Part shown: positions 1 through 64,000 of the stretch, in pieces
Numbering within the stretch: position 1 is the first letter of the stretch
Layout: the number at the start of each line of letters is the position of its first letter
Origin: Mytilus californianus
Taxonomy: Eukaryota
NCBI RefSeq assembly: GCF_021869535.1
Contig: NW_026262648.1
Location: 1,922,001 to 1,986,000 of the forward strand
Length of the DNA stretch: 64,000 nucleotides
Direction of reading: 5' to 3'
Program-made: the position numbers and the translations under genes
The notes under the pieces: model-generated
What the model was told of the DNA's origin: nothing
What the model saw: only the letters and a program-made list of their open reading frames with translations
Databases searched by the model: none

Positions 1-660
1 ATGTCCTCTCACTAAATAATTCAAAGTCAGGTGACCATGTTGAACGCATCTATCCCATCGAAATTGAAATAAAAGATGCATTAGATACATTAGATACAGT
101 TATATCTGCCTCATATCTCGAAAATGACAAGGAGGGTTGGTTGCGAAAAAAGCTTTACGACAAAAGAGATAATTTCAGCTTCCCAATTGTGATCTTTTCA
201 TTTCTATGTAGCTAAATTCCAGCAGCACCTGCATATGAGGTATATATCTCCATGTTGATACGATATTCCAGAGCTTGCATTTCCTATCATGATTTCCTTG
301 ATAGAGAGTTGAGGTTTACAAGGAAGCTATTGAACCAAGAGTTCTAAGTGAGGAAGTCGAAATCATCCCTTCGAAAATTTAACGGACGCCATCATGTGTT
401 GGTTGACCGTTATGGAATATCTGTTTCACATATGACGACTGATATGTTAAACTGTTGTAACCACAATCCCTTCGTCTTTTCCTTGAATGTGACCTACCGA
501 ATTAGATTTATCAACGAATTTGTAATAACATGAGTAACTTGACGGGTGCCACATGTTGTGTAAGATCTGCTTAGCATTCCAGAGCACCAAAAATCACCCC
601 TGGTTTTTGGTGGGGTTCGTATTGTTCATTCTTTAGTTTTCTGTGTTGTGTTTTGTGAAC
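1..660 (+). mobile_element. Penelope-like element, decayed C-terminal RT half plus 3' UTR
   Basis: Interrupted frame reads VLSLNNSK...RIYPIEIEIKD...KLYDKRDNFSFPIV...PAAPAYEVYIS.LIRYSRAC...RKLLNQ; stops and deletions present. Confidence 0.8.
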
Positions 661-2478
661 TATTGCTTGTAATCTATAGCTTTACTTGGAATTATGTATT
701 TATGGCAATTTAATGTTAATTGGAAAACACATGTCTTAAGCACCAAACATGGATGTATTTTATATCATTCAATATACAAATCTAAGGCTGATTGATTGAT
801 TTTCAAACATTTCTTTACTAACATTACGTCAAACTTAATCGCATGTGGATGTATTTTTAACAAGCAATTCCCTTAAAATCTGCGCAGTTTTTTTTTATAT
901 AAAAGTATATTGAAAGATCAATAAACAATGAAAAATGAAACAATGGCGGTAAATATTATCTTCTCCTTATTAATCTTTTACTTTAAATATGACTAGAAAC
1001 AAGTGCTAAGACAAAAAGATGTCGATTTCATAAGTAATTGGAGATAGACCATCATACGAAACTGGAATCTAGGAAAACTAACATTTCCATATTCGCTGAT
1101 ACACAATCGTGTACGTCATAAATGTTAATTATTATTGTAAATAATACTAATGAAAACATATGTAAATCATTTCAATTACTGAAAAAATTCATCCACTTAC
1201 CAAAATAGTGTAGAATAAATATCAGATTGCCGAATTTCATTTTTGTCAAGCTTATTTATCTGAAAAATAAAGTGAAGGCTATTTACGTTTTTTCACAAAT
1301 GAAAAAAAAATTATTCTTATATGACAATGTAGAATGAATCGAGACATACATAATTGATAATCAAGTGGGTGATGTGTTACAAGTGCTAATGTTATACCAG
1401 TACGAAGGCCATCATTGGCTCATCATTCCAAAATTACATTTACAGCAAACATTCATGAACATGTGTGGTTATGCTCTTTGAATACTTAAGAGTTAGATTC
1501 AATGTTTTTTTCTGTATTTCTGTAACAGATCTTTAATTAATATGTCGAAATTGACTTGTTTTCCATTTTCTTTTCTAATTTTTAAAATTTATTATTTCAA
1601 TGCTTCTTTTAAACACATATTCCTACCCGGTGTGTCCAACATGACTCCAGTGTGAATATTTTAGTTATGAAATGTACCTTAACATAATACCCTTTCTCTA
1701 TTTTGTTCCTATAAAACGAGTTAGTGTTATGACAGAAACATTAAAACACAAATAAAATAAGAACCGAAAGATTTTAAAACAAATACAATTTGCGCAGTTG
1801 ATTCAATCTATGAAACTTTGATTCTCTCGTCAAAAATATCAATATAAATGCACAATTAAGAACGTTTTCATCGGATGTGAGTTTACACTTTTAGAACATT
1901 GGAATGAAATTATGTTTGTAAATGGTGCATTATTTCCAAATGAACTTCGTTACTCTGTGCACTTATAGAGCATAAACATCTTTTGTGGAAGAATAAATCT
2001 AGACAAATTCTTAACATCGTAGAAAATATTCTTTAGCATGTCAATGAAATTTAATATCCATACAAGAAACATCACTATATTTAAAACTGTACATATGGAT
2101 CACAATATGATACCTTAAATGCATAGATACGCAAAACACATAAAATATAAACCCTACAGGTGCTTTCGATTAGTTTCAATGGTACCTCAAAACTGGTAAT
2201 ATTCAAGGAAAAAAGAAAATAAAACTTTATAAATGTCGAGCTATTCCCGATTGTGACATTTTTACGGAGTGTGAATTCGCATGACTGGTGATGCATGCAT
2301 AGCAGGTGACGCTTACCATGTTAACGCACCGCTTACCATGTTAACGCACCATTCTCGCTCATTTTTGAGTTCATGCAATTCCCTCTGTTTCTGTGTGTAA
2401 CCTCGATTTGTCTATTCCTAACCGATTTACGTGATTTGAACATCGGTGAACTATTGTTGATTTAATTTACTTGCTTAC

Positions 2479-2617
2479 GTCATTTAAAGTTCCAGTAACT
2501 TCAAAGCATTTAATACATCGGCTATAAAGGAATTCATCCACACCATCATGTTGTTTTTCCTCTAGTTGAAAATGATATCCAATACAGTTCTTGATGTGCT
2601 GGGAACACTGGACTGTA
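2479..2617 (-). CDS. Adenylyl cyclase-like protein, exon 7 (end of C1a)
   Basis: tttag|T ACA GTC...AAT GAC|gtaagc; TVQCSQHIKNCIGYHFQLEEKQHDGVDEFLYSRCIKCFEVTGTLND aligns with the AC RIHIT...YL...I.TFLI segment; phase fits exon 6. Confidence 0.8.
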
Positions 2618-2902
2618 CTAAAATTATTGAAAAAAAATTATTTGGGGTATTAATGAAATAAGAAATTATGACTACATATGACGCTGTCGTAAAAACAATA
2701 TTTCATATAAGAATAAACAAGCATCCACACATTCAATAATATTAGAATCTCCCTAGCAAAATGTGTCGACAGTTTTGTTTAATTCAAAAGACTCAAATAA
2801 AATCTTACTCGTTATTATCTGATTTTACTATTTGATTTGAAAATATTAAACCTTTTTCAATAAACATGTTTGTGAATATGAAAGCCGCAGATTGTATCTC
2901 AC

Positions 2903-3061
2903 CCATAATCCCCGGTTTCCAGTATCTGTTTTGCAATATTCAAATCTTCTCCAAAAGCATCAGCCGAAGCATGGATCTGTCCTAAAAGTGCAATCCGTAT
3001 GTCTCCTATGTGTATGCAAGCTCTAGCGTTTATATCCACTCCTTGTTTCATAGAAAATTGC
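2903..3061 (-). CDS. Adenylyl cyclase-like protein, exon 6 (C1a)
   Basis: aatag|G CAA...TAT GG|gtgaga; RQFSMKQGVDINARACIHIGDIRIALLGQIHASADAFGEDLNIAKQILETGDYG resembles VNMRVGIHSG..CGVLG..KWQFDVWS.DVTLAN.ME.GG. Confidence 0.85.
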
Positions 3062-3172
3062 CTATTTGACAAAATTGAATCATAATGATTTTAGTGATGA
3101 CAATTGATATCAATTTCGAGGTAAGTTGATAAGCTTTGCTTCTGTCACCAAATTTTACTTTATAACCGCCTC

Positions 3173-3370
3173 GATGGTCTCGTGGTAGCGAGCTGGATTC
3201 GGGGATGGGAGGTCGTGGGTTCAATCTCGGGTCGGGTCAAACAAAAGACTTGAAAATTGGTATTTACTATTTCTCCACTAAGCAGGCAGAATGTAGGAGT
3301 AAAGTAACGATTGGTCCACTCGGAGTCGGAATAATTTGTCCGGCTAGGAAGACATGTCTTCCTGCAGACT
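3173..3370 (+). mobile_element. tRNA-derived SINE (Meta/MESC-type core)
   Basis: A-box-like TGGTCTCGTGG, B-box-like GGTTCAATCTC, then GGTCAAACAAAAGACTTGAAAATTGGTATTT core; related copies at 16355 and 48602. Confidence 0.65.
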
Positions 3371-3506
3371 GATTAAACACGTTAAACAACTAATAAATAG
3401 GTTTAACAACTCGTGAGAATTGGATATCGCTTGATATCAACTCTCGTTACTTAATTTAAATAGTAATAATAAACTCGCCGAAGGTTTTATAGACAATAAT
3501 GAAAGC

Positions 3507-4187
3507 AATAAAATTGAGAATGGAAAGGGGGAATGCATCAAAGAGACAACAATCCGACCAAAGAGCAGAAAACAGCTCAACACATGCTCAAGGCCCTGAA
3601 TGAGTCTTCATCACAGCGAGAAAATCACGCACCCGGAGGCAACCTTCAGCTAGCCCCTAAACAATTATGTATACTAACTCAGCGAAAATGGACATCACAC
3701 TAATCTCCGAAACATAAATGAACCAAAATTAAAAAAACATACAAGACTAACAAAGGCCAGAGGTTCCTGACTTGGGACAGGCGCAAAAGTGCGGCGGGGT
3801 TAAACATGTTTTGTGAGATCTCAACCCTCCACCTATACCTCTAGCCAATGTTGAATAAACAAACACACAGCAATACGCACAGTAAAATTCAGTTCCAAAG
3901 AAGTCTGAGTCCGATGTTAGAATAGATAACAGAAGAAACTAAGCAAAATGACAATAATTAACATAAATTTACAAAGGACTACTAGCAGTTACTGACATGC
4001 CAGATCCAGACTTCAATTAAACTGATTTAAAGATTATGTCTTCATCATATGCAAATCAAGCACAATCCCTCCCGTTAGGGGTTTAGTATCATACCATCAT
4101 AAAATATACGAGAAGAACATAACCCGTATCACGCCAACAACTGGTTTTAGAATAAATGTGTATATTTCCGATGCAAAGACCCTATGA
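3507..4187 (-). mobile_element. Penelope-like family A, 3' UTR part; resumes at 6001-6085 after a composite insertion
   Basis: Collinear with 20946-21640, 26550-27180 and 57785-58548; broken at CCCT ATGA and resumes ATGA GCGAATC at 6001. Confidence 0.85.
4040..4115 (-). ncRNA. SECIS-like element, family A copy
   Basis: ATGA T GGTATGATACT AAA CCCCTAACGGGA GGGATTGTGCT TGAT. Confidence 0.65.
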
Positions 4188-4656
4188 GGTATAAAACCAC
4201 TAATTCATAGCCCCATTGCTTTCTATGTTAAATTCTGCAATTTCAAGCATAAATGGCTACTTTGTCTTACGTTCAAATTAAGTGGCAGTTATTTCATGTC
4301 AAAACTGTACCTTATGCTGACTTGTGCTGAAAAAATCAACATACCTTTAATTGCATATTAGAGCGTACTGGTTCCCGGAAGTTTGATAGTACAGAAACAG
4401 GAACTTCTGATCTGAACAACAGGCCAAATGAGCCCTCCTATCAAAATTTCATATACTTCTTTATTATTCAAATAAAACTTTCAACTAGGGTTCTACAGTG
4501 ATTCCAAGTCCCAAAGCTTTCATTTGATACTAAAACTACCCAAATATTCCCACTATTGACAAAGATACAGCTATGAGTAGGAACTATTTTGTTTAAAATA
4601 TGTACTACTTTCTTGTATGTTCTTTCCGACCGGGCCTGAATTAGTGGTTCTATACC
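4188..4656. mobile_element. 469-bp MITE, copy 1
   Basis: Imperfect ~25-bp TIRs GGTATAAAACCACTAATTCATAGCCC / GGGCCTGAATTAGTGGTTCTATACC. Confidence 0.85.
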
Positions 4657-5531
4657 TATAACAGCACCAAACTTGTTATATTGACTTCTGCTTGACTTAA
4701 TTTCCTTCTATGATCTATTTCTAGCATAGAAAAACACATAAAGCTTTTGTCAAAACAATATATCACTGAATTCAAGCTCAAATTGGACTGGTAGTAACAT
4801 ATGCGTTAAACAAAGAAAACTACATATGGATACTAATAGTGACAGATATGACACTTTTTCAATTTTTACCAGTTCTGATTTGTTAATATCTACTCAAATA
4901 ACAGTGTTCTTACCTATATGTCTTATTTTTATCAGGGATTCTTCCTTGAATATAAATACAGTGGTCCAAACATAAAATATAATTGATAATTTTATCCCCC
5001 CTTTTTTCTACATGTTGGAAAAGGATAGTGATTTGGTAAAAAAAACATACTTTTATGTATAAACATGGATCAACAAGAGCAATTCATGTATCTCCAAGAT
5101 AGACAACTTGCTAAAATGGTTATAAAATGCATTTCAAGTGAGATTTTGGAATTCCTATATAAGTATACACCAATTTTCCTTGAAATAAATAACTCACCAA
5201 GAAACACAATAAAACATGAACACTCACTAGATAATTTGACCAAAAACAATATTTATACTATAAACTAGTCATAATATACAAGTTTCATTGGTTTCAGTGT
5301 TAGATAATCCAAAAATTTAAATTTCAGGTAAAATCTTAACTGTGTGCATGCTAAATGACCAAAAAAGGCTAAAATACCTTATTGTAGCAATTTGAGGGCT
5401 GTAATTTGACACTAACATAATTGTTACATAAAAAAAATAATGTAACATGATTTCTGACAACAAATGTGACCAATTTTCACTGTAAAGGGTATGATTTCTA
5501 AAAATAGAATTTAACATGCCTGTCAGTAATA

Positions 5532-6000
5532 GGTATAAAACCACTAATTCATAGCCCCATTGCTTTCTATGTTAAATTCTGCAATTTCAAGCATAAATGG
5601 CTACTTTGTCTTACGTTCAAATTAAGTGGCAGTTATTTCATGTCAAAACTGTACCTTATGCTGACTTGTGCTGAAAAAATCAACATACCTTTAATTGCAT
5701 ATTAGAGCGTACTGGTTCCCGGAAGTTTGATAGTACAGAAACAGGAACTTCTGATCTGAACAACAGGCCAAATGAGCCCTCCTATCAAAATTTCATATAC
5801 TTCTTTATTATTCAAATAAAACTTTCAACTAGGGTTCTACAGTGATTCCAAGTCCCAAAGCTTTCATTTGATACTAAAACTACCCAAATATTCCCACTAT
5901 TGACAAAGATACAGCTATGAGTAGGAACTATTTTGTTTAAAATATGTACTACTTTCTTGTATGTTCTTTCCGACCGGGCCTGAATTAGTGGTTCTATACC
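5532..6000. mobile_element. 469-bp MITE, copy 2 (direct orientation)
   Basis: Same length and TIRs; no difference from copy 1 found by eye. Confidence 0.85.
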
Positions 6001-6167
6001 ATGAGCGAATCAATTTTAATTCCAAAAAATACCATCTTTAATGACCTGACAACATTATCGTAACTATATCTCTTCTGGATAAGTCTGCAGGTTTATATAC
6101 TAATAGAAAAATCTACTTCGCATAATACTTGCACATCTGTAGATTTTAAACTATTCTCCCGCACATC

Positions 6168-6257
6168 ATATAGACCATCGCACATAAGAAAAAGGACCAT
6201 CGCACTTCAGCGTGAGTATCACACTTCAGAGTTCCCATCTAACCTCCGAGTCCTACA
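6168..6257. mobile_element. Degenerate right end of the AAAGTGCGATGG-repeat TIR family
   Basis: CCATCGCAC motifs ending GAGTCCTACA, as at 54143-54166. Confidence 0.55.
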
Positions 6258-6630
6258 TATTTATTTGCTAGAAGCTTGCAAATGATTTCGTGATTTTATC
6301 AAAATTAATTTCAAGCAATAATTTCGTTTTTGATAGACAAGCAATTTTCTGCAGCGGAACACTCGTGATACCAGTCCCTTATGCCTACAACCTTTTGAAG
6401 AGAAAAGCAACTTGCATATCCGAGAACTGCTTGCTGTACCTAGACGGTTAAGAAAAATGTCATGATGTTATCTTTGAAAATAAAAATCAGATTTCATAGG
6501 ATTTCATATTATTATTAGGAATGTTTTAATGTGTGTAATTCAGAAACATTTATTTTGTGTCGCTTGAAATGAACTATTCACAACAAAATATTGTAACGAT
6601 AAGAAATAACCAGATTTATTCTATACTTAC

Positions 6631-6758
6631 CGTACTTTATTGAGTATAGATAAACTCATATTGACAGACATTTCTGCTGGTCTGTACCCGGAGTCCAACA
6701 CGTCACTTATGAACACAAATTTATTCAAATGTGATCCTACCATTCTTTGTTTACAACT
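6631..6758 (-). CDS. Adenylyl cyclase-like protein, exon 5 (C1a)
   Basis: ttgcag|AGT TGT...GTA CG|gtaagt; SCKQRMVGSHLNKFVFISDVLDSGYRPAEMSVNMSLSILNKVR aligns with HCLRIKILGDCYYCVSGL...HA..CV.MGL.M..AI..VR. Confidence 0.8.
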
Positions 6759-7657
6759 CTGCAACAAAATATATACTGACATCTATGGTTATCAAATATC
6801 AGTATATTTCGTATGATTTCATTATATTTCCCTAATACATTTGATTATTTAGCAGCGATCAACCTTTTAGTTTTAAGGCACCTATTGTACATCATTTAAA
6901 TATAAGAAATACAAAAACATATCGTATCGTCGGTCGTAAATTGTACCTGCAGAATGTTTTCCAGACTCTCACTAGTATGGTGCTCCTTTAAAATTGATAT
7001 AGATAAAATCAGGCGGTAGTAGTTTACCGATGTTCAAATCTCGTCAATTGATTAGGAAGAGATAAATCAACGTAAACAACATAATCTAAGCGAATCGCAT
7101 GAAAACCAAAAGGAGCGAAACTGGGTGCGTCAAAAGGGCAATCGTCTCCTGATATGCATGCATCACCCGCCATGATACCATCATTAATTCTAACATTGTA
7201 TAATTATACGGAGATGTTGCAAAACTCCTATCCACATAAAAACGGACAGGAGTGTATTTTATATGTCTGATATTTTAGAAATTTGCAACACCTATTTTCG
7301 TGATCTTGTTTCTCTTGATCTTAATGGAGGTGGGTTTTTTTCAAAATGCCATTGTGAATCTCCTAAGTTATCTTGGTCATAAATGGATCATGAATGTATA
7401 TTTTGATATGCAAAAACCTATCATAGACCTGTAATTGCAACATGAGCAATAAGTATTTTCACATCTTACATAACGTTAGACAGATATCAACAGATGCAGA
7501 AAAATAACCATTAATCGATTTGGACCATTAACTTCTTTGAAAGCACACGATAGACTATAGTTGGAGCCAGAATATTTTCATGATATATTGAATTCCTTGC
7601 CATACGTGTTATGATAATGATAAATATATAGGTTGTATAATTTCTGTCTATGCACAC

Positions 7658-7766
7658 CTTTGACAAAACTTCTAAACAATCTAATATCTCTTTTAAGGCC
7701 GTGAATGTTGACATTTCTTTAGTTGGAAATAAGTCATCCAACATCACCAGCTGAATCACTGAAATA
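7658..7766 (-). CDS. Adenylyl cyclase-like protein, exon 4 (start of C1a)
   Basis: tttatttag|T ATT TCA GTG...TCA AAG|gtgtgc; S-ISVIQLVMLDDLFPTKEMSTFTALKEILDCLEVLSK aligns with S-ILFADIEGFTSL...LNELFARFDKLA; phase-2 intron after NVS. Confidence 0.75.
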
Positions 7767-8316
7767 CTAAATAAAACATTAATTAAATAAAATCCAACTT
7801 AACATTGGAATTAACTGTATAAAAATCTCAACAATAAACCGCACTGCACGTTGTAGTAATGTTCCCTATTTAGCTGAATTAACTTTTACGAAGTTAAATA
7901 TTTACTATATAAAGTATCTACCCATTTAAGAAAAACAGAAAAGTCACTGCAATTTACTATACTTAAATTTGCTCTCACTGTGTCATATTAGTACTATGCA
8001 TATTTCAATGTTGTACATCGGAAGACTCAACGCATTAACGAATAATATATTTAGTATAATTCAAACATTGGCTTGATGAGCTGCATTCTTAACTTTATTC
8101 TTAATCTTGATTCACATCTGTTTATATATAATTTTATATAATATATATATTTTATTAAATGATTATCTTCTGCTCTAATCGAATTGAAATAGAAAAAATA
8201 TCTGATTAAATGTGAAAAGTCTTGTAGCATGACAAAATTGTACTAAATCAAAGTAAATGTTACGTTGATCAAACTTATGGTGGATACCACCATCTTTTTA
8301 TTCTTTTAACGGTTAC

Positions 8317-8441
8317 CTAACATTTTTGTAGCAACATGTGTACATATTCTTTTCGATTTCGTCCTGGGTGCCTTCTGATTTAATGTCCTGGAGCATTATT
8401 GAAGCTAATGTGAGTGGCATTCTGGTAAGAAGAGTCTTTTC
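8317..8441 (-). CDS. Adenylyl cyclase-like protein, exon 3 (signalling helix)
   Basis: ttgcag|GAA AAG...GTT AG|gtaacc; EKTLLTRMPLTLASIMLQDIKSEG...KNMYTCCYKNV resembles [20 protein letters not shown]...HKIYIQKHDNV. Confidence 0.85.
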
Positions 8442-8982
8442 CTGCAAATTATATATATATGACATTATTTACTATAAACAAATAACACGTGCAGAGAGTT
8501 TTCTTCTGTTATATCCAATGATTCATTACTCTAATGTAGAAACTCTGATCGTCGTTCTGTTTTGAAGTAACATATCCCGCCAGGTTAAAAAGCAAACTAT
8601 GAAGAAGAAAAAGAAGAAAATTATAATTGATTTGTAACAGAAAGTTGGAATGCTCATTTTGCGCTCAAACTTTTGAAAAACTCATAGCATTGTAACCAAG
8701 AATTTGCACGTTTGTGCTGCTAAGCATACCCCTACTCGTAATTCAAAGTTTCGGAAAAAAGAAAGTAGATGTCTGATAGATCCAAAAGTGCTTAACATTA
8801 CAATGCATTATTTTCAAGCTACTGACAAAGTATGAGGCCATTCTGTTGAATGTTAGTGTGACTGGGTGATACCTCATAAACCTCTTTGAATATTAGGAAC
8901 ATTTCTATTTAGACCAAGACAGAGATCACATACTCAAATTATGCAACTGATATAACAAGCCATTCTTGTTAATGATGTTTAC

Positions 8983-9132
8983 CTGCTCTATTAAAATGTT
9001 TACTGTGATTTCCTGTTCTTTCTTTGCCACGATTTGAGCTGAAAACGACTTCCTCATGTCCGTATCTAAGTATAAGTTCATGGAAAATCCTAACAGAAAT
9101 ATTGGTATCATGAGTAGAAAAAATAGGATGAT
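8983..9132 (-). CDS. Adenylyl cyclase-like protein, exon 2 (last M1 helix and coiled coil)
   Basis: ttccag|ATC ATC...GAG CAG|gtaaac; IILFFLLMIPIFLLGFSMNLYLDTDMRKSFSAQIVAKKEQEITVNILIEQ. Confidence 0.85.
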
Positions 9133-9479
9133 CTGGAAATAAATTAAAGAAATAAACTGTTTATTGTTATGAAGTATTTAATGAATATGAATAAAATGAT
9201 AATTAGAATATACGCCAATTTAACAGAACCCTATTGCCATAAATCAATTAAAAGATATCACGAGGGAAATAAATATAAAAATTAAAATATATGATATGAT
9301 TGACAATGAGACAAATTTCCACCGAAGACCAAACGACGTAGATGTAAGCATTTACATGTCATCGTAACGATGAGAAAATTCAATACCGTATAGAAAGTTA
9401 TAAAATGTCCTGACACGATAAAATGTAAAACATTTCAAACAAGAAAAAACCAACTGTCTGACACTTACGGTCCTACATC

Positions 9480-10095
9480 CTATCGATACTTAAATTATAT
9501 TTCGGTATTCCACAAAGTCATGTTTTATCTCAGACTTTTATGGCGTCTTATGCTTAGTCAATTGGATGTGTACAGATTGATTTTTTAAATCTGGGAAATA
9601 TGATTTATTTATAAGTTATAATTCGCTTTGAACAGGATTTCGCTAACTGCGAGTACTCTTATATCAGTATTTCAAGTATTTAGGTTTTTCTTTGGTTGTG
9701 TTTGTGCTTTGTGTCGATCTGATGAGTCTGATTGGTCTTATATTGTGCTGTTCCAGGTAAGGGGAGTGTTTAACGCCCAAACATTCTTTAACCCCGCCAC
9801 ATGCTGTATGTGTCTATACTTAGTCAGATGCCTTCTATAAATCAGTGGGGTTGTTATTTGTTGTTGTCTACCTAACTAATTTCGTTTAATGTTTTAGCAT
9901 AAATCAGCCGTCAGTTTTCTCTTTTGAAGTGTTTTACATTTTGTCTTGCCAGAGCCTTTTATAGTTTACTACATTGGATGTGATTTGCTCTTTGTTGGAG
10001 GCCGTACTATGCCTAATAGTTTTTCTCATCCTTTGATATTTGGTGGATAGTTGTCTTATTGGCAATCATACCAGATCTCCTGATTTTTATGACAT
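9480..10095 (+). mobile_element. Penelope-like 3' UTR fragment (family D) plus an abundant interspersed-repeat tail
   Basis: Shares TAACTGCGAGTACTCT and a degenerate SECIS with 18140-18470 and 47640-48215. Confidence 0.5.
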
Positions 10096-11139
10096 AAGGT
10101 ACATAATAAATCTGAAAATATTTCGTCAAAGCGTTCTCATGTTAATGAACGGACACTGTTTGGCACTGTTCGAAAATCCGGTTATAAATACACACAATAC
10201 AAATCATTTGAGGGACAGTATTGAGATCTTCAGTCACAGTATAATATATAACTAACACAGAGTTACAAAAAAAGAATAAACAGTAATATACCGAATCAAA
10301 GAATGAAAACAAGCTCAACGTATGCTGAACCCACTGATATCAAATCATGTCGTCCGATACTCTAATATTGGTTGCTGTACTAAATAAGGATATATAACAC
10401 CATTTGTTTGAAACAACAGAGAAAGAAACCCACTTCTGAATTAGTATAGTCATATTCATGGTTAGGAAACTAGACAAACTAGTAATTCCTTTAAATTCAA
10501 TAGAATTATGGATTAAAATCTGACAATTAAAAAGAAGAAGATAAAAAGTTTACTTTGATCTAGAAGAAAATCAAAGTAAAACGAACAGTTTCTGTTAGGT
10601 CCGATGCATATTTTTTGTAAATTTTTACCAGGAAGCTTCGTAATCAAAAGTTTCGAAGAATAAAGAGAGCGTAAAAAGCATTGCAAAAAAAAATAAACAC
10701 GAAATTTGTCTAGGCTTTAACACAGATTATATTATTATCAATGTATGAAACAACTTTGCAGGTGAACAGTCAACTGAGAAAAACGTTGAAAGCAGTCAGA
10801 ATACTGTATCTAAACTATCTTGGCAAATAATGTTTGGACTCAATAGTATCTAATATCCAGTACGGTTACGGACCCTTTACAGACATGGAAAAGGTAGGAT
10901 TTCTTTTTATTTATTTGTTAATTGTATGATATCATACAGTTTGAATACACATATTACTATTTTCAGTTTTGAGATTTTATATTTTCTACAATCGTACAGT
11001 AATAGAGAAGCTAGTATAAATGCACGGCAAAATTATGAATACAGTGACCCTTGCCTCGAATTTAATTAATTTCTCATTCAATTGCGCACATTGAACGGAA
11101 AGAAACGTGCGGAAAGAAAGATATATATGTGTATATATA

Positions 11140-11260
11140 TATATAATTCGTCTAAACAACAGCCCAACAATGTTAGATCTGTAAATTTGCGGAAGCAATT
11201 TGTTTGTTCTTCCCTGGCCGGGATTCGAACTCATGCTACTGAGCTATCGTGGCATATATA
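11140..11260 (-). mobile_element. tRNA-derived SINE, 3' part
   Basis: B-box GTTCGAATCC then CGGCCAGGGAAGAAC...CAGATCTAACATTGTTGGGCTG; matches 58549-58735. Confidence 0.75.
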
Positions 11261-11723
11261 TATTTATATATAGATTATCCACTTTTTGCACTTCAATATT
11301 TGTATTTCTATGCATGGAACGAAAGAAATAACACGTGTCAAAAGGAAGTACCCGGTTTCGAAAAATGTGTAGGACACGATTTCGTTTTAAAATTATACAA
11401 AGCAGGACCCGTTGTCGTCATAAAGATTAGTGCATACTGTTACTATGTTAATGTAAACCTGACATTCAACAGGGGTTAAATTGCTCGTTGCACAACAATT
11501 TCTGGAAGGGGAAACTAATTATCTATTTGAATTCGTAAACACTTGAATTCCTGTTTTATTGGAACAAAAATAGTTTTAGTTTTGCATTGTATGAAAATGA
11601 ATATTTAAACGGCGAAATACAGATAGTAAATATTGTAACTCAATTTGCTTTTCGGTATGAATTATATGATTAGATTTAACTTCAACTTCGTACTTTATTT
11701 GTCTTTTTTCAACTTTTATTCGA

Positions 11724-11767
11724 ACGTCACCGATGAATCCTATGTAGACGAAACGCTCGTCTGACGT
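11724..11767 (+). ncRNA. Minimal type I hammerhead ribozyme, degenerate
   Basis: Stem I ACGTCA/TGACGT, core CCGATGA...GAAA, stem III ACG-CT-CGT, cleavage triplet GTC. Confidence 0.6.
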
Positions 11768-13506
11768 ACAAAATTGTACGCCTGGTATCTATGATGAGTA
11801 TTAGTGTCCAAACTTGGATAGCATACAGCCTAGAAAATTGAAGGACGCCTATCTAATATTTGATTTTCTTATTGGACCACGGGGTGGTTATGTAAGAAAC
11901 TATGATATTCCACTCTACCTTGTGGGGATGGGGAAGGGGAAGGGGAAGAGACAATTCTGTTAATATGATCGTTTGAAAATAAATATCCTGATCACAAGAG
12001 GTTGAACATAATTAAGCAAGAAAATAAGATAAATATATATCATTAAGAATTGCCTTCGAAAATGAGTGTACGTTAGGCGCAAAAGATGACAATAATCATG
12101 CGTTGATAAATCCTCTTGAGGAGAGACAAATTAACTCTAGGGGTATGGTCTTCTTTCCAACTTTTAAGAAAAAAATAGTTTTAGTAGGGAGAAGGCAATA
12201 AATTACTGTTTGAGAATTTTTTCCATTAAATTTAACGTCAATTTCTTTAAAAACATCTTAGAAAATAAATAATTTGCTGAATGGTACGAACCAAGCTTTA
12301 GTTCGTAGATGAGTGCAATACAGTATTTTAGGGGCATTTTGATCAGACAAAACGTATTTTACTTCCTTTTTCGGCGGAATATGTTCCGATCTGTGTTGCT
12401 TTTCATAAATTTTTGGTTTTAAACGAAACAATACTGGTTCCGATGTTGTAAACAACATTTACAAAACCTGTCCTTCCATTTTGTCATGACCAATTTCTTT
12501 CGTTCCATGCATAAAATTCGAGTATAGTGCGTAAAGTTACTTGTCTTGCAATATCCATGTATATATCTTTTTTTCTTTACAATGTGCACAATTTAATGAA
12601 AATTAAACAAATTCCAGGTAAAGTTCACTCTATTCATCATTTTGCAGTGCATGTTTACTAATTTCTCACTTAATCTAGAACGGTTGTAGAAAATATAACA
12701 TCTCACAATTGAAACTAGTGATATGTGTATTTATATTCTACAATTTCATACACATAACAAATAAATAATCAGAAATACTACCTGTATCATTTACAAAACC
12801 ATTCAGGATATAAATGCGAAATTGTCTGGAATGTTTTCTTTAAAGAAACGTGATGCATTCGTCTTATATCTAGTTTCTATATTAAACAACTGAAACCTTA
12901 CATAAAACACATCTTGATAATTTCCTTCATGTCTCTGTTGCCAGGAAATGAGGGGAACAAAATGTCTTCGGTCCGTGTCTGATAGGTAAAATCAATGAAA
13001 CAATTCAAATGTTTTTACTTTGTTTTTCCTTGGGTATCTCGATCTTTTCTATCTTTTTTTAGTTGCTTTCCTTCAGCGTAATTTTATTGAAATGCCCAAT
13101 TAATTTATAATTCATTAACTGTTTTAACAGAGCTATGCCTCGCCTATGTGACTTAATTACAAACCTTAAAAATTATTGAGCCTCCGACGCCGGAAACACT
13201 ACGCATAAATTTCGCTTCCTCGACTTTCCTTGCAGGCGAGACAAACACGAAAATTGTTATAAGTATTGTTTTCTAGCTATATGATGAAAAAGAATAGTTT
13301 GTATGTGAATTGTAAAATATAAACAACCTTATACCATCTTCAAAGCTTCTTGGGATAATAGCATTTACATTATTGATCTGATTTAGTCAAACAATAAATA
13401 TATGATTGAATCAGTTGGACAATCATACCACAACTCCTTTTATTAACTATCAATTTACTTTTGAAATATAAAAATGATAACAAATAAATGAATACACATT
13501 ATTTAC

Positions 13507-14043
13507 CTTCTGTAGTACTGTTCCATCTAGTTCCTCGTATTGTGAAGTATCCTTAGTAAAAACTATATTTGGCAAAATCATCGTGAATGCTAAGATGAAC
13601 CGATACCTCAAACGATGAGGAAGGCAACCAAATATGAGAAATACTAAAGTTGTTGGCCAATAATAGTTGCACTCGTAGTACTTGTTGTCAAAGATGTAGA
13701 ATTCAGTGGTCTCTAGTATTATAACTCCAATCACTATATATTTACTATAACTATTTTGAATTTGTCTTATCATTGATGTTAAATAAAATGCTACTAAAAC
13801 TAATAAACATATACATAGCACCGTTATAGCTTTTATTGATGACGAGTCCCAGATGATTAATGTTAAAATCTGTACGATGTTAAATACAATTCCGACGAAA
13901 ATGAGGCATTTAGATAATCTTCTGTATACGATCCATTTGAAGACATGATACTGAATTTCCGTTTGATGATCTCTAAACCCATTCCATGACATAGGTTCAA
14001 ATTGCATCCTGGAAGAAATTGGTTCTACTGAATTATGTGTCAT
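13507..14043 (-). CDS. Adenylyl cyclase-like protein, exon 1 (N-terminus and M1 transmembrane cluster)
   Basis: ATG at 14043, donor AAG|gtaaat; FRDHQTEIQY...multiple hydrophobic helices...WPTTLVFLIFGCLPHRLRY resembles AC W....F.IYT.LP.RMR. Confidence 0.85.
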
Positions 14044-15270
14044 CGTTTTTTAATTGTTACTATTATATTACAGAAATGCAATATTGTGTGGTCTTACACA
14101 TATCCATGTATACATAAATATAGATTATGCTTAAGGAAAAAATACCCGGTATGTGTTTCCTGGTATAATCCATTCGGTGAATTGTGTCATATTCGTTTCC
14201 ACTGTTTATTGTTATTCGAAATAGCAAAGTATCCTTCTATAACAAATTTGATACATCTATCTTTTTTTCTCTTCGAATATGGTCCGGTAACATACCACTT
14301 AAATCACTACTGTTGATGCTTAACACAAAGACTATCTAACAATAAATGTCTTTAATGTATTTATTCCGACAAATCAGCATTGTGACGTACGTTTTAATCT
14401 CGGATCAATACTAATTACAACAGATTCATATGTTCTATTGTCATGTTATCTTTCTATAAATTCTTATTCTTAACTTTAATTTGTTTCTATTACAAAAGAA
14501 AACAAATCAAAGTCTGTGCATGAAACCATTAGCCATCTTTCAGTGTTGACAACCAGACAACGTAATGAAATTTAATACAAAGGTTTCTAATTCTGATAAC
14601 AATTCAATAATGCACATATCAAAGATTCAAGTAACAACTATACTCACGATAGTAACAATTATAAAAAAAAATGGTTCGTCGTTCATTTTTCGAAACAGGA
14701 AAATTATCAGCTAGCGTCTGATTTTAATAGCATTCAATATGTACTTTTATTAGCACATTAATTTCCTATTAGCGCATCCATATCAAAATTGGTCTGAATA
14801 TTTCAGTTTTACTGGAAGGTATGTCTCCTTAATGAAGTTTCCTCTTTGCGTTGTTATATTTTACTTTAATCTAGAACTCGTCCTCATCAACTTCCATTGC
14901 TTTTATTACCTTAAATTAAATTCTGGCAGATATTAATAGTTAATTAAAACATAATCGATAGTTATTTATTTCAAATGTTTAGAGTTACTACAGCAAGTTT
15001 ATTTTGGATAACGACATTATACAGGGTGTTTCCAGGCAGAAAATAATTGCTTGCAGAGCCATTTACCGTATTTGCATTTGATTTCTATCTCTTTCTACTT
15101 TGGCAGTATTGAAAAAAATCCAATAACAACAAATTCTGCTATAAAAAAATGAGTTATTGGTCTATTGGGCCAGGTGTATTTTTGTCGGATTATATTTCGT
15201 ATATACAAATATATATTTATGTTTATTACACATGTCACTATTTATTATTCTACCCTTAGTTTATTTATTT

Positions 15271-15750
15271 TGTATTTACATTGTGTAATAGGTCAAATTT
15301 ATTTGTTCAGTGTATGTTCAATGGTGTTAATATGTCCTTTGATTGAGTTCAGCTATTTCAGTTGATATTTTATAGTGTGTCTTTCTATGTTGTGATGTTA
15401 CACTATTGTTTCAGAAAAAGGGTGAAGGTTTGGTACCATTAAAACGAATAAACCCGCTGCATTTGTTTGCACCTGTCTTAAGTCATGAATCTGATGTTCA
15501 GTAGTTGTCGTTTGTTGATGTGGTTCATAAGTGTTTCTCGTTTCTCGTTTTTTATATAGATTAGACCGTTGGTTTTCCCGTTTGAATGGTTTTACACTAG
15601 TAATTTTTTGGGGCCCTTTATAGCTTACTGTTCGGTGTGAGCCAAGGCTCCGTGTTGAAGACCGTACTGTGACCTATAATGGTTTACTTTTATAAATTTT
15701 GACTAGGATGGAGAGTTGTCTCATTGGCACTCATATCACATCTTCTTATA
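15271..15750 (+). repeat. Interspersed repeat, near-identical to 18746-19245
   Basis: CCCTTAGTTTATTTATTTTG...GGCACTCATA(T/C)CACATCTTCTTATATCT; shorter relatives at 48210, 48480, 53340 and 36573. Confidence 0.85.
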
Positions 15751-15789
15751 TCTATATAGTAAACAGTTTACTTACTTATAATATTTTCG

Positions 15790-16250
15790 TTTATTATACT
15801 TGACGTTGAAATGCCAGATTTTGATTGGTTCATAAGAGGGAGACATTTTGCTCTATCCAATGCCTCAGCGGTAGACTTTTTTTTTAATGTCACCCTCTCG
15901 TGCAAACCAATCAAAAATCGATAATTTAAAAGACTGAATTGAAATTACATCAATGAGTTTAAAGACAATGCTCATACATATTTCTTCATTTTTGTTACAT
16001 TTCAAATGACTGTAACGTTGTTATGTACACGCAGTCATAGTTTATTACTTTCAATTTAAAATTCAAAAGACAATACTGACAGAATATTCAGTAAAATAAA
16101 TTGAATAATACATGGCTGAGAGAGTGACAGAGCAGAGGGTTACCTCTCAAAAAAAACATGGTCAACCTTGGCTTCGCCTTGGTTGAAAATGTTTTCTCGG
16201 GTTAACATTCTGCTCTATCACCCTTTCAGCAATGTGTTATTTATATAATA
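15790..16250 (-). mobile_element. Palindrome-core non-autonomous element, inverted relative to 19644-20085
   Basis: Central fold-back around CCTTGGCTTCGCC. Confidence 0.6.
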
Positions 16251-16354
16251 TAACGTTAATAGTACTCGATTGTTGTCGACCTATAACGACAAATAAATAT
16301 ACAAAAATTAATATATTCCGACTCATTTATTTTTGTGTCTGCATTAATATTAAT

Positions 16355-16590
16355 TGAGGACAGGAGATTGTGGGTCCGACCCCTTGATCAAACTTAAGAA
16401 ATTAAAATTGGCATTTGTTGTTTCTCAGCCAAACAAGTTGCATTTATGAGTAAGTACAGAGACCGGTTGGCTTGGAGTTAGATTGAATCGTTTGCGTAGG
16501 GTGCTATGTCTTTCTGTGGCCTATTACCGTATGAGCTAGCCTATTAAGAACCAAATCAATGTGTAGGTTTAGTATAAAGCAGGCTAAGTT
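16355..16590 (+). mobile_element. Degenerate Meta/MESC-type SINE
   Basis: TCAAAC...AAAATTGGCATTTGTTGTTTCTC...GAGTAAG...GGTTGGCT core. Confidence 0.55.
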
Positions 16591-17654
16591 AATGTCTCAT
16601 TACTAGGTTATTGTCCTAAATAAGCTGGTAATAGTTGCCACTTGACATCAATGATTTAATCAATCTACAAATATAATGAAAGGAATTTTTACAAAAAATC
16701 TGTGTATCACTGTATATTCACCTTATCAAAGGTATTTATATATAACTATATTATTCTATAAATCAAATAAATCAAATGAATGATATGTTTTGAAAGAGAC
16801 AATATCAAAATTGGATTACTTGAAATCTAAACCGTCTAAAATAATATTAAAAGTAATGTGTCAAAGTCAAGCTAATTTTTCAAGCCTCAAAATAAAATTG
16901 GATAACAAATAAACTATTGTTAAGCAAGGACTAATAGACGATTGATGACAAACAAAGAAAAAAGGGGGATCATGCTTTAATGTGTATGATTAAATTTTTC
17001 AGGTAAGCATCAATTACCTTTACTAAGAACATTTTCTAATCGATCGATGAAATCTAAGTTTGCTTCTGGTTTGTTGGAGTTTTAACTAAACCAAATTTAA
17101 GATTTCTTGATTAACTAAGAATATGTTAATCATTAGAATATATTCTTTATTTCATCTTATTTCATACATTTTCCTGCATAAAAAGATTGATATTTGAAAA
17201 GCATAGCTGTATTGTTGTCATAAGATCAAAGAATATCTTTGTTTTGCTTAAATAAAAGATAATTAAACTTTGTTATAAAACACTAATTAGTTTGTTTAAC
17301 AATCAATATTTTCACCATTTAGACAATTGTTCATTAATTAAGGTCTATGTTTATTTTATAATTAGGGAAGTAATTCACAGTAATTAAATATTTCGTTTAA
17401 AATTAAAAAAAAAAAAACAACAAAAAATATATTTATAAAAGTAAAGTCAACATTAAGTTAAAATAATTAAAAATTGTAAAAGTCAAATTAAATAGACTTT
17501 TTACATGTATACTTATATTCAATTCATGGAACAGTTACTGTATATGCTAGAATCTTTTGTGACTTCTAGTTGTTTTTCAAAATGTTTCATTTTTCTATTC
17601 ACTAATAAAATTTTCAAATGTAATGTGTAATTCAAGGCATTACTTTGCAAAAGT

Positions 17655-17775
17655 AATTGTAATATAATGCATTACTTTGATAAATGCATGTAATTGTAAT
17701 TGTAATATAATGCATGGTTTGGTCAAAGTAATTGTAATATAATGCATTACATTGCAATGTAATTCGCCCCATGCC
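17655..17775. repeat. Short tandem GTAATTGTAATATAATGCAT repeats
   Basis: Three to four imperfect copies. Confidence 0.7.
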
Positions 17776-17820
17776 TGGTAGTGATGTCATAGATTTTAAC
17801 GAACGTAATCAATGAATCAC

Positions 17821-18470
17821 TGGTAAATTGTTAAATCAAGGATTTCGTTACCATAAATTACGTAAAACTTTTGCTAAGTTCTTTCATAGATACAAAGATT
17901 TAATTAGTAAATTTGGCTGTACTTGTAGAAAACTGATTAAAAACGGTATTTCACATCCTAAATTTCACGGTAATATTGTACTTAAAGCGCGGAAATCACT
18001 ATGTGATCCGTGTAAACTCATCGAACCTTTAAACAAACTTATTAGTAAAGGTTATCTAACCAATGTTGTAATTAGATCTTTGAATATAGTTTACATTGGC
18101 ACTAATATCGAGTTTGTCATCAGCAAATTAAAACATAACTAAATATGTATTTTTTTCAAGCGAGATGTATAAAGACACACCCACGTTTGTTTAGATCTAT
18201 AAAGAGGTTAAACTCCTAACTATCCTACTGTCTGTCGATACATTTATTTTTGGCATTGCACTAGTCATGTCTTCTTTGACTGTCCATGACGTTAAAATAC
18301 TAAATCCCTGGGATGTGTTTTAGTTAATTTTAGTCTCTGATGCATGATTTTTCATTATTAATTGTTTTGGCTTTTAACTAGCTGTCAGTAACTGCGAGTA
18401 CTCTCAAATCGTACTTTCTTGTTTATTTGACCTGTTGATACTAATTGTATTGCTTTTTTGTTATTTAATG
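17821..18470 (+). mobile_element. Penelope-like family B, RT C-terminus (ORF 17828-18142) plus 3' UTR
   Basis: LLNQGFRYHKLRKTFAKFFHRY...GISHP.F.GNI parallels family A LLHQGFRYHKLVKTFTKFYHRY...GISHPIFYGNI. Confidence 0.85.
18278..18335 (+). ncRNA. SECIS-like element, family B (3' GA mutated to AA)
   Basis: ATGA C GTTAAAATAC T AAA TCCCTGGGA T GTGTTTTAGT TAAT; helix I GACTG/TAGTC. Confidence 0.5.
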
Positions 18471-18745
18471 TTATTCAGGGTTATATCTGGTCTATATATC
18501 ACCTTTGATAAGTGTTTGGTATAACTATAAATTTTCACTTCGTACTATTAACATCAAAATTATTTATTTTGTAAAAATATTTCCTTTCTCTATTGGTACT
18601 ATACACGTATACCTAACAACAAAATTATTTTCATTTACCTGTGTTTAAAGTTATTGCAAATGGCTGATAGTTTTGTTCGATCATATTGTTTTTCTTTAAT
18701 TGTTTAACATTTCTTACCGATATAACATGTTAGTTTTATTATTCT

Positions 18746-19245
18746 TCCCTTAGTTTATTTATTTTGTATTTACATTGTTTCATAGGTCTAATTTATTTGT
18801 TCAGTGTATGTTCAATGGTGTTAATATGTCCTTTGATTGAGTTAAGCTATTTCAGTTGATATTTTATTGTGTGTCTTTCTATGTTGTGATGTTACACTAT
18901 TGTTTCAGAAAAAGGGTGAAGGTTTGGTACCATTAAAACGTTTAAACCCGTTGCATTTGTTTGCACCTGTCCTAAGTCAGGAATCTGATGTTCAGTAGTT
19001 GTCGTTTGTTGATGTGGTTCATAAGTGTTTCTCGTTTCTCGTTTTTTATATATATTATACCGTTGGTTTTCCCGTTTGAATGGTTTTACACTAGTAATTT
19101 TTTGGGGCCCTTTATAGCTTACTGTTCGGTGTGAGCCAATGCTCCGTATTGAAGACCGTACTGTGACCTATAATGGTTTACTTTATAAATTTTGACTTGG
19201 ATGGAGAGTTGTCTCATTGGCACTCATACCACATCTTCTTATATC
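18746..19245 (+). repeat. Interspersed repeat, near-identical to 15271-15750
   Basis: Collinear over about 480 bp. Confidence 0.85.
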
Positions 19246-19643
19246 TAATTATTGTTTTAGCTTATAACATAAGATAAACTATGGGGTTATCATTTGATTA
19301 TTAGGGAGGGGTGCGAACAAAAAATTCCTTTTCACCTATTCGCGAGGCAAAGCTGAACAAACATTTATTTTTGGTTTCATACTCAATTGTATACGTGGAA
19401 CAATATTCATCTTCATCCTGTCTTGGACAAGATTATTTATTTTCAGTTCTTACCAAGTAGGCATATTCATTTCCAAAATCCTCCTGCTACCCTACCCCGA
19501 GAAAAATCAAAATCTTTAAGTCGTCCCATAAAGGTATAATACTAGTCAGAGTTCATTTGGATGCGTTAAAATTTTCTATCAAAATTACTTTAAAGACGTA
19601 CAAAGAATTTGGTGTTACTTTTTTCTTTCTAATATTGGTTATC

Positions 19644-20085
19644 ATTATATAAATAACATAAAGCTGAAAGGGTGATAGAGCAGATTGTTACCCCGAGAAA
19701 ACATTGTCAACTGAGGCGAAGCCAAGGTTGACAATGTCTTTTCGAGGGGTAACAATCTGCTCTATCACCCTCTCAGATATGTGTTATTTAATTTGTTATA
19801 CTGAATGTTCTGTTATTACTGTCGATTAAGTTTTAAATTCAAAGTAATAAATTATAACGTCTTGTACATAACAACCATCCGTATTTAATAAAGCGCACAC
19901 TTGATCAAGCGTCTCCGTGAAGGGTAATAGAGTATTTGCCATAGGATAGAGTCGTATTTAATAAAGCGCACACTTAATCAAGCGTCTCCGTGAAGGGTAA
20001 TAGAGTATTTACCATAAAATAGAGTAAATTAACACCCTCGTATAAGCCAATCAAAATATTGCATTTTTACGTGAAGTATAATAAA
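19644..20085 (+). mobile_element. Palindrome-core element containing a 73-bp tandem duplication (19880-20025)
   Basis: Arms 19651-19711 and 19727-19789 are inverted repeats around TGAGGCGAAGCCAAG. Confidence 0.7.
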
Positions 20086-20320
20086 ATTGTTTAAGATTTC
20101 TTCGGAAAGCTTTAACAAAGCCTTATTTGATCAATCGAAACAAACTGAATATGTTTTATGTATATAATCAAACCATTAACTGATAAAGCCGTGGTCAACA
20201 TTCCCGATTAAAATTTGTCAAAAGTCTGATTAAGATTCTATGAATCGTGGCTGGAAATTCAAACGTTAATTTAAATTTGTAAAATCAATAATTTAATCAC
20301 GACAACAATCATATATTGTT

Positions 20321-20875
20321 TAGGGAGCGTCCTAGTTCAGCCGTTTCCAGCCAAATTTGTCCCGATTATCCCCTTTCTCATTCCGATTCTAATCCGATTT
20401 GTATCTTTCGCATGGTTAAAAACGACCGAATCTGTCCCGACAGCGTCCCGATTCAACCGAATGTGATCCGACAGATATTAGACAGTGACCAGACAGTGAA
20501 CCGACGCTGACATTTCTCCAGATCATGCCCGTTCTACAGGACACCGTCCAGAAATCACAGAACATTGTTACGATTTTGATCCGATACAGACGAATCTGTC
20601 ACGACATAGTCACGATTATAATTCGACTTGACAAAATCGGCTGAGTTTCCCCTAATGTTACGGGACGCACCTAACTCTCGGGGTGCTTGGCCGACCTCTC
20701 CGGACCATTCCCGATCCGTAGGAATCTGTTACGATCGTATTCGTCTGCGTTCAGACAATGATAGGACATTCCAGATCATTCAGGATAGTAATCCGATTTT
20801 TTTCACTTTTCGTGTCTTAGCGCTGTCTGATCTCAAACGGGAGCCATAATCGGCACTTTGTGAACGCCGCATTAG
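20321..20875. mobile_element. GC-rich non-autonomous element fragment (Harbinger-like end possible)
   Basis: Abrupt GC rise, many CCGATT/AATCGG motifs, right end TGTGAACGCCGC; matching left end not seen. Confidence 0.35.
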
Positions 20876-20945
20876 ATATGACCACGTTAGTTTTACCCTG
20901 GACATTTGACGCCTAATACAAATAATTTGAAAAATACTACAGGAT

Positions 20946-22395
20946 AAAATTGAGAATGGAAATGGGGAATGTGTCATGGAGACAACAACCCGACCATAGA
21001 GCAGACAACAGCCGAAGGCCACCAATGGGTCTTCAATGCAGCGAGAAACTCCCGCACCCGAAGGCGTCCTTTAGCTGGCCCCTAAACAAATATGTATACT
21101 AGTTCAGTGATAATGGACGTCATACTAAACTCCAAATTATACACAGGAAACTAAAATTAAAAATGATACAAGACTAACAAAGGCCAGAGGCTCCTGACTT
21201 GGGACAGGCGCAAAAATGCGGCGGGGTTAAACATGTTTATGATATCTCAACCCTCCCCCTATACCTCTAGCCAATGTAGAAAAAACAAACGCACAACAGT
21301 ACGTACAGTAAAACTCAGTATAAGAGAAGTCCGAGTCCGATGTCAGAATAGGAAACAAAAGAAAATAAACAAAATGACAATAATACATATATAACAACAG
21401 ACTACTAGCAGTTACTGACATACCAGCTCCAGACCTCAATTAAACTGATTAAAAGATTATGTCTTCATCATATGAATATCAGGCACAATCCCTCCTGTTA
21501 GGGGTTTAGTATTATACCGTCATAAAATATATGAGAAGAACATAACCCGTGTCATGCCAACAACTGGTTTTAGAATAAATGTGTTTAATTCCGATGCAAA
21601 GACCCTATAAGTGAATCAATATTAAAGCCAAACTATGCAATCTTTAATGACCTGACAACAGTATCGTAACTATATCCCTTCTTAATAAGTCTGTTTAAAG
21701 GTTTTGTTAGCTTTTGAGGTGAATACTGACATTTTTGTGCTTTGTAAAGAATATTACCATAAAAGATTGGATGTGAAATACCCGAACGTATAAGATATCT
21801 GCATGTTGAGTTATATTTACGAATGATGTACTTATACCGATGATAAAATTTAGTAAAATTTTTGACTAGTTTATGATATCGAAAACCCTGGTGTAATAAT
21901 TTTTTAGTAATTATACATAAATTTCTCTCGCTAAAATCTATTACGTTGTTACATACACGAGCGAATCGTACAAGTTGAGATATATAAACACCATAAGATG
22001 GTGACAAGGGAACGTCACCATCTAAAAGTGGATAATTAACGATAGAAAATGAAAAATCATCTCTTTTATCATAAATTTTTGTATTAAGCTTCCCGTTAAT
22101 GATATAGATATCAAGATCGAGGAAAGGACAGTGGTCATTGTTAGTATTTAATTAGCTTTATTTAAAGTAAGTTCAACAGGATAAATTTCTTTAGTATACA
22201 TACTGAAGTCGTCATTATTGAGAGCCAATATATCATCCAAATATCTAAAAGTATTGTTAAATTTTTGTATCAGATGTTGTTTCGATGGGTCTTTGCTGAT
22301 TTTAGTCATAAATTGTAACTCATAACAATACAAAAACAGGTCCGCAATAAGTGGTGCACAGTTAGTCCCCATTGGGAATCCAAAGGAGTAAACAT
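20946..22395 (-). mobile_element. Penelope-like family A, 5'-truncated, RT frameshifted
   Basis: FPMGTNCAPLIADLFLYCYE...FRYLDDIL (22148-22426) and SPSYGVYISQLVRFARVC (21633-22007); no C-terminal GIY-YIG. Confidence 0.9.
21463..21538 (-). ncRNA. SECIS-like element, family A copy
   Basis: ATGA C GGTATAATACT AAA CCCCTAACAGGA GGGATTGTGCC TGAT. Confidence 0.65.
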
Positions 22396-24250
22396 GTGTT
22401 TTTATTAATATTGAATACTTGAACATTCTTTAATGGCGTATCAGTTAAGTTTTGATATACAAATATATATGTTTTTGCGTAAAAACATTGTTATCGATAG
22501 CCAAAGACAAACAAATTGTTCGGTGTTATTATCAAAATACGGGTTACGTTTTCGGAGCTGCTACGATATTCCTTTTTTTCTTTTTTTTTTTTTTTTTAAA
22601 GTGTGACTACACAAGTTTTTTGAAAATGTTATTTTTTTAATACAATGTATATAGCCAGACTTGAAGTATTATAATGCAGTTAGACTTATTTACACTTAGA
22701 ATATATTTGAAAGTTCTAACTAGGTTTAAGGAAGTTACGAGCGACCTGATGAGACAAACCCTTTCAACTGGTTTTGCAGTTTGTTCTTTTGTTGTGCTAT
22801 GACAACATTGTACCAGATTAGAAGAGAAGATGGCCCACAATAAGCATTTTTAAACCGAGTCTTCTTGTTTGGGGGCAGCCCCTTTATTCCATATTCTAAC
22901 ACCTAATTAGTATCAAACCCGATTGGTCCGACGTCCAAATAATCCGACACCCCAGTAGTCTGACTACCAATATTTAGAAAAAAGTTAATATCTTTGTATA
23001 CTAGAAAGCCTGATGACGTGTTCATTTTGTATTATCAAAAACTGTGTTGGAACAGAAAGCCCTGTTCATCGGCTAATCAAGAACAAATTATATTTCAGTC
23101 TAGTCGTATTCAGTTAGGACTAGACATAATTTATTTAGACTAGTCTCAATTAACTAAGGCTAGACATAAATAGATTTTAGACTAGACATTATTCTAATTT
23201 TGACAAGACATGATTCTGGTTAAGGCTAGTCATAATTAATTAACTAAACATTTATAACTATTTATGACACGCATACCGCGCCATACTCTTCTGTCTAGAC
23301 CTTTTGCCAGATGAGCTTAACTGTAACAATGATGCAATTTTTAAAAGGAGCGTCAGTTTACTTTGCCTGTATTATGTGCACCGATTTTTGATAAAGAGTG
23401 AAGTTTATTCCTTGAACACTTGAGACAGTGGGAAATTGGTGTATCTTACTTCCAAATAGAACTCTATTAAGTTTGACCGTTCTTCATTTGTACTATTAAT
23501 CTTTTATGAGCATATGAGTTCACAAAAAAAAAAACGTTAGATGGTAAATTGTATAGAAACCATTGTCATTGAAAACTATGTATTTCAATCAATAATGTTA
23601 TCATTTTCTCGACATCTATTAAACAAACGGAGAGATCAGAGGTAACAGAATTTTGTATGAAATCGGTTATTTGCTATGCAATGAACAACTTCAGAACCTT
23701 GCGGAACAGGAACAGTATCTTCCTATTTCTCTAATAGGTGTGTACGAATGTATATCATAGGAACATTTCAGTATGACATTTCTCTGTTGATAGAGAAGGC
23801 GTTTAAGAGAAAGACTATTAGGAAAATCTAACAATATGATGCAAAGGTTAACTCTTTAGGAATTATGTCACTAAGGCAAATTTGTTTTTGTTATGTTTTA
23901 TGCTTTGTATCGATCTCATGAGTTAAGCTCTTTTCAACTGATTTTTATAAGTCTGTGTCAAAATTTTTTTTAAAAATCTGCCACAAAGATAACTGCTTAA
24001 GAAGAAGAATATCAACTCGAAAAAGAACAACACAATGCTTTAAATTCGGTATTTGTTGCTCTACCAGATCACGTGACAATAAAGACTGGTCGACACGTAG
24101 TCGAACAAACCATGCCTGTTTAATTCCGATCGGTGTATTGTCGGTCTATTTAAAGCAGCTGCAGGGTATCTTCATTTCGGAATTTAATTTTGGGTCCTCA
24201 GTGCCTTTCAAATTATTACTTGATTTGGCCTTTTAACTTTTTTGATTCGA

Positions 24251-24294
24251 GTGTCACTGATGAGTCTTTTATAAACGAAACGCGAGTCTGGTGT
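24251..24294 (+). ncRNA. Minimal type I hammerhead ribozyme, degenerate stems
   Basis: GTGTCA CTGATGA GTC TTTTATA AAC GAAA CGCGA GTC TGGTGT; core intact, mismatches in stems II and III. Confidence 0.6.
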
Positions 24295-24347
24295 ACAAAA
24301 TTATAAGCCTGGTACCTCTGATGTTTTGTTTTTCATATCATATTAAT

Positions 24348-24647
24348 ATGAGGGTATGGATGGGGGTCCTTCATTTCTGTATTCTTTAATTTTTTCGCTC
24401 ATTATTTTTTTATCTTTAAAAATAATGGCTATTCTGTAATTACTTGATAACTGTATTCTGGACATTGTTTTTTTCTGTAATCAGTATAGTTTTACCCAAT
24501 TCTTTAATTTTTGCAGTTATTCTTTATATTTTAGCACCCCATCATTCTCTTTTCTTTATTTTTTTTTTTTTTTTTTGCCCATTTTCTCGATTCTTTTTCT
24601 TTTTGGCCCATTATTCTTTATTCTGTTAATCCCATCCACATCCTCTT
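24348..24647. mobile_element. MITE with GAGGGT.TGGATGGG TIRs; relative at 46230-46430
   Basis: TGAGGGTATGGATGGG ... CCCATCCACATCCTCT with a pyrimidine-rich repetitive interior. Confidence 0.6.
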
Positions 24648-25805
24648 ACATGATTTTGTCCTGAATATAAGTGTAATGTTTGCCGCTGGATGTTTGGCCG
24701 CCATTAAACTATCTCATATTTTACTTTATACTAGTAGTATGCATATAACGCTTTCGATAAAAACATATTATTTTATCAAACTAAATATATATCATAACAA
24801 AGACCGGGGTTTTGTTTGAAATTATAAATAAAATGACAATAATAAAATTAATAATGACTGTGCTAAACTTCAAGGTTAATTTCTGAATTTTGGAATACAA
24901 AGTTTTTTCAAAAACAGGAAAACACTTATTATATCATCTAAACGATAATGTCAGTCAATAGACATTTTTGAAAACAGAAAAATGAAAAATAAATCAAAAT
25001 AAACAATAATGCAGGATATATTGAAGTATTTCCTCATTTTTCTACAGAAATTGTACTGGAAAGAACCTAAATAACTAATACTCAGAAAACCTTTGGTTAA
25101 GAATAGATAGAAAATTTCCGTTTACGTAGGTCGGCGTGTGTTTGGCTTTACATTGTGGTATAGTATAGAATAAGAGACATGGTAATATGGCCGTATAGGT
25201 AGGCAAGTGTTCATGTTTCCCAAATCTTACGAACGTATTTTTTTTTATAAATATGATAATAAATTAGTACTGTAGAATTTGTACCCCTGAAGCAACCCTA
25301 AGTCTAACTTTTCATTTTATTCCTGTGTCGATGTAAGAGAAGTGGTGTGAGTTGCAAGAGTTATTTTATTTCAAAGTTTTTTTGTCTGTGTGCTGTTCAA
25401 TCGAACAGGAATGACATTCACTATGTACAGAAAAAGAGCTAATTGTTTTCTGACTATGCAAGAACGAATCTTACCGCTTATGTTAAGTGTGAATTCAAAT
25501 GGCCATAAGTTCATTCTGACCAAAAATGTCCGTTATCCGTTTTATCAGAGTTCCAACGTTAAAGTCATATGTTACTTCAAAGTTGACAAAAAAAAATAAT
25601 ATATATCTTATATAACTAAATGACCAATTTGTATTATCATACACATGTACATAGACTTTTTTAAAAAGATTTTTTGTTTATGTTATCCAAATCCACAGAC
25701 AATATAGATCTACTACTATCAAATTATTGTCAATAGTTGTAAAAGTGGCGTTAAACTCCAACAATCAATCAGTCAATGTATTGTATTATATTGCATTGTA
25801 TTGTA

Positions 25806-27180
25806 TTTTTTTGTATTGCTATGAGTTACAATTTATGACAAAAATCAGCAAAGACCCATCGAAACAACATCTGATACACAAATTTAATAATACTTTTAGA
25901 TATTTGGATGATATTTTGGCTCTCAATAATGACGACTTCAGTGTGTATACTAAAGAAATTTATACTGTTGAACTTACTTTAAATAAAGCTAATACTAACA
26001 ATGACCACTGCCCTTTCCTCGATCTTGATATCTATATCATTAACGGAAAGCTTAATACTAAAATATATGATAAAAGAGATGATTTTTCATTTCCTATCGT
26101 TAATTATCCATTTTTAGATGGTGACGTTCCCTTGTCACCATCTTACGGTGTTTATATATCTCAACTTGTACGATTCGCTCGTGTATGTAACAATGTTTTA
26201 GATTTTAACGAGAGAAATTTATGTATTACTGAAAAATTATTACACCAGGGTTTTCGATATCACAAACTAGTCAAAACATTTACTAAATTTTATCATCGGT
26301 ATAAGGACATCATTCGTAAATATAGCTCAACATGCAGACTTCTTATACGTTCAGGTATTTCACATCCAATTTTTTATGGAAATATTCTTTATAAAGCACA
26401 AAAATGTCAGTATTCACCTCTGAAGCTGACAAAACCTTTAAATAGACTTATTAAGAAGGGATATAGTTACGATACTGTTGTCAGGTCATTAAAGATTGCA
26501 TATTTTGGCGTTAATATTGATTCACTTATAGGGTCTTTGCATCGGCACTAAACACATTTGTTTAAAAACCAGTTGTTGGCATGACACGGGTTATGTTCTT
26601 CTCATATATGTTATGATGGTATGATACTAAACCCCTAACGGGAAGGATTGTGCCTGATATTCATATGATGAAGACATAATCTTTCAATCAGTTTAATTGA
26701 AGTCTGGAGCTGGCATGTCAGTTAACTGCTAGTAGTCTGTTGTTATTTATGTATTATTGTCATTTTGTTTATTTTCTTTGGTTACATCTTCTGACATCAG
26801 ACTCGGAATTCTCTTGAACTGAATTTTAATGTGCGTATTGTTATGCGTTTACTTTTCTACATTGGCTAGAGGTATAGGGGGAGGGTTGAGATCTCATAAA
26901 CATGTTTAACCCCGCCGCATTTTTGCGCCTGTCCCAAGTCAGGAGCCTCTAGCCTTTGTCAGTCTTGTTTTATTTTTAATTTTAGTTTCTTGTGTACAAT
27001 TTGGAGTTTAGTATGGCGTTCATTATCACTGAACTAGTATATATATTTGTTTAGGGGCCAGCTGAAGTACGCCTCCGGGTGCGGGAATTTCTCGCTGCAT
27101 TGAAGACCTGTTGGTAACCTATTGCTGTTGTCTGTTCTATGGTCGGGTTGTTGTCTCTTTGACACATTCCCCATTCCCAT
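25806..27180 (+). mobile_element. Penelope-like family A, 5'-truncated, open RT C-terminal half (to 26551) plus 3' UTR running into the gap
   Basis: LYCYELQFM...FRYLDDIL...CPFLDL...TKIYDKRDDF...YGVYISQLVRFAR; ORF ends with no endonuclease domain. Confidence 0.92.
26598..26673 (+). ncRNA. SECIS element (type II-like), family A
   Basis: ATGA at 26613; helix II GGTATGATACT/AGGATTGTGCC (10 of 11 pairs); AAA 26629-26631; mini-stem CCC-TAAC-GGG; TGAT 26655-26658; helix I CATAT/ATATG and CTTC/GAAG. Confidence 0.75.
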
Positions 27181-27444
27181 NNNNNNNNNNNNNNNNNNNN
27201 NNNNNNNNNNNNNNNNNNNNNNNNNNNNNNNNNNNNNNNNNNNNNNNNNNNNNNNNNNNNNNNNNNNNNNNNNNNNNNNNNNNNNNNNNNNNNNNNNNNN
27301 NNNNNNNNNNNNNNNNNNNNNNNNNNNNNNNNNNNNNNNNNNNNNNNNNNNNNNNNNNNNNNNNNNNNNNNNNNNNNNNNNNNNNNNNNNNNNNNNNNNN
27401 NNNNNNNNNNNNNNNNNNNNNNNNNNNNNNNNNNNNNNNNNNNN
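27181..27444. other. Assembly gap (264 N)
   Basis: Run of N. Confidence 1.
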
Positions 27445-27474
27445 CAGTATGGGATGGCATGTTATAGCATACTT

Positions 27475-27550
27475 ATGTATTGTAGTACGTTGTATTGTAT
27501 TGTATTGTATTGTATTGTTTTGTATTGTATTGTATTGTATTGTATTGTAA
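27475..27550. repeat. (TATTG)n microsatellite; related tract at 25776-25815
   Basis: Direct reading. Confidence 0.95.
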
Positions 27551-28161
27551 TTTGCAATTCATTACAATATAAAGCAATACAATGCAAAACAATACACTAG
27601 AGGGACAATATATACTACCAGAAGAGGGACCTTGTGTATTTCTAAATATATGGGTAAGATTTTGATGTCTTGACTTTGTCACGTCACTAGAGTAGGCAAA
27701 GACAATAAAAAAACATCCATTGTAACCAAATCAAAGAATACGTCACCACAATAATGCTTGGTAAAGTTCTTTCGTGTCCATTACCACAGTTCTTTGCAAC
27801 GCTAAATCTTGCTTGGTTTGGCGAAAAGATGTGTTTATTCAAACAAAAATGTCTTTTCCGTTATTTAGGAATTTAAGAAATTTTTAAAAGTGTAGATTTT
27901 CATGTCGGGGGATCCATGCATGGCACGAGACGCTTATCCTATTGACGTATCGGGTCTCGTTCATTTTGGAGTTCATGCGATTTCTCCAGATTTTGTTTGT
28001 TACCTTAAATTGTCTTCTTAATCAATTCATTAGACTTGTACATTGGAAACCTAATGTTGCCTTTATTTACACCCACCTCAATACACAAAATATTGACACA
28101 TCAAATATCGTACGCTCGAAAATTCGAAAAACGAGCATATGTTCAAGAATCATGCAAAAAT

Positions 28162-28336
28162 TGATTGATTGATTGATTGTTGATGTTTAATGTTACTTTC
28201 AGCACTATTGGCTTCTTTTGGAGGTCAGTTTTTATTGGTGGAGGAAGCCAGAGTGCCCGGAGAAAACAATCCTAGTCAATTAAGTTTGGAATCGAACGCA
28301 CGTTGAACTACATAGACCACTCGGCCACCGAGGCCT
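28162..28336 (-). mobile_element. tRNA-derived SINE with V-type domain, internally deleted, (ATCA)n tail
   Basis: Minus strand reads GGCCTCGGTGGCCGAGTGGTCTA...GTTCGATTCC...TTTTCTCCGGGCACTC. Confidence 0.65.
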
Positions 28337-29054
28337 CTCGTGCCGAGTTGATCGTCAAAAGGATTATTTTAACAAGATTTTGTCACATTAAAATTTTAAG
28401 TTTGTAAGTTTAATGTAACTTTTTAGAAGGCACACATTTTCTTTTTTCCACTAGTATGTATCTGCTAAACATTACGTGATTAAAACGGTATAACTGAGTG
28501 GAGAATATCACATAAATCCACATGTTTGTTAATTTTTTATGAACAAATTGAAACTTGAATTCCAAGGTAGTATTTAATTTTCTGAAATGCAATATACATT
28601 TAACTTTTATATGTGGATTTTCAGTAATATTGTATACTTGTTTTGTACTTGTCACAAACATACTATTTAAAGTTTAATATGGCAATAAACATTGAAATTA
28701 ATTGAATTGGTGTATTCTCTTGTTCCTGTTAAATCTTTAAAAAAATCATTTCCACATTTTTTTTTTCTTCTGTATACTGAATGAATATCGTGGCTAAACA
28801 AAGCTACGTTTACCAAAAGTTTATGGTGAAGTTTAACTCAGTCATGACCGAACCAAATCATAACAAAAACAATGCAACACTTGAAGTGACGCTCCATCAC
28901 GTGATAGCCATAGATAGTAAAACATCTATTTAAATTCATTCATCATACATCTATTAAAGGTAACAATAATTTACCTACCAAAAACTTCCTCCTTTCGATT
29001 ACTTTTTCTTCCTGTTTTTAAAAATATATGTTCAATAATTGAAAGGAATGTAAA

Positions 29055-29322
29055 ATGGCAACATCGAAGCCTACGTCTACGAGAGATTACATTTGTAAGA
29101 TTAATGATGCAGTACAGCATATGAATAATCTTCTTGGACATGGTATAGTTGATCTTAATGATCTTTTAAAGAAGAAAAATTCTACAGATGAAATCCAGGC
29201 AATTTTGAACATAGACGACATAGGATTTCGCGGTGAAAAAAACAAACTTAAAAATCAGCTGGATGAATTTGCTAATATATATGAACAATTAAGATCAACC
29301 ATAATCAGGAATAAGAAAGGGC
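29055..29322 (+). CDS. Unidentified small protein, coding exon 1
   Basis: AAAATGG start, 89 open codons with amphipathic/coiled-coil character, donor GGG C|gtaagt. Confidence 0.65.
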
Positions 29323-29566
29323 GTAAGTGTTTAAAAATTATCAGTAATTCAAACTTGATTAATAAATATTCGTTTACTTTTTTTAAAAATCAATCAGGAA
29401 GTTAACTTTCAATACTTAATGATATGTCATCTTTGACTAAATTTAAATCGGCCATTACATTCAGAGTAAGTTAGAATGTACACTTACACTACAGAAGTTC
29501 CGTATGAACCTGTATCTCGGTATGCCGATTTGTCACTGTTGCTGTATTCTCCCAATGTCATCTCAG

Positions 29567-29679
29567 TTAAGGAATCCAAAGAAATCACCAAAAAAACATT
29601 TTTTAATATAATGTTTAAAACAGGAAGAAAACAGGGAAGTCTGTTAACAGATAAAAAGATCAAAACATTTTCTGAATGA
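29567..29679 (+). CDS. Unidentified small protein, exon 2 (total 126 aa)
   Basis: tcatctcag|TT AAG; phase-1 join gives LKESKEITKK...KTFSE*. Confidence 0.5.
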
Positions 29680-30950
29680 ATTATTTATCATAAAGGAAAG
29701 TTATATTAATATAGTGGAAATTGTTCAAACATATCCATCATCAACATTTCCCGTACCAATTGCTTTAACAGCCGAAACAGGCAATTCGTTTCATTTAATA
29801 TTAAAACAAATAAGGAGATGTGGTATAGTTTCCAATTATACAACTATCGTAAACGACTAACAAGGATGTGACCCATTACAGGTCACCCTACGTCCTTCAA
29901 AAATAGTTTGCCTTGAACCAAAACCTAATACACACGTGGATGTTTCACTTTCTCATGCTAATGTACATACAAACATTTATGACTTACGGGACAACTTTTC
30001 CTCATAATTCAGTTTTTTTTATGTGCATAACTTTGCAATGAAGTCTCGGATTTCAATAAACGTAGAATGTTCACTGCAAGAATTTAATAAAATGTGGCAG
30101 TTTGCATCAACATTTCTACGGGTCATTTTTTATAAAGTAACAATTAAGTGTTTATGAATTTTACTTCAAATCTTTCTCTTTAGCTTCATATGATTACTGT
30201 GAAAGTTTGATATTGAACTATTGTCTGTTGCTGTTTAATCACTGTGCCTTTTTCTAAACCTCAAATCGCTTATTTGTAGTTTGAAAGATTCGTATGGGTT
30301 TCTTCTGTTTCTTTTGTGTTGTTTTGTTTTCCCTAATTTCTTGTCTACATTGATCTTTTTGATAGTGTTGTCAAACCTATTCTGTTATCTATTATATGGT
30401 TCGAAATTATGGAAAAGGTGCATCTAACATGTTGTAAGTTGCTCATTAATCTGACACCTCCCACTCCAAACTATATCATATATGGTGAGCCCGGACATAT
30501 ATCCACTTTATATTGATGCAAAACTTAGGATGATGGTCTCAATTAATTATGGGAAATCAGTCAAAATATTCCTCTATCATATATAGATTATTGTAGCACT
30601 TGTATCGTACTAAAAAATCTATTCCAAATGGTTAAGATTTATCAAACAGATTTTTATGAGGGCGGATTTTCTTGTTTTTCAAACACACAGTACGCAGATC
30701 TTCAATAATTTCTGCTTAATTTATTCCTTAATTATAGACTCGGGACGATTTAGAGCTTGAACTATCGTATAGACATTTGTCTAGTGTTGAAAATTGTATC
30801 TTTCCCTCTATATCTCGTTTGTTTTTTTTTGTTTTTTTTTTTGGTTTGCTTTCTCATTGAATTTTACCCCACACCTCCTTTTATTCATGTACAAGTACAA
30901 AATCAGAACACTTTTGTTTTATTAATAAATCCTCGTCGCATGGCTGTATA

Positions 30951-30988
30951 CTGAGACTACTATAACACATGTGTTATAGTAGTCTCAG
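30951..30988. repeat. Perfect 38-bp palindrome flanked by CTGTATA direct repeats
   Basis: CTGAGACTACTATAACACA|TGTGTTATAGTAGTCTCAG. Confidence 0.9.
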
Positions 30989-32952
30989 CTGTATACAAGA
31001 TCAAACTTGCCCCCAAAATGCCTCATGTGAAATGTGTACAACTAGTCAAATAAAGATATCAAAATAATATTTTTTATCTTAAAGTTGTATATGTAACCAT
31101 TTAATTCATTAAGTCATAAGTTTGATCGCCTCCTAACAATTTAAATAATTTGATATAGACGTTGGCATCAAATTATAACCAATTCCGGATTTGTATGACA
31201 TGTCCCTTCCGACTTTGGACCAGTTTCTTAGATAGGTCGGAAACACAAGACGCTATTTTTTGTCAACAACGTGCCATCGATCTAATGAACTCAAATAAAA
31301 AAAAATATTTAAAATCGAAATATATTTTAGATACAATTATTTTATGCACAAGTATACTAGTGACTCTCAAAATATTAGGCATGTCTTTGTTCAAACATAT
31401 AAAAGGGAAATTCGGAGAAATATGTTAGTAGGTCGAAAATACAATACACGATCGCGAGGATATGAAAAAGGAAATGAAGGTCAGTCAATTTTATACTTAA
31501 AAGTTAAAAACCTTGCTTATTTGATTATCTCTGACTTTATTAAATAAGCTACCGTAACAGTAATAAGTGCAAAAACTAGCATATCAGTTCAAACCAGAAA
31601 TCAAGTTAATTCATTGAGATGTTTTCTTATAAAATTGAATTTATTCAAATGGCAAATTCTTATCTTTCACAACCATTAAGTAAAAGGCACAAGATTTGTT
31701 TTACCAACTAGATCCATCATTTGTGATATAAATTTCCAATTATCAATTAGATAAAAAATATCCAATACTTTGTTTTAAAATATGTATACCACTGGTCCAG
31801 CTGATACAGCATCTTGAAGAGTAGAAGCCCCATTTTTTCCCCAAAAAGTTTACTTTCTTAATCTATAAAATACCCTCAGAAATTTGGCAAGGGCTACTAG
31901 CTGTGCTTGCTAACCTAATAATTGAATTTTACAATAATAATGATTTTAAAATTCAAAATTATGTCACTTACAATTTTAAGTATTATTTTTTACAGACTTT
32001 CTTTCAAAATTTTTGTTAAACAGATCCCTTTTCTGTAGGATATTTTCTAGGCAGTACTGAACTGTTCAACTAAGAAACATAGGATTGACCTAAAAGGTTT
32101 TTTTTATAGAAGAAACTATTGTGACTCATGGTCCCACTTTTTAGAATATAACATTTTTAAAAATGATCAGTATTATTTATTATTCAAGTTTATTTCAGAA
32201 AGATTATTTAAATTATATAAAGTATGTTTTATTGCATTAAACATTGTTAGAAGTATTTACAAAAATTTCTACTAGAAGTGATCCCATATCCCATTACAAA
32301 AATTACATAGTAAATTTCATCAGCGAGAGCTACTTTATATCAATTCAGCTAGGTTTCTGGGTGACATTTCTAAATTTTTACCAATTTTTTGTCTTCTAAT
32401 TTTTACCACTAATCCTTCTCTGAAAAGTAGGGAAGTATCTCTTCTTAATATTATAATAACATACTCGTAAATCAAATTTCATTAATTTTCATCTTGATTT
32501 TTGTAAAGTAAACTCCTTTTTATGTTTTTTGCTGGGTTTTTATTTTCGACTGGTGATGTCAAGGGGAGATAACCACTTGCACAAATCGTAAAAAAAACCA
32601 CCGCTTCGTGTTGAAAATAACTTGACGTTTGCGTATCCAAAACTCTATTGCCTAGATATATCTAGTGTTTGTCTTAATGAGATGCTTTATCAAATTTAAA
32701 TTCAGCCCATCATTTTTAGTTTCCTCGAAAATATTTAGATTTTTCGATCAAGAGACTTGACAATTTTCACGCAAACTTTAAGTTTGAAGGTAAAATTAAG
32801 AAAGAAGGACTTTTAGTTGACATGTAAGTTTTGACGAGTGAAAACTATGTATATTCAAGATTATTTAGATCAATAAGTTTTTATCATGACAGTGGCATTT
32901 TATTGAGTAAAAGTGAGGTTTGTCTCCGTCGTTGTTTTACAGAATTTTCACG

Positions 32953-32962
32953 GTCACGTGAC
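32953..32962. promoter_or_regulatory. GTCACGTGAC E-box/CLEAR-type palindrome, with CRE-like TGATGACGTC about 50 bp downstream
   Basis: Motif match only, in a locally CpG-richer patch. Confidence 0.25.
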
Positions 32963-34411
32963 TCTATTGTTGCTGATAGACTTGGGGTCAAACCGTGACC
33001 TGCTTTCCAACTGATGACGTCCGAAAAAATATGATCTGGCCATACATATATTAAACGGAGTGATGGCAACCAATTCAAAGTGAAAAACCAACTTTACAAT
33101 TTTAGAAAATATAGAAAAAAGATAATTCTAAAAACACTCAGGATATCTAAACAATCAAAATTATCATAAAAAAAATTATTAAGTACAGACGGAACGGATA
33201 TGATCTCTTCAGCGGAGATTGATAAGGAATATTTTCAAAAACATTGACGGAAATGAGCACGAGGAAATATAGATGGGAAGACACAGCACAATGATGAGAA
33301 AAATAATTGACGATCGCCAAGAAAACATAATTCACCAAATACAAAAAAACACATGGGCGTTAGGAGCTAAAATATGTGAAATTTTCAAATCAAAACATTT
33401 GTTGAGTCTTTGATTTTTTCTTGAAATTAGAAATACATATTAATATTCCGAGTAAAAACAATGATATGAATTCCATTTTACAACCCAAGAAATTTACAAA
33501 AAGAAGCATTCAATTCTTAAATGAGAGGCCAAAATCTGTTTAAATCTCACTGATTCTCAAAGAAACAGTTGTATTTATAGAACGACCGACGTTTATTTGG
33601 TATATATTCAGATGTATTCCCTTTTTCACTTTTATGTTGTTTTTTTTTCTTCTTTTTTTATTAAATAGTAAAATCTGGAAAGGCAAGCTCATATTGTTTA
33701 CTACATATTGTAAGATAATCTCTGACAAGCAGTAAATATGCATACCTTTCTTTTATTTCAGTTTGCATGTACTGCATGATTAAGTCATATTATATATATT
33801 ACATTGTTCAACTTCCTTGATTCTGTTACAGGAACAAACACATATCATTGGTCAAAAAATGTAGCAAAACTTGTAGCAAATCGGGAATTCTATTTTTTTT
33901 AAATACATCTCCGCGATCTCGAAATTTTCTTTTTCATCTATTGTTATCAGTTTACATAATTGTTAGAGTGTTATTTTATCGTCCACTGTAATTAATTTTG
34001 TCATATTAAAGTTTTGGTTATCGTCTGTTAAAGTCATTAAGTCAAATGGCTATCCTGCTATTATAGATTAACATAGCATGTTCTCTATGTCACGTAGTAA
34101 ATACTTTTATTTTGTTTTTGTAAACAAAGAGTTGGGGAATATTTGGAGAATATTTAGGTCAGTTGGAGAATATTTGGAGATTATTTAGGTCAGTTGGAGA
34201 ATATTTAGAGATGATGGGTATATAACGGTCCCCTGTTTTAGTGTTGAGAAGATTGAAGGCGAGGAAAGAACTATACAATATGAAACGTTCAAAAGGATTC
34301 TGTTATCTTGGCAGATTCTGGGCAGATTTTAGCAGATCTTGGGAGGACTTACATAGATTCATAGAAAGTTGTGTTACATTACTATTCAACTGTATTTAGT
34401 TTTGATATTTT

Positions 34412-34545
34412 GTCCGCACAGTATTGGACACTGTTGCGTGGTTTTTGTCCGCTCAGTATTGGACACTGTTGCGTGGTTTTGTCCGCATAGTATTGGACAC
34501 TATGCGTGGTTTTTTGTGTGTGCACAGTATTGGACACTGTTGCTT
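34412..34545. repeat. Minisatellite, ~35-bp unit x4
   Basis: TTTTGTCCGCACAGTATTGGACACTGTTGCGTGGT. Confidence 0.9.
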
Positions 34546-34936
34546 ATTTTGATGCGGAATGTAATGAAATCCGTTTGTGATGTGTGAAAGTGATGTACAA
34601 ATGAATCTTTGAATCATACATTGTGTGAACTGTGTATAATGTGAATATTAGCCTGGAATATAATTTTAATAAATCGTAGATTAGTCAATTTATTTGTATA
34701 TTTTCTTTAACAACAAGACTACACATCATTGGATTATTTGTCGTTAATTGATTGTTCTTTCAATGTATCCGGACTGACCTGAAAGTTTTACTATACTCGA
34801 CCGCAATGGCATAATGAAAAGAAATATTTACCATAGTTTCCAGTACTTATAGTTATTAGTTTTTAAATAGAATAATATAAAGATCATTATATATGAAATC
34901 TGCTTAAGTTTATAGTGCAAAAAATGTACTTTTCAG

Positions 34937-34999
34937 GCAACGGGGAAGAACAAGAAGACAGTGGATACATCAGTAAAGATTCAAATCTTCTTGAAAGCG
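34937..34999 (+). CDS. Probable internal exon of an unidentified gene
   Basis: tacttttcag|GC AAC...AGC G|gtaaga; NGEEQEDSGYISKDSNLLES; phase fits 35752 exon. Confidence 0.45.
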
Positions 35000-35333
35000 G
35001 TAAGAAAACATTCGTCACGATTATTTGCATGCTCTGTATTAATCACAAATGTCCACTTAATAATTGGTATTCCTCATAGATATAGACAGCGTCGATTATG
35101 GTTTAATCAAATTGTTTAATTTCTGAATTAGTTCGAAAGTCCTTTATTGAATTAAACCATGAAATTGTTTGGAATGACAACAAAGGCAGAACTTTGACCT
35201 GTCATAAAAATACGCAATTGGGAGCTAATGGAGACAGACAGATTTATGATTATAACCGCGAGATTTTCTTATGATTCGTCTATTTAGAAAGTTTAAGTTC
35301 TCATGATGACACTCATCTTACAATCTTTATTTA

Positions 35334-35766
35334 AGATGACATACTTTGTTCTTTTTTTTAGATGACATACCTTCTTCTTTGTTTTAGATGACATACATTG
35401 TTCTTTATTTTAGATGACATACCTTGTTCTTTAAGTTAGATGACATACCTTGTTCTTTAATTTAGATGACATACCTTGTTCTTCATTTTAGATGACATAC
35501 CTTGCTCTTTATCTTAGATGACATACCTTGTTCTTTAAGTTAGATGACATACCTTGTTCTTTAATTTAGATGACATACCTTGTTCTTTATTTTAGATGAC
35601 ATACATTGTTCTTTAAGTTAGATGACATACCTTGTTCTTTAATTTAGATGACATACCTTGTTCTTCATTTTAGATGACATACATTGTTCTTTATTTTAGA
35701 TGACATAACTTGTTCTTTATTTTAGATGACATACATTGTTCTTTATTTTAGATGGCATACCTTGTT
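35334..35766. repeat. 26-bp minisatellite x17 built on a splice acceptor
   Basis: AGATGACATACCTTGTTCTTTAATTT; AG every 26 bp from 35334 to 35750. Confidence 0.95.
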
Positions 35767-35810
35767 CAAACGGCGGAATACAGGACGCTACACCACATGA
35801 TACTTCACAG
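35752..35810 (+). CDS. Probable internal exon of an unidentified gene
   Basis: tttattttag|AT GGC...TCA CAG|gtaatt; DGIPCSNGGIQDATPHDTSQ. Confidence 0.45.
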
Positions 35811-37165
35811 GTAATTGAAAGTCTTATGGAATGCATAGGAAATCTATTATTTAGTTTGGCATATTATGGGTTTTTTTTCGGAAAATCTGTCCGCTCTATT
35901 GGCGTAAAGCATAAGTACAACGTGAGGGTACCCAAATTGCACCTATTTTGACAGTTTTTTCACCTACGTTTATTTATGATCCAGACACAAGTTTCCATTC
36001 TGTGTTTATTTTGTAGATGTATATTTATTTACTATATTGTTACACCAATTTAATTTTGAATCCATCTTGAATCATAGAAAAATGGGTTTGAACCAACCCC
36101 CAAACGATCCATGATTCTGTAATGAGGAGTACCCAAATTGCATCCATACTTAAATTCGCATCCTTAAAAATCGTATAACAGATGTTTTGTTTTATTTATT
36201 CAAATATTTAGAACAATTTGACATTAGTCCATGTTTACTATTCATTTTTTAAGAAGTGGATGCTTGTAACATATTTAATTTGATCATTTTTAAAAGATGA
36301 CTTTTTGTGGACGTTGTATGGTGACGTTCCGAAGATTTTGCTTTTTCTAGTGAATACATCATCTGTTGATATATACTGTGAACGTTTTGTGTATATTCAA
36401 ATATAGCCTACCTATGTTGAAAGACATGTATAATGTCAAATCATGAAAATACAAATTGTTTAGTCTCAAAGAATACTTGTAAGAATCCCGCTGCTATTTT
36501 TGCTGAAAATGTGCAATTTGGGTACTCTGACGTTATATTGTAACAAAATACAAATTACATGAATATAAATAAGAAGATGTGGTATGAGTGCCAATGAGAC
36601 AACTATCCATCCATGAAGCATATACATAACAAATTTTACAACAATCAGATAATCAAGAGTACCTTTTCATCAGTTCCATCGACCGTTTTAAAAAGTAACC
36701 TTGTACTTTGTACTGTTGGAAAAGTGTTGGATTGAGTATATGTTGTAGCTTTATTTTTGTAAGTGAACCTCATTTAGTCAATATTTTGAGAGACCAGTAC
36801 ACAGCAGAAATTGTTTTCAATGGAAAAAGAAATGAAATTCATTATCGTTAACGTTACTCGAGAAAAAAATGCAGTCATCTAAGATTACGAAGTACTTTTT
36901 TATATCTACCCATTGTCGAGATTATGATCACTTAATTATTTTAAATTTCGTATGATGAGGAACACTTATTCCTTCATTGCCAAATTAACAGTAATGTAAG
37001 GCATTCCCTTATAAATGCAATTAAAACCCATTATCCTAATTTTAACCAGCTTGACTCAAACTCTAAACTTAAAACTATTCTAGATCCCAATAAAGATATT
37101 TTGTCTAGTATTGTAGACTATATAAAGCAATCTATGGAATTGCGAAAATAAGGTCCACATTGGTC

Positions 37166-37201
<36 letters not shown>

Positions 37202-37446
37202 AATATCGACTTGACTTGTTTAAAACATTTATCATGTATTATGTTTCTTGTCACTTGTGTATACAATGTACTATGTTTGCATTTTAACCCGCCAGGGTTT
37301 CATGTTTTGCAATAAAGTTAAAGTTATAATTTTACAAATTCAGTTAGAAAGTGATAAGTAAAATTCTCTCTCTGTAGCCATTTTGTTTAAATAATGATGT
37401 TTTGTGGTGAACTAATGTTTGTCATTCGACTCCTTTTCCTTTTTTT

Positions 37447-39165
37447 GGTTACCTAACCCAAAGCGTCAAGAGAGCTATATTCATCACTTGCCGTCCGTCG
37501 TCCGTCGTTGTCGTCCGTTTACTTTTGCAGATATCTTCTCCTCCGAAACTACTGGGCCACAACATAGGCACTTGTCTCAGATTTTTTTTTTAGATATATA
37601 GGACTTTTTTTTCTGAGACAAGTGCCTGTGGGGCGAGTGTGGGCCACAATCATCATTTGTGAAATTTATCCAAAAATGACTGACATGGCTAAAAAAAAGA
37701 ACATAGGGGTAAAATGAAAGTGTTGTCTATTATCTGGATATCCCTATAGAAAGAGAAAATATAACAATACAGAAAGAAAGAGAGAAACTTTAAATAGCAT
37801 ACATGATATAAAAAGCAAGACAAAATCTACAAATTAATTAACATGTCCGAAATTGTAGGTTGGCTCCTGATAGAAGTTATTCCTCTTAAATGACGAGTTT
37901 TGCCAATGTTTTGCGTTTTTGTTTATTGTCTTGAAAACAGAAACTTTAAATAGCAATCATTATAAGCAAGATAAGATCTACAAAACAGTCAGCATGTCAG
38001 AAATCGCACGTTGGTTACTTATAGAAGTTATTTACCATTTTTTGCTTCTTTGCCTTTAATCTTGAAAACATTAATAGATAGACAGAAACTTTAAATATAA
38101 AAAAAGGATAAGCAAGACATTCAAACCAGACTAAAAGTCCGAAATCGCCAGTAAAATCCTTATATTATGAGTTATTGCCTTTAGATGACAATGTGTATCA
38201 ATGTTTGCGTTTATGCATATTATTTTGAAATTTATAACAGATAAATAGAAAGTTTAAACTGCAAAAATGATCAGTAAGAAAGCTCTTCAAATAAGCTGGA
38301 ATGGCTGAAAACATTGGTCGACTTCCTATATGAGTAATTGCTCCTAAATGACGATTGTAACTATTTTTTGCGTTTTTATTTTTGTTTTTTTTTTTTTATT
38401 TTGAAAACCAAAATAAATTAAGAGAAATTTAAAAAAAAAAATTATAACAAGGACAACCCGCAAAATTTGTCAGAATGTCTGAAATGTCGGTCGACTCTCT
38501 ATAGGGGTCATTGCCTCAAAATGACAGTTTTTAACTGGGTTTGCGAAGGTTTACCAAATTGGTAAGTATGGCGGGCGGGCGACGGGCAGTGGGCTGGCTG
38601 GCGGCTGTCAACAGTTTCCGTCCATTAACTTATAAACCATTCAACCAATGCTTTTCAAATTTTAATATGTTGATATTATAATTACAAAATGGAGGTCACT
38701 TTGAATATTGACGATTTTCACTTTAACCGTTCACGAGTTATGGCATTGATAGATTTGAAAATAGACTTAGAACGTGGCAGGTCAAAAAGCCTGAAAGCGC
38801 CTTTCAACATACAGAAAATCCAGTTTGCTGTCATTTTGACAGCTCATTCCTTGTGGACCATTTGTTTGCATTATTTTTCTAAAAAAAACCTTATTAGATA
38901 AAGAAATCCTGTGTATACCAAAAATGATAAGAAAAAAAAGATCTGCAAATATAGTAACATGTCTGAAATTGTCAGTCGATACTTATAGGAGTGTTTGCCC
39001 AATAATTATGATAAGTTACCCATTGTTTTATATGTTATGCAAAACCTGTAATAGATAAAGAAAAATGTAAACAGGAAAAATTATCAGTTAAACATGATCA
39101 ACAAATATTAGATCCAAGCCATCTTCAAGGTTGAAAATGCACATAGATTTAAGTGAGCGTCTGTA
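37447..39165 (+). mobile_element. Helentron/HINE-like element with ~160-175 bp internal satellite array and a nested GGCG-microsatellite element (38540-38870)
   Basis: T-run, CGTC microsatellite, TCTTCTCCT..GAAACTACTGGGCC core, repeated AGAAACTTTAAATAGCA...GTTATTGCC monomers. Confidence 0.65.
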
Positions 39166-40977
39166 GTATAACAATTCTTATTTGCTACCCCCTTTTTCCT
39201 CTGCACGTGTATCTTTTCGCTCTTTTACAGAAAATAAAACAATTTTCTTTTTTCTTATTTTTAAGGTAAGAAGAGCAAGAATTCTGACCAGATCCGACTT
39301 TGAACATATAGATATAGCATTCAACAAAGATTCCTGATTGTGCAGCAACATTTTTCGAACATTTATTAAACTGACAAAGAAACACTTTTTACCAACGTCC
39401 AATACAGTTTAATTTTTCTAAGCTTTGTATTTTACGATTGGCCACGATAATATCGTTTAAATATTGTAAGATTGGATTTGTCGGAACCCAATTAATGCAT
39501 TTATTCATGGTTATAAGGTGGACAGCTAATTTGGCTCCTCAAAACTTTTAGGATCAGAAAGACGAGCTGGTATTTAAAAGACTCGTGTTTCACCGTCCGG
39601 TAAATACAAATGTGCCTGTTTTGCCATTTCTGTGAGAATAATTTATCTATTTTGGTTGTTGGAGTTATAGTTATAATCAATCCACAATTAGTCAAAATCT
39701 TATAAAGAGTTTGCATTTCTATATTTCCATATGGTGCCAGTTATACATTTTTGTGATAGATTATTTTTTTTGTGATGTATATTATCGTTATACATGTAAA
39801 TAATTTTGTTCCTGTTATGAATCATTTTTATTGATTTAAATACCTCATTTTTGTATATTTTTTTCTATTGTAACTGTTGTATTTTAGGGTGAGTCATCTG
39901 CTCTACTTACATATTTTTGAATACTTTGGCATAATCCTAATTGCAAAAACTATAGGCATAATATATATATATATTGATAGTTCTTTTTTTTAGGCAGTTA
40001 AGGTTATAATATGCTAATAAATCGGTGTCACTTAAACACTTACTATAAAGATTCTCAGATGGGAAATCAGATATCTCATCAATATTGACAAAAATACATC
40101 GTGACTAGGAAAAATTCATTCAAAATAGGATTTCCTGTATTTGTTTCAAGTTTAATAGAAGAATAAAATTCAACTGATAAAAGTGTTATGAACTAGCTGT
40201 TTATGATTTGGCCTTGGTATAGATTCTCATTCAGCTGTATTGACCGTCGACTTTTTGAGTTTCGGGGTCAATACAGATAAACGAGAAGGTATACAATGTT
40301 GAAAAACAGCAACCCTAAAATAAGACCTAAATGGACACACACAAAACAAGCTAAGGAAAATCTATTTATCGGGAGGATAACCTGAGGTGATAACACATTG
40401 TTGTCGTTATTCAAGCGGATAAATTCTAAACTATCAAAATAATGCATGTATAACCTAGTACAAAAGTACTGATTAATCGATCTTGTGAGGCAGCAGTTCT
40501 TTTGTGCCAATAGTTGTTTTTAAGCTGTTTCATTTGCGCTATACTATATTTTTCAAACCCAGAATACAGAATTCATTTGTGTAAAATAGCTTATAGTATG
40601 ATATTTATTAGAGTACGTTTGGGTACCGTCATGGAATGTAATCCACCAGCAGTGGCATCAACCCAGTAGTGATCTTGCAAAATTACAAAATACCAAATTT
40701 GATAGACACATTTCGAAAATTGTGTGTATTTGTTTCACTCATAGGATAAAATTCTGAAGGTTATTAAAACCTACTGGAATTTTAATATTGAAGAGACTTT
40801 TTTAAAATAGATGCAAAAGTTTTATATATTTCCATGAAAGCAAAATATATATGAGGTGAAGAAGAAGAGTTATTTTGGTGTAGATATTATGTAAATGTAC
40901 TTTGTTGTAAATATTACAGTATTACATGTACTTTTTATTTTTATAAAAAATGAAAATATATGTTTTAGTATTATTGG

Positions 40978-41154
40978 TTAAAGCTCATCACGAACAAAGT
41001 TGCCCTGTTTGGTACGTGCATCATTAAATATTCTAGAAAGATGTACAAGTTTGTTTGGCTTGATATTTTCCAACTGGTCTCTGGTCAGCTTTGTCTGTCC
41101 AGGTTTATCTGTTAAAACATCGAATGCTTCTCTGGCTGAGGTATGGTCAGGATA
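40978..41154 (-). CDS. ER-luminal JmjC/cupin_8 protein, exon 8 (degenerate EF-hand, RDEL*)
   Basis: ttatag|TAT CCT...CGT GAT GAG CTT TAA. Confidence 0.9.
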   Translation of the reverse strand, partial: YPDHTSAREAFDVLTDKPGQTKLTRDQLENIKPNKLVHLSRIFNDARTKQGNFVRDEL

Positions 41155-41577
41155 CTATAAATAGAAAAAAGAAATGTTTTAAGTAAATTAACATCAGATC
41201 TTGAAAAAGAAATCTGCCACTAATCATATAAAAAGGACAAACGTTTATATGTTGCTTCAAATGCATCAAAATACTTGTGTATAGTTAAAAATCTCCTTGT
41301 CTCTGGTTTATATAATTTTTTTCTTTTATTTTTTTATTAGTATGAACACACTTCGTTTACAGTCGCATGTTTTATGAGTAGCAACATTTGATATAATGCA
41401 GACACAATAGTTATATAAGTAATGTGTAAAATTCAGTGAGATAGCAATTCAACGACATATGATTATACAAAACAGACATCTCGGCTATATAATGCCTATT
41501 GTATACTCTTCATTGTAAAGTCTACAAAAGCTGTGTAAAAAAGCATTGCAGATCTACATCTGTATGTAAACATTTAC

Positions 41578-41700
41578 CTGTTCCAAAGCATCTTCAAAAA
41601 AATGTTCAAATTTTTCATAGTGAATTTCATCATCAGCCCTCAATAATAGATCAAGGTATTTCTTCAAAATAGATGGTTCCATGTTCATTGCAGATATTTG
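41578..41700 (-). CDS. JmjC/cupin_8 protein, exon 7
   Basis: tttcag|CAA ATA...GAA CAG|gtaaat; phase 0/0. Confidence 0.88.
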
Positions 41701-42053
41701 CTGAAATATACGAATTATTGGGTGAAGTATGGAAATGTACAAATTGTCCTCAGTAAGTTAGACATATAATCCTACACATAGACATCAAAGTTGATATCTT
41801 ATTAATAGTTGTTTAGTAAACCTTTTCTCAGAGATTTTTTATTTTATTACAATGAGAAAAAACTAAAGAGCTGTGCATTATTTTTGTGACATGTCTTATT
41901 GATTTTTAAAGTAGACTGACAATTAAATTACCATTTCTATTCTCAAAGCTAGTGTACCTTAATGGCAAATATGAGAAGAAATATTGCATTTCAAATTCTT
42001 CAAAGATATATCGGGAAAACATTTTACAAGAGTTATATTATCGATTAACTTAC

Positions 42054-42229
42054 CCTTTCAGAATCTCGAACAACCCAAACATATGCTGCATCAGACAATT
42101 TTTCTTCTTTCTTCTGTCCATTTACTTCAGTGGTTAGCTTACAGTCTGATGAATCAAAAACTCTAGATGGAGCAAATAATATACTAAAGGAAATACCACG
42201 ACCATATGACCTGACCTGATGTAAATAAC
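42054..42229 (-). CDS. JmjC/cupin_8 protein, exon 6 (distal His, GYLHQVRS)
   Basis: ttctag|GT TAT...GAA AGG|gtaagt. Confidence 0.9.
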
Positions 42230-42705
42230 CTAGAAAATATTTATGTTTCACTATATTTTAGTAGTAACTTCTGCAATTATGGGTAGTCAGTTGTGTGCTA
42301 CTCTGTTCTATTTCATAGATGTTAGTACATGATTTGTGTGAGCACTTACACCAAATCTCTTTTTTTTATCACTTGTGATTTTTTATTAAAGAAATGCACA
42401 TGTATACCCCGAGAGGATGAAGGCATATGAACAATACAAATATATGCACAAGGCAAACATTCATGATAAAATATTAAAACATCATATACCGGTAGTAAAA
42501 ATGTTTGAATATGTGTAACATTGATTTCTTACCATCTTATCCTTAAGTTTGTGTTTATTGTATTGATTTTTCTTTAGAAAATATTTTTGCCTTTATTTAC
42601 CAAAACTAAGAGTTTCGATTGACCTATTTGAGTAAGAGTTATTTCCCTTCGCCACCATTTTGGATGTCAACGTGCACAAATTCCTTCATAAAACAAACAA
42701 ATTAA

Positions 42706-43078
42706 ACTTCTATACTAATTGGTAAACCTTAAAAAAGGTTGCTTAAGCTTTGGTATATCCAAAAATTCTACCTGATAAAGATCTTTTTATCAGATATGCT
42801 TGTATCCACTCTTTTAGTTTGGTTACAAAAATAGGAGAATCAACCAGACTGCCTTCCAATATGGCGGCCAGGGGAAATGACTTCAACTACTTCTATACTA
42901 ATTGTTAAACCTTAAAAAAGGTTGCTTAAGCCTTGGTATATTCAAAAATTCTACTTGATAAAGATCTTTTATCAGATATGCTTGTATCCACTCATTTAGT
43001 TTGGTTACACAAATAGGAGAATCAACCAAACTGCCTTCCAATATGGCAATATGGCGGCCAGGGGAAATGACTTCAACT
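42706..43078. repeat. ~184-bp intronic tandem duplication
   Basis: ACTTCTATACTAATTG...GGGGAAATGACTTCAACT twice. Confidence 0.85.
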
Positions 43079-43300
43079 CAATTAGATGCCTTTACTCTGA
43101 GCTTTCATTGCTGTTATCATGCTTGCATGTCTTTGTGAACAATTATTGACATTTTTTAATTGTATCCGTCTTGCCTTCGCATTGATTGTAATTTCTCTGT
43201 TTTATGCAAATATCCGATTGCATTAAAGTTTACTGAACTGTTCTTCTCTTCTTTCCTTTATATGTCTATTTATGATAATACATAATACGTAATAACATAC

Positions 43301-43433
43301 CAGCTGGGATGAGTATACAGTCTCCTTGATTTATTGTTGCATACGACCATGGTATATTAGCAATGTCTTTATTTTTGAACATGTTTATCATATCCATGTC
43401 TAACTTTGAGAATCCAGACCCGGCATTGTGGTA
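43301..43433 (-). CDS. JmjC/cupin_8 protein, exon 5
   Basis: tgtcag|TAC CAC...GCT G|gtatgt; GFSKLDMDMINM...IPWSYATINQGDCILIPAG. Confidence 0.92.
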
Positions 43434-43966
43434 CTGACAATGATAAAAATCAATAAGTTAAGGTTCATTCTAAATAAATTGAATAATTTCATGAATTTGT
43501 CTTAATAATAAAAAATAACACGACCAACGGGTGCAACTAATTGACAATGATCCGCTTTACCCTTTTCGAAGCACCTATGGTCACGCCTACTTCTTTGTTG
43601 GGTTCGTTTTGATCAGTCTTTAGTTTTCTATTTGTGTTTTGTGAACTTGTTTGTCTTTTGTCATCTTCCGTTTTCTTGATATTATGGCGTTGTCGGTTTC
43701 TCTCGACTTATCAGTTTTGAACGTTCCCTTGGTACCTTCCGCTCTTTTTTCTCTAATAAACATGTTTTAAACTAAAAATATCTATTACCTCTATAAAGGT
43801 GAACATTTATCCTGATGTTCATAGTGTATGTACTTAGAAATGTTAACAAAACCATAAAGTTGTAAAGCGGCCATGCAAAGTTACGAAATCAAAGTCGTTA
43901 ATATAAGGAGGGAAAAAAACAAGGTACTTAGTCTTTGAGACATAAAAGACCGCAGTATTATTTTAC

Positions 43967-44158
43967 CTTCTCGGTATAATCAAAAGACGATTTGTATTGT
44001 CCATCTATCACAATAAAATCTTTCCTTCCAAATAAAACACAATGGATGTTATGGTCGTCATGGCTATGGAGTAATGAAGCTGTTCCGCCACTGCTCATCC
44101 ACAGTTCTGCTTCCTGTAATCTTTGTCTGTATGAGCCACATCGTAAACAATCGGGAAG
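43967..44158 (-). CDS. JmjC/cupin_8 protein, exon 4 (metal motif)
   Basis: ccttag|CTT CCC...GAG AAG|gtaaaa; LPDCLRCG...LWMSSGGTASLLHSHDDHNIHCVLFGRKDF. Confidence 0.92.
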
Positions 44159-44677
44159 CTAAGGAAAATAAGTTTCAAAACTAAACAGAAACGTTTACAT
44201 CAAAAGTAGCTACAAAAACAAGGAAAAACTATTTACACAAAAAAATCAATGAAAAACTATTTAAATAAAAAAATCGATGAAAAACTATTTACATCAATAT
44301 TAACTACAAAAACAAAGGAAAAAACTATTTACACCAATATTAACTAAAAAAAACAACGGAAAAACTATTTACATCAATATTAACTACCAAAAAAAAAAAA
44401 CTATCTAAAATACATTAAGGTAACACAAAAATGTTTTTCTCATGGAACAAAACCAGCAGAAATTATATATATTGCAATTATTGTATAATTTATATCATCT
44501 GTTCAGTTTTTCCATCTTTGTGCGATGATATTCAACACTTTTAGTGTTTTGTTTTCCATCTATTTATCGGTATTGTTACACAATCTTTTAGACTCATATA
44601 ATTTTCCCTGTTTGTGTAGTATTGTCTATTTTGATGATCCAATACCTATTAAGTTTACTGGTTGGTAGATTCTTATA

Positions 44678-44688
<11 letters not shown>

Positions 44689-44739
<51 letters not shown>
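44689..44739. repeat. (CT)n(AT)n compound microsatellite
   Basis: Direct reading. Confidence 0.95.
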
Positions 44740-44740
<1 letters not shown>

Positions 44741-44996
44741 AAATAATTCATTTTATTGATAACTTAGTAAACTTAAAAAAGTGCAAATTGCAGTACTCAC
44801 GATATAAATGTTTTAAAATAATTCTTTACGTTTAGCACAACAGAATATAAATGCGGTTTTATTTTTATTATTAAGTCCCATAAAATAAGTATTACAAGCA
44901 ATGTTTCCTTTTGTACACTGGTACTTTCTTAAAAATGAAAAGTTATAATTCAAAGATTAAGTACAAGAAACTATTAGAACGAACAAGGTTACTTAC

Positions 44997-45150
44997 AGGA
45001 AGTTCATCTGCCATTTCTTTGGGCATTGTGGTCGCAAGCCACCAATCATCGTACATATAGTCTAGAAGAAATTTTTTGAACTGCATAAGGCTCTGAACTC
45101 GTCTCTGTAACTGTTTCTTTATTGTTGTTGTTATACTCAGATTACCAAAT
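44997..45150 (-). CDS. JmjC/cupin_8 protein, exon 3
   Basis: ttgtag|A TTT GGT...CTT CCT|gtaagt; FGNL...MQFKKFLLDY...MPKEMADELP. Confidence 0.9.
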
Positions 45151-46628
45151 CTACAACCAGTAGAATTTACTATGAATAAAAGTAATGACGAACTGTTTAA
45201 ATAGTTTTACTCGGATGATCATGCAGAAAAGTTGATGGATGACGAATGAAGGATGCATTATTGTTTAATTGTTATTTGATCCACGTTCAGTGGCAAATAT
45301 ACCATGCTTATTTAGGTCATAACAATTAATAGGTAGGTTCTGCTAGCGGAAAGAGCAATTTTATATGTGTGTAATGTAATGTGTGTTATCTTTAGTTTTT
45401 CAACTGTTTTATTAACATTTTATGTTAAGTTAAAAACCTTTGATATCAATAGTTATGTTTCGTTCAAAATTGGTTAATACGCATATAGTGAACACATTAA
45501 GGCTTGATTATTTACAATGCTACAGGATTAATAGTTATTGTCACTCGAAGGTGTGAATATGATCTTAAATGGTCTGACAATGCTATGTTTAATTTTATAA
45601 ACATTTAAAACCCTCGCCTTCGTCTCGGTCTTAAAATATGAATCAAATATGTCCATGTATTGTCTAACCTATAATTGAAAAGGGAGAGAGTGTTAAATTT
45701 GGTAAAAGGGAAAACGTTTAGCTTTTTTTTTTTGGCTTAGTTTTATGCGATTTTTAATCTATTTGAAAATGTGGAATTTCAAACCCTGTACATTTTTATA
45801 AGTTTACTTATGCATTTTCCTAATCAAAGAAAAACACATGTGCTAATATTGCTTTAATTTCCGTTGATTGGGAAGTATAAATGGATATTGATTTTTTTAT
45901 ATATACCTTGTAGTCTTTTACACTTTGTATTCTCTATTCTTAATGGCTAGTGAGTAATTGAACACAATTTGAAAGACATTAATAAGAAATTGTATGTTAG
46001 GTAAAACTCTTCTCAGTTCACCCTCTGGGATGGCACGTATAATCTACACACAATGTAATTCTGTGTTGGTAAAATCATAAACACATTTTAAAACATAAGG
46101 AAAATAATCTGAGATATGAGAAAATATTTTTACAAAATATCTGTAACAGAGAAAATGGGGTCATTTCCCTAAATGCATTTGGGTAAAAGGGGGCTTGTTT
46201 AGCCACATACCTCCAATTATAAGAGTCTTGATTGGGGCCCTTCATTTCTGTATTCTTTAATTTTTTAGGCCATTTTTCTCTATTCTTTATGCTTTTTGCC
46301 CATTATTCTCTATTCTTTATATTTTAGAACCAAATTATTCTCTTTTCTTGATTTGTTTGGTCCATTTTTCTCTATTTTTTATATTTGTTGCCCATTATTC
46401 TTTATTTTGTAAACCCCCATCCACACCCTCATGTATACCTGAACCTGTCTTTATTATTACTGTAAAACACATTTTGAAACAATAATTCGCTTTTTGTTAA
46501 AGAATTGCTTGATCTTGTAACTGTTCATATCATTAACCTTAGCTTTACAGATGTGTGTTGCATGGAAACAGACAATACAATTAATATAAATCAGACCGAA
46601 ATACAATTATTATTTTTCTTAATAGTTA

Positions 46629-46755
46629 AAAATGCACATCTACAGATAGTTTAATGCACATCTACAGATAGTTAAATGCACATCTACTGGTAGTTAAATG
46701 CACATCTACATGTAGTTAAATGCACATCTACAGATAGTTAAATGCACATCTACAG
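46629..46755. repeat. ~22-bp minisatellite x6
   Basis: AAATGCACATCTACAGATAGTT. Confidence 0.9.
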
Positions 46756-46945
46756 AGGACGAGAAAGGACTTAAAACAATTATCAGTTTGTTAATTCTAG
46801 ATATCGTAGATATATATTTTAACTAGATTATCATTATTATTACCAAAGGTATCAAGTTGGGATATACTTAATTCCCATGGAAAAGTAACTTTTCCATATA
46901 AAACAGTCAGAGTTCAATCGGACACCGTATTTAAACTTGACTTAC

Positions 46946-47114
46946 TTGTCCTTTAAATATTTATCTTCATTCCAAGTAGTAAATACCGGTAGATCTTTTA
47001 GTGCTTCTCGTATTACAACAGGTCGATTTTGTTTGATATATTTCATCTCAAATGAATGTGCATCAGGCATGTCTAAGATTTCTTTCACTTTACCAGAAGG
47101 TTTCCGTTGATATC
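46946..47114 (-). CDS. JmjC/cupin_8 protein, exon 2
   Basis: ctatag|GA TAT...GAC AA|gtaagt; PDAHSFEMKYIKQNRPVVIREALKDLPVFTTW.EDKYL, typical cupin_8 start. Confidence 0.92.
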
Positions 47115-47489
47115 CTATAGTAGAAAACAAACAAAATTGAAAATATAGAATGTTTTTAACTTGTACCTATTAATCAAGAACGCTGGGAATCAATTGAATA
47201 TGCAACAAAAAGAAGTATTCATATCGATAGCAGAAGTGTTTCCCAAAATACCCTAACATGCACGAATATTCATTTCCTTGTTATCCCAGGTAAGGGGAGG
47301 ACTAAGCACTCAAAAACATGTTTTATTTCGTTACCACAAATTACTTAAAACCTTTACTAAATTCTTCCATAGATATATAGATTTGGGTTTTGAAGTTTGG
47401 TTGTACCTGTAGAAATCTTATTTCAAATGGCTTGGCACATCCTAATTTTTACGGAGATGTTGTTTACCGAGCCCGGAAATTTAGATACA

Positions 47490-48215
47490 ATTAGAGTATA
47501 CTTATCAATCCTTTAAATAAACTTTTTTCTAAAATGTTACCAATTCAACACTGTAATTAGATCTTTGAATATTGTTTTTTATTGGTATTAATATTGATTT
47601 TGTTATCAATAAATCAAAATCAAACTAAATATTATTTTTATATACATATGCACATTCATGGCTCTTCAATCTGTCGATACCTGTATCTTGGCATTACACA
47701 CGGTCATGTTTTCTCTGATAGTTAATGACGCCTTTACACTAAATACATTGGATTTTGGATGTGTACTGATTGATATTTTAGTCTTAGATACATGATCTTT
47801 TTTTTATTAGTTGTTATTGGCTTTAAACTAGCTGTCAGTAACTGCGAGTACTCTCAGATCTGTACTTAGTGTCTTTTTGTTATGGGAATGTTAAAGTACC
47901 CTGCCACGTCCACTTTGTGTTTTTTGTTAGATGTATTTCTACTTGTATCCATCTGATGAGTTAAGCCTTTTTCAACTGATGTTTATAGTATGTTCTTATG
48001 TTGTACTGTTACACCACTGTCCCAGGTTAGGGGAGGGTTGGCGCCTTCAAACTAGTTTAACCCCGCTACATTCTGTATGTGCCTGTCCCAAGTCAGGAGC
48101 CTGTAATTCCGTAGTTATCGTTTGCTGCTGTGTATCATATTTGTTTTTCGTTCATTATTTTGTACATGAATTAGGCCGTTAGTTTTCTCGTTTGAATTGT
48201 TTTACATTTGTCATT
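47490..48215 (+). mobile_element. Penelope-like family C, RT tip plus 3' UTR, antisense in JmjC intron 1
   Basis: NTVIRSLNIVFIGINIDFVINK resembles the family B end; shared 3' UTR motifs. Confidence 0.7.
47716..47783 (+). ncRNA. SECIS-like element, family C
   Basis: ATGA C GCCTTTACAC T AAA TACATTGGATTTTGGA T GTGTACTGAT TGAT; helix II has several mismatches. Confidence 0.45.
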
Positions 48216-48601
48216 TCGGGGCCTTTTATAGTTGACTATGCGGTATGGGTTTTGCTCATTGTTGAAGGACGTACGGTGACCTATAGTTGTTAATGTCTGT
48301 GTCATTTGGTCTCTTGCGGAGAGTTGTATCATTGGCAATCATACCACATCTTCTTATTTTTATATTAACTCCGCTGTAATTCAGGGGTTATTGTCTGTTG
48401 TATCCTTTTTTCTTTTATTGTTTTGTGAAAAATCAGGTCGTATGGTTTTCATTTTGAATTGTTCCACATTTTTTAATCTCGTGGCCTTTTATAGCTGACT
48501 ATACGGCATGGGTTTTGCTAATTGTTGAAGGCCCTACGGTGACCTATAGTTACTTAAATCGTCGTCATTTGGACTCCTTATTTTATATAAGATCTCTTTA
48601 C

Positions 48602-48666
48602 AAGATCGAAACCACGATTTCTCGCACTGAAGACGCGCGAGCTACCAAGAGACCACCGTGGCGGTT
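48602..48666 (-). mobile_element. SINE tRNA-head fragment
   Basis: CCGCCACGGTGGTCTCTTGGTAGC...GTGGTTTCGATC, similar to the 3173 head. Confidence 0.5.
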
Positions 48667-48688
48667 CGAGTAGCAATTGGCCTTTTCG

Positions 48689-48912
48689 GTGCCATAGAAT
48701 AACATTGACTAGAATTTACTTAGTGGTGCAATAGAATAACATTGACTAGAATTTACCTAATGGTGACATAGAAAAACATGGACTAAAAATTATCAAATGA
48801 TGCCATAGCTTAACATTGACTAGAATTTACCTAAATGTTGCCATATCAGAACATTGACTAGGACTTACCTAATGTTGCCATAGCGGATCATTGACTAGAA
48901 CTTACCTAATGG
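48689..48912. repeat. 37-bp minisatellite x6 built on the exon 1 splice donor
   Basis: Minus-strand unit CATTAG|GTAAGTTCTAGTCAATG...; periods 37,37,37,38,37. Confidence 0.92.
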
Positions 48913-49077
48913 TCTCAGATGGCCGAGAGGGATGGCAGATGATGTTGTATGCTTGATAACCGGTGGGAATACAATATCCATAGACATGTCTTTATGAAAT
49001 CCTACTTTGCATTCAAAAATGTTCAAAATATCACTAATGATAAAGAAGTAAGTACAAATGGCCGCGAACGAATTCAT
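48906..49077 (-). CDS. JmjC/cupin_8 protein, exon 1 (probable signal peptide)
   Basis: MNSFAAICTYFFIISDIL...PLGHLRPL G|gtaagt; joins exon 2 as GHLRPLGYQR; eight exons sum to 1296 nt = 431 aa + stop. Confidence 0.88.
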
Positions 49078-50504
49078 TATAACTGTTAAATTTTAACAAA
49101 ACTGATAGTTGTCTGTAAAAATGTCTACTGAATCGTCAGTTCCGGTCTTACGTTGATATTTTTGTATATTTTCGCCACGTCGATCTATTATATCCAGTTG
49201 ATTTTATTGAATTTGAGATAAAAAGACAAATTGTTATATTATTGACTCGAGTGATAGATTTCGTAGCAACAGCTTGTGTGTAAAAGGTTTGAAAGAGACT
49301 TAATTTTATCAGTCAATGTGTGTCGCTCAGGTTGTAACCAGTATACATTTAAATCAATTAATTGTGATTGTCTAAAAATATTTCTATTTTGTAAGTGAGA
49401 ATTAAAAACATATCGTAAAACTATCGAATTCTCACATGTACGGATTGAAAAGAGGAATTTTTTTTTATCTATAATATATCAGTAATACTTTTAATAAAAT
49501 TTCGGACTTTTTTCATATAAGAGGCATCATGTATCGTATTGGAACTTAATAAAACTTTCGAAATATTTTATGTTTTTGTATTTTACAATGACAATGTCGG
49601 GCAAATTATGACAATATTTAACAAAAGTCTCAGTTGGCTGTTATAATCTGTTATTTGTTGCACACCATTTATACAATTCTTCAATGCACATGTGTCGCAC
49701 TAACACGATCTAACAAATACTTCAGCTAAAACTGGTGTTAGGGGCCATCTCAAACTTGTAGTCGGGATTGAGCTTTTGCTCTGTGTAGAAGACATCATAG
49801 TAACGTTGAGATGTAGAAAAGCCATAAAAAGTGTTGCTTGTTTGCTTTGTTGGTTTTTAAAAATTATTCACCAAATCCTGTGTTTTCCTTTTATTGATGC
49901 AGAGATGGAGGCCTACCAGAGATATAAATCAAGCAATTTATCTTTTAAATTGGAATCGTTTTTCCTCAGAAAGCCATGCATGTTTGGAACGGTCGGGTGT
50001 TCGTTACTTTAATTATTACTTTTAAACAATATCTAACATCAGTTTGAATAATGAGTTTCTAAAGTCAACATCAATTTACAGCAACATCTGGTTCTTTTTA
50101 AAGTTTGATAAACACAATTTCATGAATTCATAAGCATTTTGAATTTGTTATTTGATAAGCATTATCTACACGGTCAACTTATACTTCTGCTGAAATAGAT
50201 TAAACCGATCGAGTTATCTCTCATTGAACATGAAACTTGAGGACAATCCGGCCTAATATTCAGGCTTCACAATTTTGTCAGACCCCATCATAATGTTCTG
50301 CAAATTGTATTTTAGTGAATTAAAAAAAGAATGAAATAATGAAAAAAAAATCCAATTATGATCCCCAATAATCTGTTTTGATTACTCCCATATTTATCTA
50401 ATCCTGATTTCTATACAAGATACAAGATACAAGATATTTTATTAACCTATCATGGTGCCCAAAATTTTAGCTATACAATCAAATAAATTACAAAATAAAG
50501 CACA

Positions 50505-52850
50505 AGACAGACAAGACAAGACAAGACAATACTTTATTAAAGTCTCACCACTTGTTACATATGAAATATACAGCATATTAAAACACAAGTAAACAGCAAG
50601 GGCCCTTCTATAAAGAGTTATGAGAGACTATAAAACTATTTTTCTTAAATTATAATACAAATACAAGTCAACTATCATGAGTATAAAATACATTTTCGCT
50701 TTATCAAAATTCCATTGCAGATTTTGGCAGCATAAAATACCATATTTTCATTTATAAAATGAAATATCAATTTTTCATTATCAGACATATGCAAAAAATT
50801 CTCATCAACAATTATAATACTAGCATGATTAAAAATAGCATTACGAAATATGAATAGACAGGACAGTTTAACAAAACATGTTTTCATCTTCAACGTCACC
50901 AGTACAGTTAAAACATACTCTATTTTCAATATCAATATTTTCTAAACGACCAGTTTCAATTCTGATGGGTGCTACACCACATCTAAATTTGGCTATTTAA
51001 ACTGTATATTGAAAATCAAATAATTTTCTACACCATATACATTTTTGAACATTCTATATGTTCGTAATTTATTTTTATCATTTGACATAATTTTGTCATA
51101 CCATTCTTCCTTAAATTTTTCAAAAGATACATTTTCGATATTCTTAATTAAATCCTTGTTCAAAATAGCACCATTGCTCAAATATTCCATATCAAGTTCT
51201 TTAAACTTATTTTTTACTCTAAAATGCCAATTTGTTACTCTTTTACATGTGTAAACCCCATATATACATCTTGTCCAATTTCTAAAAACACTAGTTCACT
51301 GTTTGATTTTGCATGGCATCCAGTCCATGTCACCATACAAAGACACATTAGGTGTGTATTTTCCTACACCTATGAAAAAACTCATGGCTCTATTTTTTAT
51401 TCTATTTATACATTAAAAATCACGTGTTCCCCATATAGAGGCACCATAATCTATTACAGACTATACAAGCGTATCAAACAATTTTGTAAATATACAATAC
51501 TGAAAACCACCGTTAGCTTTACATTTAGATATCAACAAACCCAACGATCTACTAGCGGCTTTAGCAACTGCTTTTGCCATATTATCATAGCTTAAATGCC
51601 CAGTAAACAATAAACCTAAATATGTGTATAGGGAAACAATATCAATATTGTTACCATTAAACAAAAATGGAAAATTTGATCTAGATACAGACTGTGTTCT
51701 AAAATGTTCTATTTTAGATTTATCTAAATTAACAGTAAGGTCATTAGTACAACACCACACATTAAAAACATCTAATATTTTTATAAATCACTCTCATTCT
51801 CAGTAATAAATACAAGATCATCTGCACATAACAACATGCTAACTTTATGATTTTCAATGTCTATACCTATGTTTAATGTCTTAACCTCATCAACAAGATT
51901 GTGTATATAGATATATAATAATAGAGACGAAAGGATACACCCTTGTTTTAGACCACAATTTACATCAAACCAATCCGTTAAGTTACCATTTACTTTAACA
52001 TTAGAGTGTACATTATTATAAAGAGAATAAAGTGACTGCAAAATTTTTGAGCTAATACCAATTGATTTTAATTTACAAAATAATAAATTTTTATTTATCC
52101 AATAGTAAGCTTTTTTGAAGTCAATGAATGCCACATATGTTGATTGTTTACGAAGTTTTCTAGTTTCTATAATAGTAGACAGTGTACTTAGATGGTCGAC
52201 AGTACTACGACCTTTTCTAAAACTGTTTTGTTCGTCACATAGGAAGTCAATATCATCAAGCTTATACGTTAGTCGTACTCCACGGTACAGTTTGTAGGAA
52301 ACTGGGGCTAAAGTAATACCACGGTACGACAAAGGATCCATCGGATCTGATGTTGAGCTTTTCGGAATAGGCGTTATAATCCCTTTTGACCACATTAATG
52401 AAACTTTACCAGAGTCAAAACAAATATTGAATACTAGTATACTACAGTTAGTGCATTTAACATAGTTTGGTTCTTATAAATTCAACTGGTATTTCGCCAT
52501 ATCCAGGTGATTTACCGTTTTTGAACATTTTAAACCATTAAATACCGGTACTTCTTCAACAGATATTTCATATCTAACATATCATCATATAAAACATCTA
52601 CATCATTTTCACAGATATTTACATCACTATCATTATTTTTATCAAACATATCATAATATTCCATTTATTTAAAAGACTTCATCTTTATCACTAGAAATTA
52701 GACCATTATCTAACTTTACTTCCATGGGAATATAATTTTGGCGCTCACTACCTACACCAATTTTTCTAATTTTTCGCCAAAACTCTTTTGGATTTCCACA
52801 CAGCATTTAAAATGATTAGAATGATTAGAGTGATTAAAGTACATTTAGAC
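50505..52850 (-). mobile_element. Decayed non-LTR retrotransposon (RT plus C-terminal Cys/His knuckle), (TCTTG)n tail
   Basis: PIPK...YRGITL...DFKKAY...GLKQGCILS...CADD; KLRTYRMFK...IETGR...EDENH; AATAAA before the tail. Confidence 0.88.
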
Positions 52851-53034
52851 AAAAACATGTATACACATTTAAACAGAGTAACATAATTATAAACAATGTC
52901 ATTGACAAAACATGAAGTCATTTTGGAATCCACTGTGACCTGGAGAAATCAATTAATCAATTTATAGACATAGGCCTATGGGAGACAAACTCCTGGTCGA
53001 CTTTTTATTTTTCTATCTTCAAACTACATTGATA

Positions 53035-54166
53035 TGTAGGACTCTAAAGTGCGATGGTACTCTAAAGTGCGATGGTCACGCTAAAGTGCGATGGTCTACG
53101 CAAAAGTGCGATGGTTTCAGACGCTAAAGTGCGATGGTTGTTTGTTTTTTTAAGTGCGATCAGATGACACGCTAAAATGCGATGGTATACATGACACGCT
53201 AAAGAGCGTTGGTTTAACACGCTTTTAAAAGTGCGATGGTGTAACGAGAATGGGGTTCAGGCAATGGTTTATGTTTTTTGCTGTGTTCATATTAGTTTTT
53301 CGTCTATTGTATTGTTTATAAATCATGCTGTTGTCTTTCTCTTTTGAATTGTTTTACATTAGTCGTTTCGTGGTCCTATATAGCTTCCATGCGACGTAAG
53401 CCAAGCCTCCACGTTGAAGTTCATAATCTTGCTAAGTGCATATGGTCTTTGGTGGATAGTTGTTTGTTGACAATTACACCACAACTTCTTATTTGTTTTT
53501 TGTTTATTGTTTTCTATCTCTTTCACAGACATGACGAACCATATTGTAAAAAATTGTTTTATAAAATATTTCAATTAGAAAATTAAAAAGTAGCTTTTAT
53601 TTCACGCAAGTAAATAACATGGGATTAAAAACATAGAAGGAGTTTCTAAATCAAATTTGGACGAATTAAATACTTTGACACTTGGTGTATTTTGCCGTTT
53701 TCGCTCTCTTTTACGGTATACACCTTCCAATTACTATCGTCAGTTTCTAAGTTTATGAGAAGTATTCTTTTCCAGTATCCTGTCAAAAACCCGTGTGTCC
53801 CCGCCGACACAACGGGATCAAAGGTTTGCATTTCTGTTACTGTCGATGATTTTTTGGGAAATAACTCCTCCGCATACAAACTTTTCTAGCACCAACCAAA
53901 ATTGGAATCATTTGTTTTCGTGTCTAGTAAAAAAAACTTCATCTGCACAAACATTCTCGTTTACCCATGTCCATTTTTGTTTGTACAAACGGCGTGTAGA
54001 GTCATAATGCTATTTGTGGTTGCAAACGTCCATACTTTCAATAACAAACGCATTTTCGCGGAAAAACGCACTTTAGCGTATCGCAGCATCGGACTTTAGC
54101 GTGTTCCGTCGCACTTTAGCGTGACCATCGCGTTTTAGCGTCCCCATCGCACTTTAGAGTCCTACA
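53035..54166. mobile_element. TIR DNA element with subterminal AAAGTGCGATGG arrays
   Basis: TGTAGGACTCTAAAGTGCGATGG ... CCATCGCACTTTAGAGTCCTACA (23-bp perfect TIR). Confidence 0.88.
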
Positions 54167-54189
54167 AAAAGGGAGTGCAATAATTTAGA

Positions 54190-54480
54190 TAAACTTGAAG
54201 TAACAAACAAATCTTCAGATGAAAGAATCCAAACAAATTTCATTTCATCAGATAACTTTGAATTTTTTTTTTAATTTAGAATTTAAATTAGACAGATGTT
54301 GAGGTCTTGTATCTTTTAGAACAGGACATTTTAAATGAAAATGTAGTTCATCTTCAACTGCGTTCTTACATAGCTTACACTTTCTGTCTTCAGCTTTTAT
54401 ACCAATATACCTCCCTCTTTCAATTTCAAGGTCATAACAGCTAGTTCTAAATCTTGTAATTATTTTGCCTGTCTTTTTTT
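54190..54480 (-). mobile_element. LINE C-terminal knuckle fragment
   Basis: ITRFRTSCYDLEIERGRY...RKCKLC..AVEDELHF.LKCP. Confidence 0.75.
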
Positions 54481-54483
54481 TTA

Positions 54484-55573
54484 AGCTCACATGGCCCAAA
54501 GGGCCAAGTGAGCTGTTCTCATCACTTGGCGTCCGTCGTCGTCCACCGTCGTCTGTTAACTTTTACAAAAATCTTCTCCTTTGAAACTACTGGGCCAAAT
54601 TTAACCAAACTTGGCCACAATCATCATTGGAGTATCGTGTTTAAAAAAATGTGTCCGATGACCCCGCCTGCCAACCAAGATGGTCGACATGGCTAAAAAT
54701 AGAACATATGGGTAATACGCAAGTTGTGTCTATTATTTTGAAAACAGTTACAAATAGAGAAAATCTGACAGTTGCAAAAATGTTCAGAATGTTGAGCTCT
54801 ACCAATTGTCTATATACGTCAAAACTGTCAGACGACTTCTTGCAGTATTTATTGCCCTTTAATGACAAATATTACCATTTTTTTTAAATTTTTGCCTACT
54901 ATCTTGAAAATTATAATAGATAAAGAGAAACTTTAAATTGCAAAAATGATCATCAAGACAAGTTCTACAAACAAGTCAACATGGTCGAAATCGTCGACTC
55001 TTTTTTAGGGTTATTGCCCTTTGATAACAATTCTTACCATTTTTTTTGCGTTTTTTGCCTAATAACTTAAAAATTACAATAGATAGAGAGAAACTTAAAT
55101 AAGCAAAAATGATCAGCAGGACAAGATTTACAATTAAATTAAATGGAGGAAATCGTCCAACAACTCCTTATTGGAGTTATTGCCCTTTAATGACGATTTT
55201 CCTCTTTTTTTTTTGGGCGTTTTGCCTTATATGATAATAATTATAATAGATAAATAGACACTTTAAATCACAAAAATGATCAGCAAGTCAAGATCTACTA
55301 TCAAGTCAATATTTGCTAATATAGTTAGTAAACTGTCACTCTTTATATGAGTGATTACCCTTAAATGAGGATTTGTTTACCCTCTTTTGTGTTTTGAACA
55401 AAAACTAAAGAAGATAGATAAAAACTAAACAGAATAAATGATCAGCAAAACGAGATCAACAAAGCAGAGATTTTGTCATGAATTCTATTCTCGTCTACAA
55501 TGTTGGAGAGTGTCCTTTGTTGGATGTGCACATAGACCAATGTGAGCGACACATGCCTTTTAGAGCCTCTAGT
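54484..55573 (+). mobile_element. Helentron/HINE-like non-autonomous element with about 4 satellite monomers
   Basis: 5' T-run|AGCTCAC, CGTC microsatellite, 3' GTGAGCG plus short hairpin plus CTAGTT. Confidence 0.8.
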
Positions 55574-55599
55574 TGAATTTATTGTTAAATAATTTCAAA

Positions 55600-57005
55600 C
55601 ATAAAAATATTTTGAAGTTTTCTGTAAATTCTTGATTTTTTGTCCAACTGTATATTGGTACTCTTCCCAGAATTGCTTTCTGAACTAGCTATCCAAATTT
55701 CTTTAAAGTTTATAGTTAGAGAATTTTTTTATATATGGTTTTGTTTAACGTTTGATTGGTTTACAAATAGATAGTCTAAATCAAGGAATTTAAATATATT
55801 TTGAATGTTTCCTATCCAAGATTCCTGGTTAGATTTGTTCATAGAATGGATAGATTTGTGGCCTCCCATAGGATAATATTTGAAGGTTCAATTTCTTTCA
55901 TAAGATGAATCCAATATTTTATCATATTCATAATTACATAAAAAATAGTGTAGGGAGTGAACCTAGTTCCCCTCTATATGCCATATTTGATGTTTTTATG
56001 TTAACTCCAAGTGAAAATTTACAAAGCTTAGTATGGATTTTCTCTAATACAAGATAATCAGTTTCTTTTGATATAAAGTTATCCATATGTTTTTGTTTCT
56101 TATGTGGTATATAACACCAAATTTCAGATCCATACAACAAGATGGGTCGGATTATATGGTTATAAATATGTAATAAAGTACTAGGTTTTGGGCTTTCAAC
56201 TGAAAAGGTCTTCCTTATTTTGATATAAGCTTTTATTCCTTTATTATAAATTTTAAGTTCTTTCTTTGCCATTTGGCAGCTCCCAGATGCTGAAAAATTT
56301 AGTCCTAAGTATGTGTAGTTCTGTACACATTCTAAAATCTGGTTTCCAAGGATATTTTAGTATTTTTATGTCGTCCTGATTTGTTAAATACAAGAACCCT
56401 GGTCTTTATGGTGTTAACTGTCATTTTACAATCTACTGTAAATTCAAATGATTTATTAACACAATTTAGAAGTCCTTGCTCAGATGATGATAAAAGAACT
56501 ACATCATCAAAATATTTAAGGGGTGTGTGTTCAATAGGATTGGGTCTCATGTTTGATCAAAATAGGTTGGCACATCATTTAAATATATTTTAAAGAGGCA
56601 GGGACTAAGATTATCTCCTTGTCTTACTCCTATATTTGATTAAAATAGGTTTGTCCTGTGTTGGTCTATTTTTACACAGGTTTCTGTGTTTCCAATTACA
56701 TACATTTAATAAGGTCATAAATCTTTGTTCCAACACCTATACATTTAAGTATATAAAAAAGGTGGTGATGTGGAACAGAATCAAATGCACGCTTAAAATC
56801 TACAAAGCATGCATATAGAGGCTTCAAATTATTTTTCACAAATATTTGAATGATGGTATCACGCGAATGTCTGATGCTGGCATGAAGATGCAAATGTCTG
56901 ATTCTGGCATGAAGATGCGAACGTCTGATGCTGGCATGAAGATGCGAATGTCTGATGCTGGCATGAAGATGCGAATGTCTGATGCTGGCATGAAGATGCA
57001 AATGC
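55600..57005 (-). mobile_element. Decayed LINE RT fragment with a 27-bp x5 repeat at its 5' end
   Basis: YACFVDFKRAFDSV, YFDDVVLLS, PILLYGSEIW...AYRGELG. Confidence 0.8.
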
Positions 57006-57784
57006 TGGTAGCTTTGTTTAATTGACTTGTAAGAATGCCCGCGATTTTTTGTATTTCCTACTCTTTTTTTTCAAATGACAGCCACGAATAGCAATACTTA
57101 GCTAGTACTGATATATTAGATCTACAAGAAACAAGCGTCATTGTTGTATGTTTTTTTTAACAAACATGAAACTAGATATTTCCTATATTGATTTGCAAAG
57201 CTGAAGGTCTTACATTGTAAGTATACATGTATTTGTATTATATATTTTTCTTTTGGCTTTCTGCTTCCATTTATATTTTGCCGCTTACTATATTATATAT
57301 GTTATTGATGCTATAGCATTTTCTTATATGCTGATCATAAAATAAACTTATTACAAGCCTTTGTTTTCATCTGACTCGAATCGATTTCCCCTAACCAGAA
57401 GGCGGTAACTTTGATTTCATTTTCTTAAATTGCAGTATTAAAAAATCACGAGATTATAGTCCAGACGTTGAACATATCTTTATTTCAAAAAGCTAACCGA
57501 TAGCAACCAGAGATAGTACTTGATTTTTACGAATCGGTCTTTTCTAAAACTATACTCATTCTTAAATTGAAGTTGTAAAAACAGACAACTTACTCAATGA
57601 TTTGACAACGAGCAAAAAGGCTTCACATTGTGTCAGGCGTCTGATATTTTACGATATTTATACGCAGAAAACACGATAATTATGTATTGTACTGAAAATA
57701 TATATATAAGTACGTCTGAACCAGTGACGACTCTACAACAGATTTTATCCATCGGATCACCAGTGATGGTGATACAAGGTTGAA

Positions 57785-58548
57785 ATAAAATTGAGAATGG
57801 AAATGGGGAATATGTCAAAGAGACAACAACCCGACCAAAGAGCAGATAACACCCGAAGGCCATCAATGGGTCTTCAACGCAGCGAGAACATCCCGCACCC
57901 GGAGGTGGTCCTCAGCTGGCCCCTAAATAAAATTGTGTACTGGTTCAGTGAAAATGGACGTCACACTAAACTCCAAAACATATAGATGAACTAAAATTAA
58001 AAAACATACAAGACTAACAAAGGCCAGAGGCTCCTGACTTAGGACAGGCACAAAAATGCGGCGGGGTTAAACATGTTTTGTGAGATCTCAACCCTCCCCC
58101 TAAACCTCTAGCCAATGAAGAATAAAGAAACACATAGCAATACCCACAGTAAAACTCAGTTTAAAAGAAGTCCGAGTCCCATGTCAGAATAGGTAACAAA
58201 AGAAACTAAGCAAAATGACAATGATACATAAATTAACAAAGGACTATACTAGCAGTTACTGACATGCCAGCTCCAGACCTCAATTAAACTGATTGAAAGA
58301 TTATGTCTCCATCATATGAAAATCAGGTACAATCCCTCCCGTTAGGGGTTTAGTATTATACCATCATAAAATATATGAGAAGAATATAACCCGTATCATG
58401 CCAACAACTGGTTTTAGAATAAATGTGTTTATTTCCGATGCAAAGACCCTATGAGTGAATCAATATTAATACTAAAATATACAATCCTTAATGATCTGAC
58501 AACAGTATCGTAACTATATCCCTTCCGAATAAGTCTGTTTAAAGGTTT
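57785..58548 (-). mobile_element. Penelope-like family A, 3' fragment abutting a SINE
   Basis: KPLNRLIRKGYSYDTVVRSL...IDSLIGSLHRK* plus 3' UTR. Confidence 0.88.
58307..58382 (-). ncRNA. SECIS-like element, family A copy
   Basis: ATGA T GGTATAATACT AAA CCCCTAACGGGA GGGATTGTACC TGAT. Confidence 0.7.
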
Positions 58549-58890
58549 GGAAACACATTCTGTATATATAATTCGTCTAAATAACAGCCCAACAATGTTA
58601 GATCTGTAAATTTGTGTTAGCAAATTTTTTGTTCTTCCCTGGCCGGGATTCGAACTCACGTTTATGAGATATCGTGGCACCAAATCGCCTTGCACTGTGC
58701 CCGACGCGCTAGACCACACGACCACCTAGGCTCTATTCTAGAGTATAATTACTCTAAATATCAGCACAACAATGTTAAATCTGCAAATTTGCGGAAGCAT
58801 ATTTTTATTCTTCCCTCGCCGGGATTCGAACTCATGCTATTGGTATATCGTGACAACACCGCCTGCACTGTGTCCAGCGCTCTAGACCAC
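58549..58890 (-). mobile_element. Two tandem tRNA-derived SINE copies (58549-58735 and 58763-58890)
   Basis: A-box GTGGTCTAG and B-box GTTCGAATCC in both copies. Confidence 0.8.
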
Positions 58891-58964
58891 GTAGATATTA
58901 TACTATTCGTTGCCTAGATCTGTGTATGTTTAATCGTATAAAACAAAAGATGACAAAGTTAAAA

Positions 58965-61780
58965 AACAAAATTTCAATTTTTCAATTTCAATTTTCAAAT
59001 TCTTTATTTAACCTCAGACACATTAAGTGTACAAGAGGAAATATAAACTAACATTGTATACATAAATGATGGCAGGCGAGACTGACAAAATACAGAGAAA
59101 ATACAGTAAAATAGAACATATGATATCATGCTTCAACACACTATTGAAATTCATTCTGATACATGGTTTTTCTAAAAATACTTCGAGATTTTTTTTTCAG
59201 GAACAATGACAGGTTTTTGTGTAGTCGAACATGACATAAAGATAACATATTTTTTTTATTTTTATCTCACTTGGATTTGTACTATAGTAACTAGGTACAT
59301 ATGTTTTTCTAAGTTTTACAAATGGTGGAAATACACATTGGAATAAATAATGAAATTCATTCCCGATTCCGTTTTTGCAAAGGTTACAAATTCTATTCTC
59401 TTTAGGTATCCCGGCCCATCTTCCAGTTTCTATAGAAAATCTAATATTTGCACATCTCAATTTAGTAATGAATACCCTTTCATATTATTTCTAATATTTT
59501 TCCAATTCAAACTTGTTTTTGAATAGAGAATAGAATTCTCCATTTGAAGAATTCTGAATCTGCGATACCCAATGCTGAATGAATTGATCGGTTAGTCTTT
59601 GTCTTAATATATTTAATTTAAGCTGGTTTTTATCCATATGTACTTGGTTACTCCAAACAAAACTCAATCCACATTCGTCCAAAGTAGATTTTATGTACGA
59701 AATCCATTTGAACTTTTTAGGACTAGTTTTATGTAATCCAAACATTAATTTATACACAATTGTTGATAATTTATGATCATTTATCAATAAATTATTCCAA
59801 AAAGACAACATTTTTTGTTTTATTACATTTTCTAAAGGATATCTCCCAGTTTCACCATAAACAATGTAGTTAGGTGTGGTGTTTCTAAGTTTCAGATATT
59901 TTTTGAAAAATTGAAGATGCATTTTTCTATACAACTTTTATTTTCCAAACCCCATACTTTAGCTAAATATAACAAAACTGGAACAACAAGACAATCAAAA
60001 AGTTTAAATTTTAAATCAATAGGTATACTGATATTTTGTATTTTATAGAATAAGGCATAAAGTGCCTTCTGAGCTTGATCCTTGTTATTTCTTTCTAGCA
60101 GTTGGAAAAGTTCCATTGTAATTAAACATGACCCCTAAGTATGAATATGAATCCACTGTTTCTATAATTTGATCATTAATCTTAAATGCATTACAATTCT
60201 TTCTTTTACTAAAAACCACTACCTTTGTTTTACCAATGTTAACATTTAGTTTCCATATATTACAATATTTCTCAAATGATTCCAAAGCTTTTTGTAAACC
60301 TTCAGGCGTTTCAGACATGATGACAGTGTTGTCAGCATACAATATCAAGAACAGTTTCATATAAAGCAATAATTTTTCTAAGCATAAATCTGAGATATTT
60401 TCTAGACAGTCTACATTATTATCCACATAAAAGTCTTCTAGGTCGTTCAGATAAATTGAAAACAAAAATGGTGACAAGTTTTCTCCTTGTATCACACCAA
60501 TCTCACAGTTGAATATGTCCGAGTACTCTTTACCAAGTTTGACTCGTGTCTTTACATTTTGGTACATATTATGAATAACAGTTAAAATTTTACCCCTGAT
60601 ACCAGATTTTTGCAATTTATTCCACAGCCCAGTCTCCAAATGGTGTCAAAAGCAGACTTAAAATCAACAAATGTACAATAAAGTTTCCCGCCTAATGAAA
60701 AGTAAATAATGACTAGGGCGTACAAGACAAATATGTTATCAATAGTTGAGTGTCCTTTACGAAAACCAGCCTGTGAACTTGGAATAAGGGAGATACAATC
60801 TGATAGTTTACCAAGTTTATATTTAGGATAGACGAAAATAATTTGCTGAAACAAGAATTTAAGGTAATACCCTTGTACAATTTGGGTCCGACCTTGTACC
60901 CTTGTTTTTGAATATTGGCACTAATATTCCAGCATCCCATTTTTCTGGTATTACTCCAGAATCAAAAATTAAGTTAAATAATTTAACATATACAGGCATA
61001 AGAGTGTTAACAGTACTCTTTATATATTCATTCAAGACACCATCATCACTACTTGATTTATTATTTTTCAAATTACTAATAGCGAGTTTAATTTCTTCTT
61101 CGATTATAATACCATTAAGGATATAATTAATGTTTTCTGGTATAATATCATTATCAAAAACGAAATCTCCAGGATTTTCTTCTGCCTCATCGTTTTTGTT
61201 TAACTCCCTAAAATGTTCATACAAAGATTCAATAGAAATATCATTTATATTATCTGTTTTTGAATTGCGGAAATTATTTAAAAATCTTCCAAAAAGATTT
61301 GTTATCACTTTTAGAAAGGTTCAAAAGATCGTCTGCAATCTTTTGCTGATATTTCTTGTAAGCAATGTTTAATTTGTTTTTATATTTTTTGCTAGATTCA
61401 ATCATCAATCTTCTATTTTCGGCATTCTTGACAAAACTATACCTCTTGTGTGCTTTTATGAAAACCCTTTCTGTTTATTGCACATAAATTATTAAACCAG
61501 GGTTTAGAATCATCTTGTTTTTTAAACTTTTTTCTCTTTTTAACTTTGCTGAAAGTTTCTATAGCTGCATTATGAAAATTTTGGACTATTGTATCAACAA
61601 TACATCAATATCATTCTGACGTACTTCATCACATGATGAAAGATTTTCTATACTAATTAATACATGAGCCAATATAGCCTCACTATCTGTTTGAATACAA
61701 TTTACAAATTCTGAACTACGATTCGAAGTGCACCTTGTTTGAAAACCCAATTGAAAAGTATATCTAGTACATGATCTTGT
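58965..61780 (-). mobile_element. Decayed non-LTR retrotransposon (RT plus knuckle), (GAAATT)n-like tail
   Basis: LKNNKS...PIFKNKG...QAGFRKGHSTIDNIF...DFKSAFD...GVIQGENLSP.LF...YADN; IETGRW...RICNLC...EFHYLFQC. Confidence 0.9.
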
Positions 61781-62515
61781 TAGTAGATCGATTAGAATAC
61801 AAAATAATTATATTTTTATGAAATAATGACTTCATTTTGGTTCTTTAACACTTGAATTATGTTTTTTTAATTGTTCATATGTACCTTTGTCATTTTTGTT
61901 TTATATATATAATATATATTCATAAAGATTGTTAAAGTTATGCACTATGTAAAATTCAAGTTTCGTGTCCATCAAATAATGTTTGAAAAGGGGTCGATAA
62001 ATTTGGATTTTAAGTACTTGGATATTCACTCAGTCCACTTGGTAGTCAGTAATGTCAAATTGAAAGACAGACTGGTTTTGTTGTTTTACTTCAGTTTTCT
62101 CAACCGACATAATTCCGTTTTCCTCACACAAATATATACTATTAAGCTGTTGAAATATCTGGAATAATTTGATGTGAATAGAGAATTTGCAGACAGACCC
62201 TTGCTATTTGATGACAATTAAAATTAATTCCACAGTTAATAAATACGCAACGTGTAAATAGGTTTGTAGAAATCAAGTTAAAAGTCTTCATTATTGAAGT
62301 GTTGTTTTACTGGTCAGGTCATAATAAATATTTTTTTTTATTTAACGCACATCACCATTTACAAATTACTGGAACCAATACTGAGTTATTAGAGTATTAT
62401 TCCCACAAATTATTATAAATGACCATCTTTATAGTGGTCTATAGTCATATAAACAAATTAAATGTTTGTGACAAAAACACACATATATATATATATATAT
62501 CAATCCAAAATAGAG

Positions 62516-62554
62516 CAAGGATTTGTATAGTAAGACTTACTATACAAATCCTTG
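62516..62554. repeat. Palindrome with 19-bp arms and 1-nt spacer, flanked by AATAGAG direct repeats
   Basis: CAAGGATTTGTATAGTAAG A CTTACTATACAAATCCTTG. Confidence 0.9.
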
Positions 62555-63159
62555 AATAGAGCAACAATAGAATATATAATATTAATGAAGAAATAGAAAT
62601 ACATCTTCAATTTATTTTTGCACAAGATTAATTCACTTTTTCACTTTATCGTTCATAAATAAATTAATAATAATAACGAATAAATCCCCACTAGTCGTAT
62701 AGCATACAACACATACATGTATTGCATTGTATTATGATTACGGTTATCAGTGCTTTTTACAATAAGAATGCATATGAACTATTTTTAACCCATATATGTG
62801 GGTCAGTTATGTACGCGTAATTCCTATTGCGTTACGACACACCCAGCTGGGAGTCGTTTCGCATTAATCTCTATCGATTTGATCAAAGTTAATCTATGGT
62901 CTTTTAACGGTGTCACAGTAAAATCTGTACATAATTGCAGGTAAAGTATATTTCTTTACTTTCTTGTAACAGGTAAACACCGATAGATTTTAAACATTCA
63001 ATCATGCATGGTAACTAAGTGTGGTTTGTTATGACAAATGTACCGTGTGTACGTAGTAAACATAACCATACATGAGATATGAATGGAGTTGTGAAATCCT
63101 AGTATCTGAAATCCATAAGGAGACAAAAGGGAATACAGCTGGTGTAAACTGACTAGGGA

Positions 63160-63423
63160 ATGAATTCCGATTCCATATTTCATCAATGTTTCTCACAACA
63201 AGGGCTCCATAAATCACAGAGTGATTGTTCACTTGAATTCAAGACATTAAGACGAAATGACAGTTTTTTCAAATCGAAAGATAAGGAAAAGGAGAAGATA
63301 CGGAGACATCTTCCTGTTGGAACAGGAGAATATTCTGTAGGATGTCTGGATATTATGTGTGATCATTCTGAAAAGGGGTCTTTCTTCCGGTTGTACTATC
63401 CTATTGAAAAGACAGATATATAC
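63160..63423 (+). CDS. Platelet-activating factor acetylhydrolase (PLA2G7/PAFAH2-like), first coding exon
   Basis: LPVGTGEYSVGCLDIM.DHSEKGSFFRLYYP resembles the family motif P...GPY.VGC.D.M.......FLRLYYP; donor TAC|gtaagt; acceptor at 62972. Confidence 0.9.
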
Positions 63424-64000
63424 GTAAGTTTATTCTTTTTTTGACAAAAAATGTAAAACAATCATTTGAAATGATACATGCATGACCTGATAATTATTCA
63501 TGCATACTTAAAATCATTTTAAGGAACTTGTTGGATTATTTGGTTATTGGGCATCTATCATGTCTATACAGCGAAAATGTGCATGAAAACACGTGGTAAT
63601 CAAGTTTAACCCAGTTTATCGTCGGTTTTATTATGAAAGAGCAGTTAACATGGTTAAACCTTTTCTTAAAAAAGGAGGCCCTATACATACTCTCTCCGCT
63701 CCCATCTCTGCATTCTTAAAAATATATTTCATAAAAATACCGGGGTTAAAATAATCGAGATCTAAGCTGTTCGAATTTTGAGAATTCTGAAAAACTACAT
63801 CGCTTTGCACTTTTTATCGGTCAAAAGAAGCATGAATCATTAGTACAAAGTCTTTATACTTACTATAGTTTATCGCAAACGCAGTTTGCGCATGTTGCGT
63901 AACAATAATAAAAGTTTGATGGCAAGATATTGATGCATTTTTAATACAGTAATAACTCATTTCCTATTTCATTCATTTTTTTCAAGTGCAGTTGATTTTG

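What the first reader, a model, noticed from the sequence alone, without database searches (positions are those of the whole stretch)
26598..26673. Complete SECIS element in the 3' UTR of a Penelope-like retrotransposon: candidate selenocysteine-recoding TE
Seen: about 60 nt after the RT stop (26551) lies AUGA-U, an 11-bp helix with 10 pairs, AAA, a CCC-UAAC-GGG mini-stem, then UGAU, closed by a lower helix. This is the eukaryotic type II SECIS layout. The RT is C-terminal with no following GIY-YIG. Established (from memory): Naiad PLEs have an N-terminal EN and C-terminal RT, and Sec-encoding Naiads were reported in spiders and clams (Craig et al. 2021). Inference: this very abundant family also recodes UGA, possibly in a mussel lineage, which would tie transposition to selenium supply. 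Limit: no in-frame UGA is visible because all copies lack the 5' EN/CxC region; the Cys codons in the retained RT are TGT/TGC.
Basis: partly seen in the sequence, partly recalled or inferred. Interest (0 to 1): 0.9.

Follow-up and report, generated by a model that had tools for sequence, protein, structure and literature searches.

The report
Selenocysteine-coding Naiad retrotransposon with SECIS
The hairpin is a genuine selenocysteine-insertion (SECIS) signal at the tail of a broken copy of a young, abundant Naiad retrotransposon whose full-length copies carry four UGA "stop" codons exactly where relatives have cysteine. The mechanism was published in 2021 for clams and spiders, and here it turns up in what looks like a mussel genome.

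Summary
Window 26603-26667 matches Rfam SECIS_1 over its full length (31.7 bits, gathering score 35, local E 5e-4). It has AUGA, a 10-bp helix, unpaired AAA, a 3-bp mini-stem and UGAU, and starts 51 nt after the TAA stop. The window copy is 5'-truncated and keeps only about the last 247 codons.

Full-length copies (~3.96 kb) elsewhere in this genome encode one ORF of 1002 codons, N-terminal GIY-YIG endonuclease then RT. It has TGA at codons 55, 86, 97 and 522.
- All 33 copies examined have all four TGAs.
- 18 of 27 independent 5' halves are open for all 689 codons read, with no other stop.
- The four sites align to near-invariant Cys in 34-46 full-length relatives.
- Sister families swap Cys and TGA at the DKA+8 and CxC sites.
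- dN/dS is about 0.07-0.15 on both sides of every TGA.
- The SECIS covaries across families.
- The genome has two tRNA-Sec genes.

This is the mechanism reported by Craig et al. 2021 for two clams and two spiders. It is a new member of a known kind. Differences are the probable Mytilus host, a mini-stem (type II) SECIS and a different set of Sec sites. The scan had already noted the same phenomenon on other DNA of this genome. Translation itself was not shown.

The parts
25806..27180 (+). 5'-truncated copy of the young Naiad family, covering element positions about 2577-3949 of about 3961. By the length of other copies the last ~12 nt would lie inside the N mask 27181-27444, which I did not read.
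   Evidence: 99% identity to the full-length copy in L031. Copies are truncated at many different 5' points, and several begin at the window copy's own breakpoint.
25806..26551 (+). Remnant of the single ORF, about codons 756-1002: RT motif C (FRYLDDIL) and the thumb region, ending in TAA at 26549-26551. The mechanical ORF 25727-26551 runs 79 nt into flanking DNA.
   Evidence: Relatives found at E down to 5e-290.
26603..26667 (+). SECIS element with a mini-stem (type II layout). Helix I 26603-07/26663-67; AUGA 26613-16; helix II 26618-27/26645-54; AAA 26629-31; mini-stem 26632-34/26640-42; UGAU 26655-58.
   Evidence: RF00031 31.7 bits over model 1-64. Identical to the majority variant of the family, 28 of 38 copies. 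Covariation shown.
20944..22381 (-). Older 5'-truncated copy (93% identity, element 2532-3961) with its SECIS at 21464-21538.
   Evidence: RF00031 29.9 bits; model R1 89.6 bits.
57785..58548 (-). Older fragment (88% identity, element 3201-3961) with its SECIS at 58308-58382.
   Evidence: RF00031 36.1 bits, above gathering; R1 93.8 bits.
3508..4188 (-). Oldest fragment (84% identity, element 3294-3961) with its SECIS at 4041-4115.
   Evidence: R1 84.6 bits.
17784..18341 (+). Fragment of a second, divergent Naiad family (69% DNA identity in the RT C-terminus). Its SECIS-like hairpin at 18272-18341 has a mutated 3' core (UAAU instead of UGAU).
   Evidence: R1 33.1 bits, and it aligns with the SECIS of L072.

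Best explanation
The hairpin is the SECIS element of a recently active Naiad (N-terminal-endonuclease Penelope-like) retrotransposon family that encodes a selenoprotein. The full-length element is about 3.96 kb: a 313-nt leader, one ORF of 1002 codons, a TAA stop and a ~640-nt 3' UTR. The ORF has UGA at codons 55, 86, 97 and 522. I infer the following mechanism. The SECIS, starting 51 nt after the stop, recruits the host Sec machinery (SBP2, eEFSec, Sec-tRNA). All four UGAs are then read as selenocysteine, giving an EN-RT protein with Sec in the Zn-finger-like motifs of the endonuclease and 8 residues after the DKA motif. Without recoding, translation would end at codon 55. The window copy is a dead 5'-truncated insertion that kept only the RT tail, the SECIS and the 3' UTR, so its SECIS is a passenger. 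Shown here: the anatomy, the TGA-to-Cys correspondence, purifying selection across the UGAs, SECIS covariation and the host tRNA-Sec genes. Inferred: actual Sec insertion and dependence on selenium.
For: 1. SECIS. RF00031 matches over its full length at 31.7 bits, and the same element scores 36.1 bits in a sister copy. In 10 SECIS from several families, 89% of cells are paired against 33-48% when the partners are slid. Ten of 18 pairs have changes on both sides, and 0 of 500 shuffles reach the observed values. AUGA and AAA are invariant. The 3' core keeps its GA in all but the decayed copy at window 18272 (UAAU).
2. In-frame TGAs. 33 of 33 copies have TGA at all four sites. 18 of 27 independent 5' halves are open for all 689 codons read, with stops only at codons 55, 86, 97 and 522, all TGA. 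One longer copy is open over its whole retained ORF with only these four.
3. TGA aligns with Cys. In 46 full-length relatives the four columns are Cys in 34/35, 41/41, 42/42 and 46/46 of the aligned residues.
4. Sister families. At 77-80% identity, L067 and L068 have intact ORFs of 1002 and 1000 codons. They have Cys at DKA+8 but TGA at the first CxC Cys. Families at 61-75% identity have TGA at DKA+8.
5. Selection. dN/dS against L067 is 0.11, 0.15, 0.065, 0.078 and 0.073 for the segments before, between and after the UGAs.
6. Age and abundance. Copies are 98-100% identical, with 458-3009 first-look candidates per query.
7. Host capacity. Two tRNA-Sec genes score 79.6 and 77 bits against a cut-off of 47.
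8. RNA. Reads from two runs cover the whole element.
9. Precedent. The same UGA positions plus a SECIS were published for Naiads of clams and spiders (PMC8557442).
Against: There is no direct evidence of translation or Sec insertion. The majority SECIS variant scores below Rfam's gathering score, and 0 of 20 copies passed it with default filters. The covariation alignment was fitted to my own model, so it leans towards the structure. dS is saturated (1-2.4), so the ratios are rough. RNA reads lie on both strands and rise towards the 3' end, as expected from read-through of many truncated copies, so they do not show an autonomous sense transcript. Pfam finds no domain in the family's own pieces; the domain assignment rests on motifs and on relatives.
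Confidence: 0.85

Rival explanations
1. The TGAs are true stops. The family would be a non-autonomous or dead lineage copied in trans by Cys-type Naiads, and the SECIS-like hairpin would be a relic or a coincidence.
For: There is no translation evidence. Most copies are 5'-truncated. The SECIS scores below Rfam's gathering score in the majority variant.
Against: No TAA or TAG appears in 689-1002 AT-rich codons in most copies. dN/dS is about 0.07-0.15 downstream of each TGA. The TGAs sit only on invariant Cys columns. Intact ORFs with the same pattern occur in several diverged families. The SECIS covaries.
Confidence: 0.06
2. The UGAs are read through without Sec, for example by near-cognate Cys or Trp insertion or general leaky termination. 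The hairpin would serve another role, such as a K-turn protein-binding site or the 3'-end recognition site for the element's own RT.
For: PLE RTs must recognise their own 3' ends. The hairpin is part of the upstream partial tandem copy (pseudo-LTR) that precedes many full-length copies. Both roles could coexist.
Against: The invariant features are exactly the SECIS determinants: AUGA, the GA of the 3' core, unpaired AAA 12 nt from the core, and a helix length maintained by compensatory changes. The hairpin is found together with UGA-containing ORFs in every family for which enough 3' flank was available and a hit was found. Four efficient non-Sec readthroughs in one ORF have no precedent known to me.
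Confidence: 0.06
3. The hairpin at 26603-26667 is a chance SECIS look-alike in AT-rich repeat DNA.
For: The whole-window E-value is only 0.025, and the score is below the gathering score.
Against: It sits at the same position after the stop in all subfamilies, at 84-99% identity, and in sister families with compensatory changes. The fold z-score is -3.65.
Confidence: 0.02

Closest known systems
[quoted passage not shown] 2021, PMC8557442)
   Same: N-terminal GIY-YIG EN and C-terminal RT. Three or four in-frame UGAs at the Cys preceding GIY-YIG, the first Cys of CCHH and the Cys 8 aa after DKA. SECIS just downstream of a UAA/UAG stop. Bivalve host.
   Different: This family adds a UGA at the second Cys of the CX4CxxC finger, which the paper reports only for a spider family. 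The SECIS starts 51 nt after the stop (the paper gives 1-21 nt, or overlapping the stop). It has an apical mini-stem (type II layout), whereas the paper calls all four of its elements type I. The host is probably a Mytilus mussel, not a clam. I could not compare sequences directly because the paper's supplementary files are not held.
Naiad_Sdum and Naiad_Smim, the Sec Naiads of Stegodyphus spiders (same paper)
   Same: UGA in the CX2-5CxxC finger, before GIY-YIG and at DKA+8, plus a SECIS in the 3' UTR.
   Different: The host is an arthropod. The spider elements have no UGA in CCHH. The paper reports that the IFD is missing from chelicerate Naiads. The origin of Sec coding is presumably independent.
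Cys-type Naiads of bivalves, including Mytilus galloprovincialis (same paper), and the full-length relatives P0129-P0270 found here
   Same: The architecture and motifs match: KR-rich block, CxC, GxKY, DKA and YLDD. So do pseudo-LTR tandems, adjacent inverted truncated copies, high copy number and absence of a hammerhead.
   Different: They have Cys codons where this family has TGA. The paper describes a 5-aa insert in the CX2-5CxxC finger of mussel Naiads, and this family lacks it (C-x4-U-xx-C).
Eukaryotic SECIS, Rfam RF00031 (mini-stem form)
   Same: AUGA / GA non-Watson-Crick core, a 10-bp helix II, an unpaired AAA, a 3-bp mini-stem with a 5-nt loop, and a lower helix.
   Different: The majority variant scores 3.3 bits below the curated cut-off. 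Helix II is rich in G-U pairs and has one A.G mismatch.

Membership tests
Eukaryotic SECIS (RF00031) | Core quartet: 5' AUGA opposite 3' (N)GA(N) | tested here: met
   AUGA at 26613-16 and UGAU at 26655-58. AUGA is invariant in all 10 aligned elements. The GA of the 3' core is kept in all but the decayed copy at window 18272.
Eukaryotic SECIS (RF00031) | Unpaired AA(R) about 10-13 nt above the core, on top of helix II | tested here: met
   AAA at 26629-31, 12 nt after AUGA. It is invariant across families.
Eukaryotic SECIS (RF00031) | Helices I and II maintained by base pairing | tested here: met
   89% of cells are paired against 33-48% when slid. 10 of 18 pairs have double changes. 0 of 500 shuffles reach the observed values. 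The alignment was fitted to the model.
Eukaryotic SECIS (RF00031) | Score at or above Rfam's gathering cut-off (35 bits) | tested here: not met
   This copy and the family majority score 31.7 bits. 0 of 20 copies pass. The sister copy at 58313-58377 scores 36.1 bits. This fails the curated threshold but does not affect the structural features.
Eukaryotic SECIS (RF00031) | Lies in the 3' UTR of an mRNA with in-frame UGA | tested here: met
   It starts 51 nt after TAA. Full-length copies have four in-frame TGAs, 1.5-2.9 kb upstream.
Eukaryotic SECIS (RF00031) | Binds SBP2 and directs Sec insertion | not testable with these tools
   Needs reporter, binding or 75Se experiments.
Naiad clade of Penelope-like elements | N-terminal GIY-YIG EN with CX2-5CxxC and CCHH motifs, upstream of the RT | tested here: met
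   The motifs C-x4-U-xx-C, U before SIIY, and U-NKPG-C ... IQYVGETG are all present. Relatives aligned over this region hit PF01541 above its cut-off at their N-terminus and RVT_1 at their C-terminus. Pfam does not hit the family's own pieces.
Naiad clade of Penelope-like elements | Linker with KR-rich block, CxC motif and GxKF/Y | tested here: met
   RKNRSHGRRKNRNQRK, TSCNCSNSEYIY and SKGPKYRP are present. The CxC columns are Cys in 44-45 of 46 relatives.
Naiad clade of Penelope-like elements | DKA motif in place of DKG | tested here: met
   VPADKAANN is present and conserved in relatives.
Naiad clade of Penelope-like elements | 5' truncation, partial tandem copies (pseudo-LTR) and adjacent inverted truncated copy | tested here: met
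   5' ends vary. An upstream partial copy covering element 2898-3961 precedes many full-length copies. L033 has an inverted copy and L035 a tandem copy.
Naiad clade of Penelope-like elements | No canonical hammerhead ribozyme | tested here: met
   Rfam at E<=1 on L031 4400-8900 finds only the SECIS.
Naiad clade of Penelope-like elements | Insertion bias for (TA)n microsatellites | tested here: inconclusive
   The 3' flanks of about 12 independent insertions are diverse and show no obvious microsatellite. The sample is small.
Naiad clade of Penelope-like elements | IFD insertion between RT3(A) and RT4(B) | not tested
   Not measured.
Selenoprotein-encoding Naiads (Craig et al. 2021) | In-frame UGAs at the Cys preceding GIY-YIG and at the Cys 8 aa after DKA (stated for all four published families) | tested here: met
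   These are codons 86 and 522. The sister families in L067 and L068 have Cys at DKA+8.
Selenoprotein-encoding Naiads (Craig et al. 2021) | Sec actually incorporated into the protein | not testable with these tools
   As far as the text I read shows, this was not demonstrated experimentally in the 2021 paper either.

The most novel reading that the evidence does not exclude
Sec use may be a fast-evolving, selected trait across a whole clade of bivalve Naiads. Cys and Sec swap site by site between sister families: DKA+8, the first CxC Cys and the second CX4CxxC Cys. That would make transposition depend on selenium supply. The thousands of transcribed 5'-truncated copies would scatter working SECIS elements through the genome, where they could seed new host selenoproteins or compete with host selenoprotein mRNAs for SBP2.
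Probability: 0.15. Interest if true: 0.75.

Novelty: new member of a known kind. Interest (0 to 1): 0.4.

Why it matters
Selenoprotein-encoding transposons are known from one paper covering four families. This finding adds a very young, high-copy family in a probable Mytilus genome and a set of sister families. It adds one Sec site not listed in that paper, the first Cys of the CxC motif, seen in sister families. It adds direct covariation support for the SECIS and evidence of purifying selection across the UGAs.

In practice, gene callers split these ORFs at TGA or translate TGA as Trp. P0119 has W at two TGA codons. TE and selenoproteome annotation in bivalves will therefore miss or mislabel these elements, and SECIS scans of such genomes will be flooded with TE-borne hits.

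Tried and rejected
- Pfam on the window ORF and on the two long pieces of the family ORF gave no RT or GIY-YIG hit. PDB sequence search gave nothing. Domain identity therefore rests on motifs and on relatives.
- Rfam at gathering threshold on 20 copies gave 0 hits. The majority SECIS sits 3.3 bits under the cut-off.
- Rfam found no SECIS at E<=5 in L072-L074, and none in L069 at E<=1. My own model recovered one in L072 only. L069 and L071 have almost no 3' flank.
No tally of fully intact copies was made, so 5' and 3' halves were assessed separately.
- The supplementary files of Craig et al. are not held, so there is no sequence comparison with Naiad_Mmer or Naiad_Scon.
- Organism names of the sequencing runs are coded. 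The host identity rests on assembly statistics: 175 contigs, 1.65 Gb and coordinates up to 141.9 Mb here, against 176 scaffolds, 1.65 Gb and a largest scaffold of 142.4 Mb for Mytilus californianus (PMC9710001). The M. edulis assembly of the same size has 1,119 scaffolds.
- No (TA)n target preference was seen.
- RNA reads do not settle the strand or autonomous transcription.
- The N stretch 27181-27444 was left unread. The automatically cut locus L001 spans it. Only its coordinates appeared in a BLAST table; I did not print or use its letters.

Full report
**1. The observation**

- The ORF ends with TAA at 26549-26551.
- A lower helix pairs 26603-26607 with 26663-26667.
- AUGA lies at 26613-26616.
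- A 10-position helix pairs 26618-26627 with 26645-26654. It has nine standard pairs, three of them G-U, and one A.G.
- Unpaired AAA lies at 26629-26631.
- A CCC/GGG mini-stem with loop CUAAC follows, then UGAU at 26655-26658.

Rfam's SECIS_1 model (RF00031) matches 26603-26667 over all 64 model positions at 31.7 bits. The gathering score is 35. The E-value is 4.8e-4 on the 1.2-kb stretch and 0.025 on the whole window. The RNA fold is -27.2 kcal/mol with z = -3.65, and none of 200 shuffles folds as well.

Two further SECIS_1 matches in the window are copies of the same repeat. One is at 58313-58377(-), 36.1 bits, above gathering. The other is at 21469-21533(-), 29.9 bits.

**2. What the window copy is**

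The repeat starts sharply at window 25806 and runs into the N mask at 27181. Copies elsewhere in the genome are 98-100% identical. They are truncated at many different 5' positions and share one 3' end.

The longest copies share about 3.96 kb. The window copy therefore holds only element positions about 2577-3949. That is roughly the last 247 codons of the ORF, the SECIS and most of the 3' UTR.

Four older fragments of the same or a related family lie in the window:
- 3508-4188(-), 84% identity;
- 20944-22381(-), 93% identity;
- 57785-58548(-), 88% identity;
- 17784-18341(+), a second family.

None reaches the 5' half.

**3. The full-length element**

Reading individual copies, without building a consensus, shows a 313-nt leader and an ATG. 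One frame of 1002 codons follows, ending in TAA, with a ~640-nt 3' UTR.

The frame contains these features, in order:
- a C-x4-[TGA]-xx-C finger;
- [TGA] before SIIY;
- LLT-[TGA]-NKPGC...IQYVGETG, the GIY-YIG core with its CCHH finger;
- a KR-rich block;
- the CxC motif (TSCNCSNSEYIY);
- GPKY;
- VPADKAANNIIIV-[TGA];
- RT motifs including FRYLDDIL.

This is the Naiad architecture as defined by Craig et al. 2021.

Full-length relatives found with the 424-aa piece between the third and fourth TGA carry Pfam GIY-YIG at their N-terminus, above the cut-off, and RVT_1 at their C-terminus. Pfam does not hit this family's own pieces.

Other Naiad traits are present:
- a partial tandem copy sits upstream of many full-length copies, forming a pseudo-LTR;
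- L033 has an abutting inverted truncated copy and L035 has a tandem copy;
- no hammerhead ribozyme is found in the element.

**4. The UGAs**

- All 33 copies covering the sites have TGA at each of the four.
- Of 27 independent 5' halves, 18 are open for all 689 codons covered. Their only stops are at codons 55, 86, 97 and 522, and all four are TGA.
- One 5'-truncated copy is open over its whole retained ORF with only these four.
- The other copies carry private frameshifts or stops. For example, L031 has a 2-nt deletion that most genomic copies and most RNA reads lack.
- In an alignment with 46 full-length relatives (27-37% identity), the four columns are Cys in 34/35, 41/41, 42/42 and 46/46 of the aligned residues.

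**5. Sister families**

- Proteins 77-80% identical in the RT part (P0002-P0004) have Cys at DKA+8.
- Two of their contigs, L067 and L068, were read. They hold intact ORFs of 1002 and 1000 codons. Both have TGA at the same three endonuclease sites and, in addition, at the first Cys of CxC.
- Families at 61-75% identity (L070-L074) have TGA at DKA+8. Where the contig reaches that far, they also have TGA before GIY and at the first CCHH Cys.
- A family at about 50% identity (L066) has TGA at the first CxC Cys and at DKA+8. The database protein shows W at both places.

Cys and TGA thus replace one another site by site within a clade whose ORFs stay open.

dN/dS between this family and L067 is 0.11 for codons 1-54, 0.15 for 56-96, 0.065 for 98-521, 0.078 for 523-689 and 0.073 for the last 480 codons. 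dS is saturated, so the ratios are rough. Selection has nevertheless acted on the protein downstream of every UGA.

**6. The SECIS across families**

The window's SECIS is identical to the family's majority variant, in 28 of 38 copies. Rfam also finds a SECIS at the corresponding place after the stop in L067 (28.0 bits), L068 (25.0), L070 (28.8) and L066 (25.0).

I built a covariance model from six elements. It recovers four more elements: window 4041-4115, window 18272-18341, window 47710-47792 and L072 3147-3216.

On the ten aligned elements:
- 89% of cells form standard pairs, against 33-48% when the partners are slid;
- ten of 18 pairs show changes on both sides;
- no shuffle out of 500 reaches the observed values.

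AUGA and AAA do not vary. The GA of the 3' core is lost only in the decayed copy at window 18272. The caveat is that this alignment was fitted to the model.

**7. Host and expression**

The genome has two tRNA-Sec genes at 79.6 and 77 bits, against a cut-off of 47.

The assembly statistics match those published for Mytilus californianus. Here there are 175 contigs, 1.65 Gb and coordinates up to 141.9 Mb on one contig. The paper gives 176 scaffolds, 1.65 Gb and a largest scaffold of 142.4 Mb (PMC9710001). This is an inference, not an identification.

Runs under four organism labels hold 75-82% of the element's 31-mers.

RNA reads from two runs cover the whole element. Depth rises from a few-fold in the 5' half to hundreds-fold at the 3' end, on both strands. 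This shows presence in RNA libraries. It does not show an autonomous sense transcript or translation. None of the 40 best-supported differences listed falls on a TGA codon, but 243 more differences were not shown.

**8. Mechanism**

Established knowledge of eukaryotic Sec decoding is that a 3'-UTR SECIS, SBP2, eEFSec and Sec-tRNA together recode UGA. The anatomy here implies that the element's mRNA is translated through four UGAs into an EN-RT selenoprotein. Translation would otherwise stop at codon 55.

The SECIS starts 51 nt after the stop. It lies about 1.5 kb from the last UGA and about 2.9 kb from the first.

The window copy cannot make protein. Its SECIS is carried along because target-primed reverse transcription starts at the 3' end and often stops early.

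**9. Comparison and novelty**

Craig et al. 2021 (PMC8557442) described exactly this for two clam and two spider Naiad families. They reported three or four UGAs at the Cys before GIY-YIG, at DKA+8, in CCHH (clams) or in CX2-5CxxC (spiders). Their SECIS elements were called type I and lay 1-21 nt after the stop, or overlapped it.

The differences here are:
- the probable mussel host;
- the combination of Sec sites (clam-type plus the second CX4CxxC Cys);
- a mini-stem SECIS starting 51 nt after the stop;
- in sister families, a Sec codon at the first CxC Cys, a site the paper does not list.

No later paper on the subject is in the held library. The scan's own notes already report the same phenomenon on other pieces of this genome.

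Noticed in passing
window 11724-11767 (+): Hammerhead_1 (RF00163) match at 26.8 bits, below the gathering score of 34, E 0.026. It may be the ribozyme of a canonical, hammerhead-bearing Penelope-like element or satellite. It is unrelated to the Naiad, which has none.
   Followed up: no
L066 3001-5337; proteins P0119, P0111, P0081: Public protein catalogues show W at DKA+8, and in P0119 also at the first CxC Cys. In the DNA behind P0119 both codons are TGA. The gene caller apparently read TGA as Trp, so Sec-type Naiads are hidden in databases as Trp variants.
   Followed up: partly
L067 (ORF 1002 codons), L068 (ORF 1000 codons), L070, L069: Sister Naiad families in metagenome contigs have TGA at the first Cys of the CxC motif. 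The 2021 paper does not list this Sec site. L067 and L068 ORFs are otherwise uninterrupted.
   Followed up: partly
L037-L065, just upstream of element position 1: A conserved ~57-nt linker joins the 3' end of the upstream partial tandem copy to the start of the full-length copy in most loci. It may be the element's true 5' end or the 'tail' extension described for PLEs.
   Followed up: no
G000:C154:27755505-27807263: A tandem array of at least 50 identical tRNA-like genes with a 728-bp period. Each scores 42.8 bits to the tRNA-Sec model, below the cut-off of 47, so it is probably another long-arm tRNA type. The two real tRNA-Sec genes are at C132:34106546 and C1:48003347.
   Followed up: no
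window 27476-27600: Short-period simple repeat next to the N mask. It produces several spurious miRNA-family matches on both strands (MIR5512, MIR5998, mir-33, mir-2013).
   Followed up: no
window 19663-19777 (+): MIR7504 model match at 52.5 bits, below the gathering score of 83. It is probably a hairpin of an inverted-repeat transposon rather than a miRNA gene.
   Followed up: no
runs X15-X20: Runs under four different organism labels hold 75-82% of the element's 31-mers. Nearly identical copies of this young family are therefore shared by several, presumably closely related, species labels. Whether this reflects recent common ancestry, hybridisation or transfer was not examined.
   Followed up: no
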